Source of the DNA: Trichormus sp. ATA11-4-KO1
GTDB taxonomy: Bacteria; Cyanobacteriota; Cyanobacteriia; Cyanobacteriales; Nostocaceae
Length of the DNA: 64,000 nt
Direction of reading: 5' to 3'
Assembly (NCBI GenBank): GCA_019358915.1
Contig: JAHHIM010000022.1
Span: forward strand, 12,783-76,782
Positions 1-64,000 of this stretch are shown piece by piece. Position numbers and translations under genes: made by a program. Numbering within the stretch: the first letter of the stretch is position 1; every line of letters starts with the position of its first letter. Under the pieces are notes generated by a model, which was given only the letters and a program-made list of their open reading frames with translations, did no database searches and had not been told where the DNA came from.

Positions 1-1
1 C

Positions 2-970
2 GAAGATGATGTGGTACTGGGCAAACGCTATACCCCTGTAGACCGAGCAGGGTTGTATGTGCCTGGCGGTCGTGCTGCCTATCCCAGTACTGTACTTATG
101 AATGCTATTCCAGCCAAAGTAGCTGGTGTACCTCGTGTAGTCATGGTAACACCACCAGGCGTAGGGAAAGCGATTAACTCAGCCGTCTTGGTGGCTGCTC
201 AAGAAGCTGGATTACAAGAAATTTATCGTGTTGGCGGGGCACAAGCGATCGCGGCTTTAGCCTACGGTACAGAAACGATTCCTAAAGTTAATGTAATTAC
301 TGGCCCCGGTAATATTTATGTCACCCTAGCGAAAAAACTTGTTTACGGCACTGTCGGGATTGATTCTTTGGCAGGGCCTAGCGAAGTGCTAATCATTGCT
401 GATGAAACAGCCAATCCAGTAAATGTTGCAGCTGATTTGTTGGCGCAAGCCGAACACGATCCAATGGCGGCGGCTATTTTGTTGACTACAGATCCAGCTT
501 TAGCTAAAAACGTGCAAGTAGCGGTGGAAAGACAGTTGGTGGATCACCCACGACGGATAGACACCGAAAAAGCGATCGCTCACTATGGCTTAATTGTGCT
601 TGTGGAGTCACTAGAAGCAGCAGCCGAACTTTCCAATGAATTTGCTCCTGAACATTTAGAATTAGAAGTTAAAGATCCTTGGGCAGTCCTTCCTAACATT
701 CGCCACGCCGGGGCAATTTTCTTAGGATACTCTACACCAGAAGCTGTAGGAGACTATTTAGCAGGGCCCAATCACACCTTGCCGACTTCCGGCGCTGCCC
801 GCTACGCTTCACCTTTAGGAGTAGAAACTTTCCTCAAACACTCCAGTATCATTCAATATTCACAAACCGCACTGCAAAAAGTAGCTGGCGCAATTGACGT
901 GCTGGCAACAGCCGAAGGCTTACCTTCCCACGCCGATTCAGTCCGACGCCGAATTCAGCAAGAAGAATGA
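2..970 (+). CDS. hisD: Histidinol dehydrogenase (5' part lies before the window)
   Basis: Motifs [40 protein letters not shown]; frame open from window start. Confidence 0.97.
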
Positions 971-1005
971 TTTGGAATGTTGAATTTTTTCCTATACTAT
1001 CAAGC

Positions 1006-1036
1006 AGTGCTGAGTGCTGAGTGCTGAGTGCTGAGT
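1006..1036 (+). repeat. STRR-type heptamer tandem repeat (AGTGCTG)x4.4
   Basis: agtgctg repeated directly in the sequence. Confidence 0.9.
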
Positions 1037-1189
1037 ATAAATCAGTTGCTTCAGTGCTTTGAGTCATCAACAGCGTCTTTACATAATCTGACTACAGCTA
1101 TATATTTAGAAGCTGACACCAAGGCTGTAACTGCCAACAAACTGTATCAGGTAATTATATTAAGGGGTCTACCTTTTAGGAGATGAGCG

Positions 1190-1621
1190 GTGCTAAAAAA
1201 TGTTTTGGTAGCTCTAGACGGTTCGGAAATTGCAGAAAGAGTAATTCAAACTTTAAGTGATTTGGTATTTTCCCCCGATACCAAAGTCATTCTCTGTCAT
1301 GTATTTCCGACCCCAGAATCAGAGATGGAACTACCCGCAGATCGCCCTCATCCAGAGTCCCCAACACTTCCTTATTTCCAGATTGAAAAACAGCTACAAT
1401 CCTACAAAGAAAATTTATCAGTCAACTGTGAATTAGAGATGGTAACAGGCGAGCCGGCTGACGAAATTATTCGCCTGGCTAATATTTACAAAACTGACTT
1501 GATCCTAATTGGCAGTCGGGGGTTAACAGGGATGAAGCGAATCGTCCTGGGTTCTGTTAGCAGTCAAGTAGTAGAAGAGGCTAATTGTTCAGTATTAGTG
1601 GTTAAGCCGAGTAAAAATTAA
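1190..1621 (+). CDS. Universal stress protein (UspA domain)
   Basis: NVLVALDGS start and GSRGLTGMKRIVLGSVS motif; GTG start with AGGAG RBS. Confidence 0.93.
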   Translation: MLKNVLVALDGSEIAERVIQTLSDLVFSPDTKVILCHVFPTPESEMELPADRPHPESPTLPYFQIEKQLQSYKENLSVNCELEMVTGEPADEIIRLANIYKTDLILIGSRGLTGMKRIVLGSVSSQVVEEANCSVLVVKPSKN

Positions 1622-1645
1622 GTAGCATCAGGTAAATAATTCAAA

Positions 1646-1707
1646 GTTTGTAGTCAGGACTTTAGTCCTAATAACCTGGAAGAAGCGATGAATCGCTTAC
1701 TACGAAC
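1646..1707. repeat. REP-like inverted doublet (GTAG-type)
   Basis: GTTTGTAGTCAGGACTTTAGTCCT ... AAGCGATGAATCGCTTACTACGAAC: two short hairpins with inverted outer ends, between convergent genes. Confidence 0.65.
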
Positions 1708-1763
1708 GAGAATTTTATAGCCAAGCATGAAAGAGAGACTGAGGACTGGGGACTAGTATTTTT

Positions 1764-1795
1764 ACTCAGCACTCAGCACTCAGCACTCAGCACTC
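1764..1795 (-). repeat. STRR heptamer repeat (ACTCAGC)x4.5, opposite strand of the 1006 array
   Basis: actcagc tandem copies. Confidence 0.9.
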
Positions 1796-1796
1796 T

Positions 1797-2174
1797 TTAA
1801 TTTGTCAAAAACTGACGCAAACTCAACAAATTTAAGGTTTGACCCAAATTCAAGGGTAGAATAGAAACTCCTTCCAAACGTGACTGCACCCAACCTTCTC
1901 CCCAATACCATTCGTGAAAGCCATCAATGCCTCCACTAAGTAGCAAGCGTAAACAGTTGGGTTTTGCCACATCTACTTGATGATGGATGGGAACTGGCCC
2001 AGTCCAAGTTGTAAACTGAAATCCTGTGTGCAGTTCTTCTGGCATTCCTGGAGCAAAGCTTTGCCCTACAAGCCATTTATTTAGTTGGTCAGGATGCAGG
2101 AGACTGTCACGAATTGCATTGGCGGATGCGGCGATTTCTATCCGTAGTTGGCTTTGTTGAAAATTACCCAGCAT
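1797..2174 (-). CDS. Conserved hypothetical protein, SRPBCC/START-like
   Basis: 125 aa; IEIAASANAIRDSL..PDQLNKW pattern typical of SRPBCC folds. Confidence 0.65.
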   Translation of the reverse strand: MLGNFQQSQLRIEIAASANAIRDSLLHPDQLNKWLVGQSFAPGMPEELHTGFQFTTWTGPVPIHHQVDVAKPNCLRLLLSGGIDGFHEWYWGEGWVQSRLEGVSILPLNLGQTLNLLSLRQFLTN

Positions 2175-2326
2175 TTTTCAGAATTGCTTAAACGTGAAAG
2201 ATCACTCTTGATGAATTGTAGTTCTAATATTGCAAATACAATCACAGGTGACCACGGCATCACTTTTCTACTGAATGAGAATTTAGAATAGAGAAGATAG
2301 ACTTGTTAAGAAATGTAAGGGTTTTC

Positions 2327-3232
2327 ATGGCAGATCAATTAATTCGTGCCACAGCAGCAGAAGGTGGGATTCGGGCTGTAGGAGTGATTACCACTCGTTT
2401 AACAGAAGAAGCAAGGCAACGTCACAAGCTTTCCTATGTGGCAACAGCAGCACTGGGTCGGTCTATGGCAGCAGGCTTGTTGATGGCTTCTAGTATGAAG
2501 CGTACTGGTTCTAGGGTGAATGTCCGGGTCAAGGGCGATGGACCTTTGGGTGGTATATTGGTAGATGCAGGCTTAGATGGCACAGTACGCGGCTATGTCG
2601 GAAATCCATCTATAGAATTGCCTCCTAATGCCAAAGGTAAGCTAGATGTTGGTGGTGCAGTAGGTGAAGGCTACCTCTATGTAGTGCGGGATATCGGTTA
2701 CGGCTATCCTTACTCTAGTACAGTGGAACTAGTTTCGGGCGAAATAGGCGACGATGTGGCTCACTACCTAGTAAATTCTGAACAAACACCTTCAGCTTTG
2801 GTTTTAGGCGTGTTCGTGGGAGCAAGTGGAGTAACGGCTGCTGGAGGTTTGTTAGTGCAAGTTTTGCCTAAAGCTGCCAGAGATGAAGCCCTCGTAGAAA
2901 CGTTGGAATCACGGGTAGCTAGTTTAGCTGGATTTACGCCGTTGTTACAAGCTGGTAAAACTTTGCCAGAAATCTTTAATGGCCTATTAGGAGACATGGG
3001 GCTGACAATCTTTCCTGAAAGTCAAATGCTGCGCTTCCATTGTGGTTGTTCTTTTGACCGTGTACTGGGAGCATTAAAAATTTTGGGAGAAGAAGAATTG
3101 CAAGACATGATTATTAAAGATGATGGTGCTGAGGCAACTTGTGACTTTTGCGGTCAAGTTTATCAGGCAAGTAGCGATCACCTGGCTCGGTTAATTGTGG
3201 ACTTGCAAACAGAATCTTCAGTTTCTGGTTAA
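2327..3232 (+). CDS. hslO: Hsp33 redox-regulated chaperone
   Basis: GDGPLG, SEQTPS, and C-terminal CGCS...CDFC zinc motif; start moved to MADQLIRA. Confidence 0.96.
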   Translation: MADQLIRATAAEGGIRAVGVITTRLTEEARQRHKLSYVATAALGRSMAAGLLMASSMKRTGSRVNVRVKGDGPLGGILVDAGLDGTVRGYVGNPSIELPPNAKGKLDVGGAVGEGYLYVVRDIGYGYPYSSTVELVSGEIGDDVAHYLVNSEQTPSALVLGVFVGASGVTAAGGLLVQVLPKAARDEALVETLESRVASLAGFTPLLQAGKTLPEIFNGLLGDMGLTIFPESQMLRFHCGCSFDRVLGALKILGEEELQDMIIKDDGAEATCDFCGQVYQASSDHLARLIVDLQTESSVSG

Positions 3233-3384
3233 GGTATAAAAGGGCACTTAAAAAACCAATTGTTAGTGGTATTTGTGGAAAAGACCATGTTAAAAGTAGC
3301 TTTTAAAATATGAGAAAGTTACCATAGCAACATCGGAATTATCAGCCTAAAACAGATCGCTATTCAACTATTTTGGTGTGAGAG

Positions 3385-5427
3385 ATGACAGAGCGGGATA
3401 TTCCAGAAAGTTGGCCCCCATCTAGAGCAGGAGAGCCAGATGATATAAAAAGATTATCTCGAACGCCACAATTCGGTGAAACTCAAGCATTTGGTATCCC
3501 AGCTACTGGTTCTACCTCTAAGTCAGTGAAGCGACAAATACAAGACAATTCCGGATTACCTTTACAAGAGCAGTCAGCAGAAACTAGCTTACCCAGCAAA
3601 GGTGCTAGAAAATGGCCGCGCTGGATGAAAAGCTGGGTGTTGTGGGCAGTAACATTAACGTTGATTCCTGGCAGTGTGGGATTTTTAGCGATGGCAATGT
3701 TGCTAAAGCTACCAACTGCCCCCAGTTGCCCAGCGATTTTTTGGCCTTTGGCTAGTGCGTCAGTGCGGCTGCATTGCGCTCAGTTAGCAGCTTCTAAGCA
3801 AAATGTGAATGACTTATTGCAAGCGATCGCATTAGTTAAAGAATTGCCACAGGAACACCCATTGCGGGGAGAGATTGATCGTTTTTTAGAAGAATGGTCT
3901 AAGGAGATTTTGCAGTTAGCAGACCAAAGTTTCCAAGCAGGCAATTTAGAAGAAGCGATCGCGACTGCGCGGAAAATACCTGAAGACCTCTCGGCATATA
4001 AATTAGTAGACGAACAAATTGCTAAATGGGAGTCAACTTGGTTGAAAGCAGAAGGTATATACAAGGACGCAGAAGCCGAACTACAGCAACGGCGTTGGCA
4101 ATCAGCATTTATGCTATCCGCTAAACTACTGCGTGTAGATAATAAATACTGGGCAAGTACTAAGTACGACCAATTAAACAGCTTGATTGCCTCAGCTAGG
4201 GAAGATGGTGAGAAGTTAACAAAAGCCGAAAGTTTAGCAAATAGCAAAGTAGTAAATAATTTACTAGAAGCGATCAAGCTAGCCGAGTCGATTAAGCAAG
4301 AAAGCTACCTTTATCAAACAGCTCAAGAAATGATTCCCGCATTTGGTCGGAAAATGCTGGATTTAGCCCAGGCAAATCTGGATAAAAGGGATGCAGATAC
4401 AGCTTTAGATATTGCTAGACAAATTCCCGATAATACACGCTTGCAGACAGAAGTCGCAGACTTTATCGCTTTGGCTGATGCTCAGAGGAGTGCATGGATC
4501 GGTACGGTATCTAGTTTAGAAACAGCGATCGCCCAAGCGCAGCAAATTGACCCCTCCAGGTCAGTTTATGATCAAGCACAACAATTGATTGCCCGGTGGC
4601 AGTTGGAAATTGAAGATGTGGCCCGCCTAGAAAAAGCGCGGACACTTGCTAGCCAGGGAACGCTGGAATATTTATCAGCAGCGATCGCCGAAGTACAGCT
4701 GATCCCCAATAATAACCCCCGCGCCTCAGAAGCTAGGCAAGAGAGGAATCGTTGGCGTTCTCAGGTGGAGACTATCGAAGATAGACCTTATTTAGAACGC
4801 GCTGAACAACTTGCTTGGCTGAATGATATTAACTCCTTGCAAGCAGCGATCGCGGAAGCTAGTCAAATCCGTCGGGGTCGGGCGTTGTATCCAGAAGCAC
4901 AGAGAAAAATTCGCACATGGACAGCAAAGGTACAGCGAATCCAAGACCAGCCGTACTTAGATCAAGCCCGAATACTGGCGCAGAGTGGTGATCTTACGGG
5001 TGCTATTAATACAGCTCAACCACTGGCATTGTCAGGGCGATCGCTTGCTGGTGAAGCAAAGTCAGCGATTGAGGATTGGCAAGGACAAATCCGCGCTAGA
5101 GAAAACTGGAATAGAGCAAAAGAAGTGGCAGTCACTGGCACACCAGAAGCTTTAGTTCAGGCAATAGGACTGGCTGATAGAGTGCCCAGAGCTAGCGTCT
5201 TGCGGATGGATGCGAATATTGCAATTAACCAATGGAGTCAGCAATTATTGGATATTGCTCGTTTTCAGGGGAATTCTGATATTCCTAGGGCTATTGAGAC
5301 TGCCAAGTTGATTCCTAGTAGTAGTACGGCTTACAGAGCGGCACAGGAGCAAATTAAGAATTGGCAACAGTTGCTTAATCCTGAACCTTTACAGTTTGAA
5401 CCAATCACACCTATTCGTGAGCAGTAA
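3385..5427 (+). CDS. Conserved cyanobacterial membrane-anchored helical-repeat protein
   Basis: 680 aa with one TM segment, a CPAIFWP motif, then repeated AIAxAxxIP helical units. Confidence 0.75.
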   Translation: MTERDIPESWPPSRAGEPDDIKRLSRTPQFGETQAFGIPATGSTSKSVKRQIQDNSGLPLQEQSAETSLPSKGARKWPRWMKSWVLWAVTLTLIPGSVGFLAMAMLLKLPTAPSCPAIFWPLASASVRLHCAQLAASKQNVNDLLQAIALVKELPQEHPLRGEIDRFLEEWSKEILQLADQSFQAGNLEEAIATARKIPEDLSAYKLVDEQIAKWESTWLKAEGIYKDAEAELQQRRWQSAFMLSAKLLRVDNKYWASTKYDQLNSLIASAREDGEKLTKAESLANSKVVNNLLEAIKLAESIKQESYLYQTAQEMIPAFGRKMLDLAQANLDKRDADTALDIARQIPDNTRLQTEVADFIALADAQRSAWIGTVSSLETAIAQAQQIDPSRSVYDQAQQLIARWQLEIEDVARLEKARTLASQGTLEYLSAAIAEVQLIPNNNPRASEARQERNRWRSQVETIEDRPYLERAEQLAWLNDINSLQAAIAEASQIRRGRALYPEAQRKIRTWTAKVQRIQDQPYLDQARILAQSGDLTGAINTAQPLALSGRSLAGEAKSAIEDWQGQIRARENWNRAKEVAVTGTPEALVQAIGLADRVPRASVLRMDANIAINQWSQQLLDIARFQGNSDIPRAIETAKLIPSSSTAYRAAQEQIKNWQQLLNPEPLQFEPITPIREQ

Positions 5428-5441
5428 TTTTTAATGCTTGT

Positions 5442-5487
5442 AAATCAACCTCTTGCAGAAGGCTCTTTTGCAGGAGGTTGATTTTTT
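5442..5487 (+). terminator. Intrinsic terminator (possibly bidirectional)
   Basis: AAATCAACCTCTTGCAGAAG-GCT-CTTTTGCAGGAGGTTGATTT followed by a T run. Confidence 0.8.
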
Positions 5488-5878
5488 GTCCCAAATATTC
5501 ATAACTTGGCAGCGATGGATGACAAGTAATTTACCAAACATGATATTAACTTGATACTGTTAAAACATTGACCTACTCTGCGATCGCTGGATATTCTTGA
5601 TTATTTATTCGTCGTAAATTTACAAAGTGAGTGAATTAATAAAGTTTTGACTAAGTAGAGGACAGTAATTATTTACATACTTAAGTATGTTTTATATATT
5701 TAGTAACATAGATCCAGTTGTAATGAAAACCATAAAACTTACTAAAAGCCAATTGATTTAGTTAAGTATTCTGGCAAATACAAAAAACATCCTCTTAGTG
5801 TTTTGTAGTTAGGTAGCTTACCGATTAAAGCACTGATGATTTTGTAGTGCCAATTTGCACATAGAAATTGTAATCCCA

Positions 5879-6634
5879 ATGAAAACTGCCTTGTTGAATT
5901 TATTCAAGCCTTCTTTATTAGCTGCTGGTATTGCGGCTGCATCTTTGGCTATGATGCCAAGTTCGGCTCAAGCCTTCAGTATATTGTTTGGCCCCGATAG
6001 TTTTTCTTCTAATCCCACTCGCACTGGTTCGTCTGCAAAGGTAAACTTCAACTTCTCTCAGGTGGGAAGTGATGTTTTACTCGATTTGGCTCTGACAAAC
6101 ACTACTGGTCAAATTCCTACTTTTGGAGATGGTGCAACTGAGTCAACTTTAGTTGGTTTTGGGTTTGATATTTTGGATGGATTGACATTCGCTTACAATC
6201 CACTGTCCAGTACTTTTACACAGCTTTATGGTAATTCATCTTTAACTTCTCAGACTATATCGGGTCCAGCTACGCTCCAACCCTTTGGCACGTTTGATGT
6301 TGGTATTCGCTCCGCAGGCCCAGGAGACTTTAATGGTGGTAATCCCACGCAAGGTTTAACAGCAGGTCAATCTACTAATGTTAGCTTTACTTTAAGTGGT
6401 GCTAACCTGAATGCTGCTGATGTTGAAAGCGAATTTCTAAGTGGATTTCAGTCTGGCACACTACGGGTAAGCACTCGCTTTCAGAGTGTAAATGCTGGTG
6501 AAGGGAGTGACAAATTGCTAGGGGGTAATATTGTCAAAAGAAGAGTACCGGAACCAGCGACTTTGGCGGGTATCGGTTTGGTAGCTGGAGTAATGGTGAT
6601 GTCACGCCGTCGCCAGGCTATCAAGTTTGCATAG
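5879..6634 (+). CDS. PEP-CTERM sorting domain protein
   Basis: Signal peptide ending AQA; C-terminal VPEP, TM helix and RRR. Confidence 0.92.
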   Translation: MKTALLNLFKPSLLAAGIAAASLAMMPSSAQAFSILFGPDSFSSNPTRTGSSAKVNFNFSQVGSDVLLDLALTNTTGQIPTFGDGATESTLVGFGFDILDGLTFAYNPLSSTFTQLYGNSSLTSQTISGPATLQPFGTFDVGIRSAGPGDFNGGNPTQGLTAGQSTNVSFTLSGANLNAADVESEFLSGFQSGTLRVSTRFQSVNAGEGSDKLLGGNIVKRRVPEPATLAGIGLVAGVMVMSRRRQAIKFA

Positions 6635-6642
6635 ATTTTAAC

Positions 6643-6665
6643 GTGAGTCTCCAACGGAGGCTCAC
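6643..6665 (+). terminator. Hairpin just after the PEP-CTERM stop codon
   Basis: GTGAGTCTCC-AAC-GGAGGCTCAC; no T tract. Confidence 0.4.
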
Positions 6666-7227
6666 AAGGAACCTTGCAAGGTCAGTGTCAAGAGGAATTA
6701 CCTCCAGTCAAAACTGCTCAGATGCACATATCACAAAACAAATATTTTGTCTAGTCTATTTGCACACATAAAAACTTTTATTACATATTAATATCAATGA
6801 CCAATGAGCTAATTGACGAACGCGGCTTAAGATAGCTTTAATATCAAATAAAATCGGCGTTTATGCTTATATAAATGAGAGGTGGTCTGATTTTTGCATG
6901 ATTTGTACTTGAATGAGTACTATTATGAGCAGCTGACACGGCATGGGATAATCCAACCTGAGGATTCCAGTTGATTCACAAAATAATAGAACTCGGAAAG
7001 CTGATTTTAATCTATATGCCGCCTTCTGACTTCTATGCTTCTACTGACTGTCTACCTTGTAGTTGATGCAGTAGAGCTGACAGGGCAATTATGGTTATAG
7101 GACACTAAACCCTATTGTGAGCCAAACTCAGTTGTACTGATGCCCTCATGCATTGCCTAATCAACAGCCTTTTGGTTGTAATTGTCCGGATTAGATAAAC
7201 TCAACTGTTAAATTTATGGGAGTGAAA

Positions 7228-7665
7228 ATGCAAGAACCGGAATTCACAGAAACCAAGTCCAAAGAGGCAACAGTGCCAGATATCAACAACCAAACAGGAA
7301 CCATTACTAAACTCCAGCCTCCTGTGCAGTCTCAAGAGCAATGGCAAAAATACGGTGAACAGATTTCTAGCTTTTTAGCAACACTGCCTGAATACCTGGG
7401 AAGCTTCTTTAATCAATATAAGCAGCCCCTGGTTAGTATTGGTTTAATTGTGGCAGCAATTGTCTCGGTTAAGGTACTTTTGGCAATATTAGATGCTTTG
7501 AATGATATTCCTTTGGTAGCACCGTCTTTTGAATTGATTGGTATTGGTTACTCTGCCTGGTTTGTTTATCGCTATTTACTCAAAGCTTCAACCCGGCGAG
7601 AGTTAACTGATGAAATTACAACCCTCAAATCACAAGTCGTCGGCAAAAATATTCCAGAAGCTTAA
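7228..7665 (+). CDS. curT: CAAD-domain thylakoid curvature protein (CurT/CURT1-like)
   Basis: LDALNDIPLVAPSFELIGIGYSAWFVYRYLLKASTRREL is the CAAD signature. Confidence 0.85.
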   Translation: MQEPEFTETKSKEATVPDINNQTGTITKLQPPVQSQEQWQKYGEQISSFLATLPEYLGSFFNQYKQPLVSIGLIVAAIVSVKVLLAILDALNDIPLVAPSFELIGIGYSAWFVYRYLLKASTRRELTDEITTLKSQVVGKNIPEA

Positions 7666-7756
7666 CATTTAACCGTCGGTATACTCTTGTTCGGCGATCG
7701 CCAGGGCCTTCCCATTCGGCGATCGCCTTTGGCGTTTCTGTAGGGTAGCCATGACT

Positions 7757-8815
7757 TTAATTAGCTAATCGTGTGTAGTTTTGAGAAGGGATTTGTTTTA
7801 ATCTCCCTGTTTGCACCAAAGCTTGATGAATCATCACTGCTACCTCAGCACGGGTAGCTTCTTGATTGGGAGCTAAGACATTTGGGTCTGGATAAGCAGC
7901 TACAAGACCATTAGCTGTAGCCGTCGCTATTTTTTTAGTAGCATATTCAGGAATATCTTGAGCATCTTTATAAACACTTAAGACCTGCAATGGATCGGAT
8001 GGTTCTTGCAGATTTAACCCACTGACAAGAGCCACTAAAACTTGCACTCGGGAAATTTTTTGTTCTGGTTGAAAGGTCTGATCAGGATAGCCTTTTAAAA
8101 ATCCAGTGGTAATAGCTTGGTCAATTGCCGATGTTGCCCAGGATTTATCTGATACGTCTTTAAAAGACATGGTGTACTTAGCAAGCTTTTGGTCAAAAGC
8201 TTGTTGTAGTATGGTCGCAAATTCAGCGCGATTTACAGGCTGATTGGGTCTAAAGGAATAATCTGGAAAGCCCTTGATAATCCCACGGGATGAAAGAACA
8301 TCAATAAAACGACCTGCCCAAAAGTCAGTCGGTACGTCGTTAAATGCAATTGGTGGCGGAATAATTGACTTCTTCTCCTTAGGAGTAACTAAAGGCAAAG
8401 GTGATGATTGAATTGACGACTCAAAGTCTGTAGAGGAGAAAGGTGCTTGCCTGTGTGATGGCTTGATGGGAGCTACCTTAGCAGATGACATCATGAGGGG
8501 GAGAGTCGCTCTTTGTGTTGGGGATAGAGTAGTTCTAGGTTCAACAACGGTGATATCTCGAGGAGAAGGTAAGGTGTTGAGATTGGCATCTGCATTCGGT
8601 TCTAACCTAGATGATGCAGGATAGCGTTCAACCCCAGGAGATGGAGTCGGGGGTATGATTAGGTCATTCAAGTCCCAGCCTGTATGACTGCGAGACATTG
8701 ACCAAAACAGAATTCCGCCAATAGTAGAGAAAGCAACCAAAATAGCGATAAATTCATCAAAGCCAAGGGAATTTTTTTGAGATGACTCCGGTTCAGAAGG
8801 AGGCAGATTTGTCAT
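7757..8815 (-). CDS. S-layer homology (SLH) domain protein
   Basis: Three SLH repeats (FNDVP..GFPD..FRPNQPVNRAE, GYPDQTFQP, ATRAE) and an N-terminal TM segment. Confidence 0.92.
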   Translation of the reverse strand: MTNLPPSEPESSQKNSLGFDEFIAILVAFSTIGGILFWSMSRSHTGWDLNDLIIPPTPSPGVERYPASSRLEPNADANLNTLPSPRDITVVEPRTTLSPTQRATLPLMMSSAKVAPIKPSHRQAPFSSTDFESSIQSSPLPLVTPKEKKSIIPPPIAFNDVPTDFWAGRFIDVLSSRGIIKGFPDYSFRPNQPVNRAEFATILQQAFDQKLAKYTMSFKDVSDKSWATSAIDQAITTGFLKGYPDQTFQPEQKISRVQVLVALVSGLNLQEPSDPLQVLSVYKDAQDIPEYATKKIATATANGLVAAYPDPNVLAPNQEATRAEVAVMIHQALVQTGRLKQIPSQNYTRLAN

Positions 8816-8932
8816 CGTAATTACCCTGGTAACCGTAAAATTTGTTTTTACTTTACAACAATTAGGGAAGCACAGGGGAGTAGAGGAGATTATTAATATA
8901 AGTTCTTTCCCCTCTGCCTCTTTATTTCCCCT

Positions 8933-10219
8933 TCACAGCACCCGTAGTAAACTGGGAATACTGTCTATCGCTTCTAAATTACGAATTTCTGCTAGGGCTT
9001 GCCGAAAATCTCCTTCCCGCACATCGTGAGTCACAACTACAATCTCCGCGAGTCCTCCCTGAAAGCCTGTCTGCACAACTGACTCTAAACTGACGCCATA
9101 GTTGCCAAAGCAAGTACCCAATTTACCGATGACTCCGGGTTGGTCTTTGGTGAGGAACCGGGCATAAAATCGTGTTACTAGTTCTGTCATTGGAGAAATT
9201 TGACAGTAATCCTGATGTCCACAAGTTAAGAGTGGATTTGGTTTGGCTGTACTAGTTTTGAGGACAGCAACTAAATTCAAAATATCTGAGGTGACTGCAC
9301 TGGCTGTAGCACCTGCACCCGCACCAGGTCCGAAAAACATTACCTGCCCGATGGGTTCTCCTTCTACGAGAATGGCGTTATAAACACCGTTGATGCTAGC
9401 TAAAGGATGTACTTTAGGCACTAAGGTGGGATGAACTCTGACGGAAAGGGAAGATGCGGGAGTGTATTGTTTAGCGATCGCTAACAGTTTAATCACAAAT
9501 CCCAATTTTTCAGCATAGGCTATATCTGTTTTGCTGACTTGCCGAATTCCTTCACAATAAACATCTTCTAGATTGATGCGTCCACCAAAGCCTAATGATG
9601 CCAAGATGGCAATTTTATCTGCTGCATCCAAGCCGTCTACATCAGCTGTGGGGTCAGCTTCGGCGTAACCGAGTTTTTGGGCATCAGCTAAAACATCGCT
9701 GAAGTTGCTGCCTTCGGTTTGCATCCGTGTCAGAATGTAGTTAGTTGTACCGTTAACGATGCCAGTAACAGTATGAATACGGTTAACGCTTAAAGATTGT
9801 TTTAAGGGTTGAATCACGGGGATACCGCCACCAACAGCAGCTTCCAACATCACATATACGCCAGCTTGGTTGGCAGTTGTAAAAATTTCTGCCCCAAACC
9901 GGGCGATCGCGGCTTTGTTGGCGGTGACGACGTGCTTACCATGACTTAAGGCTTTGAGAATTAGCGATCGCGCTGGTTCCAGTCCACCCATCACCTCAAC
10001 GACTATATCCACAGCCGGATCACTGACAATGGCTGCTAAGTCTGTGGTTAATACGCCCGGAGGTAATTCTACTTGACGAATTTTATCAAGCGATCGTACT
10101 CCCACCCGATATATTTCTATCTCCCTCAATAACGGGTTACGCCCTACTACATCTTGTAGTAATTGCACTGTACCTGTGCCGACAGTGCCTAATCCTAATA
10201 TTCCTAATTTCACACCCAC
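8933..10219 (-). CDS. hom: Homoserine dehydrogenase with ACT domain
   Basis: GLGTVG, VVTANK, EAAVGGGIP, GYAEADPTADVDG. Confidence 0.96.
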   Translation of the reverse strand: MGVKLGILGLGTVGTGTVQLLQDVVGRNPLLREIEIYRVGVRSLDKIRQVELPPGVLTTDLAAIVSDPAVDIVVEVMGGLEPARSLILKALSHGKHVVTANKAAIARFGAEIFTTANQAGVYVMLEAAVGGGIPVIQPLKQSLSVNRIHTVTGIVNGTTNYILTRMQTEGSNFSDVLADAQKLGYAEADPTADVDGLDAADKIAILASLGFGGRINLEDVYCEGIRQVSKTDIAYAEKLGFVIKLLAIAKQYTPASSLSVRVHPTLVPKVHPLASINGVYNAILVEGEPIGQVMFFGPGAGAGATASAVTSDILNLVAVLKTSTAKPNPLLTCGHQDYCQISPMTELVTRFYARFLTKDQPGVIGKLGTCFGNYGVSLESVVQTGFQGGLAEIVVVTHDVREGDFRQALAEIRNLEAIDSIPSLLRVL

Positions 10220-10390
10220 AAATTTTGCACCCTATTTTCTGAGTGCTGAGTACTTCCTTCCTGAGTGCTGAATATTTATACTAACTAATTAGCCTGCTAA
10301 TCACGGCTTTGTTTGTATAGCCACAGGCTAAAGCCTGCGGGTGAATCAAGCACTTAGAACTCTTTTCTCAGCTGTCCATATAAAACAATT

Positions 10391-10415
10391 GTAGGGTGGG
10401 CATTGCCCACCCTAC
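10391..10415. repeat. REP-like palindrome GTAGGGTGGGCATTGCCCACCCTAC
   Basis: Perfect 12-bp inverted repeat; related copy at 21538-21558. Confidence 0.8.
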
Positions 10416-10445
10416 TCACCCATTCATAACTCAGAAAGGAAGCAT

Positions 10446-11855
<1,410 letters not shown>

Positions 11856-11983
11856 TTAGTTTATCGGATTTTTGGCTACCAAAACTGGTGCGATGGGAAA
11901 GCGGCATCATGAGCTAATGCCGTACTCAGTACACTCACCTAAAGACATGCAAGCATAGCAAAAAACACACCTGTTCACCTTCT

Positions 11984-12025
11984 ACGGTAAAGGATAAGCC
12001 TTTGGGAGAATGTTAATAATGAGTC
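11984..12025 (-). promoter_or_regulatory. Putative NtcA-type distal petH promoter
   Basis: Minus strand reads GACTCATTATTAAC-N22-TACCGT: degenerate NtcA box, 22 nt, TAN3T. Confidence 0.65.
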
Positions 12026-12978
12026 AATTTAATTTTTTTTTCGTGAACTACTACTCTGATCAGGGAGATAGCTCTCAACCACCCAAAGGGCAAGATGCAA
12101 TGAAATATAGCATGAAAAGGCAACTTTGATTGGCACAAGCCATTGCTCATTTTGCCTCTAAGTGTTGACTTTTTTGAGGCATTTACACTAGATAGGACTA
12201 ATCAAGAAAAATTTTTCTAATTGGTTCTAAATTCTCTGGCGTATTTACCTCCCAGTAATGTTTTTAGCCATATATTTCACTATCACAGCTAATGCCATGA
12301 TCAGAATAGGTTTAGCTACAAACAATTATGATTGAGGGAAAAGTTATATAAGCAACTACAATCAGTTTTACTTGATGTGAAACATCTGTCAACCTCTGTC
12401 AGTACCTTGTGATCACCCTCATGTTCATACATTTGAGCTTTTTAGACAATTACTGGCAAAAATTTTTATTGTGCAACTTACCTAATCATTCTGGAGATAG
12501 ATTCTGGCTTTGAAGATGAAGAGCATTGCCAGACCCCAAATTAAAATTCGAGAAATAGATAAAATTTGCTGCCAAAGAAAATTATACCTTATAGACTTGA
12601 ACAATAGAGGTACAGAGCAATATATGTGGTTGACACATCGTTTATAGGTGATGATGACAGGACTTTTAAAATCAACAACTAAATCATTAGGATGACTAGT
12701 AAAGCTCTAGATGATTCCTGACAGCAAACCTTGTTACAGAATACCCCATTCTGTTAAAATCTAATATACCACTAGGATTAAATACTTACCAGCAGTAAAT
12801 TAAGGTTCGGTCAGACAAGTGACGACTATTACTTAGTTGTCTACTCGTCCAAATATTTCTTAGCCCTGCTGGGTAGCAAGAACGCAGGATAAACCAATGG
12901 GGTAAACTCCTGGCTTCAAAATCTGCTGTGTGAAAAAATATTGATTGACACATTTGATTTAGTATTTAGAGGAGATTT

Positions 12979-13983
12979 ATGACAAGTAAGCCGGAACGCG
13001 TGGTATTGATTGGAGTAGCCGGAGACTCCGGGTGCGGTAAATCTACGTTTTTGCGTCGTTTAATAGATTTATTTGGTGAAGAGTTCATGACAGTCATCTG
13101 TTTAGATGACTATCATTCCCTAGATCGCAAACAGCGTAAAGAGACTGGAATCACTGCACTTGACCCCAGGGCAAACAATTTTGACCTGATGTATGAGCAA
13201 ATTAAAGCGCTCAAGGAAGGTCAAGCAATTGATAAGCCGATTTACAACCACGAAACCGGCATGATTGATCCGCCAGAGCGCGTGGAGCCAAATCACATTG
13301 TCGTAGTTGAAGGACTGCATCCTTTATATGATGAGCGTGTGCGATCGCTGCTTGATTTCAGTGTCTATTTCGACATCAGCGATGAAGTTAAAATTGCCTG
13401 GAAAATCCAGCGAGACATGGCAGAAAGAGGTCATCGCTATGAAGATGTCTTAGCTCAAATCAATTCTCGTAAACCTGATTTTGAAAAGTTCATTGAACCA
13501 CAAAGAGAATTTGCTGATGTAGTTCTCCAGGTATTGCCCACAAACTTAATCAAAAACGATACAGAGCGCAAAGTCCTGCGGGTACGTATGCTGCAACGTG
13601 AAGGTAAGGAAGGCTATGAACCAACTTACCTATTTGATGAAGGCTCGACAATTCACTGGACTCCTTGCGGGCGCAAATTAACCTGTTCTTACCCTGGTAT
13701 GCAACTGTACTATGGTTCAGATGTCTACTACGGTCGCTACGTCTCAGTATTAGAGGTAGACGGTCAATTTGATAACCTGGAAGAAATTATTTACATCGAA
13801 ACTCATCTCAGTAAAACATCCACCAAATACGATGGTGAAATGACTCACTTGTTACTTCAACACCGTGAGTATCCAGGTTCCAACAATGGGACTGGTTTGT
13901 TCCAAGTGCTGACAGGTTTGAAAATGCGCGCTACTTACGAGCGGTTGACAGCAAAGGAAGCAAAATTAGCAGTTCAAGTTTAA
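12979..13983 (+). CDS. prk: Phosphoribulokinase
   Basis: GVAGDSGCGKST, CLDDYHSLDR, WKIQRDMAERGH. Confidence 0.98.
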   Translation: MTSKPERVVLIGVAGDSGCGKSTFLRRLIDLFGEEFMTVICLDDYHSLDRKQRKETGITALDPRANNFDLMYEQIKALKEGQAIDKPIYNHETGMIDPPERVEPNHIVVVEGLHPLYDERVRSLLDFSVYFDISDEVKIAWKIQRDMAERGHRYEDVLAQINSRKPDFEKFIEPQREFADVVLQVLPTNLIKNDTERKVLRVRMLQREGKEGYEPTYLFDEGSTIHWTPCGRKLTCSYPGMQLYYGSDVYYGRYVSVLEVDGQFDNLEEIIYIETHLSKTSTKYDGEMTHLLLQHREYPGSNNGTGLFQVLTGLKMRATYERLTAKEAKLAVQV

Positions 13984-14010
13984 GCAAACAGTGTTTGTGT
14001 CAAAGCTTTT

Positions 14011-14039
14011 GGGGGTGCTTCTGGGTGTCCCCCTTTTTT
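14011..14039 (+). terminator. Intrinsic terminator after prk
   Basis: GGGGGTGCT-TCTG-GGTGTCCCCC followed by TTTTTT. Confidence 0.7.
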
Positions 14040-14230
14040 ATACCAAAAATCATCATGCAACTCATTAAATCTTATTATTTTAACTGATTACTTAATTTCC
14101 ATAAATGACTTTTTAAGAAATACTCACTACTGAGCATGTAAATATTGTTATGATTTCAGAAATTAGTAGCTGAACTAAATAAATATCCAAAATTTAGCCA
14201 GCGACAATACTTCAAAAGGAGGAAACCTCT

Positions 14231-15493
14231 TTGTCTCGTCGCTATTTATTTACCTCCGAATCAGTTACCGAAGGTCATCCAGATAAAATTTGCGATCAGA
14301 TTTCTGATACTATTCTTGATGCCTTACTGACAGAAGATCCCAGCAGTCGTGTGGCGGCTGAAGTAGTAGTTAATACTGGTTTGGTGCTAATTACTGGTGA
14401 AATTACCAGTAAAGCTAATGTAAACTACGTCAACCTTGCGCGCAAAAAAATAGCGGAAATTGGCTATTTAGATGCTGTTAATGGATTTTCTGCGAGCAGT
14501 ACCAGTGTTATCGTAGCTTTAGATGAACAATCACCCGATATCGCCCAAGGTGTTAACACCGCTCAAGAAACACGTCAGCAGAATAGTGATGAATTATTCG
14601 ACGCAATTGGCGCGGGTGATCAAGGTATAATGTTTGGCTTTGCTTGTAACGAAACACCAGAATTGATGCCTTTACCCATCAGTCTCGCCCACCGTATTGC
14701 TCGCAGACTGGCAGTAGTCCGCAAAACAGGCAAGTTGTCATACTTACGCCCCGATGGCAAAACTCAAGTAACTGTTGCCTACGAAGACGGGTATCCGGTA
14801 GGTATTGATACGATTCTGATTTCTACTCAACACACAGAGAGTATTGGGGAAATCACTGATGAAGCTGCGGTACAGGCTAAAATTAAACAAGACCTTTGGT
14901 CAATGGTAGTCGAACCTGTATTTGGCGACATAGATATTAAACCGAGTCAAGAGACACGTTTTTTAGTTAACCCCACTGGCAAATTCGTCATTGGTGGACC
15001 CCAAGGAGACTCGGGATTGACAGGACGGAAAATTATTGTTGATACCTACGGTGGTTATTCACGGCATGGCGGCGGCGCTTTTTCCGGTAAAGATCCCACT
15101 AAGGTAGACCGTTCTGCCGCTTATGCTGCTCGCTATGTAGCCAAAAATATTGTCGCTGCGGGGTTAGCCCAAAAGTGTGAAGTTCAGCTAAGTTATGCCA
15201 TTGGTGTAGCGCGTCCAGTGAGCATTTTCCTCGATACCTTTGGTACTGGCAAAGTAGATGATGAAACTTTACTGGAAGTAGTCAAACAGAACTTTGAACT
15301 ACGTCCAGCAGGGATTATCCATGTTTTCAATTTAAGCAACCTACCAAGTGAAAGAGGCGGACGTTTTTATCAGGACGTCGCGGCTTACGGTCATTTGGGG
15401 CGCAATGATTTAGATTTGCCCTGGGAACACACCGATAAGGCTGAATTGTTGAAAGAATTAGTCAATCAGTCGCTGGCGGCAGCGATCGCTTAG
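14231..15493 (+). CDS. metK: S-adenosylmethionine synthetase
   Basis: [31 protein letters not shown] start with AGGAGG RBS. Confidence 0.98.
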
Positions 15494-16239
15494 ATACTAA
15501 ATTAAACCTCAGCCGATCAGGAACTGGGTAAAATTATTTCTCACACCCCATATCCAGTTCCACTGAATTGAAATATTCAGCAAAGAAGCTGCGATAGAAA
15601 GCTCCCTCTGCTTTTATGGTGTCAAAATAAATACTAGGCAGAGGGTTTTCATCAAAAGTTACTTAAATATCACCGTAAATATAAGTTTTGCTCTTTGATT
15701 TATTCAGCCTATGGGTTAATTTCCAGAGAAGTCTATTCAAAAATCCGCTAACTGCCCAACATCAGGCGAATACTCAAAGGAAAATTATTTGAGCATCAGA
15801 CCAATTGATGATAAAATCCCTATTGACCTAGGACGTATGTCAAAATATAGTGGCTTTCATGTTTCTAGCCCCAAGAAACTCAAAGATGTTATTATGTGAA
15901 CCCTATGTGTAGATTCCTAAGACTAAGATTAGGATAGGTTAACATACAGCCAATGGTTAAAACATCACCATAATTAACTGGGCATAAGAATAGTGGTGAA
16001 AAAGACAAGCTTTTAAAAGACATTTGCTACTCAGGGTTTTGTGGCTTCTACTGTGCATCTGTGTAAACATTCATATCCAAAGTAACTAAATATTAAAGTA
16101 CTCATGAAAATCATCTAGTCAGCAATTTTTTGAGTTTTTTATCAAAGAAGATAACGCTAAATGTTAATCATCAATCAATTTGATCGTACCAACAAGACTG
16201 ATGCGATCATATTTGCGGGAGGGTAAGGAGGTTTGAGGA

Positions 16240-17964
16240 ATGCAAACTCAAAAGCCAGTCCCTGTTGAAAGCAGTCCAGACAGCAAAAAAGTGCCAACAG
16301 AAGAGCCTTCAATAGACGAACTCCCGACCATAGAATTTCCCTCACGAGGGAAACTCAAAGCCAGTTCCTGGCGCATACATCAAAAAATTGGCTATGGATA
16401 TTTTGTGGCCATCGGGATTGGCTTTTTTGGCTCGCTTACTGGGTTAGTAATCGCCAATTACTACCGAGGCAGAGAAATCAGGCAATTTAATCAAGCCCAG
16501 GAACAAAGACAACTACTCACAAATTATAAAGATGCGGTATTGGGAGCGCAATTGCATAGCTCCAATTTAGTTGCAGTCTTGGAAAATTCACAACGACTGC
16601 CAAATAAAAAAGTTAAATTTCTCCAGAGTGTGAACACAGCTAAAAATTTGGAGAAAGAAATTACCAAATATATAGACAGGAATCCTAGCCGATTAGCGGC
16701 AACAAGTGCTAATTTACAAGCTTTATTGCAAGATTATGGATTTAGTTTAAAATCATACGTTGACCAAATAGAAGCTGTTTTACAAGAAATCGACTCTCAG
16801 CAAGTGCAGCCAGAAAAGGTTGACATCGCTAGGGAGCAGTTACTTAAAATTATGCGTGGTGAAACAGCCATGCAACTAGACCAACTCTCGCAAAAATTGA
16901 CAAATATCCTGCAAACTGCCGAACGTCAAGAAGAAGCAAGGCAACAAGATGTAGAACAGGCCAAAGGAGTTGAAAGATTTATTGTCATGATGAGTATGCT
17001 GGTGTCAGTAGCCATCGCCGCCATTGTCGCATGGCGAACCAGTCGCGCGATCGCTGAACCAGTAATTACTGTCACCCAAGTTGCTGAACAAGTCGCAAGA
17101 AAATCTAATTTTGATTTGCGCGCTCCTGTCACTACTGAAGATGAAATTGGCTTATTAGCAAAATCGCTTAATCGTCTGATTGAGCGGGTATCGGAGCGGA
17201 CTAAAGAACTAGAACAAGCCAAAGAACTAGCAGAAGCAGCTAGCAAAGCAAAAAGTGTATTTCTGGCAAATGTCAGCCACGAGTTACGCACACCATTAAA
17301 TGCGGTTATCGGCTTGAGTCAACTGCTACAAGACGACGCTACCGATTTAGATTTGTCGGGAGACTTCATCACTGACTTAGAAACCATCAACTCTGCTGGT
17401 AGACATCTACTGGAGTTGATTAACGACATCCTCGACTTATCAAAAATTGAAGCGGGGAAAATGACTCTCTATCCAGAAACATTTGCGATCGCCACACTAA
17501 TTAATAATGTAGTTTTAACGGTCAAATCTGCTATAGACAAAAATGGCAACGTTCTAGAAGTTCATTGCGAAGAACAACTTGGTACAATGTATGCAGATCA
17601 AACTAGGATGCGGCAAGTGTTATTAAATTTACTCAGCAACGCCGCCAAGTTTACCACCAATGGCAAGATTAGCTTAACAGTGAAGAGTGAAAAGACAGAC
17701 CTACTACCAAATGCGCCTTTGGGTGTAATTAGCTTCACCGTGGCTGACACAGGTATTGGTATGTCTATTAGCCAACAGCAACAGCTATTTAAACCCTTTA
17801 CACAAGGTGATACATCAACCACAAAACGATATGGTGGTACTGGGTTGGGGTTAGCAATTAGCCGCCACTTTTGCCAGATGATGGGTGGTGAAATTATGGT
17901 TAAAAGTCAGCTTGGAGTTGGGTCTACTTTTACTGTTCACTTGCCATTGACTGTGCAAGAGTGA
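16240..17964 (+). CDS. Membrane sensor histidine kinase (2 TM, HAMP, HisKA, HATPase)
   Basis: [14 protein letters not shown]-box, [22 protein letters not shown]; no receiver domain. Confidence 0.95.
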
Positions 17965-18093
17965 TGGGGAAACGGGGAGAAAATTTAATTCTTAATGCCC
18001 AATACCTAGTCGTTTTTAATTAATCTAGAATTGTATTCGTTAATTGCGATACTCTCAAAGGAGCGATTATTTGCTCAGTCGCCTTGACTATCC

Positions 18094-20415
18094 ATGACAA
18101 CCACCATTGATTTCCTCAGTCACCTTAACCCCAGCCAGCGTCAAGCCGTTGAACATTACTGCGGCCCTTTGTTAGTTGTTGCTGGCGCAGGTTCCGGTAA
18201 AACGCGAGCGCTGACTTATCGCATTGCGAATTTAATTCTCACACACCGTGTTGATCCAGAAAATATCCTAGCGGTGACCTTCACCAACAAAGCCGCGCGG
18301 GAGATGAAGGAACGGATTCAAAAATTATTTGCGGAACAATTGGCCATGAAAGAACATGGTCAACGGTTTGATTTACTGACAGAATACCAACAAACGCAAT
18401 TGAGATCGCAAGTCTACAAAAACACTATCAAAGACTTGTGGTGTGGCACTTTTCACAGTTTATTTTCGCGGATTCTCCGGTTTGATATTGAAAAATATCA
18501 AGATGAAAAAGGACGGCGGTGGAATCGCAATTTTTCTATTTTTGATGAATCGGATGTCCAAAGTTTAATTAAAGATATCGTCACCAAACAGTTAAATTTA
18601 GACGATAAAAAATTTGATGCCCGTTCTGTGCGCTACGCTATCAGTAACGCTAAAAACCAAGGATTCTCGCCCCAAGACTTCGAGCGAGAACAACCCAATT
18701 ATCGGGGAAGAGTAATAGCTAATGTTTATGACGTATATCAAGCTAGGTTAGCCGAAAATAATGCCCTCGACTTTGATGATTTGATTCTGGTTCCTACAAG
18801 ATTATTTCAGCAAAACGAGCAGGTTTTAGGTTACTGGCATCGCAAATTTGGGCATATTCTTGTAGATGAATATCAAGATACCAACCGTACTCAATATGAT
18901 TTAATTCGCTTGTTAGTAACCAATGGCGAAGATAGAAAGAGTGAATGGGAATGGCGCAATCGTTCAGTTTTTGTTGTGGGTGATGCTGACCAGTCTATTT
19001 ACAGTTTTAGGATGGCAGACTTTACTATTTTGCTGGAATTTCAGCAAGACTTTGGCGATGGTTTGCCAGATGCAGACACCCGTACAATGGTGAAGCTAGA
19101 GGAAAATTATCGCTCTTGTGAAAATATTTTGCAAGCAGCTAATGAATTAATTGAAAATAACACCCAACGGATTGATAAAATCCTTAAACCCACACGGGGT
19201 GAGGGTGAACAGATTTATTGTCACAAAGCAGATGATGAATTAGACGAAGCCGATTTTGTGATTCGGCAAATTAAGACTTTGGAACACCAAAACCCAGAGT
19301 TAGATTGGGGTAGTTTTGCCATACTTTATCGTACCAACGCCCAATCACGCCCTTTTGAAGAACTGTTGGTGAGGAATCAAATTCCTTATACAGTTGTAGG
19401 CGGAATGAAATTTTATGATCGCAAAGAAATTAAAGATGTCATAGCTTATTTAAGAGCGATCGCTAATCCCTCAGATACAGTCAGTATATTACGAGTTATT
19501 AATACTCCTCGGCGAGGAATAGGTAAAGCTACCATCGACAATTTGGTGAATGCTTCCCAGCAATTAAGCACAACGCTGTGGGAAATTATTAGCGATGAGA
19601 CATCAGTAAATACATTAGCTGGACGTTCCGCAAAAGCTGTGAATAACTTTGCAGCCATGATTCGCAATTGCCAAGAACAAATTGCTACAGTTTCAGTTTC
19701 CGAGTTACTGATGGGACTTTTAGACGAATCTGGTTACATTCAAGACTTGCAAAATCAAGGTACAGATGAAGCCGAAGACCGCATCCAAAACGTCCAGGAA
19801 CTTTACAACGCCACACTACAATTTCAAGAAGAGAACGAAGATGTCTCCCTTCCCGCCTTTTTGCAAAGTACCGCCCTTAGTTCTGATTTAGATAACTTAA
19901 AAGAAGGACAAACAGCTGTATCTTTAATGACATTGCACTCTTCTAAAGGGTTAGAATTTCCCGTAGTGTTTTTGGTGGGGTTAGAACAGGGACTATTTCC
20001 CAATTACCGTTCTATGAATGACCCAGCATCCTTGGAAGAAGAACGCCGTTTGTGTTACGTCGGTATTACTCGCGCCCAAGAAAGATTGTATTTATCTTTC
20101 GCCCGTGAACGTCGTTTATATGGTTCTCGTGAACCCGCCATGCGATCGCAATTTCTCGACGAACTACCTGAAGAATTATTAAACACTCGAAAAGTCCGTC
20201 ATCCACAGACCAAAACTGCGGCTAAAGCTGGCGGTAAGCCCTATACACCCCAAAACTGGCAAGTAGGCGATCGCGTCTTACATAAAGCTTTTGGTATCGG
20301 TGAAATTACGCACGTCTTTGGTGAAGGTAATAAAGTATCTGTAGCAATTAAATTTGCTAGTTTGGGGCAAAAAATTGTTGACCCCAGAGTAGCGCAGTTA
20401 CAAAGAGTGGAGTAA
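18094..20415 (+). CDS. pcrA: ATP-dependent DNA helicase PcrA/UvrD
   Basis: AGAGSGKT, VDEYQDTN, VGDADQSIY, ENYRS, EERRLCYVGITRA. Confidence 0.96.
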   Translation: MTTTIDFLSHLNPSQRQAVEHYCGPLLVVAGAGSGKTRALTYRIANLILTHRVDPENILAVTFTNKAAREMKERIQKLFAEQLAMKEHGQRFDLLTEYQQTQLRSQVYKNTIKDLWCGTFHSLFSRILRFDIEKYQDEKGRRWNRNFSIFDESDVQSLIKDIVTKQLNLDDKKFDARSVRYAISNAKNQGFSPQDFEREQPNYRGRVIANVYDVYQARLAENNALDFDDLILVPTRLFQQNEQVLGYWHRKFGHILVDEYQDTNRTQYDLIRLLVTNGEDRKSEWEWRNRSVFVVGDADQSIYSFRMADFTILLEFQQDFGDGLPDADTRTMVKLEENYRSCENILQAANELIENNTQRIDKILKPTRGEGEQIYCHKADDELDEADFVIRQIKTLEHQNPELDWGSFAILYRTNAQSRPFEELLVRNQIPYTVVGGMKFYDRKEIKDVIAYLRAIANPSDTVSILRVINTPRRGIGKATIDNLVNASQQLSTTLWEIISDETSVNTLAGRSAKAVNNFAAMIRNCQEQIATVSVSELLMGLLDESGYIQDLQNQGTDEAEDRIQNVQELYNATLQFQEENEDVSLPAFLQSTALSSDLDNLKEGQTAVSLMTLHSSKGLEFPVVFLVGLEQGLFPNYRSMNDPASLEEERRLCYVGITRAQERLYLSFARERRLYGSREPAMRSQFLDELPEELLNTRKVRHPQTKTAAKAGGKPYTPQNWQVGDRVLHKAFGIGEITHVFGEGNKVSVAIKFASLGQKIVDPRVAQLQRVE

Positions 20416-20427
20416 TTGCTAAAAAAC

Positions 20428-20724
20428 TTAAGCTAATTCTACTTCTTCAAAGTGTTCAACAGTGGGAAATGGCTCATAGAAATGATGCAGCAATTTTTTC
20501 CACTCTTGATACTCAGCAGAGCCTCTAAATCCCACAGTATGAGCTTCTAAACTCTCCCATTTGACAAGTAACAAATATTTACTTTGAGCTTCTATGCATC
20601 GATGAAGTTCATGTGATATATATCCGTTAGTTCTTGAGATAATACTAGAAGCTTTTTTAAAAGCAGATTCAAAATCATCTTCCAGTCCAGGTTTGATATT
20701 CAGCATCACTGCCTCTAAAATCAT
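20428..20724 (-). CDS. Antibiotic biosynthesis monooxygenase (ABM) family protein
   Basis: 98 aa; YLLLVKWESLEAH...FRGS pattern. Confidence 0.9.
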   Translation of the reverse strand: MILEAVMLNIKPGLEDDFESAFKKASSIISRTNGYISHELHRCIEAQSKYLLLVKWESLEAHTVGFRGSAEYQEWKKLLHHFYEPFPTVEHFEEVELA

Positions 20725-20859
20725 AAACTTTTTCTTGAGTCCAGTTGATGTGATTTACTATAATGCGATCGCTGCTCTCTTAACTCAACTAAAAATAATT
20801 CTTGAGTAAATAGATAATTACAGTACAAAATGGCGCAGTTCTGGATGAATACATCTGCT

Positions 20860-20890
20860 TTGACAAATTCTGAAGCAGGGGTTTTATAAT
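20860..20890 (+). promoter_or_regulatory. Consensus -35/-10 promoter with 19-bp spacer, upstream of the mini-array
   Basis: TTGACA at 20860-20865 and TATAAT at 20885-20890; CTGCTT-N12-AAGCAG dyad at 20855-20878. Confidence 0.7.
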
Positions 20891-20894
20891 GAAG

Positions 20895-21007
20895 ATTGTC
20901 AAGATATAATCCCTATTAGGGATTGAAACTCCTAAAATTTGTAGAACGACTAACCAATTTCCACTAGGAAATTAACAAATTCAAAAATCCCCACAAGGGA
21001 TTGAAAC
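20895..21007 (+). CRISPR. Orphan CRISPR mini-array: 2 degenerate type I-D-like repeats and one 41-nt spacer
   Basis: R1 20895-20929 ATTGTCAAGATATAATCCCTATTAGGGATTGAAAC; spacer 20930-20970; R2 20971-21007 ATTAACAAATTCAAAAATCCCCACAAGGGATTGAAAC. Both keep the AATCCC/GGGATT stem and the ATTGAAAC end. Confidence 0.85.
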
Positions 21008-21008
21008 T

Positions 21009-21317
21009 ATGCTAAGTGTCACAAAACCAAACTTTGGATTACGGATAAGGAACAGCATCGCCCCCAAAGAAAACGAGCAAATGAGGGCGATCGTTTATAG
21101 TATGGACTTGCTAATCCCTGGTTTATATGTGTGGCTCCCAGGATTTAATATTCGGATTGGCGGAAGTATTCCTGATGATTTACCTTACAAGTATCCTGGT
21201 AAAATTCACAGCCCGGCTGGCATTGCTTTAGTATTACCTGGATACAAGATATTGACTACGTATCAGGGAACCTATGACCCTAGAGAAGCACCAAATACAA
21301 GGAATACCTCAATTTAA
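21009..21317 (+). CDS. Hypothetical protein immediately after the CRISPR repeat (start could be 21009, 21081 or 21102)
   Basis: 102-aa ORF with an internal LPG(F/Y)xI duplication; no family recognised. Confidence 0.6.
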   Translation: MLSVTKPNFGLRIRNSIAPKENEQMRAIVYSMDLLIPGLYVWLPGFNIRIGGSIPDDLPYKYPGKIHSPAGIALVLPGYKILTTYQGTYDPREAPNTRNTSI

Positions 21318-21501
21318 ATGTAAGGTCATAGACTCCAGTCAATTTGAAGAAATGATGCAAAAAGCTGGTTACTTCATAGCGGGAAGTGCTTCAGCACAAG
21401 GTAACAGGATTAAAGTTTGGTGGATGCATCTTGAATATCAAAGAGTTGAATCAATATACAGTCAAGACAAAACAAAAGTTATAACGGCGTATCACGTTTA
21501 G
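21274..21501 (+). CDS. Hypothetical small protein, possible RNase-type toxin
   Basis: 75 aa; helix (SQFEEMMQKAGY) then beta strands, ending VITAYHV; overlaps the upstream ORF by 44 nt. Confidence 0.6.
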   Translation: MTLEKHQIQGIPQFKCKVIDSSQFEEMMQKAGYFIAGSASAQGNRIKVWWMHLEYQRVESIYSQDKTKVITAYHV

Positions 21502-21537
21502 TACTGCTTCAATCTTTTATTTGAATGCAATGTATTT

Positions 21538-21558
21538 GGTGGGCAAATGCCCACCCTA
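21538..21558. repeat. REP-like palindrome GGTGGGCA-AA-TGCCCACC
   Basis: Same family as the 10391 copy; lies between convergent genes. Confidence 0.7.
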
Positions 21559-21571
21559 GTTTTAACTAAAC

Positions 21572-22486
21572 TTAAACAGACTGAAACTTAATTACGCCTT
21601 TGTCGAAAATCTTTTTATCAGTGCCCATTGTGCTGACTTCAATTCTATCGGGATATACTTCATAAGCAGCAAAAGCCAACCTTTCAGCAGCATGTTCTGT
21701 CCACTCAGAACGCCCCACAGGACGAACACCTGCACCACTACCAGTTGTTAAATAAGTTGTGCCTTCAATAGCACGAGTACGCTCATAATTATGGTCATGG
21801 CCATTGATATAAAGTTGCACATTGTACTTTTTAAATAAAGGTACAAAGCGTTTAATTAATGCTTGGCTAACTCCATAGTGTCCCGATGAATAAAACGGGT
21901 CATGTCCAAATACTACTTTCCACGGTGCATCACTGCGGCTTAATTCTTGGTCTAACCAAACTGCTTGTTTCTCCCAATCAGCATTACGGTTAGTATCTAA
22001 AGCAAAAAATTGTACTGCGTCACGGCGAAATGTGTAATAACGTCCCTTCATGTTAAAGCCGGGATATTTGACTTGTGGGTCACCATTCTCAGTGCGAATG
22101 TCATGATTTCCTAAACAAGCGTGAAATTTGACATTCTGAGACAGTAAATTTTCATAGGGACGCTCAAAAACGGCACCTATTTTTTCAATTTCGCCATCGT
22201 TGTAAATATTATCTCCAGCTAAAACTACTAAATCATAGGGATTTCGCTGGTGATGAAAATTCATCGCCTCAGCCACAGCATATTGTCCTTTAGCACCAGT
22301 TCCTGTATCTGCAACAGAAACAAAACGCAATAGCAAGTCATTTTTGGCTGGGGTGGCGGCTATAACTGCTGAATCAGCAACATTAGCAATTTGGCCATTT
22401 TGTCGAGTTAGTGTCCAACCGAGAAGTCCTGTACCAAGAGTACCAAGACTACCTAAAAATAGAAATTGACGGCGTTTCAGGTTCAT
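21572..22486 (-). CDS. Tat-exported calcineurin-like metallophosphoesterase
   Basis: KRRQFL twin-Arg signal; ADTG, GDNIY, GNHD and GHDH motifs. Confidence 0.93.
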   Translation of the reverse strand: MNLKRRQFLFLGSLGTLGTGLLGWTLTRQNGQIANVADSAVIAATPAKNDLLLRFVSVADTGTGAKGQYAVAEAMNFHHQRNPYDLVVLAGDNIYNDGEIEKIGAVFERPYENLLSQNVKFHACLGNHDIRTENGDPQVKYPGFNMKGRYYTFRRDAVQFFALDTNRNADWEKQAVWLDQELSRSDAPWKVVFGHDPFYSSGHYGVSQALIKRFVPLFKKYNVQLYINGHDHNYERTRAIEGTTYLTTGSGAGVRPVGRSEWTEHAAERLAFAAYEVYPDRIEVSTMGTDKKIFDKGVIKFQSV

Positions 22487-22625
22487 AAACTCACCAAAAC
22501 TCAATAACTAGTCAGTTTAGCCGAAGAAGCAATGAGCATTGAAATGATACATTAGGGCAAAAGAGGCAGCAGCAGCAAAAATGCTAGTTATTTGTCTTTG
22601 ATTCGCTGCTTTTGGTGAAAGTTCC

Positions 22626-23459
22626 ATGTCACAAGACGATCCCAATTCACAACCCCCTTCCTCCCGTGAACCTGAAGCGAATCAGTCAGTGTCCACTGAT
22701 TCCCGTCAACCACCTTTTTGGAAAGTCAAAATCATCCAAATTCTCCGAGGGATGATTGGAATTTTAGAAACTGCGGTGGTGAAACTGGAGACTGCACCCC
22801 CACCGGGTACTGAAGAAACACCCAGTTTTTGGCAACGTTTGGCAACACAATGGAATAGATTTTTAAGACAAGTCCGTTTGTTTTTACCATCAAATGTATC
22901 TAACAACTTGTCAGATACAGTGTTGACAGGAATTCTCGCGGTAATTACTGTAACTATATTTTGGTCAACTGCAACTGTGTTGACTAAAAAACCAACTGAA
23001 ATAGCAACAGTTACCCCAGTTGAGGAGGTTCCTGTATCGACACCAACTCCCACAATTACTATTCCACCAGAGTTAACAGCACCAGAGCCACAGCCATTAG
23101 AAGAAATTACGCCGGAACCAGAAGCAACACCAACACCGACCATCAAATTGACACCAGAACAAACCTTAATTGCAGCCATTGAAAATCAAGTTGCCGAAAT
23201 TAGCGATCGCTTTGCCTCCGGCTTGATAGAATCCATTCAAGCTAACTTCCGCACTAGCAATCTAACTGTCAAAATTAATGATGATTGGTACAATCTTCCA
23301 GAATCCCAACAAAATCAACTAGCCACAGAAATATTACAACGCTCTCAAGAACTTGATTTCACTCATCTAGAAATTATCGACTCTCAAGACAGGTTGGTAG
23401 CGCGTAATCCAGTTGTTGGTACTGAAATGATTATTTTCAAAAGGCAAACAACAAATTAA
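22626..23459 (+). CDS. Conserved hypothetical membrane protein with Pro/Thr linker
   Basis: 277 aa, one TM segment, PT-rich linker, C-terminal globular domain. Confidence 0.75.
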   Translation: MSQDDPNSQPPSSREPEANQSVSTDSRQPPFWKVKIIQILRGMIGILETAVVKLETAPPPGTEETPSFWQRLATQWNRFLRQVRLFLPSNVSNNLSDTVLTGILAVITVTIFWSTATVLTKKPTEIATVTPVEEVPVSTPTPTITIPPELTAPEPQPLEEITPEPEATPTPTIKLTPEQTLIAAIENQVAEISDRFASGLIESIQANFRTSNLTVKINDDWYNLPESQQNQLATEILQRSQELDFTHLEIIDSQDRLVARNPVVGTEMIIFKRQTTN

Positions 23460-23545
23460 CAGAGGTGATACCGGGGCTACACAGACAAGGCGCGTACACC
23501 TGGTATTGTGAAAACAAACACAGTATCAGAAATCAGCACTCAAAA

Positions 23546-24388
23546 TTACTGTTTAGTATCTCCGCTTGCTAAACTATTAGGACTAATATTGATCAATGGC
23601 AAAGAACCATTACCACTCATGACTGTGGGAAAACGACCATCCCATTTTTCTATTGCTTGCTTTTGTAATAAATCTGGCGTTAAAGTTAGCCGTTGTAATC
23701 TTTGTGCTTCAGCCTGACCTTTAGCCCGATTGATATCTGCTTGGGCTTCTTGAGTCGCTTTCTGAGCAATAAATTCTGCCTGTTTAGCCTCTTGTTCAGC
23801 TATTTGTTTAGATTCAATTGCTCTACTAAACTCTGGAGAAAAGGCGAAATTTACCAGAGAAACATCATCTATAATAATGCCATAAGATGCTAAGCGATTT
23901 TTGAGATTACTGTCAATTTCTTGCTTTAATTCTGTTCTTTTAGTAATGACTTCTTCGGCTGTTTTTTTAGCAGTAGCTGCTTTCAAAACTTCGGATACCG
24001 CAGGGGTAATAATTCCATCAATAATTAGTTTCTCATCTCCAACTTGTTGGAAAATTTTATTTACCTTTAGTGGGTCAATGTGCCAGTTAACTGCAAGTTC
24101 TGTGGTGATTGTTTGGAGGTCTTTAGAAGCCGCATCAGATTTAAAAGTATTTTGCTGAACGCGAACATTGAGTCTTTTAACTGATGTCACAATTGGCATA
24201 ATAGGATGTAGACCTTCGTCTAAAACTTTATCTTGAACTTTGCCAAACTGCATAACTACACCTCGTTCCCCAGCATTAACAACGGCAAAGGGACGGATCA
24301 TCATTGCCAAAATCAAAAAACTTATTCCTCCAGCAATGTAAACTCCGTATTGAAATTTATTATCAAGATTTCTGCTAATATTACGCAT
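23546..24388 (-). CDS. Prohibitin/SPFH (band 7) family protein
   Basis: VNAGERGVV, SKDLQ, AIESKQIAEQEA, AIEKWDG. Confidence 0.94.
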   Translation of the reverse strand: MRNISRNLDNKFQYGVYIAGGISFLILAMMIRPFAVVNAGERGVVMQFGKVQDKVLDEGLHPIMPIVTSVKRLNVRVQQNTFKSDAASKDLQTITTELAVNWHIDPLKVNKIFQQVGDEKLIIDGIITPAVSEVLKAATAKKTAEEVITKRTELKQEIDSNLKNRLASYGIIIDDVSLVNFAFSPEFSRAIESKQIAEQEAKQAEFIAQKATQEAQADINRAKGQAEAQRLQRLTLTPDLLQKQAIEKWDGRFPTVMSGNGSLPLINISPNSLASGDTKQ

Positions 24389-24550
24389 ATTTTTTCAATT
24401 CAATAAAGTGCTATAGTTCATCAATTATTGATACACAAATGAATGTGATTTCCTCAAAGACTACAAAAATTTTAAAATTAGTGTCATCGGTAGATACACT
24501 ATTGCCAATCAAAATTTCGGAAAAGCACACTTTTAATTTTGACTTTGATC

Positions 24551-25225
24551 ATGAAAATTTATCAACATCATCCTTGGTCTTTGACGTTGGCAGAAGCTAT
24601 AAATATCCAAGAAAATTTGCAAAATCAGGTAATTCAATTAGATCAATTTAAACAACCTGTCCAGTACGTTGCTGGGGTAGATATGGGTTTTGAAGCCAAT
24701 GGCACTATTAGTCGTGCAGCAGTAGCAGTGTTGAGTTTTCCCGATTTACAAGTAATAGAAACGACATTAGCACACCGTCCTACTTCGTTTCCGTATATTC
24801 CTGGTTTCCTTTCATTTCGGGAAATACCAGCAGTACTCGACGCGCTAGAAAAAATTAAAATTACACCAGATATCATTTTGTGTGATGGTCAAGGCATCGC
24901 TCATCCTCGAAGATTTGGCATAGCTAGCCATCTAGGAGTAATCTTGGATACACCCACAATTGGTGTAGCAAAATCCTTGTTAATTGGTAAGCATGACGAA
25001 TTGCCAGATACTAAAGGTAACTGGCAACCTCTAATAGATAAAGGTGAAACTATTGGGGCAGTTTTAAGAACACGTAAAGGTGTAAAACCTGTGTATGTCT
25101 CCATCGGTCATAGAATCAGTTTACTTACAGCAATTGACTATGTATTACGCTGCACACCAAAATATCGGCTGCCAGAAACCACACGTGTTGCTGATAAATT
25201 AGCATCTGCCAGATCAAGCAAATGA
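24551..25225 (+). CDS. nfi: Endonuclease V (deoxyinosine 3' endonuclease)
   Basis: AGVD, FPYIPGFLSFRE, DGQGIAHPRRFGIA, RLPETTR. Confidence 0.96.
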   Translation: MKIYQHHPWSLTLAEAINIQENLQNQVIQLDQFKQPVQYVAGVDMGFEANGTISRAAVAVLSFPDLQVIETTLAHRPTSFPYIPGFLSFREIPAVLDALEKIKITPDIILCDGQGIAHPRRFGIASHLGVILDTPTIGVAKSLLIGKHDELPDTKGNWQPLIDKGETIGAVLRTRKGVKPVYVSIGHRISLLTAIDYVLRCTPKYRLPETTRVADKLASARSSK

Positions 25226-25343
25226 TCTCGATATCGTTTTGTTGAAGTTTGTGCTAAATACTTGCTTGCGTCTGCTCAATCGTGTTAGGAATCGCACAGG
25301 AAGAAGTTGAAGTAACTAAATACGAGTTACCTAAGTTAGAACA

Positions 25344-25913
25344 ATGAACGCACTAACTTTACAGTGGCACGATGCAGGCCAAGATAGAATTCAGCATATT
25401 TATGAACAACAGCCAAGTAAAAATCCTGGCAACGTCCGCATCGGTCGCGATCCACTCCGGTGTGACATTGTTCTAAGTAACCCAACTGTATCTGGTTTAC
25501 ATGTGGAAATATTTTTTCACACCCAGCAGCAACGCTTTTATCTCAGAAATCTGCGATCGCCCAATCCTCCCCTCGTAGATGGACAGCAATTAGTCCAGGG
25601 TGAAATGCCTTTAAATGAGGGCAGTATTATCTATTTGGGTCAAATGAAACTCCAAGTTACGAGGATGGCGATCGCTAGTATTCCTGTAACAATTTTGACT
25701 CCACCACAACCACTAATACCCCCACAACAGCCATTAGGACAACAGAAGCATCATCATCTACCCACACCCCCAGCACAGCCACAAGGAGTTTATGGACTAG
25801 AGTGTCCCAAATGTCATAAAGTGTCTCCTGCGGAGAATCTGCAAATTGGCTGTCCTTGGTGTGGGACATCTTTGGCTGCGGCAGTCAGTGTGTTGGTAGC
25901 ACCCAATCATTAA
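25344..25913 (+). CDS. FHA domain protein with C-terminal zinc ribbon
   Basis: IGRDP..VSGLH FHA core; Pro-rich linker; CPKC...CPWC. Confidence 0.88.
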   Translation: MNALTLQWHDAGQDRIQHIYEQQPSKNPGNVRIGRDPLRCDIVLSNPTVSGLHVEIFFHTQQQRFYLRNLRSPNPPLVDGQQLVQGEMPLNEGSIIYLGQMKLQVTRMAIASIPVTILTPPQPLIPPQQPLGQQKHHHLPTPPAQPQGVYGLECPKCHKVSPAENLQIGCPWCGTSLAAAVSVLVAPNH

Positions 25914-25943
25914 GGAGATGAGGGAGATGGGGGAGAATATTTA

Positions 25944-27899
25944 ATGAGTAATCCACAAATTCAATTAAGTTGGGAAGATCCAGCGACGGGGGAACGGCGA
26001 GAACCAACGTTGAGTACGCCTATAGCTTTTGGTCGTGAATTCACCCGTTTACCTGCTGAACTTCAGGGACAGCGCGTTGCGAGAATGCTGCTTAACAGTA
26101 ATGAAGTTTCCCGCTTTCATGCCCTCATTGATTGGGAACAAAACCAGCTAGTAGTAATTGATCAAGGCAGCGTTAACGGTGTATTTATTAACGGTCAACG
26201 ACAAAACCGTGGTGTTTTAGCTAACGGTGATACGTTGCAAATTGGTCCCTACATGATGACGGTGATGTTTGGTGTCAACGCCACTACCCAAGCTACCAGC
26301 CCACCGTCAATGATTCGATTTAACCACAATACTAATAACCCAGACCCTGGCTTGCCACCAGCCCCGCCGATGACACCTTTGGCAAGCAATTTTCCCCCAC
26401 CAGCTTTTCAAGCGGAAACAGTTGTTGTACAAGCACTTCACGCCACAGGCTTACCAGTAGATAAATGTGATTATTTGGCAATTGGGGCGGGATTAGGTAG
26501 TTTTGTTTGGGTTGACTTGTTGCGAATTAGTGGTGTAAGTGCCGACAAAATTGTTGCTTTGGGATTAGAAGCAGAACCATACGCGCGTTACAAGCGCCTT
26601 TGTTTGAATTCGCAAATTCCCTTACATGAAAGACTGCGATCCAATTCCGATTCTTGTCCTGATAATATTTGGGGTTGGCCCAGTTATGCTTTGCGGGAAG
26701 CTTGGCGTGACTTTAGCAAAGGTCAGCTGAATTCGGCATCGCGGTATTTATGGCAAGTGTTTGCTGAACCAACCTTTGCGGAAACTTATACACCCCGTGC
26801 AGGTAATGTCTTCGATTCCATAGACCGGGAAGTGAAGCGCATTGGCTGGAATCAAATTTATCGTTATGGGCGAGTGCGGGCAATTCGCAAAACAGATGAT
26901 GGCAGATATTGTGTAGCTTATTCTCGCGGGCCGGGAAATTATGCTTTTATAGTTAGTCGTTATTTACATTTAGCTACTGGATATCCAGCAATTCAGTTTC
27001 TGCCAGATTTACAAGCTTATAGAGAAAAATATCAAGACTTTAAGTCTGTGGTGAATGCCTATGAAGCACACGACCATATTTATCAGCAACTGGAACAACA
27101 GGGTGGTACAGTGTTAATTCGGGGACGGGGGATAGTTGCGTCGCGAATTATCCAAAGAATTTATGAAGCTAGAAAGCAAAATCGCCAGATTACAGTTTTG
27201 CATTTGATGCGATCGCCTAAACCCCAAGGCAACAAATTCCAAAAAACTCAGCGTTTAGTCAAAAATCATTACGAATTTCAACCCTTTAACTGGCCAAAAG
27301 CCTGCTGGGGTGGTGAACTCCGCGTCATGTTAGAAAAAGCGAGTCCTGATGAACGCCAGCGCTTACTAGCCGATTGGGGTGGCACTACTACAGCCGACCG
27401 TCACGACTGGCAGGATATCACTGAACGAGGGCTAAGTGAAGGCTGGTATCAAATTACCTTCGGTGAAGTGAAAGCTGTAGAACGGGATACTCAAAACCGC
27501 ACTATTACCCATATTCAGGAAAAAGGCTTTGGTGAAATGAAACTGGCCGCAGACTTTATTGTTGATGCTACCGGACTGGATGCCAAGGTGGATGCCAGCC
27601 CTTTACTAGAAGATTTAGTAAAACATTACAATTTGCCTCTAAATCATTTGGGGCGCTTAGTCGTGTCCAACAATTTTGAGTTACCAGAAATGCGGAATGG
27701 CAAAGGTCAGATGTATGCGGCTGGGGCAATTACTTTGGGTGGCCCGTATGCAGCCGTTGATAGTTTCCTCGGTTTGCAGTATTCCGCATTAGTCGCTGTT
27801 GATGGACTCGCCGCCGCTCGTGCGCCCGGAGTTCATCGTTTAAATACTGTCAGTTCTTCTAGGCAGTGGTTGAAGTGGGTATTTAATCAATCACCTTAA
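25944..27899 (+). CDS. FHA domain fused to FAD/NAD(P)H-dependent oxidoreductase
   Basis: FGR..VSRFH..SVNG FHA core; IGAGLG, LATGY, IRGRGIVA and DATG motifs. Confidence 0.85.
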   Translation: MSNPQIQLSWEDPATGERREPTLSTPIAFGREFTRLPAELQGQRVARMLLNSNEVSRFHALIDWEQNQLVVIDQGSVNGVFINGQRQNRGVLANGDTLQIGPYMMTVMFGVNATTQATSPPSMIRFNHNTNNPDPGLPPAPPMTPLASNFPPPAFQAETVVVQALHATGLPVDKCDYLAIGAGLGSFVWVDLLRISGVSADKIVALGLEAEPYARYKRLCLNSQIPLHERLRSNSDSCPDNIWGWPSYALREAWRDFSKGQLNSASRYLWQVFAEPTFAETYTPRAGNVFDSIDREVKRIGWNQIYRYGRVRAIRKTDDGRYCVAYSRGPGNYAFIVSRYLHLATGYPAIQFLPDLQAYREKYQDFKSVVNAYEAHDHIYQQLEQQGGTVLIRGRGIVASRIIQRIYEARKQNRQITVLHLMRSPKPQGNKFQKTQRLVKNHYEFQPFNWPKACWGGELRVMLEKASPDERQRLLADWGGTTTADRHDWQDITERGLSEGWYQITFGEVKAVERDTQNRTITHIQEKGFGEMKLAADFIVDATGLDAKVDASPLLEDLVKHYNLPLNHLGRLVVSNNFELPEMRNGKGQMYAAGAITLGGPYAAVDSFLGLQYSALVAVDGLAAARAPGVHRLNTVSSSRQWLKWVFNQSP

Positions 27900-27910
27900 A
27901 ACTACTTTCT

Positions 27911-28121
27911 GACTCAGCAGCGCTAGGTGCTGCCTCTTTTCCTGCGGAACGCTACGCGAACAGAGAAGCTATGTACCTTGAATGCTCACAAGTTGGCGAA
28001 GCCTTACACCTACGGCACGCTACGCAAAAAGTGGTTTTTCTTTGGGGAAACCACCAAGATCCACCAATGTACTGACTCCACCATGCGGTCAACCGCAGCA
28101 GCGTCCATAACACTCAGCACT
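27911..28121. repeat. Patch of nested small dispersed repeats
   Basis: CCTGCGGAACGCTACGCGAA, CCTACGGCACGCTACGCAAA and TTGGGGAAACCACCAAG, bounded by ACTCAGCA STRR units. Confidence 0.55.
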
Positions 28122-28122
28122 T

Positions 28123-29007
28123 ATGATCCATAATCTTGATAATCCATTCCACAAGCTCAAAGTTAGGAATTTGCTGTTGCAGGGTTCGCTCATCTCGTTG
28201 AGTCTCGGCATGGCATTAGGGTTGGTACAAGGGATTAGCAATTTAACATTCGACAATCAAGTCGTTACCCTGATTCTCTACATTTTCATATTTGGATTGC
28301 TTTGCCTTTGGGTACTGGCAGACTTTCATCGCTTGGGAATTAATCTCCGGTATGTTGTGGGCAGTGTTCCCAGCAACTATGGGTGGTTGCCGATAATAGG
28401 CTTAGTTCTCCTCCTGATCTTGTGTTCACTCAGTGCCTATCTAGTATCATTTTCCCTATTGTCATGGATTGCCCCTTCCTTTGTAGAGGAAGTGATGCGC
28501 CAAGTTGCTAGCAATCCTTCTTTGCAAAATTCAGCACCTTTATTGAATAATTTGCTGAGTGCGATCGCAACTGTAGTGGTCGCACCCATCACAGAGGAAT
28601 TCATCTTTCGCGGGGTGATATTACAGCGCTGGGCTGCCAAATGGGGCATTCACACTGCTTTAATTATTTCTTCGCTGATATTCGGAATTTTACATGCTAA
28701 TTTCTTAGGATTATCTTTGTTCGGAGTTGTGATGGGAGTTTTATACATCAAAACCCGGACATTGATTGTACCTATTGTCTGCCATGCGTTAAATAATTTA
28801 CTAGCAGTAACAGTAGGATTGCTTTCTCATGGGTCACAAACTACTACAAATGTGAACAATTTAGAACAATTGCGTTCTGGTTTGGGGACAGGAGTCATTT
28901 TAATGCTGATATCTCTGCCTTTGTTGATTCGCTTTCTCTGGCAGAATTGGCCTCGCAGGGATGCGCCAGTTCCTTACTTAGTCAACGCTTCCCAAGCAGA
29001 TATGTAA
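28123..29007 (+). CDS. CPBP (CAAX/Abi) family intramembrane metalloprotease
   Basis: APITEEFIFRG, FGILH, HALNN; multiple TM segments. Confidence 0.93.
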   Translation: MIHNLDNPFHKLKVRNLLLQGSLISLSLGMALGLVQGISNLTFDNQVVTLILYIFIFGLLCLWVLADFHRLGINLRYVVGSVPSNYGWLPIIGLVLLLILCSLSAYLVSFSLLSWIAPSFVEEVMRQVASNPSLQNSAPLLNNLLSAIATVVVAPITEEFIFRGVILQRWAAKWGIHTALIISSLIFGILHANFLGLSLFGVVMGVLYIKTRTLIVPIVCHALNNLLAVTVGLLSHGSQTTTNVNNLEQLRSGLGTGVILMLISLPLLIRFLWQNWPRRDAPVPYLVNASQADM

Positions 29008-29096
29008 AGCTTACGGAATTTAAAGACAAGAAAAATACGCTTTAATGGTGTAGAAATGTATAGAATCTTGTAAAGATATAAAATATAGTCTTTAAA

Positions 29097-29369
29097 ATGC
29101 AAACATTCGAGCTTTCTTCCTCAATGCAGCTGTCTGTACCACGAAACAAATGTCAGCCTTTGAAGATTGTCTCACTAGGGGATAGCTTAGTTTACGGATT
29201 TGGCAATCCAGAAAAAGGCGGTTGGGTTGAGCAACTGCGCCGATGGTGGATGTTACCGGATAGTTCTGGTCATGTCCTATATAATTTGGGAGTACGGGGC
29301 GATACCTACGGTAAGCTACGCTAACGCACACAGCAATTAGCGAAAAGGCTATCAGCGAAAAGGCTATCA
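29097..29369 (+). pseudogene. Disrupted and truncated GDSL/SGNH lipase
   Basis: LGDSLVYG block I and NLGVRGD block II; a 21-nt insert with TAA splits a HIP1 site; the frame resumes as RTQQLAKRL and is then lost. Confidence 0.85.
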
Positions 29370-29523
29370 AGCTTTGTTAGAAGATGTAATTAATTGGGAA
29401 CCATTGGCAGCTTATCATTCTCAATATGATTACCATTTGACATCATTACAGAAATAGAATTGCTTTTACCTATTTCCCTGCTTTAGGCGGAAAATATTTT
29501 TTACTCAGCAAGGAAGCATTCAG

Positions 29524-29958
29524 ATGACACCAACTTTATTTGGTCGCTGGCAAACTCGATTATTACTACTTGCAAGTGTAGGCGTATTAGTATCTTTGCC
29601 TTTTGCAATGGGCTTAATTGGCCCTGGTGCTAACTCGGTTTATTTCTGGATACTTGCTTATGTTGCCATCTTTGGCTTAGGTTGGGATGTGCTTTATAAC
29701 TATTTTCAAAACTTTCGCTGGGATAGGGACTGGCCAGCTGCTTATCAATTATTCGCTGGTATGTGGGAATTAGTATTTGTCTTTTGTGGGGTAAAAATTT
29801 TTGGGTTTTTACCAATACCTATACCCAAAGAAGCACTACCAATAGGAGCTTTTTTACTGCACTATAGCTTTGTTTGGCTAGCAGTTTTTACCGCCTCCCA
29901 AAGCCTGATGCGAATTATTTTTCCCCGTTGGCGTTTCCGAGGCGGAGAGTGGTTATAA
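29524..29958 (+). CDS. Hypothetical multi-TM membrane protein
   Basis: 144 aa with about 4 hydrophobic segments; RWDRDWP and FPRWRFRGGEW motifs. Confidence 0.8.
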   Translation: MTPTLFGRWQTRLLLLASVGVLVSLPFAMGLIGPGANSVYFWILAYVAIFGLGWDVLYNYFQNFRWDRDWPAAYQLFAGMWELVFVFCGVKIFGFLPIPIPKEALPIGAFLLHYSFVWLAVFTASQSLMRIIFPRWRFRGGEWL

Positions 29959-30074
29959 TTCTCAAGTCACTCAAGACTACGTTTCTCCTGATTCAATTGA
30001 CTTTTTCGCAGATCAAACTCAAATTTCATATACTCAGACAAATAATCTCAACTAGCAACGCCTAAAAAGAAAAT

Positions 30075-30329
30075 TTAGTGCCGAGATTTTGCCGATTGCG
30101 ATGATCTACGACGGCTGATGTATTGACCGTGAATATTCACAAAATAGGGAACTATGTATGTTAGTCCCGCAGAAATCCAGCGATCGCGGCTCATTTTTCC
30201 TTGCCACACAGCACTTCCATGATTGATGGTAAATAAAATAGAACCAACTATCAAAGCAACTTTTACAGCCGTTGGCACAAATTTTGGTTCAATTAAACTA
30301 GCAAAATATCCTTTAATTAACTTATTCAT
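30075..30329 (-). CDS. nrtS: NrtS-family small nitrate/nitrite transporter
   Basis: 84 aa; PTAVKVALIVGSILFTINHG and LTYIVPYFVNIHG motifs. Confidence 0.8.
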   Translation of the reverse strand: MNKLIKGYFASLIEPKFVPTAVKVALIVGSILFTINHGSAVWQGKMSRDRWISAGLTYIVPYFVNIHGQYISRRRSSQSAKSRH

Positions 30330-30331
30330 TG

Positions 30332-31630
30332 TTACCTAATTTTGGGAGCTTGCAAATAAGCGTAGGGATTTTCTGGGTCAAATTCTAAGCCATTAAAGAA
30401 CTTTTCTACTCCGCGTGAGGTACTAGCTGGAATAGCTGCCTCCTGACCAATTAATTTAGCAGCTTCTCGCCACAAATCTTCACGGTTGACCGCATCAATT
30501 AAGGGTTTTGTCTCAAAATCAGGTGACCGATTACCCCAGCGCATGTCTTCAATTAAAAACCACAGGTCATGACTTTTGAAAGGGTAAGAAGCATTCTCAC
30601 GCCAGTATTTTATTGCATGGGGATTATTTTCTACTACACGCCCATTGCCGTAATCCATTTTACCTAACAAGCGATCGCCAATCAAATCACTTTTCACACC
30701 AATCCACTGGCGTTGTGACATGATCTGAAACAGTTCTGCTTTATTTTCTGGTTGGTCACACCAAATTTGCGCCTCCATGACTGCTGCTAAAATTGCCTTA
30801 GCTGCTTTAGGGTACTTATCCACCCATGTAGCTCTCACTACTAGTGCTTTTTCTGGGTGATTATTCCATAGTTCTCCACTAGTAACAGTCGAATAACCCA
30901 GTCCTTGTTTAATTAGCCGGTGATGCCAAGGATCAACCACACAAAAAGCTTCCATACTTCCACTCCGCATACTTGCCACCATCTGGGGCGGAGGAACCAC
31001 AATCACTGATGTATCTTGATCTGGATCAATACCACCATAAGCCAACCACCAGCGCATGAAAAAATCGCCTGTGACTCGACGATAGGGAACTGCACAACGT
31101 ACAGTTTCTCCGGCTGATGTCTTTTGAGCATAAATTGATTTTAGTGGCGAACTATCTAGACCCAGGTTTAACTCTTTATAGGTATTAGCAACATATATCC
31201 CCTGTCCATTCACATTTAGTCTAGCCAGGATATGCATGGGGATTTTCCGCCCATAGGTAATTTCTCCTGTAGCCATCAAATAAGTCATGGGAAACAGCAG
31301 ATGACCTCCATCCAAACCATCGTCAGCAGCACCTAACATCAGTTTGTCGCGCATGACAGCCCACGAAGGCTGCTTGACAACCCGGACATCAGGCATCCCA
31401 TACTTAGCAAAAAATCCCTTAACTTTGGCAATAATTAAAGGACAGCAACTCGTTACGGGCACAAAGCCTAGGGTTGCGGTGGTTATTTCAGGTGTATCTG
31501 TATGCGCAACATAAACACTTTGGCTTAACTGATTGGTAGCAACCTTAAAAGTTAATTGATGGGCGCAACTGTGAGTTAATGCAGCTGCGCCAGCAGTGGC
31601 TAGAAATTGTCGTCTGTCAAGTTTTGCCAT
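30332..31630 (-). CDS. CmpA/NrtA-family ABC substrate-binding protein (Tat signal)
   Basis: DRRQFL signal, LNVNGQG, PPPQMVA, HPEK, YPFKSHDLWF. Confidence 0.9.
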   Translation of the reverse strand: MAKLDRRQFLATAGAAALTHSCAHQLTFKVATNQLSQSVYVAHTDTPEITTATLGFVPVTSCCPLIIAKVKGFFAKYGMPDVRVVKQPSWAVMRDKLMLGAADDGLDGGHLLFPMTYLMATGEITYGRKIPMHILARLNVNGQGIYVANTYKELNLGLDSSPLKSIYAQKTSAGETVRCAVPYRRVTGDFFMRWWLAYGGIDPDQDTSVIVVPPPQMVASMRSGSMEAFCVVDPWHHRLIKQGLGYSTVTSGELWNNHPEKALVVRATWVDKYPKAAKAILAAVMEAQIWCDQPENKAELFQIMSQRQWIGVKSDLIGDRLLGKMDYGNGRVVENNPHAIKYWRENASYPFKSHDLWFLIEDMRWGNRSPDFETKPLIDAVNREDLWREAAKLIGQEAAIPASTSRGVEKFFNGLEFDPENPYAYLQAPKIR

Positions 31631-31639
31631 ATCATTACC

Positions 31640-32434
31640 CTAAATTGTTAGGCGTTTAGCTTGTTCTTGGTTGTGCAAGAACTGCATCAGTTCGTGGCGT
31701 AGGTGATGATATTCGGAGCAATCCTTAATTTCTAAAGAACGAGGATGTCCAAAGGGTATATCCAAAATTTGACCAACGGTTGCAGCAGGCCCATTTTTCA
31801 ACATGACCACTTGATCAGACAGTAATAGCGCTTCATCTACATCATGAGTCACCATAATTGTTGTGATGTGGTAGATATCGCAGATACGCATTAACTCTAC
31901 TTGCAAAGATCCCCGAGTCAAGGCATCTAATGCACCAAATGGCTCATCTAGTAACAATAATTTTGGCTGAATTGCTAAAGCCCGCGCTAAAGCTACTCGC
32001 TGTTTCATCCCTCCAGAAAGTTGTCCTGGTTTTTTATGTGCTGCATCCTTTAAACCAACCATTTCTAAATGAGAGGCAATAATTTGATGACGCTCATTTT
32101 GAGACTTGTGAGGCATGGCTTTATCAACAAACAGAGCGACATTATCCCAAGCAGTTAGCCAAGGTAACAGAGAATAATTCTGAAATACTACCATGCGATC
32201 GCGATCGGGTCTTTTTACCAATTGACCATCAACTTGCACCTGACCTCGTGTAGGTTTTTCCAAACCTGCCACTATATTCAGTAATGTAGACTTGCCACAA
32301 CCAGAATGACCAATTAGGGAGACAAAACATCCCTGTCTAATTTCTAAATTTATGTCTTTGAGAACAATATTTCGATTGCCATTTTTAAAAGTAAATTCTT
32401 TTTCGATGCCCCTGATTTCGACAAAGATAGACAC
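31640..32434 (-). CDS. NrtD-like ABC ATP-binding protein
   Basis: GHSGCGKST, VFQNYSLLPW, LSGGMKQR, DEPFGALD. Confidence 0.93.
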   Translation of the reverse strand: MSIFVEIRGIEKEFTFKNGNRNIVLKDINLEIRQGCFVSLIGHSGCGKSTLLNIVAGLEKPTRGQVQVDGQLVKRPDRDRMVVFQNYSLLPWLTAWDNVALFVDKAMPHKSQNERHQIIASHLEMVGLKDAAHKKPGQLSGGMKQRVALARALAIQPKLLLLDEPFGALDALTRGSLQVELMRICDIYHITTIMVTHDVDEALLLSDQVVMLKNGPAATVGQILDIPFGHPRSLEIKDCSEYHHLRHELMQFLHNQEQAKRLTI

Positions 32435-32474
32435 ATTATTTCCTTTATTTCTGAAGTGGATGCTTTAGAAAAAA

Positions 32475-33296
32475 TTATTCCTGAGGAGTAACTTTGATAG
32501 AAATATAAGCCATTATTTTATCTAGTACTAAACCAACTGTACCCAAATAAAGAATAGCTAAAATAATTTCATGAATATTAGCATTATTGTAAGCATCAAC
32601 AATAAAAAAGCCGATTCCATCATCAGAAAGCAGCATTTCGGCAGCTACAACTGCTAACCATGATAAACCAATTGCAATTCTCAGCCCGGTAAATATATAA
32701 GGTAAAGTTGCAGGTAACAGGATTTTAAAAAAATTTTCAAATAGTGATAAACCTAAAATTTTAGAAACATTAATATAATCTTTGGGTACAAGCTGTACAC
32801 CCAAAGCCGTATTCAAAATTATTGGCCAAATAGCAGTTATAAAAATTACAAAAATCGCTGAAGGATTGGGTTTGAGAAAGACTGCTTGTGCCAGAGGTAG
32901 CCAAGCCAAAGGAGCTACAGGACGCAACAGTTGAATCATCGGGTCTATTGCTTTTCTACAGAAGCTATTTAAACTGACCATAAAACCAACTGGAACACCC
33001 ACTATTGCAGCTAGAAAATAGCCAACAGCAACTCTTTTCAAACTAGCGAGAATTAACCAAAAAAATCCTTTATTGTGTCCTCCATGATTAAAAAATGGGT
33101 TTTTAATTAAATCCCCAGTATTAATCACAACCTCCAAGGGAGAAGGCAATAATGTCTCAGACCTTAAACTTAACAATTGCCATAACATTAATAAAAATAA
33201 AATACCAGAAACAGATGGTAAAGATTGTCTGATTTTCTGGTATATTACTTGGAAAAATTGCCTAGCAAAACTTTTATTTATAATTTGTATATGCAT
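32475..33296 (-). CDS. NrtB-like ABC permease
   Basis: PVAPLAWLP, IWPIILNT, GLRIAIGLSWLAVVAAEM. Confidence 0.93.
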   Translation of the reverse strand: MHIQIINKSFARQFFQVIYQKIRQSLPSVSGILFLLMLWQLLSLRSETLLPSPLEVVINTGDLIKNPFFNHGGHNKGFFWLILASLKRVAVGYFLAAIVGVPVGFMVSLNSFCRKAIDPMIQLLRPVAPLAWLPLAQAVFLKPNPSAIFVIFITAIWPIILNTALGVQLVPKDYINVSKILGLSLFENFFKILLPATLPYIFTGLRIAIGLSWLAVVAAEMLLSDDGIGFFIVDAYNNANIHEIILAILYLGTVGLVLDKIMAYISIKVTPQE

Positions 33297-33734
33297 TAAT
33301 AATGAACCTTAGCTCAAGCATGTTTCATGACTGATGAATAAACGTATAGATGACCAGAATATATGTTTGACAGTTATTAGATTGATAGCTGCTGAATTCA
33401 TTTGAAGTAGAACTATAACTAAGATGAATTTAGTGTCTACTCAGCAACACTATAATAACTATAACCAGAGATTTTTAGATGTCAATATAAATCTTTACAC
33501 AACTTGGTAAGCCAACCTTGTTATGAGGCAATTTCTAGGTTATGCTTTGCTTTACTGCAATATTTCATAATCTTCTTTATTCGATAATTTTAGCTTTTTT
33601 GTTAATATATGCCTGGAATCTAGAAAAGATTACGAAAAAAATTAGTAATCATTCATTGCTCATAGTAGAAAAACTATTACCTATTAGTCCTAAAAAAAAT
33701 GCCTAATGGCTCAAAATACAAGGAATAAAAATCA

Positions 33735-34508
33735 ATGTACAAGGAACTAACGATTAGGCAATCTTTGCAATGGGGTAAACGGCTGTTTGGGTTGTACGCA
33801 GTCATTGTCCTCCAAACTGGCAGTAGTACCGCCGCACCAGTAGCAAGACTAGAGAATTGGCGCTTTTATCCAGAGGCTGTGCAACTAGAAATTACCCTCT
33901 CAGCAGGCACAACTCCCCAGTATTTTTATCTCCCCGAACCACCTCGTCTGGTTGTGGATCTGCCAGATACTAAGTTGGGTTATGTTCCCACAACACAAAA
34001 TTATGTTGGCGCAATTCAAAGAATTCGTGTTGCCCAATTAAATGACACTGTAACTCGCATTGTTCTAGATTTGGCATCTGGAAATTTTGTAGATACCAAC
34101 AAAGTGCAACTGCAACCAGCTTCCCGACAAAACCCCACGCGCTGGGTATTACGTCCGACAATTACTAGTGATAATCCCCTGACACAACTGGGAAATTTTC
34201 CATCTTTACTCAATAATCTAGCGCCAAGTGACTATCTCCAGTTACCCAGTACCTTAACACCAACGACTACTAACCCACAGCAACCCTTTGTAACTGTACC
34301 ACCTCTCACTCCTACTCCTAGCAATTCATCTCAACTACCCGGTTCTATCCTTCCTCCAGCCACTTTTCCCAATCAACCTAGTAATCTTAATCACATTCCT
34401 CCTGTCACAAGTCCTGATTTCTCCGTACCTGCAATCCCCAACAATCCACCTAATCTGCCGCATATAGAAGTGATTGAGTTTGGTCAACCCCTTCCCAAAC
34501 CCAACTGA
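33735..34508 (+). CDS. AMIN domain protein with Pro-rich tail
   Basis: PPRLVVDLP...IRVAQ..TRIVLDL; C-terminal IEFGQPLP. Confidence 0.88.
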   Translation: MYKELTIRQSLQWGKRLFGLYAVIVLQTGSSTAAPVARLENWRFYPEAVQLEITLSAGTTPQYFYLPEPPRLVVDLPDTKLGYVPTTQNYVGAIQRIRVAQLNDTVTRIVLDLASGNFVDTNKVQLQPASRQNPTRWVLRPTITSDNPLTQLGNFPSLLNNLAPSDYLQLPSTLTPTTTNPQQPFVTVPPLTPTPSNSSQLPGSILPPATFPNQPSNLNHIPPVTSPDFSVPAIPNNPPNLPHIEVIEFGQPLPKPN

Positions 34509-34590
34509 CTTAAAAGTGCTTCCTTCCTGAGTTTTGAATAAGAAAACTACTCCCTATTCCCCTACTCCCCACCTCCTTTTTCATCCAAAT

Positions 34591-35130
34591 CTAAAATCTA
34601 TCTGTTTCTTGAGGTTGTGAGACTGCACCTGGTTGAGACGTAAAGAAGTTTTGCGCTGCTTCATTCTGGTAGATACATCTAATATCAGGTTTTTCGCTTT
34701 CCAAGTTACCTGTAAAGCCAAAAGTGTTCAGGCGATTTTTACATTCTCTTACCTGACTAGATGATACAAGTTTGCGTTGCTCTAAAATTGCCCAGTTATT
34801 TTGGCGGAGAACGCACCCAGGACGCATACTTGGTTGGGCAACATAGACATTAAAAGGGTTGAGAGTTACGAACAGTCTAGCGTCCATCACCATTGCACTA
34901 GCTCCATACTGTACGCAAATCTCCGGATTTGGTGCTTTAGTGTCAATGAATTCACGGGAAGCTACATTGGATGGAGTTAAAGTGGTGGTAGAGCTAAAAG
35001 CAATACCAATTCCAATTCCCAAAATCAGCACCCCCGCCAAAATTGCGATGGTCGAGAAGTTAAATAAAGGAGATTGGAAAGCAGAGGATTTAGAAGTAGT
35101 AGCCGATCTACCAGTAGATTTACGTCTCAT
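34591..35130 (-). CDS. DUF3172-family conserved cyanobacterial protein
   Basis: One TM segment; CVQYGASA, PGCVLR, CKNRLNTFG. Confidence 0.75.
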   Translation of the reverse strand: MRRKSTGRSATTSKSSAFQSPLFNFSTIAILAGVLILGIGIGIAFSSTTTLTPSNVASREFIDTKAPNPEICVQYGASAMVMDARLFVTLNPFNVYVAQPSMRPGCVLRQNNWAILEQRKLVSSSQVRECKNRLNTFGFTGNLESEKPDIRCIYQNEAAQNFFTSQPGAVSQPQETDRF

Positions 35131-35285
35131 TTTCGCTTGATCACCTTCACGCTTGAGAAAGTAGGGAGTAGTTTAAGCTGCTCTCCCTTTTACAGTATGC
35201 CGATTCTTAACTATAATTGTCCGCAATATGAGCGATCGCACCTCAAATAAGTTTTGGTAGTAGCGATCGCCCACATGCTAACTGA

Positions 35286-35774
35286 TTACACAGCCTGATA
35301 ACTAGCAGAGTATGTGTCTTTAAGCGGTTGCCAACGGAAAGCGCGATCGCCTCCCCTCTCAATCACTACTTTTACTCTTGGTTCCCAGCTAGGCAAAGTT
35401 GCTAAAAACTCAACTTCTTGATCGGAAAGAATATTTCCTTCAATCATCCACAACACTAAACCTTTAGACTTTGGTGGTAGCTGTTCTAAGTGATATGTGA
35501 CAATTGGTGGTACATAGTACACATATCCTACCGCCGCACCACTACCAGTACTTTTTTTACCAAGGTGAGGTGGTCTGACTCCATGAACTCCTGTGAGATA
35601 GGCCGCTACGTCGCCTAGTCCCCTAGCAGTCATATGCAGAGCGACATAGCCAACCGCACGCAGTCGGCGTCGATATCGACCTTCAAAACCTCCCTCTAAA
35701 GGTACATAAACACCAAGGGAACCAAATTTTTCCAGATCGCGGATGAAAGCGTTGCCAGTGGTAATTAGTGCCAT
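35286..35774 (-). CDS. ndhN: NDH-1 subunit N
   Basis: PLEGGFEGRYRRRLRA, GVHGVRPPHLGK. Confidence 0.95.
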   Translation of the reverse strand: MALITTGNAFIRDLEKFGSLGVYVPLEGGFEGRYRRRLRAVGYVALHMTARGLGDVAAYLTGVHGVRPPHLGKKSTGSGAAVGYVYYVPPIVTYHLEQLPPKSKGLVLWMIEGNILSDQEVEFLATLPSWEPRVKVVIERGGDRAFRWQPLKDTYSASYQAV

Positions 35775-35896
35775 AAATTTCCGTTCTATCCCACTTAGAT
35801 ATCTCTATTATTTACCCTGAACCCAGATTAGGTTGAAGTATCTGCTCAAGAAAGCCCATCTTGAAACAACCAAGTAAAAACTCTCAGCCAGAATTA

Positions 35897-35925
35897 TGGA
35901 CAAACCTAAATTTATAGTTTATGAT
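35897..35925 (+). promoter_or_regulatory. Putative promoter of the rplC operon
   Basis: TGGACA-N17-TATGAT. Confidence 0.55.
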
Positions 35926-36663
35926 GTTAGATTGTGACCAATTGGCTAAATCAGTCTACATTTTTCTGCTATTTTACAAATAGCAGATCACTCCAAGCCA
36001 GTAACTCATTTCATGAGTATTAATCTGGCTAAAAGTTATCAGAGACTGGTAAACTAGAAAAGCTTTAAGGTTAATCGAATTTAGTCTGAAAGCTTACGGC
36101 TGAATCACCAAAGTTCACAAATATATCTAGACTGCATTCACTCCTGTAGTCCTGAAGAACTAAGCAAAATCTTGAACTATAGTTTAAGGTTAGTGTGTCT
36201 AGTGAAGTCAAAGCTGAGCAGCAGTGTTGATTTCATCACATAGCGTCAGCCTTAATTAATGGATACTGAGTGGTAAACAACCACTTAAGTCCCACTACAC
36301 ACGGCAGTAGCATGTCATGGCGGGAAACCTACCTACAGCACTGCCTCCAGAAAGTGCCTAAGCAATTGCTCGGACGAAAGCATTGCTGCACAAAGAGCAA
36401 AGCTCTAAAGCATTGCCCTGATCCAGAAGTTATTTCTTCCTCACAGGAAGACACTTGTGGCTGTTCTGGTGACCAAGTGAGTGAAATTAAACGGATTCAC
36501 CAAGCAGTGAGTACACGGCTTTTTTGTCCCGCAAGAAATGGAACGGCGTCAGTTGCTCCCAAATTCTGAGGCTCGTCTAACCTCAATCAGTGGCACTAAA
36601 AGTGTAAAAGTGTGCTCTAGAGTCCGATTCCCAACCAGCAAGTATAAAGGAGAACCAGTAACT

Positions 36664-37299
36664 GTGTCTGTAGGTATTCTCGGCACCAAGCTGGGCATGA
36701 CCCAAGTATTTGACGATGCAGGAGTATCGATTCCTGTCACCGTTGTGCAAGCAGGTCCATGCACCGTTACACAAGTTAAAACAAAACAGACCGACGGTTA
36801 CGCCGCCATCCAAGTTGGTTACGGCGAAGTCAAACCAAAGGCTCTAAATAGACCTCTGCTGGGTCACTTGGCAAAATCATCTGCCCCAGCATTACGACAT
36901 CTAAATGAGTATCACACAGATACTCCTAGTGATTATGCGTTAGGTCAAGAAATTAAGGCAGATATTTTTAGTGCAGGTCAACTTGTAGATGTAGTTGGTA
37001 CAAGTATCGGTCGCGGTTTTGCGGGTAACCAGAAACGCAACAACTTTGGTCGCGGACCCATGTCACATGGTTCCAAAAATCACAGAGCGCCCGGTTCCAT
37101 TGGTGCTGGTACAACACCAGGTCGTGTTTATCCGGGTAAACGGATGGCAGGGCGCTTAGGTGGAACCCGCGTAACAATTCGCAAGTTGACTGTGGTGCGA
37201 GTAGACCCGGAACGCAACTTATTGCTAATTAAAGGAGCCATTCCTGGTAAGCCGGGGTCCTTAATAAATATTCTGCCTGCAAAGAAAGTTGGGAAGTAG
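36664..37299 (+). CDS. rplC: 50S ribosomal protein L3
   Basis: GTG start after [23 protein letters not shown]. Confidence 0.97.
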
Positions 37300-37372
37300 T
37301 CATTAGTCATCATTAGTCATTAGCTAAGGACAAATGATTAAAAAAAAAGACAAATGACAACTGACAAAGGAC
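37299..37372. repeat. Convergent STRR arrays (GTCATTA / ACAAATG-type)
   Basis: gtcattagtcatcattagtcatt followed by gacaaatgacaactgacaaaggac. Confidence 0.75.
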
Positions 37373-37378
37373 ACAAAA

Positions 37379-38017
37379 ATGGTTGAAAGTGTAGTTAAAA
37401 ATTGGCAAGGGGAACAAGTCGGCGAGACAACCTTCGAGTTGCGAGTCGCGAAAGAATCAACAGCGTCTCATATTGTGCATCGAGCTTTGGTAAGGCAAAT
37501 GACCAATTCTCGCCAAGGAACCGCCAGTACAAAAACTCGTGCCGAAGTTCGAGGTGGTGGGCGCAAACCTTGGCGGCAAAAAGGTACTGGTCGCGCTCGT
37601 GCAGGGTCTATTCGTTCACCACTGTGGCGTGGTGGCGGTGTGATCTTTGGTCCAAAACCCAGAGACTTTAACCTGAAATTAAACCGCAAAGAACGGCGTT
37701 TAGCATTGCGAACCGCACTAGTTAGTCGCGCTGACGATTTAACTGTGGTAGAAGAATTTAGCAACGAACTATCGCGCCCCAAAACCAAAGAACTAGTAGC
37801 AGCGCTAGCTCGTTGGGGAGCAGCACCAGAAAACAAGACATTGTTAATTTTGTCTGAAATTGTCACGGCGGATAACGTTTATTTGTCAGCCCGCAATATC
37901 GAGAATTTAAAGCTGATTGCAGCCGACCAGCTGAATGTTTACGACTTGCTACACGCTGACAAAATTATAGTTACGGCATCAGCCCTAGAAAAAATTCAGG
38001 AGGTCTACAGTGCCTAA
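37379..38017 (+). CDS. rplD: 50S ribosomal protein L4
   Basis: [21 protein letters not shown]. Confidence 0.98.
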
Positions 38018-38324
38018 CTTTGACCCCCGTAACCTTGCTGACTTAGTGCGTCGCCCAATTGTCACCGAAAAGGCGACCATCCTCATGGAGCAAAACAAAT
38101 ACACTTTTGAAGTAACTCCAAAGGCCAGTAAGCCGGAAATAAAAGCAGCAATTGAAGACTTATTTCAAGTCAAAGTTGTCCAAGTAAATACCATGTTACC
38201 ACCGCGCAAAAAGCGGCGTGTTGGTAAATTTATTGGTTACAAGCCCCAATACAAGCGAGCAATTGTTACCGTTGCACCTGGGGACGTAGACAAGATTAGA
38301 CAAGTTCTATTCCCAGAGCTTTAG
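38010..38324 (+). CDS. rplW: 50S ribosomal protein L23
   Basis: [15 protein letters not shown]; operon order. Confidence 0.97.
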
Positions 38325-38351
38325 TTATTTGATAACTTCAGCCTCTTGATT

Positions 38352-38388
38352 CAGCACGGGCTAAACGCCCCGCTACCGCTAACAGCAC
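38352..38388 (+). repeat. 25-nt small dispersed element flanked by CAGCAC direct repeats
   Basis: CAGCAC-GGGCTAAACGCCCCGCTACCGCTAA-CAGCAC. Confidence 0.7.
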
Positions 38389-38403
38389 TTTGAATTTAAA
38401 ACT

Positions 38404-39267
38404 ATGGGTACTCGTTCTTATCGCCCTTATACCCCCAGTACTCGCCAAGTAACGATCTCCGACTTTGCCGAAATTACCAAAACGGAGCCGGAAAAGTCCT
38501 TAACGATGTACAAACATCGTGCCAAAGGCCGTAATAATCAAGGGCGGATAACCAGCCGTCGTCGGGGTGGCGGACATAAAAAACTTTACCGGATCATTGA
38601 CTTTAAAAGGGATAAGCGTAATATTACTGCCCAAATCACAGCAATTGAATACGATCCTAATCGCAATGCGCGAATTGCCCTTGTGCTGTATGAAGATGGC
38701 GAAAAGCGCTATATTCTTCACCCCAATGGCTTAAAAGTGGGAACAACAATTATTGCTGGGACTGATGCTCCTTTTGAGGATGGCAATGCTTTGCCACTCT
38801 CGAATATCCCCTTAGGTACTAGTGTTCACAACGTCGAATTGACTCCTGGTAAAGGTGGTCAAATCGTACGTGCTGCTGGTGCTAGCGCCCAAGTAGTAGC
38901 AAAAGAAGGTAATTATGTAACTCTCAAGTTACCTTCAGGGGAAGTGCGGATGATTCGCCGGGAATGCTACGCCACCATTGGACAAGTAGGTAACACCGAC
39001 GCCAGAAACTTGAGTGCAGGTAAAGCTGGACGTAATCGTTGGAAAGGTCGTCGTCCTAAAGTCAGAGGTAGTGTGATGAACCCTGTGGATCACCCTCATG
39101 GTGGTGGTGAAGGTAGAGCACCCATTGGTAGACCCGGACCTGTAACGCCTTGGGGTAAACCAACTTTGGGTGCGAAAACACGCAAACCCAAGAAAGCCAG
39201 CAGCAAATTGATTGTGCGTCGCCGCCGCAAATCTTCTAAACGGGGTCGTGGTGGTCGTCAGTCTTAG
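38404..39267 (+). CDS. rplB: 50S ribosomal protein L2
   Basis: [21 protein letters not shown]. Confidence 0.99.
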
Positions 39268-39367
39268 AATTTGAGATTTTAAATTTGGGATTTTAGATTA
39301 GGGTTACTTATAAAATCCCAAATTTGTCAACCTAAATTAATCAAAATCCAAAATCCAAAATCAACCT

Positions 39368-39646
39368 ATGGGTCGTTCTCTAAAAAAAGGTCCTTTCGTT
39401 GCTGACCATTTGCTCAGCAAAATTGAAAAGCTGAACGCTAAAAACGAAAAACAAGTTATTAAAACTTGGTCAAGAGCCTCGACGATTTTACCCCTCATGG
39501 TAGGTCATACCATAGCTGTACACAACGGACGCCAACACGTTCCAGTTTTTGTAAATGAGCAAATGGTAGGTCATAAGTTGGGAGAATTTGCTCCCACACG
39601 CACCTACAGAGGTCATGGCAAGAGTGACAAAAAAGCAGGGAGATAG
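39368..39646 (+). CDS. rpsS: 30S ribosomal protein S19
   Basis: [15 protein letters not shown]. Confidence 0.99.
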
Positions 39647-39703
39647 TGATTAGTCATTAGTCATCAGCTAAAGACTAATGATCAATGACTAAAGAAGAAA
39701 ATT

Positions 39704-40063
39704 ATGGCTATTGATACTACTGAAGTGAAGGCGATCGCCCGTTATATACGCATTTCTCCTTATAAAGTGCGTCGTGTACTCGATCAGATCCGGGGGCGTT
39801 CCTACCGAGAAGCGCTGATTATCCTGGAATTCATGCCTTATCGAGCCTGTGAACCAGTATTAAAACTGCTCAGAAGCGCAGCAGCTAATGCCGAGCATAA
39901 CGCTGGGTTAGACCGGACGCAACTGGTGATTACTCAGGCATATGCCGACCAAGGTCCAGTGCTAAAACGGTTTCAACCAAGAGCGCAGGGTCGAGCTTAC
40001 CAAATTCGCAAGCCGACGTGTCATATCACTTTAGCTGTAGCTGCTGACGCCTCTGCTGAATAA
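39704..40063 (+). CDS. rplV: 50S ribosomal protein L22
   Basis: [15 protein letters not shown]. Confidence 0.98.
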
Positions 40064-40113
40064 TTATCAGACACAAAAATTGCGTAAAGTCAGAAATTTT
40101 AGAGGAAGCATTT

Positions 40114-40869
40114 GTGGGACAGAAGATTCATCCAGTTGGTTTTCGCCTGGGTATTACACAAGAGCATCAATCCCGTTGGTTTGCTGTTCCTGATCGCTAT
40201 CCAGAACTTCTCCAAGAAGACCACAAACTCCGTCAATACATAGAACAAAAGTTGGGCAGACTGGCTCAAAACAACGCCGGGATTTCCGAGGTGCGGATTG
40301 AGCGCAAAGCTGACCAAATTGACCTAGAGGTACGCACGGCTAGACCCGGTGTAGTAGTAGGTCGCGGTGGGCAAGGGATTGAATCACTACGCACCGGACT
40401 ACAAGAACTGCTGGGTAGCAATCGGCAAATTCGCATTAACGTAGTCGAAGTGCAAAGAGTTGATGCTGATGCCTACTTAATTGGTGAATATATTGCTCAA
40501 CAATTGGAACGACGTGTTTCGTTTCGACGAGTAGTGCGGCAAGCCATTCAGCGCGCTCAACGTGCTGGTGTCCAAGGCATCAAAATTCAAGTCAGCGGCC
40601 GACTCAACGGTGCAGAAATTGCCCGGACAGAGTGGACTCGCGAAGGTAGAGTACCTCTACATACCTTACGGGCTGACATTGACTACGCTTACTGCACAGC
40701 CAAAACGATTTACGGGATTTTAGGTATCAAAGTATGGGTGTTTAAAGGAGAAATTATTCCTGGACAGGAAGAAACTCCCGCCCCACCCACAACACGCGAT
40801 CGCGAACCTCGTCGCCGTCAACAACAACGTCGTCGCCAGCAATTTGAAGACCGATCTAATGAAGGATAA
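40114..40869 (+). CDS. rpsC: 30S ribosomal protein S3
   Basis: [22 protein letters not shown]. Confidence 0.99.
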
Positions 40870-40922
40870 ATGGAGATGGGGCATGGTGCATGGGGCAGAG
40901 GAAATTGACAATGCCCCATGAC

Positions 40923-40965
40923 GGCAGTTGCTCCACTTGGGGAGACCCCAAGTGGAGCAACTGCC
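40923..40965. repeat. Perfect 20-bp inverted repeat within an STRR region
   Basis: GGCAGTTGCTCCACTTGGGG-AGA-CCCCAAGTGGAGCAACTGCC. Confidence 0.9.
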
Positions 40966-41016
40966 TCCCCAATGCCCGATACCCAATGCCTGATACCCAG
41001 TACATAGTACCTAGTC

Positions 41017-41442
41017 ATGTTAAGTCCTAGAAGAACTAAATTCCGCAAACAACAGCGCGGACGGATGGAAGGTCTAGCCCACCGTGGCAGCAACATTAAC
41101 TTCGGTGATTTTGCTCTCCAAGCTCAAGAACCAGCCTGGATTACCTCCCGGCAAATTGAAGCCTCTCGGCGGGCCATGACTCGTTATATTCGCCGGGGTG
41201 GCAAAATCTGGATTCGGATTTTCCCCGATAAGCCAGTAACCATGCGTCCCGCAGAAACCCGGATGGGTTCTGGTAAAGGTTCGCCAGAGTTTTGGGTAGC
41301 CGTAGTCAAACCAGGTCGCATTATGTTTGAAATCGCTGGCGTTTCTGAAGAAATCGCCCGTGAAGCTATGCGCTTGGCTGCAAATAAACTGCCCATTAAA
41401 ACCAAGTTTATTGTGCGTTCTCAACCACAGGAGCAGGAGTAG
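41017..41442 (+). CDS. rplP: 50S ribosomal protein L16
   Basis: [15 protein letters not shown]. Confidence 0.99.
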
Positions 41443-41445
41443 GTT

Positions 41446-41673
41446 ATGCCTCTTCCCAAAATTTCAGAAGCTAGAGAATTAAGTGACGAGAAACTGGCTG
41501 CGGAAATTGTCGCTGTTAAAAGACAACTGTTTCAGTTGCGCTTGCAAAAAGCCACAAGACAAATGGAAAAACCTCACCAATTCCGCCATGCTAAACATCG
41601 CCTAGCTCAGTTGCTGACTGTAGAGACTGAGCGGAAACGGGTAGCAAATCAACCGGCTAAACAAGAATCATAG
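41446..41673 (+). CDS. rpmC: 50S ribosomal protein L29
   Basis: LFQLRLQKAT...PHQFR; operon order. Confidence 0.97.
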   Translation: MPLPKISEARELSDEKLAAEIVAVKRQLFQLRLQKATRQMEKPHQFRHAKHRLAQLLTVETERKRVANQPAKQES

Positions 41674-41679
41674 GAGATT

Positions 41680-41931
41680 ATGGCAATCAAAGAACGAGTC
41701 GGCTTGGTAGTGAGCGACAAAATGCAAAAAACGGTGGTAGTTGCTGTGGAAAACCGCGCCCCCCATCCTAAATACGGCAAAATTGTAGTTCAAACCCGGC
41801 GTTATAAAGCTCACGATGCAGAAAGTAAATGCAAAGTAGGCGATCGCGTGCGGATTCAAGAAACTAGACCGTTGAGCAAAACTAAGCGCTGGCAAGTCAA
41901 AGAAATCTTGAACACCAAAGCGACAACGTAA
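41680..41931 (+). CDS. rpsQ: 30S ribosomal protein S17
   Basis: [18 protein letters not shown]. Confidence 0.99.
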
Positions 41932-41972
41932 TAGTTGTATAACGACTAACAACTCCAAAAAGGAGATAAATT

Positions 41973-42341
41973 GTGATTCAACCCCAGACTTTCCTGAATG
42001 TTGCCGATAATAGCGGTGCCAAAAAACTCATGTGCATCCGTGTATTAGGTGCCGGCAACAGACGTTATGGTTTCATCGGCGACAAAATTATTGCGGTTGT
42101 CAAAGATGCTATTCCTAATATGGCTGTGAAAAAATCCGATGTCGTTGAGGCAGTGATTGTCCGCACCCGTCACAACATCCGCCGGGATAGTGGTATGACC
42201 ATTCGCTTTGACGATAACGCAGCCGTCATCATCAACAAAGATGGTAATCCCAGAGGTACAAGGGTTTTTGGCCCAGTTGCCCGGGAATTACGCGATAAAA
42301 ACTTCACCAAAATTGTTTCTCTGGCTCCGGAGGTGCTGTAA
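41973..42341 (+). CDS. rplN: 50S ribosomal protein L14
   Basis: VADNSGA, SLAPEVL. Confidence 0.99.
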
Positions 42342-42694
42342 TGGCAAGCCGCAAGGAAAAGCCCAAAGTATTCTACAAGATGCACGTCAAAACTGGTGAT
42401 ACTGTGCAAGTAATTGCTGGCAAAGACAAAGGTAAAGTTGGCGAAGTGGTTAAAGCACTGCCCCAACTGAGTAAAGTCGTTGTCAAAGGTGTCAATATTA
42501 AAACTAAACACATGAAACCCCAACAAGAAGGGGAATCAGGCCGGATCGTCACCCAGGAAGCTCCAATTCATAGTTCCAACGTGATGCTCTACTCCACCAA
42601 GCAAAACGTCACCAGTCGTGTTTGCTACACTTTCACCGCAGAAGGTAAAAAGGTGAGAATGCTGAAGAAAACAGGTGAAATTCTCGATAAATAA
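42341..42694 (+). CDS. rplX: 50S ribosomal protein L24
   Basis: [21 protein letters not shown]. Confidence 0.98.
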
Positions 42695-42800
42695 AGAATT
42701 AGCCAATAGATGTGCCACAGTAGCTTCTTGACTAAGCATTCAGCACTCAGCATTTAAAAAAGTTTCCCTGACCAAGACCAGGGAGAAGGACAAAAAAACT

Positions 42801-43349
42801 ATGGCGACAACAAGACTCAAAACCTTATACCAAGAGACAATTGTCCCCAAACTGACGAATCAGTTTCAATACACTAACGTTCATCAAGTACCGAAGTTAG
42901 TCAAGATTACGATTAACCGAGGTTTGGGGGAAGCGGCTCAAAATGCGAAGGCGCTAGAAGCGTCTTTAAATGAAATTGCGCTGATCACTGGGCAAAAACC
43001 AGTAGTAACGCGGGCGAAAAAGGCGATCGCTGGCTTTAAAATTCGTCAGGGTATGCCTGTTGGCATTATGGTGACCCTCAGAAGCGAACGGATGTATGCT
43101 TTTCTCGACAGACTAATTAGTTTGTCACTACCTAGAATTCGCGACTTTCGGGGCATTAGTCCTAAAAGCTTCGACGGTCGCGGTAACTATACTCTGGGTG
43201 TGAGAGAACAACTCATTTTTCCAGAGGTCGAGTACGACAGTATCGACCAAATCCGTGGTCTGGATATTTCTATCATCACTACAGCGAAAACCGACGAAGA
43301 AGGCCGCGCCTTACTTAAAGAAATGGGAATGCCTTTTCGCGATCAATAA
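42801..43349 (+). CDS. rplE: 50S ribosomal protein L5
   Basis: [14 protein letters not shown]. Confidence 0.99.
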
Positions 43350-43369
43350 GTTCATCTAAAGAGGGAACG

Positions 43370-43771
43370 ATGGCGGCTAACGACACAGTTGCAGATATGC
43401 TGACGCGCATCCGCAATGCCAACCTGGCAAGGCATCAAACTACAAACGTGCCAGCCACAAAAATGACTCGTAGTATTGCAAAAGTACTACAAGAGGAAGG
43501 CTTTATTGCTGAATTTTCCGAAGCAGAAGAAGGGGTGAAACGTAACCTAGTTATTTCCCTGAAATACAAAGGTAAGAATCGTCAGCCTTTAATTACTGCC
43601 TTGAAGCGAGTGAGTAAACCAGGTTTGCGTGTTTACTCCAATAGAAAAGACTTACCCAGGGTACTAGGTGGCATCGGCATTGCCATTATTTCCACATCCA
43701 GTGGCATCATGACTGACCGTGAAGCACGGCGTCAAAGCTTGGGTGGTGAAGTACTTTGCTATGTTTGGTAG
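43370..43771 (+). CDS. rpsH: 30S ribosomal protein S8
   Basis: [17 protein letters not shown]. Confidence 0.99.
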
Positions 43772-43805
43772 TCTGCTCAGGACTCAAGATAAAGGACAAA
43801 AAGTC

Positions 43806-44354
43806 ATGTCTCGTATTGGTAAACGTCCAATTACTATCCCCGCCAAAGTGCAAGTGACAATTGATGGCACAAAGGTAATGGTGAAAGGCCCTAAAGGTGA
43901 ACTTTCTCGTGACCTACCTGCCAATGTCATTGTCTCCCAAGAAGGAGAAATCTTACAGGTAAACCGTCGAGATGACACCCGTGTTTCTCGACAAATGCAC
44001 GGTTTGAGCCGTACCTTGGTCGCCAATATGGTCGAGGGAGTTTCCCAAGGCTTTCAACGTCGTTTGGAAATCCAAGGCGTAGGTTATCGGGCACAAGTTC
44101 AAGGGCGGAATCTAGTTTTGAACATGGGTTTCAGCCACCAAGTGCAAATTGTTCCCCCAGAAGGCGTGCAATTTGCCGTGGAAAATAACACTAACGTCAT
44201 CGTTACTGGCTACGACAAAGAAATAGTAGGCAACACAGCAGCCAAAATTCGTGCCGTACGTCCACCAGAACCTTACAAAGGTAAAGGTATTCGCTATGCC
44301 GGTGAAGTAGTCAGACGCAAAGCTGGTAAGACTGGTAAGAGTGGTAAGAAGTAA
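43806..44354 (+). CDS. rplF: 50S ribosomal protein L6
   Basis: [17 protein letters not shown]. Confidence 0.99.
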
Positions 44355-44356
44355 AA

Positions 44357-44719
44357 ATGAAACTTACTCGTAGAGAATCAAAACAGCGTCGCCATCGACG
44401 CGTTCGTGGGAAAGTTAACGGCTCTCCAGAACGTCCCCGTTTAGCTGTATTTCGTTCCAACGAACACATTTATGCCCAGGTAATCGATGATACACAGCAA
44501 CACACCTTAGTAGCAGCTTCAACTATTGAACCAGAGTTGAAGTCTAGTTTAGCTACAGGCGCTACTTGTGAAGCATCAGCGCAAGTTGGCAAGTTGATAG
44601 CCGTACGATTGCTAGAAAAAGGAATCACCAAAGTAGTCTTTGATCGTGGTGGTAACTTATATCATGGTCGTGTCAAAGCCTTAGCTGATGCCGCACGCGA
44701 GGCTGGTTTAGATTTCTAA
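44357..44719 (+). CDS. rplR: 50S ribosomal protein L18
   Basis: [16 protein letters not shown]. Confidence 0.99.
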
Positions 44720-44735
44720 AGTCATTAGTCATTAG

Positions 44736-44759
44736 CCCTTCGGCTACGCTCAGGGTAAA
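44736..44759 (+). repeat. 24-nt small dispersed element inserted in a GTCATTA STRR array
   Basis: gtcattagtcattag[CCCTTCGGCTACGCTCAGGGTAAA]tcattggtcatta. Confidence 0.75.
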
Positions 44760-44842
44760 TCATTGGTCATTAGTCATTGGCTAAAGACAAAAGACGAATG
44801 ACAAAAGACAAAAGACAACTGACTAATAGAGAGCATTTGATT

Positions 44843-45367
44843 ATGGCAACTGGTCGTCGTAAAGCTAACCGCACAAAAAAAGAAGAAACCAACTGGCAAG
44901 AGCGCGTCATCCAAATCCGCCGGGTAAGTAAGGTCGTTAAAGGAGGTAAAAAACTCAGCTTCCGTGCGATCGTGGTCGTCGGTAATGAACGTGGCCAAGT
45001 TGGTGTAGGAGTAGGCAAAGCCTCAGATGTTATTGGTGCTGTGAAAAAAGGCGTAGCCGATGGGAAAAAACATCTGATTGATATCCCCATGACTAAATCC
45101 AACTCCATCCCCCATCCCATTGATGGTATCGGTGGTGGTGCTAAGGTAATTATGCGTCCAGCCGCACCTGGTACTGGGGTAATTGCAGGTGGTGCTGTTC
45201 GGACTGTACTGGAATTAGCAGGAGTGCGTAACGTCTTGGCTAAGCAACTTGGCTCCAACAACCCCCTAAACAATGCTAGAGCCGCAGTTAATGCTTTATC
45301 TACATTACGGACTCTTTCTGAAGTGGCCGAAGATCGAGGTATTCCTATTGAAAGACTCTACATCTAG
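44843..45367 (+). CDS. rpsE: 30S ribosomal protein S5
   Basis: [17 protein letters not shown]. Confidence 0.99.
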
Positions 45368-45539
45368 TAGCTGTGGTGAACTGCGTACACCAAATAACGC
45401 ATGAAAAAAGGATTAGGGCTAGAGGCTAGTCTTATTACTCAGCAACGCCAGATGCTTCACTTGGGGAGACCCCAAGACCGCACTGGCTCCTCAGCAATTT
45501 TAAGTCAGAGCTTTTGTGTAAACAAGTACTAATTACATC

Positions 45540-45986
45540 ATGAGACTCAACGATGTTAAGCCCCAAAAAGGCTCAAAAAAACGCCGTCGCCGTGTAGCCA
45601 GGGGTATTTCCGCAGGTCAGGGCGCTAGCGCTGGTCTAGGTATGAGAGGTCAAAAATCTCGTTCTGGTAGCAGTACCAGACCTGGTTTTGAAGGAGGTCA
45701 ACAACCTTTGTATCGTCGTGTACCAAAGCTTAAGGGCTTTCCGATTGTGAATCGGAAAATTTACACTACGATTAATGTAGAGAAGCTAGCCTCCCTTCCT
45801 GCCAATACAGAAGTAACTTTGACCTCCCTCAAAAATGCAGGTATCATTACTGCTGCCAAAGGTCCATTGAAAATTTTGGGCAATGGGGAATTGAGCATTC
45901 CGCTCAAGGTACAAGCGGCAGCTTTCACAAGACAAGCTCAAAGCAAAATTGAGGCAGCTGGTGGCAGTTGCGAAGTCTTAGAGTGA
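45540..45986 (+). CDS. rplO: 50S ribosomal protein L15
   Basis: [15 protein letters not shown]. Confidence 0.99.
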
Positions 45987-46053
45987 GCCAGAAAAGCGCA
46001 CTTTGCAAGCCCACTCGCTGCCAGCGCCTGGTTCACTATAAAGGTAGCATTCT

Positions 46054-47367
46054 ATGATCAGTCGAGAAAAAGCCCCCACGGCTCAAGAAACTTTTATGCA
46101 GATGGCGCAAGCAGCTGGACTGAGAGGTAGGCTGCTTGTCACCGTCGGTATTTTAATTTTGGTTCGCCTAGGCATATTTTTGCCAGTACCAGGAATTGAT
46201 AGAGCGAGGTTTGCCGAAGCTATATCGGGAAATAATGCTGTTTTCGGTTTATTGGATATATTTTCTGGACGTGGACTTTCGACTTTGGGAGTCTTTGCTT
46301 TGGGAATTTTGCCCTTTATTAATGCGTCCATTATCATCCAGTTGCTGACTGCGGCAATTCCATCTTTAGAAAATTTACAGAAAAATGAAGGTGAAGCAGG
46401 TCGGCGGAAAATTTCGCAAATCACCCGCTATGTCACTGTTGTTTGGGCGACTATTCAAAGTGTGGCTTTTTCGGCATTCTTTCTCCAGCAATTTGCCTTA
46501 AACCCAGGTTTAGTATTTGTAGCTGAAACAGCCATCGCTCTGACAGCTGGTTCCATGTTCGTGATGTGGGCATCAGAACTGATTACAGAGCGGGGAATCG
46601 GTAATGGCGCATCATTGCTGATTTTTGTCAATATCGTAGCTTCATTACCTAAAGCCTTAGGCGATACCATTGACTTGGTGCAAGTTGGTGGTAGAGAAAT
46701 CGTTGGTCGCGTGATCGTTCTCATCTTGGTATTCTTAGCCACAATTGTGGGTATTGTTTTTGTTCAAGAAGGCATCCGCCGCATCCCAATTATTTCAGCA
46801 CGTCGCCAAGTAGGTCGCAGAGTTTTGGCAGAGCAACGCAGTTATTTACCCCTGCGTCTAAATTCTGGTGGTGTCATGCCGATTATTTTTGCAGCTGCCA
46901 TTTTGAGTTTGCCACTGTTAATTGCCAATTTCACCAGAAATCCGGAAATAGCTAACATTGTCAACACTTATCTCAGTCCTGGGGGATCTGGGGCTTGGGT
47001 TTATGCTCTGGTCTACTTAGTCTCAATTATTTTCTTTAGTTACTTCTATTCTTCATTGATTGTCAATCCAGTTGATGTAGCGCAAAACTTGAAGAAAATG
47101 GGATCTAGTATTCCTGGTATACGTCCAGGAAAGGCTACAAGCGAGTATATCGAGCGTGTGATCAATCGACTCACTTTTTTGGGTGCGATCTTTTTGGGTT
47201 TTGTCGCTATTATCCCTACAGCTGTGGAAAGTGCTTTAGGCGTACCAACCTTTAGAGGATTGGGTGCTACCTCTTTGCTGATTTTGGTAGGTGTGGCGAT
47301 TGATACAGCTAAACAAGTCCAGACTTATGTTATCTCTCAGCGCTATGAAGGAATGGTGAAGCAATAG
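46054..47367 (+). CDS. secY: Preprotein translocase SecY
   Basis: [30 protein letters not shown]. Confidence 0.99.
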
Positions 47368-47945
47368 TGACACGTTTAATCTTCTTGGGACCACCTGGAT
47401 CTGGTAAAGGAACTCAAGCTCAAATTTTGGCTCAAGACTTGAATATTCCCCATATTTCTACAGGGGAAATATTAAGGCAAGCTATGAAAGAGCAAACCCC
47501 TTTGGGAATTAAAGCTCAACATTATGTCAATAGCGGCGAATTAGTTCCCGATGAGCTAGTACAGGATTTGGTACAAGAGCGCCTTAGTCAACCAGATACT
47601 CAATCTGGCTGGATTCTCGATGGTTTTCCCCGCAAAGTAACACAAGCAGTTTTTCTGGAGAAGTTGCTGGAAAAGTTACATCAGAACGGTGAAAAGGTAG
47701 TTAATCTAGATGCTCCAGATAAAGTTGTAGTAGAGCGGTTGTTAGCTAGAGGGCGAAAAGATGATACCGAAGAGGTAATTCGGCGTCGCCTAGAAGTTTA
47801 CCGCGCGGAAACTGCACCTTTGATTGACTATTACCGCGATAGCGCCAGCGCTGACTTGTCAGTTGGCCAAAAACTGCTGACGGTCAATGGTGATCAGTCT
47901 CAGGAAGAAGTCACTAATGAACTGAGAAATTTAATTGCTTCATAG
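47367..47945 (+). CDS. adk: Adenylate kinase (carries an apparent 8-aa in-frame insertion)
   Basis: [15 protein letters not shown]. Confidence 0.97.
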
Positions 47946-48129
47946 ATTGAACAACGGGAGTAGAAAATTCACCACTGACTACTCCCCACTCCTCCTCCCA
48001 GTAGGATGAAGTCCAATTTTAGCTAAGATATATTAAGAAACTGTTGATATATTGCGCAAATTGTGTTTTTTGCAGATGAAGTGCTGCAACTGACCAAATA
48101 AGAGATTGTTGAGTTGAGGAAAATACAAA

Positions 48130-48354
48130 TTGTCTAAGCAAGATTTGATTGAAATGGAAGGCACTGTTACAGAGTCCTTGCCCAATGCGATGTTTCGCGT
48201 TGACCTAGATAATGGCTTTAATGTCTTAGCACATATTTCTGGCAAGATTCGCCGTAATTACATTAAGATTTTACCTGGCGATCGCGTCAAAGTGGAGTTA
48301 ACCCCTTATGACCTGACAAAAGGTAGAATTACTTATCGACTGCGGAAAAAATAG
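48130..48354 (+). CDS. infA: Translation initiation factor IF-1
   Basis: [15 protein letters not shown]. Confidence 0.99.
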
Positions 48355-48470
48355 TTATATGCAGAGAATATTAACATAAAACCATTTTTTTAGGTTCTAC
48401 CAAGTTACTTAATTGAATTAATTTCCCTAAAAATGCTATAATTTACTATTTGGAGTCAATTGAAAAAGGC

Positions 48471-48584
48471 ATGAAAGTCCGAGCCTCAGTCAAGAAAATT
48501 TGTGAAAAGTGTAACGTGATCCGCCGTCGCGGTCGCGTCATGGTGATATGTGTCAATCCTAAGCACAAACAACGTCAAGGATAG
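48471..48584 (+). CDS. rpmJ: 50S ribosomal protein L36 (absent from the ORF track)
   Basis: Manual translation [37 protein letters not shown]. Confidence 0.97.
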
Positions 48585-48688
48585 TAATCTGACACATCCA
48601 AGAGTGAGTTGTCACCATCAAACGCTACAAAGGCGATTAATCACGCTTTTCTCACAGCAATTGCGATAACAATAGGGAGAAATTCATT

Positions 48689-49069
48689 GTGGCACGTATT
48701 TCCGGAGTAGACCTTCCACGCGATAAGCGTGTTGAAATCGGTCTGACTTATATTTACGGAATTGGGTTAACAAGGTCGCTGGAAATATTAGCAGCTACAG
48801 GTGTCAACCCAGATACCCGCGTTAAAGATTTAAGTGATGCTGATATTGCCGCCCTACGCGGCGAAATAGAAAGCAACTACCAAGTTGAAGGTGACTTACG
48901 GCGCTTAGAAGCCATGAACATCAAGCGCTTGGTTGACATTGGTTGCTACCGAGGTCGGCGTCACCGCATGGGCTTACCAGTCAGAGGTCAAAGAACTCGT
49001 ACTAATGCTAGAACCCGCCGTGGGAGAAGGCAGACAGTGGCTGGTAAGAAGAAGGCTCCAGGCAAATAA
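48689..49069 (+). CDS. rpsM: 30S ribosomal protein S13
   Basis: [23 protein letters not shown]. Confidence 0.99.
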
Positions 49070-49123
49070 ACTTTCAACACTTGCTCGTGTGGGCAAGTTT
49101 AACCTGAAATTAACTAAACAAAT

Positions 49124-49519
49124 ATGGCGAGACAACCAACTAAAAAGGGCGGGAGCAAAAAGCAGAAGCGGAATGTACCCAACGGGATGGCTTACATCCA
49201 GTCTACTTTCAACAATAGCATTGTCACCATTACCGATCAAAATGGTGATGTGATCTCCTGGGCTAGTGCAGGCTCTAGCGGTTTTAAAGGAGCAAAAAAG
49301 GGAACTCCCTTTGCCGCCCAAACCGCCGCCGAAAGTGCCGCCCGCCGAGCAATTGACCAAGGAATGCGGCAAATTGAGGTGATGGTAAGTGGCCCGGGAG
49401 CAGGTAGAGAAACCGCTATCCGCGCACTCCAAGGAGCAGGACTGGAAATTACACTGATTCGGGACATCACCCCAATTCCTCATAATGGTTGCCGTCCACC
49501 CAAGCGCCGCCGAGTCTAG
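49124..49519 (+). CDS. rpsK: 30S ribosomal protein S11
   Basis: [20 protein letters not shown]. Confidence 0.99.
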
Positions 49520-49785
49520 ATGCAACCTGTTAAGTGTTTGATCTACGAACTGTTTATGATAACTTGAGCGACTAAAAGCCAGTCAGCTCTTCCTGTCGGG
49601 AGGGCTGCTAAACTCAGACCACCCAAATTAAATAATGATGTCCGCTTCTGAATAGGGATATCAAACCATACTGCCATTAAATGCTGGCAGTTTAATCTAC
49701 CTAGAGAAACCTAGGAAACCAAAAGTAAATTCGGGAGGCAATTGATTTGCCTGCTAGCAGCACCTTAAAGAAGGGAGGCTAATCC

Positions 49786-50733
49786 GTGGCGCAGTTTCAA
49801 ATTGAATGTGTAGAGTCTAATACTGAAGAAAGTCGGAGCCATTACAGTAAATTTGTGCTGGAACCTCTAGAGCGTGGTCAAGGAACAACAGTTGGCAACG
49901 CGCTGCGGCGGGTTTTACTGTCGAATCTAGAGGGGACAGCAGTTACAGCAGTAAGAATTGCAGGCGTTACACACGAGTTTGCTACAGTTCCGGGTGTGCG
50001 AGAAGACGTACTGGAAATCCTCATGAAAATGAAGGAAGTCATCCTCAGAAGCTATTCTGCTCAACCCCAGATCGGTAGATTACTCGTTAACGGGCCAGCA
50101 ACAGTTACGGTGGCACATTTTGATTTGCCCAGTGAAGTAGAAGTCATCGATCCGACCCAGTATGTAGCCACCCTAGCTGAAGGTGGAAAACTGGAAATGG
50201 AATTTCGGATTGAGAAAGGCAAAGGGTATCGCACCGTAGAGCGAGGACGTGAGGAAGCCACATCTTTGGACTTTCTGCAAATCGACTCAGTATTTATGCC
50301 AGTGCGGAAAGTTAACTATAGTGTCGAGGAAGCTCGCGGGGATGGCTCAATTACCAAAGACCGACTGCTGTTAGAAGTTTGGACAAATGGCAGTATCTCC
50401 CCCCAAGAAGCACTATCTTCAGCTGCTGGTATTCTGGTAGATTTGTTCAATCCGTTGAAAGATATCTCACTGGAGCCAACGGACACAGGTGCGGAAATTC
50501 CAGATGACCCCACCGCTCAAATCCCCATTGAAGAGTTGCAACTTTCTGTGCGGGCTTATAACTGTCTCAAACGCGCACAAGTTAACTCTGTCGCCGACTT
50601 ATTGGATTTTACCCAAGAAGACCTGTTAGAAATTAAAAACTTTGGACAGAAGTCAGCAGAAGAGGTAGTTGAAGCTTTACAACGCCGCTTAGGTATTACT
50701 TTGCCCCAAGAACGAGGCTCTAAACACCCATAA
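49786..50733 (+). CDS. rpoA: RNA polymerase alpha subunit
   Basis: EPLERGQGTTVGNALRR, LSVRAYNCLKR. Confidence 0.99.
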   Translation: MAQFQIECVESNTEESRSHYSKFVLEPLERGQGTTVGNALRRVLLSNLEGTAVTAVRIAGVTHEFATVPGVREDVLEILMKMKEVILRSYSAQPQIGRLLVNGPATVTVAHFDLPSEVEVIDPTQYVATLAEGGKLEMEFRIEKGKGYRTVERGREEATSLDFLQIDSVFMPVRKVNYSVEEARGDGSITKDRLLLEVWTNGSISPQEALSSAAGILVDLFNPLKDISLEPTDTGAEIPDDPTAQIPIEELQLSVRAYNCLKRAQVNSVADLLDFTQEDLLEIKNFGQKSAEEVVEALQRRLGITLPQERGSKHP

Positions 50734-50765
50734 GCCAATTTTTACTAAATTCATAGTGCATTATT

Positions 50766-51116
50766 ATGCGTCACCGTTGTCGAGTTAAAAAACTCAGTAA
50801 ACCAGCTGACCAGCGTCGCGCCCTCTTGCGTGCGCTGACCACAGAGCTGATCCGTCATGGTCGGATTACTACCACTTTAATCAGAGCTAAGGTAGTGCGC
50901 AGCGAAGTAGATAAAATGATTACCCTAGCCAAAGATGGTTCTTTATCAGCCCGTCGGGAAGCTTTGGGCTATATCTACGATAAGCAACTAGTTCATGCTT
51001 TATTTGAGCAAGCTCCTAATCGGTATGCTAATCGCCAAGGTGGTTATACCCGCATCCTGCATACTGTCCCTCGTCGGGGAGATAAGGCGGAAATGGCAAT
51101 AATTGAGCTGGTTTAA
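50766..51116 (+). CDS. rplQ: 50S ribosomal protein L17
   Basis: MRHR, GGYTRI. Confidence 0.99.
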
Positions 51117-51168
51117 ATTTAGTCATTAGTCATTGGTCATTAGACTAATGGCAAAAGACAAAATCTGT

Positions 51169-52068
51169 ATGTTAGAAAGCCACCAGCCTCCACAAACCCA
51201 TCGAGTAGCCCTAGTAATTCAATACTTGGGCACTCACTTTCATGGCTGGCAACGGCAAAAACAACATCGGACAGTTCAAGAAGAGATAGAAACAGCGATC
51301 GCGACGATTTTGGGTTATCATGTCACACTACATGGTGCCGGGCGAACCGATGCCGGAGTCCATGCTGCTGCTCAAGTAGCCCATTTTGAAGCCACAGGTT
51401 TAATACCGCCACACAAATGGGCAACAGTCCTTAACAGTTATCTGCCCCAAGATATACTAATAAGGGCTTCAGCTAGTGTCGATCACCGTTGGCACGCTCG
51501 CTTTAGTGCTGCCTATCGACGATATCGCTACACGATATACACTGAAGATCGACCGAACTTGTTCGTCAGACCCTTCAGTTGGCATTATTATTATGCACCC
51601 CTGGATGAATGCTTAATCCAAGCTGCCCTCACACCCCTGATGGGGAGGCATCATTTGGCTGCATTTCACCGTGCAGGGTCAAAGCGATCGCATTCTTGGG
51701 TAGAGGTGCAAGCAGCAGAATGTCATCGCAGTGGGCCATTTCTTCATATTGAAATTCAGGCAAATGGATTTTTGTATGGCATGGTACGGCTGTTAGTCGG
51801 AATGCTGGCACAAGTAGGTTCTGGTCAGCGTTCACTTGCCAGTTTCACCGAACTCTGGAAAGAACAACGCCGCGAAGAAGTAAAACACGCCGCCCCTCCC
51901 CAGGGTTTGTGTTTATTAAGAGTTGGCTATCCAGATTTTCCCTTTTCCCCAGAGATTTGGTACGAAACTCTACCAAAACTCGTCTTTCCTACCCATAAAT
52001 TCTCGGAATCTTTTTCAGATACCGCTTATTTCGATTCCACACCTGCAAGTCAAGTAAAACCCCAATGA
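51169..52068 (+). CDS. truA: tRNA pseudouridine(38-40) synthase
   Basis: [28 protein letters not shown]. Confidence 0.97.
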
Positions 52069-52523
52069 GTACTAAAACATACCTTCCTCCTCAAGCATCC
52101 CTTGAGCGTGAGTGGTACTTAGTTGATGCCACAGATAAACGCCTTGGCCGCCTCGCCAGTGAAATCGCCATGATTCTCCGAGGCAAAAGAAAAGCCGAAT
52201 ACACTCCCCACCTAGATACAGGTGATTTTGTCATTGTCATCAATGCTGAAAAAGTGGCAGTCACAGGCAAAAAGCGTAGTCAAAAACTCTACCGTCGTCA
52301 TTCCGGTCGTCCCGGCGGGATGAAAACAGAAACCTTCGCGAAACTGCAACAGCGCTTACCAGAACGGATAGTAGAACACGCCGTCAAAGGAATGCTACCG
52401 AAAAATAGCCTGGGCAAGCAGTTGTTCACCAAATTAAAAGTCTATGCTGGACCTACACATCCCCACGAAGCTCAAAAACCCAAAGAACTAAACATTAATA
52501 CAATTCCTGGAGCAGAAAATTAA
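52065..52523 (+). CDS. rplM: 50S ribosomal protein L13
   Basis: [15 protein letters not shown]. Confidence 0.99.
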
Positions 52524-52939
52524 TGGTAGTAGCAGATGCAAATAGCGGTCGCGCCGTGTACTGGGGTACAGGCCGACGTAAGTCCGCAGTAGCACGGGTC
52601 AGATTGGTTCCCGGTGAAGGTAAGCTGATTGTCAATGGTAAGCCTGGAGAATTGTACTTCCAATTCAACGCCAACTATCTGGGAGTAATTAGAAACCCTC
52701 TAGAAACTTTAGGTTTGGAAAACGAGTATGACATTTTGGTAAAAGCTGAAGGTGGCGGACTGACCGGACAGGCAGATTCCATTCGCCTAGGAGTTGCTCG
52801 CGCCTTGTGTCAACTAGATCCAGAAAATCGCCCACCTCTAAAAATTGAGGGCTACCTAACTCGTGATCCCCGGGCCAAAGAACGGAAAAAATATGGTTTG
52901 CACAAAGCCCGGAAAGCTCCTCAGTACTCCAAGCGTTAA
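52523..52939 (+). CDS. rpsI: 30S ribosomal protein S9
   Basis: [17 protein letters not shown]. Confidence 0.99.
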
Positions 52940-53043
52940 TTGAGTGCTTCCTTCCTGAGTGCTGAGTAAGAGTACTCAGTTCTCAGTGATGCAAGATTAA
53001 GAGTTAAAGCTAAAATTAAGTTGTGTGAAAAAGAGAAATACCA

Positions 53044-53286
53044 ATGGCAAAATCTGATATTCATCCCCAGTGGTATCCAGAAGCTAAAGTTTACTGTAAC
53101 GGTCAAGTTGTGATGACTGTTGGCTCTACTAAGCCAGAACTACACGTAGATGTTTGGTCTGGAAATCACCCTTTTTATACTGGTACTCAGAAGCTGATCG
53201 ACACGGAAGGTCGAGTAGAACGCTTCCTGCGGAAATATGGTATGAGCAGCACTCAAGCCTCTGGCGAAGAACAAGACAAAAAGTAG
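53044..53286 (+). CDS. rpmE: 50S ribosomal protein L31
   Basis: DIHPQWY, HPFYTG. Confidence 0.98.
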   Translation: MAKSDIHPQWYPEAKVYCNGQVVMTVGSTKPELHVDVWSGNHPFYTGTQKLIDTEGRVERFLRKYGMSSTQASGEEQDKK

Positions 53287-53385
53287 CGGATTGGCTCTGC
53301 TGTTAACGACGACCCTGCGTCTGCTGGGTCGATTGTCATTTTTTGCTGAGCCAACTTGTTATTTTTAAGGAGCATTGTATTCGTC

Positions 53386-54483
53386 ATGGCTGAAACATAC
53401 CTGCTGGAGAAACTCAAATCCGTCGAACAAACTTTTAATGAATTAACCCGTCGTCTGGCTGACCCTGATACTGCTCAAAATCCTGATGAGTATCAAAAAA
53501 TAGCCAAGTCACGCTCATCTTTGGAAGAGGTAGTCAATACCTACGAAACTTGGAAAACTGCTACTGAAGAATTAGCAGGGGCGCGTCAGGTACTTAAAGA
53601 GGCGAACGGCGACCCGGAGTTGCATGAAATGGCAGCTTTGGAAGTCAAGGAATTAGAGGAAAAATTAGAATACCTAGAAACTCGTTTGAAGGTTTTACTG
53701 TTACCCCGCGACCCCAATGATGATAAAAATATCATGTTGGAAATTCGTGCTGGTACTGGTGGCGATGAAGCGAGTATCTGGGCGGGAGATTTATTACGGA
53801 TGTACTCCCGTTATGCTGACCTCCAAGGTTGGAGAGTGAAACTAGTGAGCGAGTCACTGGGTGAAATGGGCGGTTTTAAAGAAGTAATCCTGGAAATTCA
53901 GGGTGACAACGTTTACAGTAAGCTGAAATTTGAAGCCGGAGTCCATCGTGTGCAGCGTGTACCCGCAACTGAAGCTGGAGGACGAGTTCACACTTCTACT
54001 GCCACAGTAGCGATTATGCCAGAAGTGGATGATGTGGAAATTCACATTGACCCCAAAGATATTGAAATGAGTACAGCTCGTTCTGGTGGCGCTGGTGGAC
54101 AAAACGTCAACAAGGTAGAAACTGCGGCTGACTTATTCCACAAACCCACTGGTATCCGGATTTTCTGTACAGAAGAACGTAGTCAGTTGCAAAACAAAGA
54201 ACGGGCGCTGCAAATTCTGCGGGCGAAATTGTACGAAATGAAGTTACGCGAACAACAAGAAGCGGTCACTTCCATGAGGCGATCGCAAGTTGGTACAGGA
54301 TCGCGATCGGAAAAAATTCGCACTTACAACTATAAAGATAATCGCGTGACCGACCATCGTCTAGGACAGAATTATTCTCTTAACCCTGTCTTAGAAGGTG
54401 ATTTAGAGACTGTTATTCAATCTTGCATCTCTCAAGACCAGCAGGAACGTCTGGCAGAGTTAGCAACTTCTGGTGCTACCTAA
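53386..54483 (+). CDS. prfA: Peptide chain release factor 1
   Basis: PAT motif (VPATE), [12 protein letters not shown]. Confidence 0.98.
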
Positions 54484-54504
54484 TTTTTACTATTGAAAAA
54501 TTGG

Positions 54505-54552
54505 AAAACCGCCTTTTGTACTGTAACTTTTAATACACATAGGCGGTTTTTT
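54505..54552 (+). terminator. Terminator-like hairpin after prfA
   Basis: AAAACCGCCT...AGGCGGTTTT followed by TT. Confidence 0.7.
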
Positions 54553-54658
54553 AATGTCGCGTTTAGTACATCTTCCATTTCAATAGGATAATAGTAATGT
54601 GCCCTTTATTGAGCAGCAGAGCAAATTTGTATTGACTGTGAAAGACTGTGAGAACCCA

Positions 54659-54913
54659 ATGCCTAAAAAACAGAAATTCCCTTACCTAGTTGGTTCTAAG
54701 TGGACAACGCAGAAAAAAGTTGACGGATGGAGACACTTTCAAGTCGTCAATCGTAAAAATCAAAGTAAGTGGGTGTATGCCGAAATGGTTGCAGCTTGTG
54801 ACCCCAATGTCCGCTTTTGGATAAATGCCAAACTCTTACAAGACAACTCTCAGTGGCAAGCTGGCTGGCAATCATTACAGGAAATCGAATCCCGCAAATC
54901 TGATTTATTCTAA
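54659..54913 (+). CDS. TIGR02450-family Trp-rich protein
   Basis: LVGSKWT...GWRHFQV...W..GW pattern. Confidence 0.8.
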   Translation: MPKKQKFPYLVGSKWTTQKKVDGWRHFQVVNRKNQSKWVYAEMVAACDPNVRFWINAKLLQDNSQWQAGWQSLQEIESRKSDLF

Positions 54914-55469
54914 TTCAGCTAAGTTTTAGCCTTCCCAAACAGGCAACATTTTAAAATTAATAATTTATTACAAATAAATCCGTAACTTTTCAAAAGCAGA
55001 ACTTAACTAGTCTTGGGAGTAACTTGCACTTAACAATAATCTTTGCTTATTGAAATTTGGAGTATTATTTTCAGCATTGGGCGACTAATCTCTCTCTTCA
55101 ACCCTAAAATTAAGCCCATTTTGCTGCGGATTAAATTGCCTGAAGTAAGATAAATCCATGAAAACTATATACAAATTTACATATAATTTTTTGTCTTTTG
55201 TAACTATTTTATATTTTAAATTTTATAAATAAGGAAATATAGCTTTTATTTGTCAAATAAAAGCTTTTTGAAGAGATTTAAATTTAAATAAATCCTAAAA
55301 AGCTTTAAGAAACAAGTTTATTTCGTTTTTCATATTTCAACCCTCTTTCTTTTCTGTGTAAATTCGACAATAATGACAATCACATAGCTCACACATCGCC
55401 ATCTACGGCTAGGTGAAGGCAAAAGCTTGAGCCACGAGTTTGACAAAAAACGATAAGAGGCAAACAACA

Positions 55470-56336
55470 GTGAAACTAGCAGTTTACGGAAAAGGTGGTA
55501 TTGGCAAATCCACAACTAGCTGTAATATATCCGTCGCCCTAGCCAAACGCGGCAAGAAAGTTCTGCAAATTGGTTGTGACCCCAAACACGACAGCACTTT
55601 TACTCTCACTGGGTTTTTGATTCCTACAATTATTGATACCCTGCAAGAAAAGGACTACCACTACGAAGATGTTTGGCCAGAAGATGTAATTTATAAAGGT
55701 TATGGCGGTGTAGATTGCGTAGAAGCAGGTGGTCCGCCGGCGGGTGCTGGTTGTGGCGGCTACGTAGTTGGCGAAACAGTAAAATTACTGAAAGAACTTA
55801 ACGCTTTTGATGAATACGATGTGATTCTATTTGATGTCCTGGGTGACGTTGTTTGTGGTGGTTTTGCCGCCCCACTCAACTATGCAGATTACTGCTTGAT
55901 TGTTACCGACAATGGCTTTGATGCTTTGTTTGCTGCCAATCGAATTGCTGCATCGGTAAGAGAAAAAGCCCGGACTCACCCACTGCGTCTAGCTGGTCTA
56001 ATTGGTAACCGCACTTCTAAACGCGATTTGATCGAGAAGTATATAGAATCAGTCCCCATGCCAGTCCTGGAAGTATTACCTTTAATTGAAGATATTCGTG
56101 TTTCTCGCGTTAAAGGTAAAACTCTATTTGAAATGGCAGAATCTGACCCATCTTTGAGCTACGTTTGCGATTACTATCTCAATATCGCTGACCAAATTTT
56201 AGCCCGCCCAGAAGGTGTGGTGCCTAATGACGCTCCAGATCGGGAATTGTTCTCTTTGTTATCCGATTTTTATCTAAATCCGGGTAAACCCCAGGTTCCT
56301 AATTCAGAAGAGGCACTAGACTTGATGATTGTATAA
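55470..56336 (+). CDS. chlL: Dark-operative protochlorophyllide reductase iron-sulfur ATP-binding subunit
   Basis: [30 protein letters not shown]. Confidence 0.98.
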
Positions 56337-56366
56337 CATCATCTAGTTCTCAGGATGAGGAGCAAT

Positions 56367-57095
56367 ATGGCTTTCTTTAATAGCTTTACAGATTCAATAA
56401 GACAAAAGTGGTTGCAGTTTTTCCAGGCAAACCGTGAATGGATTACTCTGCACATGAAAGCAGAGTCAGTGTACACACCTGATGGTGGGAAGCGACCACC
56501 GTCATACCTCATCCTGGGCGTTGTGAACGCGCTGGAACCGAAGTTAGCGCAGTTAATGATGCCTTTTTCCAGATTAAATCCTGATGCCGATACCCTGATT
56601 GAAGTACTGGATTTGCATTTTGACCCAGACATTGCTCTCGGTAATCGTTTCATTCCTCCAGTCGAAACAGAAGAAATCAATCAATATCAGTCAGCAGTTA
56701 CCGTTGATGAAAATTCCGAAGATGAAACTTTGGCGATTTCTCATACCAGTGGCTTTGGCATGGATTCGGATCTACAAAATTTAGTAGTTGGCGAATCCCA
56801 GGAAAGCCGAAATCGCATGGGTGATGAATCCCATCAAGTTTCCAGTACGGAAGCAGATGAATTTGGTGAGATTTCCTTTGAAGCCCCAAATGCAACTGAA
56901 GCCCAGCTGAATGAGCAAATGCTGGATGATCTGGATACACCAGACGAAAACGCCTTTAGAGACGTATTATCAGATGTCTGGGGTGATGAAACAGCATTGC
57001 AAAAGAGTGAAGACAATAACGATTTATTAGGGGAAGAACTGCCATCTGGAGTTTTTGATGAATCAGAGATTGCCCGTCTCTTCCCCAACGCTTAA
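56367..57095 (+). CDS. DUF5331-like protein with acidic C-terminal tail
   Basis: KWLQFFQANREWI...RPPSYLILGV...FDPD; located between chlL and chlN. Confidence 0.75.
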   Translation: MAFFNSFTDSIRQKWLQFFQANREWITLHMKAESVYTPDGGKRPPSYLILGVVNALEPKLAQLMMPFSRLNPDADTLIEVLDLHFDPDIALGNRFIPPVETEEINQYQSAVTVDENSEDETLAISHTSGFGMDSDLQNLVVGESQESRNRMGDESHQVSSTEADEFGEISFEAPNATEAQLNEQMLDDLDTPDENAFRDVLSDVWGDETALQKSEDNNDLLGEELPSGVFDESEIARLFPNA

Positions 57096-57120
57096 TGATT
57101 GCCGTTCCTGTTGAATATAG

Positions 57121-58647
<1,527 letters not shown>

Positions 58648-58797
58648 AGTTTGGGTTTGATGATTAGGCGAACAGAAGTTCGCCTTTTTTAACGAACCAC
58701 GAAGGCATAGAGGACACGGAGAATTCGATAAATTTACCCCTTTCCAAGCTGGAACGAGAAAGAGGTAAATCCAAAAAACAAAAAGAATTATTTAATT

Positions 58798-59529
58798 TTA
58801 ACTTTTCAAAACCCCTATTTCTTGCTGTATTGGCAAGACATCTAAAATATCGGTTTGGGCACAATATTTTAAATCTTCATGACATTCAAGGCGTAACAAT
58901 CTCTTGCCGTGACTAGCTTGGTGGAATAATCCCAATAGGTCATCTTGCCATTGTGAGTAAAGCGCGATCGCACTAATTAGTTCATCATTTCCAGCAATTT
59001 CCTCTTGAGAAAACTGGGACTGTTGTATGAGGCTGTGAGCGATCGCTCCTGCACAAACTGTATCTTCTAAAGAAAAATTGCCTTCCCAACCGGAACCAAC
59101 AATCCATACTGTCTCTGGTTGCTTTTCTAGGAGATATTGCACCACCGCCGCCCGGTTAATCAAAGCTGCTGCTAAGACATTTGGCGAGTCTTGTATCCGT
59201 TGTAAGGCGCGAGTCCCATTGGTGGTACTGATAAACAAACGACGCCCCTTGACTACCTCTGGTGTGCAGTCGAGGGGAGAGTTACCCAATTCAAAGCCGG
59301 GTACTTTTGCGCCGCCGCGTTCTCCGGCTCGTAGTCGTTTTTCCTGTGGCCATTTTTCGCTGACTGCAATTAATTGATCTAAATCACTGAAGGCTTGCAC
59401 AGCTTCGCCTCCAGATGCCAAGACAGTCGCTATTGTGCTAGTAGCCCGCAAAACATCAACTGCGATCGCGCAGTCTGGAGTTTTGTCTGTTGGAGTCAAT
59501 TCCGGAGTGTGGTATATGAATAGCTTCAC
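58798..59529 (-). CDS. comB: 2-phosphosulfolactate phosphatase family protein
   Basis: [31 protein letters not shown]. Confidence 0.93.
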
Positions 59530-59800
59530 GCGCTGGATACACCTGCTCTAAATACTATTGCCGAGATTACATTCTAATTGGTGTCATCAACCAAAATCAC
59601 AATTAAAACCAGAGTATTTCTGAATCTTCAGGCAAGAGTATTCATTATCTTAAAATTACAAAGTTTATGTCCGTGAACCAAACAACGATAATCTGAAAAA
59701 AGCATAGACCCCAGCACAAATGTCCGGTACTGGCAATATAGAGAGGAAATCTTTGCATCTAATCCGCTCATCCAACCTCTAAAATTGGCTTTGAATCAAT

Positions 59801-60220
59801 ATGGCACCTTTACCCGAATACCGCCCTAAACAACTGTCTGTAGGCCCATTGGAAGCAGAAATTTTAAATATTATCTGGGAACTGGGTTCAGTTACAGTCA
59901 AGGATGTACACGATCGCATTCTCTCTGACCCCAACCGAGAATTAGCTTATACTTCTGTAACTACAGTTCTGCGCCGCCTCACTGATAAAGGTTGGTTAGC
60001 TTGTGACAAACAAGGAAGGGCTTTCTATTGGCGACCAAAGCTGACAAAGCAGCAAGCGCAGGTAATCAAGGCCCACGACCAATTACAACGCTTTTTAGCG
60101 GTGGGCAACCCTGATGTGATTGCGGCCTTTGCTGATAGTCTAGATGAAGCCGCCAGCGAGCAATTAGAAGCGATCGCTCAACGCATTCAAGCCGCACGCC
60201 AAGCCAGGGAGGAACAATAA
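59801..60220 (+). CDS. BlaI/MecI/CopY-family transcriptional regulator
   Basis: LEAEILNIIW, AYTSVTTVLRRLTDKG. Confidence 0.93.
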   Translation: MAPLPEYRPKQLSVGPLEAEILNIIWELGSVTVKDVHDRILSDPNRELAYTSVTTVLRRLTDKGWLACDKQGRAFYWRPKLTKQQAQVIKAHDQLQRFLAVGNPDVIAAFADSLDEAASEQLEAIAQRIQAARQAREEQ

Positions 60221-61077
60221 TGCATCTAATGATGATTTTGACTGCTTTGACAGTTGCTTGGAGTTTAAGATGCTCTTTTCATCATCTCCCAGGTAGCTGG
60301 GATGTCCGGTGGCGGCGATCGCTATTTTTATTTCTCTTCCCTCCATTATTAATTTTCATGACAGCGATCGCTGTGCTGTTTATGGGGCCCCAAGGAAGAA
60401 TGGGCGGTGTACATACTGGTTGGTTGAGTTATGAACTAGCATTAATTTTTCTAGTTTTTTTTACCATTTTGTGTATTGCCTTAGCTTTCCAAGGTTGGCA
60501 ATCAGTAGAATCTGCCCGAAAATCTCCCTTAGTGAGTCTTGGGGGTAAGCAAGTTAGGTTACTCAACACAGAGGCGCTGTTTGCCGGTCAAATTGGCTTT
60601 TGGCAACCAGAATTAGTAGTTAGCCAAGGATTACTGCAAACTCTCTCTCCAGCGCATTTAGATAGTGTTTTAGCCCATGAACAGGGACATTACCATTACC
60701 GCGACACATTTTGGTTTTTCTGGCTGGGTTGGGTACGCGCTTGTACAGCTTGGCTACCCAACACAGATTCTTTGTGGGAAGAATTATTAGCTTTACGGGA
60801 ATTACGTGCTGACAGTTATGCGGCATCACAGGTAGACCCGCTTTTGCTAGCAGAATCATTACTAATGGTAGTGAGTAATAGCAGTGTATCATCAGAAATT
60901 TGCTGCGCGGCTTTAGAGTCTAGCGGAGGCGATGCCTACGGCGGTAAGCTACGCTTAGAACAAAGAATAGAAGCATTATTAGCACCACCAGAACCCACAC
61001 CGGAAATTAACTGGCATTACTGGAATAGTTTTCTTTTAGCATTTCTACCGCTAGTGAGTGTGCTTTTTCATACTTAA
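60220..61077 (+). CDS. M56/M48-family membrane metallopeptidase (BlaR-like)
   Basis: TM segments, LAHEQGH zinc motif, RELRAD; start overlaps the stop of the BlaI-like gene. Confidence 0.9.
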   Translation: MHLMMILTALTVAWSLRCSFHHLPGSWDVRWRRSLFLFLFPPLLIFMTAIAVLFMGPQGRMGGVHTGWLSYELALIFLVFFTILCIALAFQGWQSVESARKSPLVSLGGKQVRLLNTEALFAGQIGFWQPELVVSQGLLQTLSPAHLDSVLAHEQGHYHYRDTFWFFWLGWVRACTAWLPNTDSLWEELLALRELRADSYAASQVDPLLLAESLLMVVSNSSVSSEICCAALESSGGDAYGGKLRLEQRIEALLAPPEPTPEINWHYWNSFLLAFLPLVSVLFHT

Positions 61078-61328
61078 ATGGGCAAAGGGGTTACACATCT
61101 TTTTAGGGGTGTATCTACAGGAGAACGGCTTTTATTGAGCAAAAGTTGAATTTCTCTCTCAAATTGTTCTCTTCCCCGTGTAAAAAAGTTTGGCTCTCTG
61201 GGGTTAATTACATCATTGAATACTGGCTGACTGGTAGCAGCAACTGGTAGGCTGACTAATAAAAATGTCAGTATCAGTATTGTGAGTATATTCAGGCGAG
61301 GAAATAGATGATATAAAATTTTGTTCAT
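61074..61328 (-). CDS. Hypothetical small secreted protein
   Basis: 84 aa with a signal-peptide-like N terminus. Confidence 0.5.
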   Translation of the reverse strand: MNKILYHLFPRLNILTILILTFLLVSLPVAATSQPVFNDVINPREPNFFTRGREQFEREIQLLLNKSRSPVDTPLKRCVTPLPI

Positions 61329-61513
61329 AGTGTTTTAGTGGCTAACTTAGCAAAAGTCGTGAAGCGGAATAAAGCAATCACCAATCCGTATGATGCTTTG
61401 CTAGCAATGACATATCATTAGTAATTTTTCATTCACGATACATAAAATTAAAAGCCTAAAGTTGGAAAAAGCATTTCCACCCTTTAGACTTTAGATTTTA
61501 ACTATTTTTTCAA

Positions 61514-61585
<72 letters not shown>

Positions 61586-61730
61586 ACGCTCACGATTTAT
61601 TATATTAAACCTAACACATAAGATTTGGCAAGTACTTTTCCCAACTTTTTTTCGTCGATGCTTAATACCCAGAAATATTGCAACCAAAACTCTCTCTGGA
61701 GTTGGGTTAGAGACTTTTGGATGCTAATAT

Positions 61731-62282
61731 CTACTGTAATCCCATACGCAATTGTGCTAGTCGCTGCCGTGCTTTCGCGTCAATAGAGTTGGCTAAAAAC
61801 CTACTCTTAGATTGATTGCGTTTTTGATACTTATGTCGCATCCGACAAACTGTACTTTCTACCTCGCCACACAATTGTTGTGCCGACAACCATTCAGCGC
61901 CATATCCCTGTACCATTAACTGCTGTGCCCGATCTGAGGTGGCCACAATCACGCGAGTAATTAAAGATTGCGCTATTTGATAACGCAAAGATGCACAGGC
62001 TTTTTCAATAAAAGTATCTGCGGTTTGCCCAAAATCAGTGTAATGAACTGATAAAAGTTCTGTAATAATTTCTTGATTACTAGACGCTTTATGATATTGG
62101 GCATCAAAAATTATTTGAGTATCATAACCTTGAAATGAGCTGTAATTAGTCATTGCTTCAACCAATTCCCAGCGTGCTGCCTCTAATCCTGCGTGATCAC
62201 GGGTTTTTTTCAGGCAAGGCCAAGCGCCAATTATATTGTAGCCGTCTACTAACAAGACGGCTTGGAGTAAGGAACGAGGCAT
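61731..62282 (-). CDS. NYN-domain (YacP/Rae1-like) ribonuclease
   Basis: LLVDGYNIIG, IFDA, TADTFIE, VATSD. Confidence 0.92.
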   Translation of the reverse strand: MPRSLLQAVLLVDGYNIIGAWPCLKKTRDHAGLEAARWELVEAMTNYSSFQGYDTQIIFDAQYHKASSNQEIITELLSVHYTDFGQTADTFIEKACASLRYQIAQSLITRVIVATSDRAQQLMVQGYGAEWLSAQQLCGEVESTVCRMRHKYQKRNQSKSRFLANSIDAKARQRLAQLRMGLQ

Positions 62283-62602
62283 GGTTTTTAATCACAGTTA
62301 TCTAGAGTTAACAAAATTCATTCATAATTTTTATAGTAATTGAAGCATTGCTTGTAACACTATGTTACAAAAGAGAAAAAAAGGCAATGTGATCACAAAA
62401 TTAGACGAGAAAAAGCTTTAACAAATGGAAACGCGCCTGTTCTAGGCGCGCTGTAGTTGTTAGTAATTATTGATTAATTAGCTGAGGGAAAAGGGAATTT
62501 AAGCGTGTCCGACAGGCGGCGCGCCACCCGCTACAAATGAAAGCAACACCTGTTTCTTGATGATGGACTGTTGTGTTTTTACTCCTAACTCAGCACTCTT
62601 TC

Positions 62603-63280
62603 TTAAAAGGCTTTATCCTCCACTGTCATCAAACGTTGTTTAAGACGCTGAGGTTCACCTCTATCAACCAAAGAGCCTTTTTCTAATAAAAAAGCGCCAT
62701 CACAGTAATTCAACTCATCTAAGCGATGAGTTACCCACAGGGCAGTAATACCGCGACTTTTGACTAAGCGACGGACACCGGCGACTAAATCTAGTTGGCT
62801 ATCTGGATCGAGTAAGGCAGTGGGTTCATCTAATAATAAGATTTCACAGCGACGGGCGATCGCACCAGCGATCGCGACTCGTTGTTTTTGTCCTCCACTC
62901 AAAGCATAGATAGGTCGTAGTTGTAGGGCAGACAAATTCACTGCCCCTAGCGCCTCTTCAACTCTTGCCTTGACCGTAGCAGGCGGTAATTTTTCTTCCA
63001 CCAGTCCAAAAGCCACATCAGCACCAACTGTTGGCATCACTAGTTGATGATCAGGATTTTGAAAAACAAAGCCAACAGGATGTAAAACTCGAATTTCACC
63101 GGACTGGGGAGCTAATAGCCCAGCCAGCAGTCGAAGTAATGTTGATTTACCACTACCATTTGTACCCAAAAGCATCCAAAATTCACCCATAGGTACTTCT
63201 AGGGTGCAAGATTCAATTGCTGTCTCGCCATTAGGCCAACTAAAGCGTAAATCTTTGACCTCGATGCCCACTTCTGCCAT
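62603..63280 (-). CDS. ECF/CbiO-like ABC ATP-binding protein
   Basis: GTNGSGKST, VFQNPDHQ, LSGGQKQR, DEPTALLD. Confidence 0.92.
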   Translation of the reverse strand: MAEVGIEVKDLRFSWPNGETAIESCTLEVPMGEFWMLLGTNGSGKSTLLRLLAGLLAPQSGEIRVLHPVGFVFQNPDHQLVMPTVGADVAFGLVEEKLPPATVKARVEEALGAVNLSALQLRPIYALSGGQKQRVAIAGAIARRCEILLLDEPTALLDPDSQLDLVAGVRRLVKSRGITALWVTHRLDELNYCDGAFLLEKGSLVDRGEPQRLKQRLMTVEDKAF

Positions 63281-63293
63281 TTGTATACCTTAG

Positions 63294-63566
63294 TTATTCA
63301 GCAGTTACGGCAAAAAAGCCAGGTGGTCTACCGCTACTTGTGGTTGCACCATCTTTTTGCATAATCTGTATCCCAGAAATTTCACTAGCACGGACAGCAA
63401 TTTTCTTTTCTGTCTTACCCTCACACTTAAGTTCTACAATGTCAGGGTTACCAGAGCGCATTGCTGCCAAAATTAGCTGATAGATAGCCTCAGCATCCTC
63501 TGCTGACTTACGTTGTACTGATATAGGGAAGGCAGTGTTTCTGAGACTTAAGTCGATGGTAAACAT
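63294..63566 (-). CDS. Conserved cyanobacterial protein (UPF0367-like)
   Basis: PISVQRK...ELKCE...RPPGF. Confidence 0.75.
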   Translation of the reverse strand: MFTIDLSLRNTAFPISVQRKSAEDAEAIYQLILAAMRSGNPDIVELKCEGKTEKKIAVRASEISGIQIMQKDGATTSSGRPPGFFAVTAE

Positions 63567-63609
63567 TTAGGATTAATCAAAACATAACTGTAGGAATCAT
63601 TTTAGCGTC

Positions 63610-63656
63610 AGGGGATTGGGAATTGGGGATTGGTATTAGGGATCAGGGATTAGGGA
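63610..63656 (+). repeat. STRR heptamer array (GGGATT(G/A)-type)
   Basis: ggggattgggaattggggattggtattagggatcagggattaggga. Confidence 0.75.
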
Positions 63657-63874
63657 GAAATATTTTCAGTCCCCACTCCCTTTTTCTGTATTCAAAAATG
63701 AAATTAAATGATAAGGCTACTGGAAAAATTAGCGATTTGCCCTTAAAATTATGAATGTCGGTAAAAAATTGTAAACTAGATTGACAATCTAGTTAATTTT
63801 CTGTTTATGGATAGCTGTAAAAAGCTGGTCTATATGCAGACCTGTACTTATAAAACATTTGGAGATTTGTTCTA

Positions 63875-64000
63875 ATGACCATCGCAGTAGGACGCGCCCC
63901 CAGCACAAGAGGGTGGTTTGACGTACTAGACGACTGGTTAAAGCGCGATCGCTTCGTGTTTGTAGGATGGTCAGGGATATTATTATTCCCCTGCGCTTAC
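63875..64000 (+). CDS. psbD: Photosystem II D2 protein, 5' part (runs off the window)
   Basis: [42 protein letters not shown]. Confidence 0.97.

Follow-up and report, generated by a model that had tools for sequence, protein, structure and literature searches.

CRISPR half-repeats at the start codon of a small two-gene cassette in Nostocaceae: a candidate Cas6-processed mRNA leader

CRISPR repeat-like mini-arrays have been reported as CreA of CreTA (Cheng et al., PMC8501985, PMC9458426) and as CreR (10.1101/2023.03.10.532045). Elements of this kind, type I-D mini-arrays included, act in trans from inside cas loci: spacer and promoter pair at a PAM, and Cascade blocks transcription. Type I-D mini-arrays are described as controlling toxin-antitoxin cargo (Shmakov et al. 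2023, PMC10120712). Another kind of repeat mimic, Racr, is portrayed as carried by phages and plasmids and as inhibiting the host system (Camara-Wilpert et al. 2023, PMC10651486), and the orphan or fragmented arrays of cyanobacteria, with their remote Cas6, are reported to yield crRNAs (Reimann et al. 2020, 10.1101/2020.04.14.041012). The locus described here is arranged differently. In the window, a 64,000-nucleotide stretch of DNA from Trichormus sp. ATA11-4-KO1, an mRNA that encodes proteins carries in its leader what appears to be the Cas6-recognized half of a CRISPR repeat. The repeat half lies at a fixed distance of only a few bases from the start codon, and Nostocaceae as a family have retained this layout. 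To our knowledge, all nondefense uses of CRISPR repeats known so far are guide based, with a spacer that pairs with DNA or RNA.

An initial annotation of this locus had proposed an orphan mini-array of two repeats (20895-20929 and 20971-21007) around a 41-nt spacer, preceded by a promoter and followed by two small ORFs. The features of the locus and its flanks are as follows.

20428..20724, minus strand: ABM-domain gene, flanking the cassette
20824..21530, plus strand: cassette, approximate extent ~0.65 kb, delimited against a syntenic relative without it, edges placed by eye
20860..20890, plus strand: alternative promoter TTGACA-19-TATAAT, read by eye
20883..20910, plus strand: promoter-like TTTATA-16-TATAAT from a consensus scan (10/12 positions), its -10 box overlapping the 5' arm of unit 1
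20908..20929, plus strand: unit 1, CRISPR half-repeat AATCCCTATTAGGGATTGAAAC, predicted hairpin AATCCC/GGGATT and 8-nt handle ATTGAAAC
20956..20977, plus strand: unit 2, degenerate half-repeat within the supposed spacer, AATTTCCACTAGGAAATTAACA, 7-bp hairpin AATTTCC/GGAAATT in the centroid fold, decayed handle
20986..21007, plus strand: unit 3, half-repeat AATCCCCACAAGGGATTGAAAC, predicted hairpin, 3' end 1 nt before the ORF1 start codon
21009..21317, plus strand: ORF1, 102 aa, conserved, of no known family in homologue, family, and fold searches
21274..21501, plus strand: ORF2, 75 aa, conserved partner, in another frame than ORF1 with a 44-nt overlap
21538..21555, plus strand: GC-rich palindrome GGTGGGCAAATGCCCACC followed by a T-rich tail, terminator-like, just beyond the cassette
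21572..22504, minus strand: metallophosphoesterase gene, flanking the cassette

The annotated layout was recovered, with units ending at 20929 and 21007, a single T before the ATG at 21009, and a 102-aa ORF overlapped by a 75-aa ORF. The same applies to the flanks, namely the ABM and phosphoesterase genes, the HIP1 site GCGATCGC at ~20766, and the palindrome at 21538-21555; comparable palindromes lie 3' of the cassette in two related loci (L102 and L103). Neighboring genes in the window are housekeeping genes. As had been stated, the window is free of cas genes, no cas family being matched among its 57 ORFs of at least 120 aa.

Units 1 and 3, each comprising 22 nt, consist of a hairpin followed by the handle ATTGAAAC. 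Unit 1 is letter for letter the 3'-terminal 22 nt of the repeats that make up host arrays on contigs C11, C73, and C18. The 21-nt unit core occurs 60 times in the host genome, nearly always within arrays, versus 0 times for the reversed control; as judged by this comparison, the likeness of the units to host repeats is not due to chance. Within the window, exact GGGATTGAAAC was found in two places, both of which are these units. Allowing one mismatch yielded three matches versus 1.04 expected, and at least three were reached in 9 of 100 shuffles. The likeness is confined to the 3' 22 nt of each ~37-nt "repeat," whereas the 5' halves are unrelated, so the two annotated repeats hold for their 3' parts only. 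This shared part is the half that Cas6 recognizes in the repeats of the host itself, in agreement with the annotation. The host genome carries a type I-D locus with Cas6, on another contig than the window. It also encodes a type III Cas10 and, as an orphan, a Cas6-HTH protein. The hallmark of a Cas6 substrate, a hairpin with an 8-nt handle like that of the host repeats, is present in units 1 and 3.

The interpretation of the 41-nt stretch as an acquired spacer was rejected. It is kept in L098, L099, L102, and L103, relatives with 76-94% ORF1 identity, and it holds the third, degenerate hairpin at 20956-20977, which in L098, L099, and L102 displays a conserved stem and a variable loop. Unit 3 behaves similarly in relatives, its stem and handle being constant while the loop varies (CACAA, CGAAA, or CTTAC). 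A bona fide CRISPR array would have full-length repeats and unique acquired spacers of ~35 nt; here, the shared part is only the 3' 22 nt of a ~37-nt repeat, and the stretch in between is conserved and contains a decayed unit. "Tandem half-repeats lacking a real spacer" is a more apt term than "orphan mini-array."

ORF1 and ORF2 are, by their pattern of conservation, real and co-conserved genes. Of the 301 genomes sampled across the order, 59 have an ORF1 homologue; within the family, the count is 160 of 389. Some genomes have 2 to 4 cassette copies. ORF2 homologues, present in 48 of the 301 genomes of the order, nearly always adjoin ORF1. In the first 21 codons of ORF1, four of the six differences from L098 are synonymous (read by eye), and the ATG of ORF2 is nested in conserved YDP codons of ORF1. 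The two belong together, as indicated by the overlapping genes, one example of a fused ORF1-ORF2 form of 148 aa, and a complex prediction score of 0.39 (best control, 0.00), which the tool rates as weak support; contact agreement between runs was at least 13%, and partner pLDDT was at least 66.

Neither protein matched a family in Pfam, NCBIfam, PADLOC, or PHROGs. Searching Pfam with all 74 ORF2 homologues gave scattered matches only, with E values of 0.028 or higher, and a Tolypothrix ORF1 with an N-terminal extension (139 aa) had just a subthreshold match to DUF6290. Profile searches against PDB sequences returned best E values of 0.4 for ORF2 and 0.015 for ORF1 (an antifreeze protein), both judged to be noise. 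The ORF2 model, one helix and a four-strand meander, has a pLDDT of 93.8; that of ORF1 has 68.5. Foldseek returned nothing at an E value of 0.001 or below for either model (best for ORF2, 0.38), and a wide VIA search yielded best Z scores of 5.6 for ORF2, against generic four-strand meanders, and 2.7 for ORF1. At an E value of 0.001 or below, ORF2 matched only 71 cluster representatives among 1.84 billion. A protein atlas offered nothing for ORF1 and DUF4258 (PF14076) as a lead for ORF2, with a score of 0.84. This candidate was rejected: none of the 74 ORF2 homologues matched the profile at an E value of 10 or below, hhalign of the ORF2 alignment with 12 DUF4258 proteins gave a probability of 4.1% with merely 13 C-terminal columns aligned, and PF14076 had no match in the host genome.

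The annotated promoter is a consensus match only (at 20883-20910, 10/12 positions, with the alternative at 20860-20890), and consensus promoter sites are no more numerous in the region than in shuffled sequence. RNA-library contigs of a relative with ~94% likeness (four runs from three studies) extend unbroken from ~20917-20933 through unit 3 and both ORFs. These contigs, which convey neither strand nor expression level, are metatranscriptome assemblies of the relative's copy in which DNA carry-over is possible, and their ends are not mapped RNA ends. The complete stretch of the strain itself was recovered solely from one DNA run, probably the source run. They provide a weak hint that units and ORFs are cotranscribed, as the initial annotation had assumed. 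One such contig ends at ~20917, where a transcript initiated from the -10 box of the 20883-20910 promoter would start, a weak hint of initiation near this position. If transcription does start there, unit 1 would function as promoter DNA and not as an RNA hairpin.

Comparison with related genomes indicates that the cassette is an insertion. Genome G397 (locus L205) displays the same gene order, comprising a 277-aa gene, metallophosphoesterase, ABM, and helicase, but without ORF1 and ORF2; its metallophosphoesterase-ABM gap of just ~108 bp represents an empty site. At the nucleotide level, cassettes located elsewhere align with 20877-21501 (L127, 93%) and 20903-21501 (L128), that is, from the -10 box or unit 1 to the stop codon of ORF2, whereas the flanks of the window cassette are common to a same-genus genome only. 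The units travel with the genes, and the cassette is present in differing genomic contexts. Inspected by eye against the empty site, the cassette ends share no more than 4 nt as a terminal inverted repeat. Many Nostoc species share the flank downstream of the cassette, which suggests vertical inheritance there.

We consider the leader to be most plausibly a Cas6-processed mRNA leader, a variant of the CRISPR repeat-like regulatory elements, residing in the inserted cassette of ~0.65 kb. Based on sequence comparison, we assign this reading a probability of roughly 0.45. On this reading, the cassette in the core chromosome combines a promoter of its own with a leader of two to three CRISPR half-repeats. 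Only the hairpin recognized by Cas6 and the 8-nt handle remain in each of them. Downstream, a translationally coupled operon encodes two small proteins that would act together. The host Cas6 with this leader as its substrate would be the type I-D enzyme or else the Cas6-HTH protein, a conserved orphan. If it binds and cleaves at the base of the last hairpin, at ~21000, this would leave ATTGAAAC-T-AUG and set the 5' end of the mRNA. The sole Shine-Dalgarno-like sequence, AAGGGA, is part of the hairpin's 3' arm and would be lost with the cut. Whether ORF1 and ORF2 are translated would then hinge on Cas6 activity, and for the window's version the most likely effect of Cas6 would be repression.

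The conservation of the link between units and ORFs bears on this reading and on its strongest competitor. Sense-strand units lie within 300 nt upstream of ORF1 in 49 of 78 distinct loci, compared to 0 of 78 on the antisense strand and 5 of 78 in a downstream window, and in 33 of the 78 loci the last unit ends within 10 nt of the start codon; these counts overstate the number of independent events because related genomes are not independent samples. A stricter detector, applied to up to 16 kb of each of 69 loci, found sense units in 35 of them, all ending 2 to 418 nt upstream of the approximate ORF1 start and none elsewhere, along with four distant antisense matches. The expectation that ORF homologues keep upstream repeats was thus borne out for the majority of loci but not for the remaining 29 of 78, which include most homologues outside the family. 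Because these 29 loci have none, the ORF1 and ORF2 proteins can work without units. With respect to a "giant spacer" idea, no repeats in the same orientation were found downstream of ORF2. One Scytonema locus has a convergent array downstream of ORF2.

The competitor is a decaying relic: the gene pair would have been located 3' of an ancestral array, or recombined into one, and the half-repeats would be leftovers that supply just a promoter and untranslated sequence. We rate this as unlikely, if credible. In many Nostoc genomes, a genuine if short CRISPR array with 35-nt spacers runs into the gene pair, which makes up its 3' end, and array fragmentation is described as common in filamentous cyanobacteria (Reimann et al., bioRxiv 10.1101/2020.04.14.041012). 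Several terminal units are themselves decayed, L100 being without the 5' arm and L112, L121, L144, L148, and L153 carrying stem mismatches. The unit-less homologues outside the family and the persistence of cassettes in genomes without a Cas6 match also fit a relic. However, neutral decay should remove hairpin and handle as quickly as 5' halves and spacers. Retention is instead selective, as far as the aligned loci tell: the loci have shed the 5' parts of the repeats along with the spacers and kept hairpin and handle. Stem and handle remain constant as loops change, and units have multiplied without spacers (four units in L033 and three in L102), with gaps of 7-20 nt between units in relatives. 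The distance from the last unit to the start codon is fixed at 1-7 nt at 65-99% protein identity, and units relocate with the genes to new sites. In the alignment of the terminal hairpin, 93.4% of cells are paired, and one clade displays a both-sided CG-to-UA change; the covariation score was reached by 2 of 500 shuffles.

The initial annotation had favored a switch in which the ORFs encode a toxin or a toxin-antitoxin pair and Cas6/Cascade cuts or occupies their mRNA, keeping them silent as long as Cas is active and freeing them upon Cas loss or inhibition. Such an addiction module or anti-anti-CRISPR guard would resemble a type V toxin-antitoxin system with the host Cas6 as antitoxin. We regard this version as doubtful. 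It is consistent with two small overlapping genes of patchy distribution (59/301 in the order and 160/389 in the family), with 2 to 4 copies in some genomes and two plasmid records, and with variable contexts that at some loci include other toxin-antitoxin genes near the cassette. A Cas6 cut would strip AAGGGA, read by eye, from the window mRNA, ORF2 has invariant R, K, H, E, and Y residues, and toxin-antitoxin cargo under CRISPR-like control has a reported type I-D precedent (Shmakov et al., PMC10120712). On the other hand, neither ORF resembles any toxin or antitoxin family or fold, although a new family is possible, and the DUF4258 lead failed (0/74 members; hhalign, 4.1%). A natural ORF1-ORF2 fusion would be unusual for a toxin-antitoxin pair, and unit-less homologues are common.

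The distribution of Cas6 is also relevant here. A Cas6 (TIGR01877) was found in 357 of the 389 genomes of the host family, and its co-occurrence with the cassette says little because it is that widespread anyway. The annotation had asked whether the homologues occur only in Cas6 hosts; at least 8 of the 160 cassette-bearing genomes are without a TIGR01877 match (range, 8 to 20, the 8 being counted among 20 of the 32 nonmatching family genomes). Two of these (G244 and G182), both 99% complete, have intact ORF1 and ORF2, a degenerate unit, and 0 to 3 canonical units. Their intact cassettes argue against a simple lethal toxin and against the annotated obligate switch in which a toxin is released upon Cas loss.

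Returning to the Cas6-processed leader, a more speculative and improbable extension is that the cassette acts in cis as a sensor of CRISPR health. The mRNA would be born as the tail of a pre-crRNA, and Cas6 would keep a two-protein effector untranslated, perhaps with Cas5/Cas7 subsequently loading onto the 8-nt handle and first codons. Upon loss, titration, or phage inhibition of Cas6, the uncut leader would be translated, and the effector would arrest growth or defend the cell. This would represent a spacer-free guard, for which any Cas6 whose repeat class matches could serve in trans.

Quite improbable is an anti-CRISPR locus, in which the tandem solitary repeats would soak up Cas6/Cas7 as Racr and the proteins would be anti-CRISPRs or regulators on a small mobile cassette. 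As with Racr candidates (Camara-Wilpert et al., PMC10651486), the units directly follow a (consensus-match) promoter, far from cas, in one operon with small uncharacterized genes, and the cassette is an insertion in variable contexts. The ORF2 model compares with AcrID1 (6exp) at a VIA Z score of 4.5 and an rmsd of 2.7 over 59 residues (Foldseek TMq, 0.53; E value, 1.0), values that are within noise. Neither ORF1 nor ORF2 was found in any of 50,697 phage records, however, and ORF1 occurs in only 2 of 72,556 plasmid records. The housekeeping neighbors in the window, the vertical inheritance suggested by the common Nostoc flank, the real spacers in many copies, and the coexistence of the cassette with large arrays of the same repeat type also speak against this reading.

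Least likely, and hardly tenable, is a CreTA/CreR-type mini-array in which Cascade, directed by the inter-unit sequence to a promoter with partial complementarity, represses transcription: two degenerate repeats do surround ~41 nt, and the host uses this mechanism elsewhere, in a mini-array between cas3' and cas10d with an 11-nt seed and GTT PAM 108 bp away, on which our test works, but for all three candidate "spacers" a genome-wide search gave no seed of at least 11 nt with a GTN PAM, the 9- to 10-nt seed matches are scattered over other contigs as if by chance, the "spacer" is conserved and itself a decayed unit, the 7- to 20-nt gaps of relatives are too short for guiding, and the cassette lies outside any cas locus (0 cas among 57 window ORFs; I-D locus on another contig). 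The annotation had likewise set its mechanism apart from that of CreTA.

Taken together, these findings suggest that ordinary genes may come under the control of an RNA-cutting CRISPR enzyme. If Cas6 acts on the leader, the cassette would exemplify natural control in cis of a cellular operon by a CRISPR processing enzyme, and it would offer a possible function for the many "orphan" mini-arrays of Nostocales and for the conserved orphan Cas6-HTH gene. Two uncharacterized small-protein families tied to CRISPR arrays are now defined. Among the titles and abstracts searched, there was no account of CRISPR repeats fused to a start codon, nor of the ORF1/ORF2 pair.

With the reported CreTA, CreR, and I-D mini-arrays, the cassette has in common degenerate nonarray repeats of the host's own type, small cargo genes, a presumed dependence on Cas6, and I-D hosts. 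In contrast to these trans-acting elements, it has no spacer-matched promoter target, and its units are situated in cis in an mRNA leader, abutting the start codon, far from cas. Racr, as described, likewise place a repeat mimic right after a promoter, unlinked to cas and sometimes in an operon with small protein genes; the cassette differs in its chromosomal location, its wide spread within one family, its absence from the phage records searched, and its frequent attachment to real spacers. The cyanobacterial orphan arrays also have a hairpin and handle ending in GGGATTGAAAC and no adjacent cas, whereas the accessible part of the report on them describes no protein-coding operon fused to the last repeat (Reimann et al. 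2020, 10.1101/2020.04.14.041012). Should the sensor reading be true, an analogy would be type V toxin-antitoxin systems, in which an endoribonuclease cuts a small-protein mRNA, as is summarized for GhoS and ghoT (review, PMC12737573). There, the RNase is dedicated and encoded beside its target; that of the cassette would be the CRISPR Cas6 of the cell.

The cassette, which comprises a promoter-like site, a leader of CRISPR half-repeats (units, each a hairpin followed by an 8-nt handle), ORF1, and ORF2, is laid out in the window sequence as the initial annotation described it: units, a single T between the second 22-nt unit (end, 21007) and the ATG of ORF1, and overlapping ORFs. Its features and neighbors are as follows.

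20908-20929: unit 1, 22 nt
20956-20977, plus strand: third, decayed hairpin (unit 2), within the supposed 41-nt spacer
20986-21007: unit 3, 22 nt
21009-21317: ORF1, 102 aa
21274-21501: ORF2, 75 aa, in another frame with a 44-nt overlap with ORF1
Flanking the cassette: an ABM-domain gene and a metallophosphoesterase gene

Both 22-nt units, ending at 20929 and 21007, carry the handle ATTGAAAC preceded by a 6-bp hairpin. The 5' halves of the two proposed repeats are unlike the host repeats. The intervening 41 nt had been taken for a spacer, a view that does not hold, since the stretch recurs, slightly altered, in relatives with 76 to 94% identical ORF1 and carries the decayed hairpin. Three hairpins were present in the centroid fold of the leader (z = -2.3 versus shuffles). 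Elsewhere, units lie just 7 to 20 nt apart, for example, in the relative's locus L033, which has four of them. Because of the decayed hairpin in the conserved 41 nt and the short gaps elsewhere, the leader represents tandem half-repeats and not a mini-array yielding guide RNA.

The cassette is a discrete insertion. Homology with cassettes at other sites starts at 20877 or 20903 (-10 box or unit 1) and ends at the ORF2 stop codon, and the corresponding interval measures about 850 bp in the window but about 108 bp in a relative with the same neighboring genes. The window flanks are common to a same-genus genome only. The rest of the window is core chromosome (pcrA, ribosomal protein operons, secY, rpoA, prfA, and chlL/N), and none of its 57 ORFs of at least 120 aa matched a cas family, in agreement with the earlier statement that the 64 kb contain no cas genes. 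The ORF1 and ORF2 genes were found in 0 of 50,697 phage records and ORF1 in 2 of 72,556 plasmid records; one of the two, a plasmid of Nostoc sp. HK-01, likewise shows a decayed hairpin, 9 nt upstream of the ATG. A GC-rich palindrome with a T-rich tail, GGTGGGCAAATGCCCACC, lies at 21538 to 21555, and near-identical palindromes occur downstream of the cassette in two other loci (L102 and L103). The window palindrome may act as a terminator and may also, or instead, be a dispersed repeat.

Of 301 genomes sampled from the order, 59 have an ORF1 homologue; for the family, the count is 160 of 389. ORF2 homologues (48/301 order genomes) nearly always adjoin ORF1, whose conserved YDP codons contain the ORF2 ATG. 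Over its first 21 codons, ORF1 shows six differences from L098, a related locus, of which four are synonymous, and this supports a start abutting the unit. Neither ORF matched a family in four libraries (Pfam, NCBIfam, PADLOC, and PHROGs) or a PDB sequence profile, and fold searches gave no match for ORF1 (best Z, 2.7; model pLDDT, 68.5) or ORF2 (best Z, 5.6; model pLDDT, 93.8). DUF4258, a protein-atlas lead for ORF2, was rejected after testing. ORF2 defines a small family: 71 cluster representatives among 1.84 billion matched at an E value of ≤0.001. One of these, P0166 (148 aa), resembles ORF1 in its N-terminal half and ORF2 in its C-terminal half, which reflects either a natural gene fusion or a frameshift in the gene call. 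Complex prediction for ORF1 and ORF2 scored 0.39 against 0.00 for the best control, weak support by the tool's rating. Inserts of about 0.1 to 0.9 kb break ORF2 homology in three Nostoc MAGs (L116, L150, and L164), and in the Anabaena/Dolichospermum group (L033, L038, and L169 to L172) the ORFs do not overlap and are separated by 45 to 290 nt.

Whether homologues keep upstream repeats had been posed as a check, and they do so in part. At least one sense-strand unit was located within 300 nt upstream in 49 of 78 distinct ORF1 loci (antisense control, 0/78; downstream window, 5/78), with the last unit no more than 10 nt from the start codon in 33. A stricter detector, applied to 69 named loci of up to 16 kb each, found sense units in 35, all of which end 2 to 418 nt before the ORF1 start, as placed approximately; it found no sense unit elsewhere and four distant antisense hits. 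Most Nostoc loci run from the promoter through one full repeat, a conserved 15 nt, a half-repeat, and 7 nt to the ATG. Several add two to six repeats with 35-nt spacers; in these, a short true array runs into the gene pair at its 3' end. Units were absent from the homologues of Scytonema, Tolypothrix, Calothrix, Chamaesiphon, and other non-Nostocaceae, which showed different leaders or an N-terminally extended ORF1. In unit-free loci from other families of the order (L042 to L052 and L081), the 45 nt before ORF1 share a conserved leader of another kind, agaccgcttttgcaccgtaacgcacaggaatcagtgcc followed by the ATG. This leader may fold as a GCAC/GTGC hairpin around AGGAA. It is a possible second regulatory leader of the gene pair, unrelated to the half-repeats. 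In a Scytonema hyalinum MAG (L180:8430-8700), an array of a related repeat directly follows ORF2 and is convergent with it; here, outside Nostocaceae, the linkage to an array takes a different form.

The 21-nt core of the units occurs in 60 genomic copies (reversed control, 0), nearly all in true arrays on five other contigs, and unit 1 is the exact last 22 nt of three host repeat types. The type I-D locus with cas6 that the initial annotation proposed to look for is present. The relevant host features are as follows.

Host genome, one type I-D locus: cas3', cas10d, csc2, csc1, cas6, and a 4-repeat array
C10:25392-27188: Cmr2/Cas10 gene
C34:30453-31589 (L209:10454-11587): orphan 378-aa Cas6 with Cas6_N and Cas6 domains
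C1:127862-128100 (L210), minus strand: two-unit half-repeat mini-array, outside the window

On the evidence of the Cmr2/Cas10 gene, the host also has a type III system, and, given this Cas inventory, it encodes enzymes that would recognize the unit hairpin. The orphan Cas6 gene sits between two housekeeping genes, cofG and trmFO, away from any array or cas gene; its product is a candidate for processing solitary units. Its C terminus gave a weak, subthreshold match to a sigma-70 region 4-like HTH, and the best Cas6 scores in most family genomes come from frames of about 380 aa. The type I-D operon also contains a 203-aa 2OG-Fe(II) oxygenase-like gene in the csc1/cas6 interval (C1:134719-135330; L091:14720-15328). 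Cas1 lies in pieces at two contig ends (C52:124-828 and C68:125-292), one within a 511-aa frame that may be a fusion. A lone full-length repeat (C14:28341-28377, minus strand) sits between a 1,705-aa caspase/WD40-like gene and a porin gene.

On the sequence evidence, a guide of the CreTA/CreR type is excluded: none of the candidate spacers had a seed of at least 11 nt beside a GTN PAM, which bears out the earlier view that the cassette differs from CreTA-style repression. The L210 mini-array, placed between cas3' and a small ORF with mntA/hepT and cas10d, has a 27-nt spacer with an 11-nt seed and a GTT PAM match 108 bp off (18/27 positions). It fits the type I-D regulatory mini-arrays with toxin-antitoxin cargo reported by Shmakov et al. 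2023 (PMC10120712).

Contigs from four RNA libraries of three studies, which carry a relative's cassette of about 94% likeness, span unit 3 and both ORFs unbroken and continue past ORF2. In three runs, the contigs begin about 1 to 3 nt past unit 1, and in the remaining run, they begin at about 20917; these are contig ends and not mapped RNA ends. TATAAT at 20905 to 20910 would place the transcription start at about 20917. For the proposed cotranscription of repeats and ORFs, these contigs, in which DNA carryover is possible, give a weak hint as regards the last units, and they also hint that unit 1 may partly be promoter DNA.

Our tentative best reading (confidence, roughly 45%) takes the leader for a Cas6 substrate that acts in cis. 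If Cas6 cut the last hairpin at its base, 9 nt of leader would remain and the sole Shine-Dalgarno-like sequence, AAGGGA, would be lost, so that Cas6 activity would set the mRNA 5' end and translation. Sequence comparison gives signs that the units are maintained by selection. In close relatives, the loop varies while stem and handle are constant; 93.4% of cells in the terminal hairpin are paired, and its covariation score was reached by 2 of 500 shuffles. A both-sided CG-to-UA change marks the Anabaena/Dolichospermum clade, where the variant, different from the repeat of the host arrays, occurs once per genome, at the cassette only. Several loci with stem mismatches or a lost arm nevertheless speak against selection. 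A rival reading, that the units are a neutral relic of array decay, seems somewhat unlikely.

The Cas-dependent addiction switch of the initial annotation is improbable, because two 99%-complete genomes with no Cas6 (TIGR01877) match and 0 to 3 canonical units retain intact cassettes. At least 8 of 160 cassette carriers have no Cas6 match; since 357 of 389 family genomes have Cas6, co-occurrence cannot decide the matter. A Racr-plus-Acr locus is highly improbable.

No description of such a leader was found in literature titles and abstracts. CRISPR repeat-like RNA elements that lie outside arrays form a growing class, of which this element is a member. Compared with all the others considered here, it lacks a guide, lies far from cas genes, and would act in cis, if at all, on a protein-coding mRNA.
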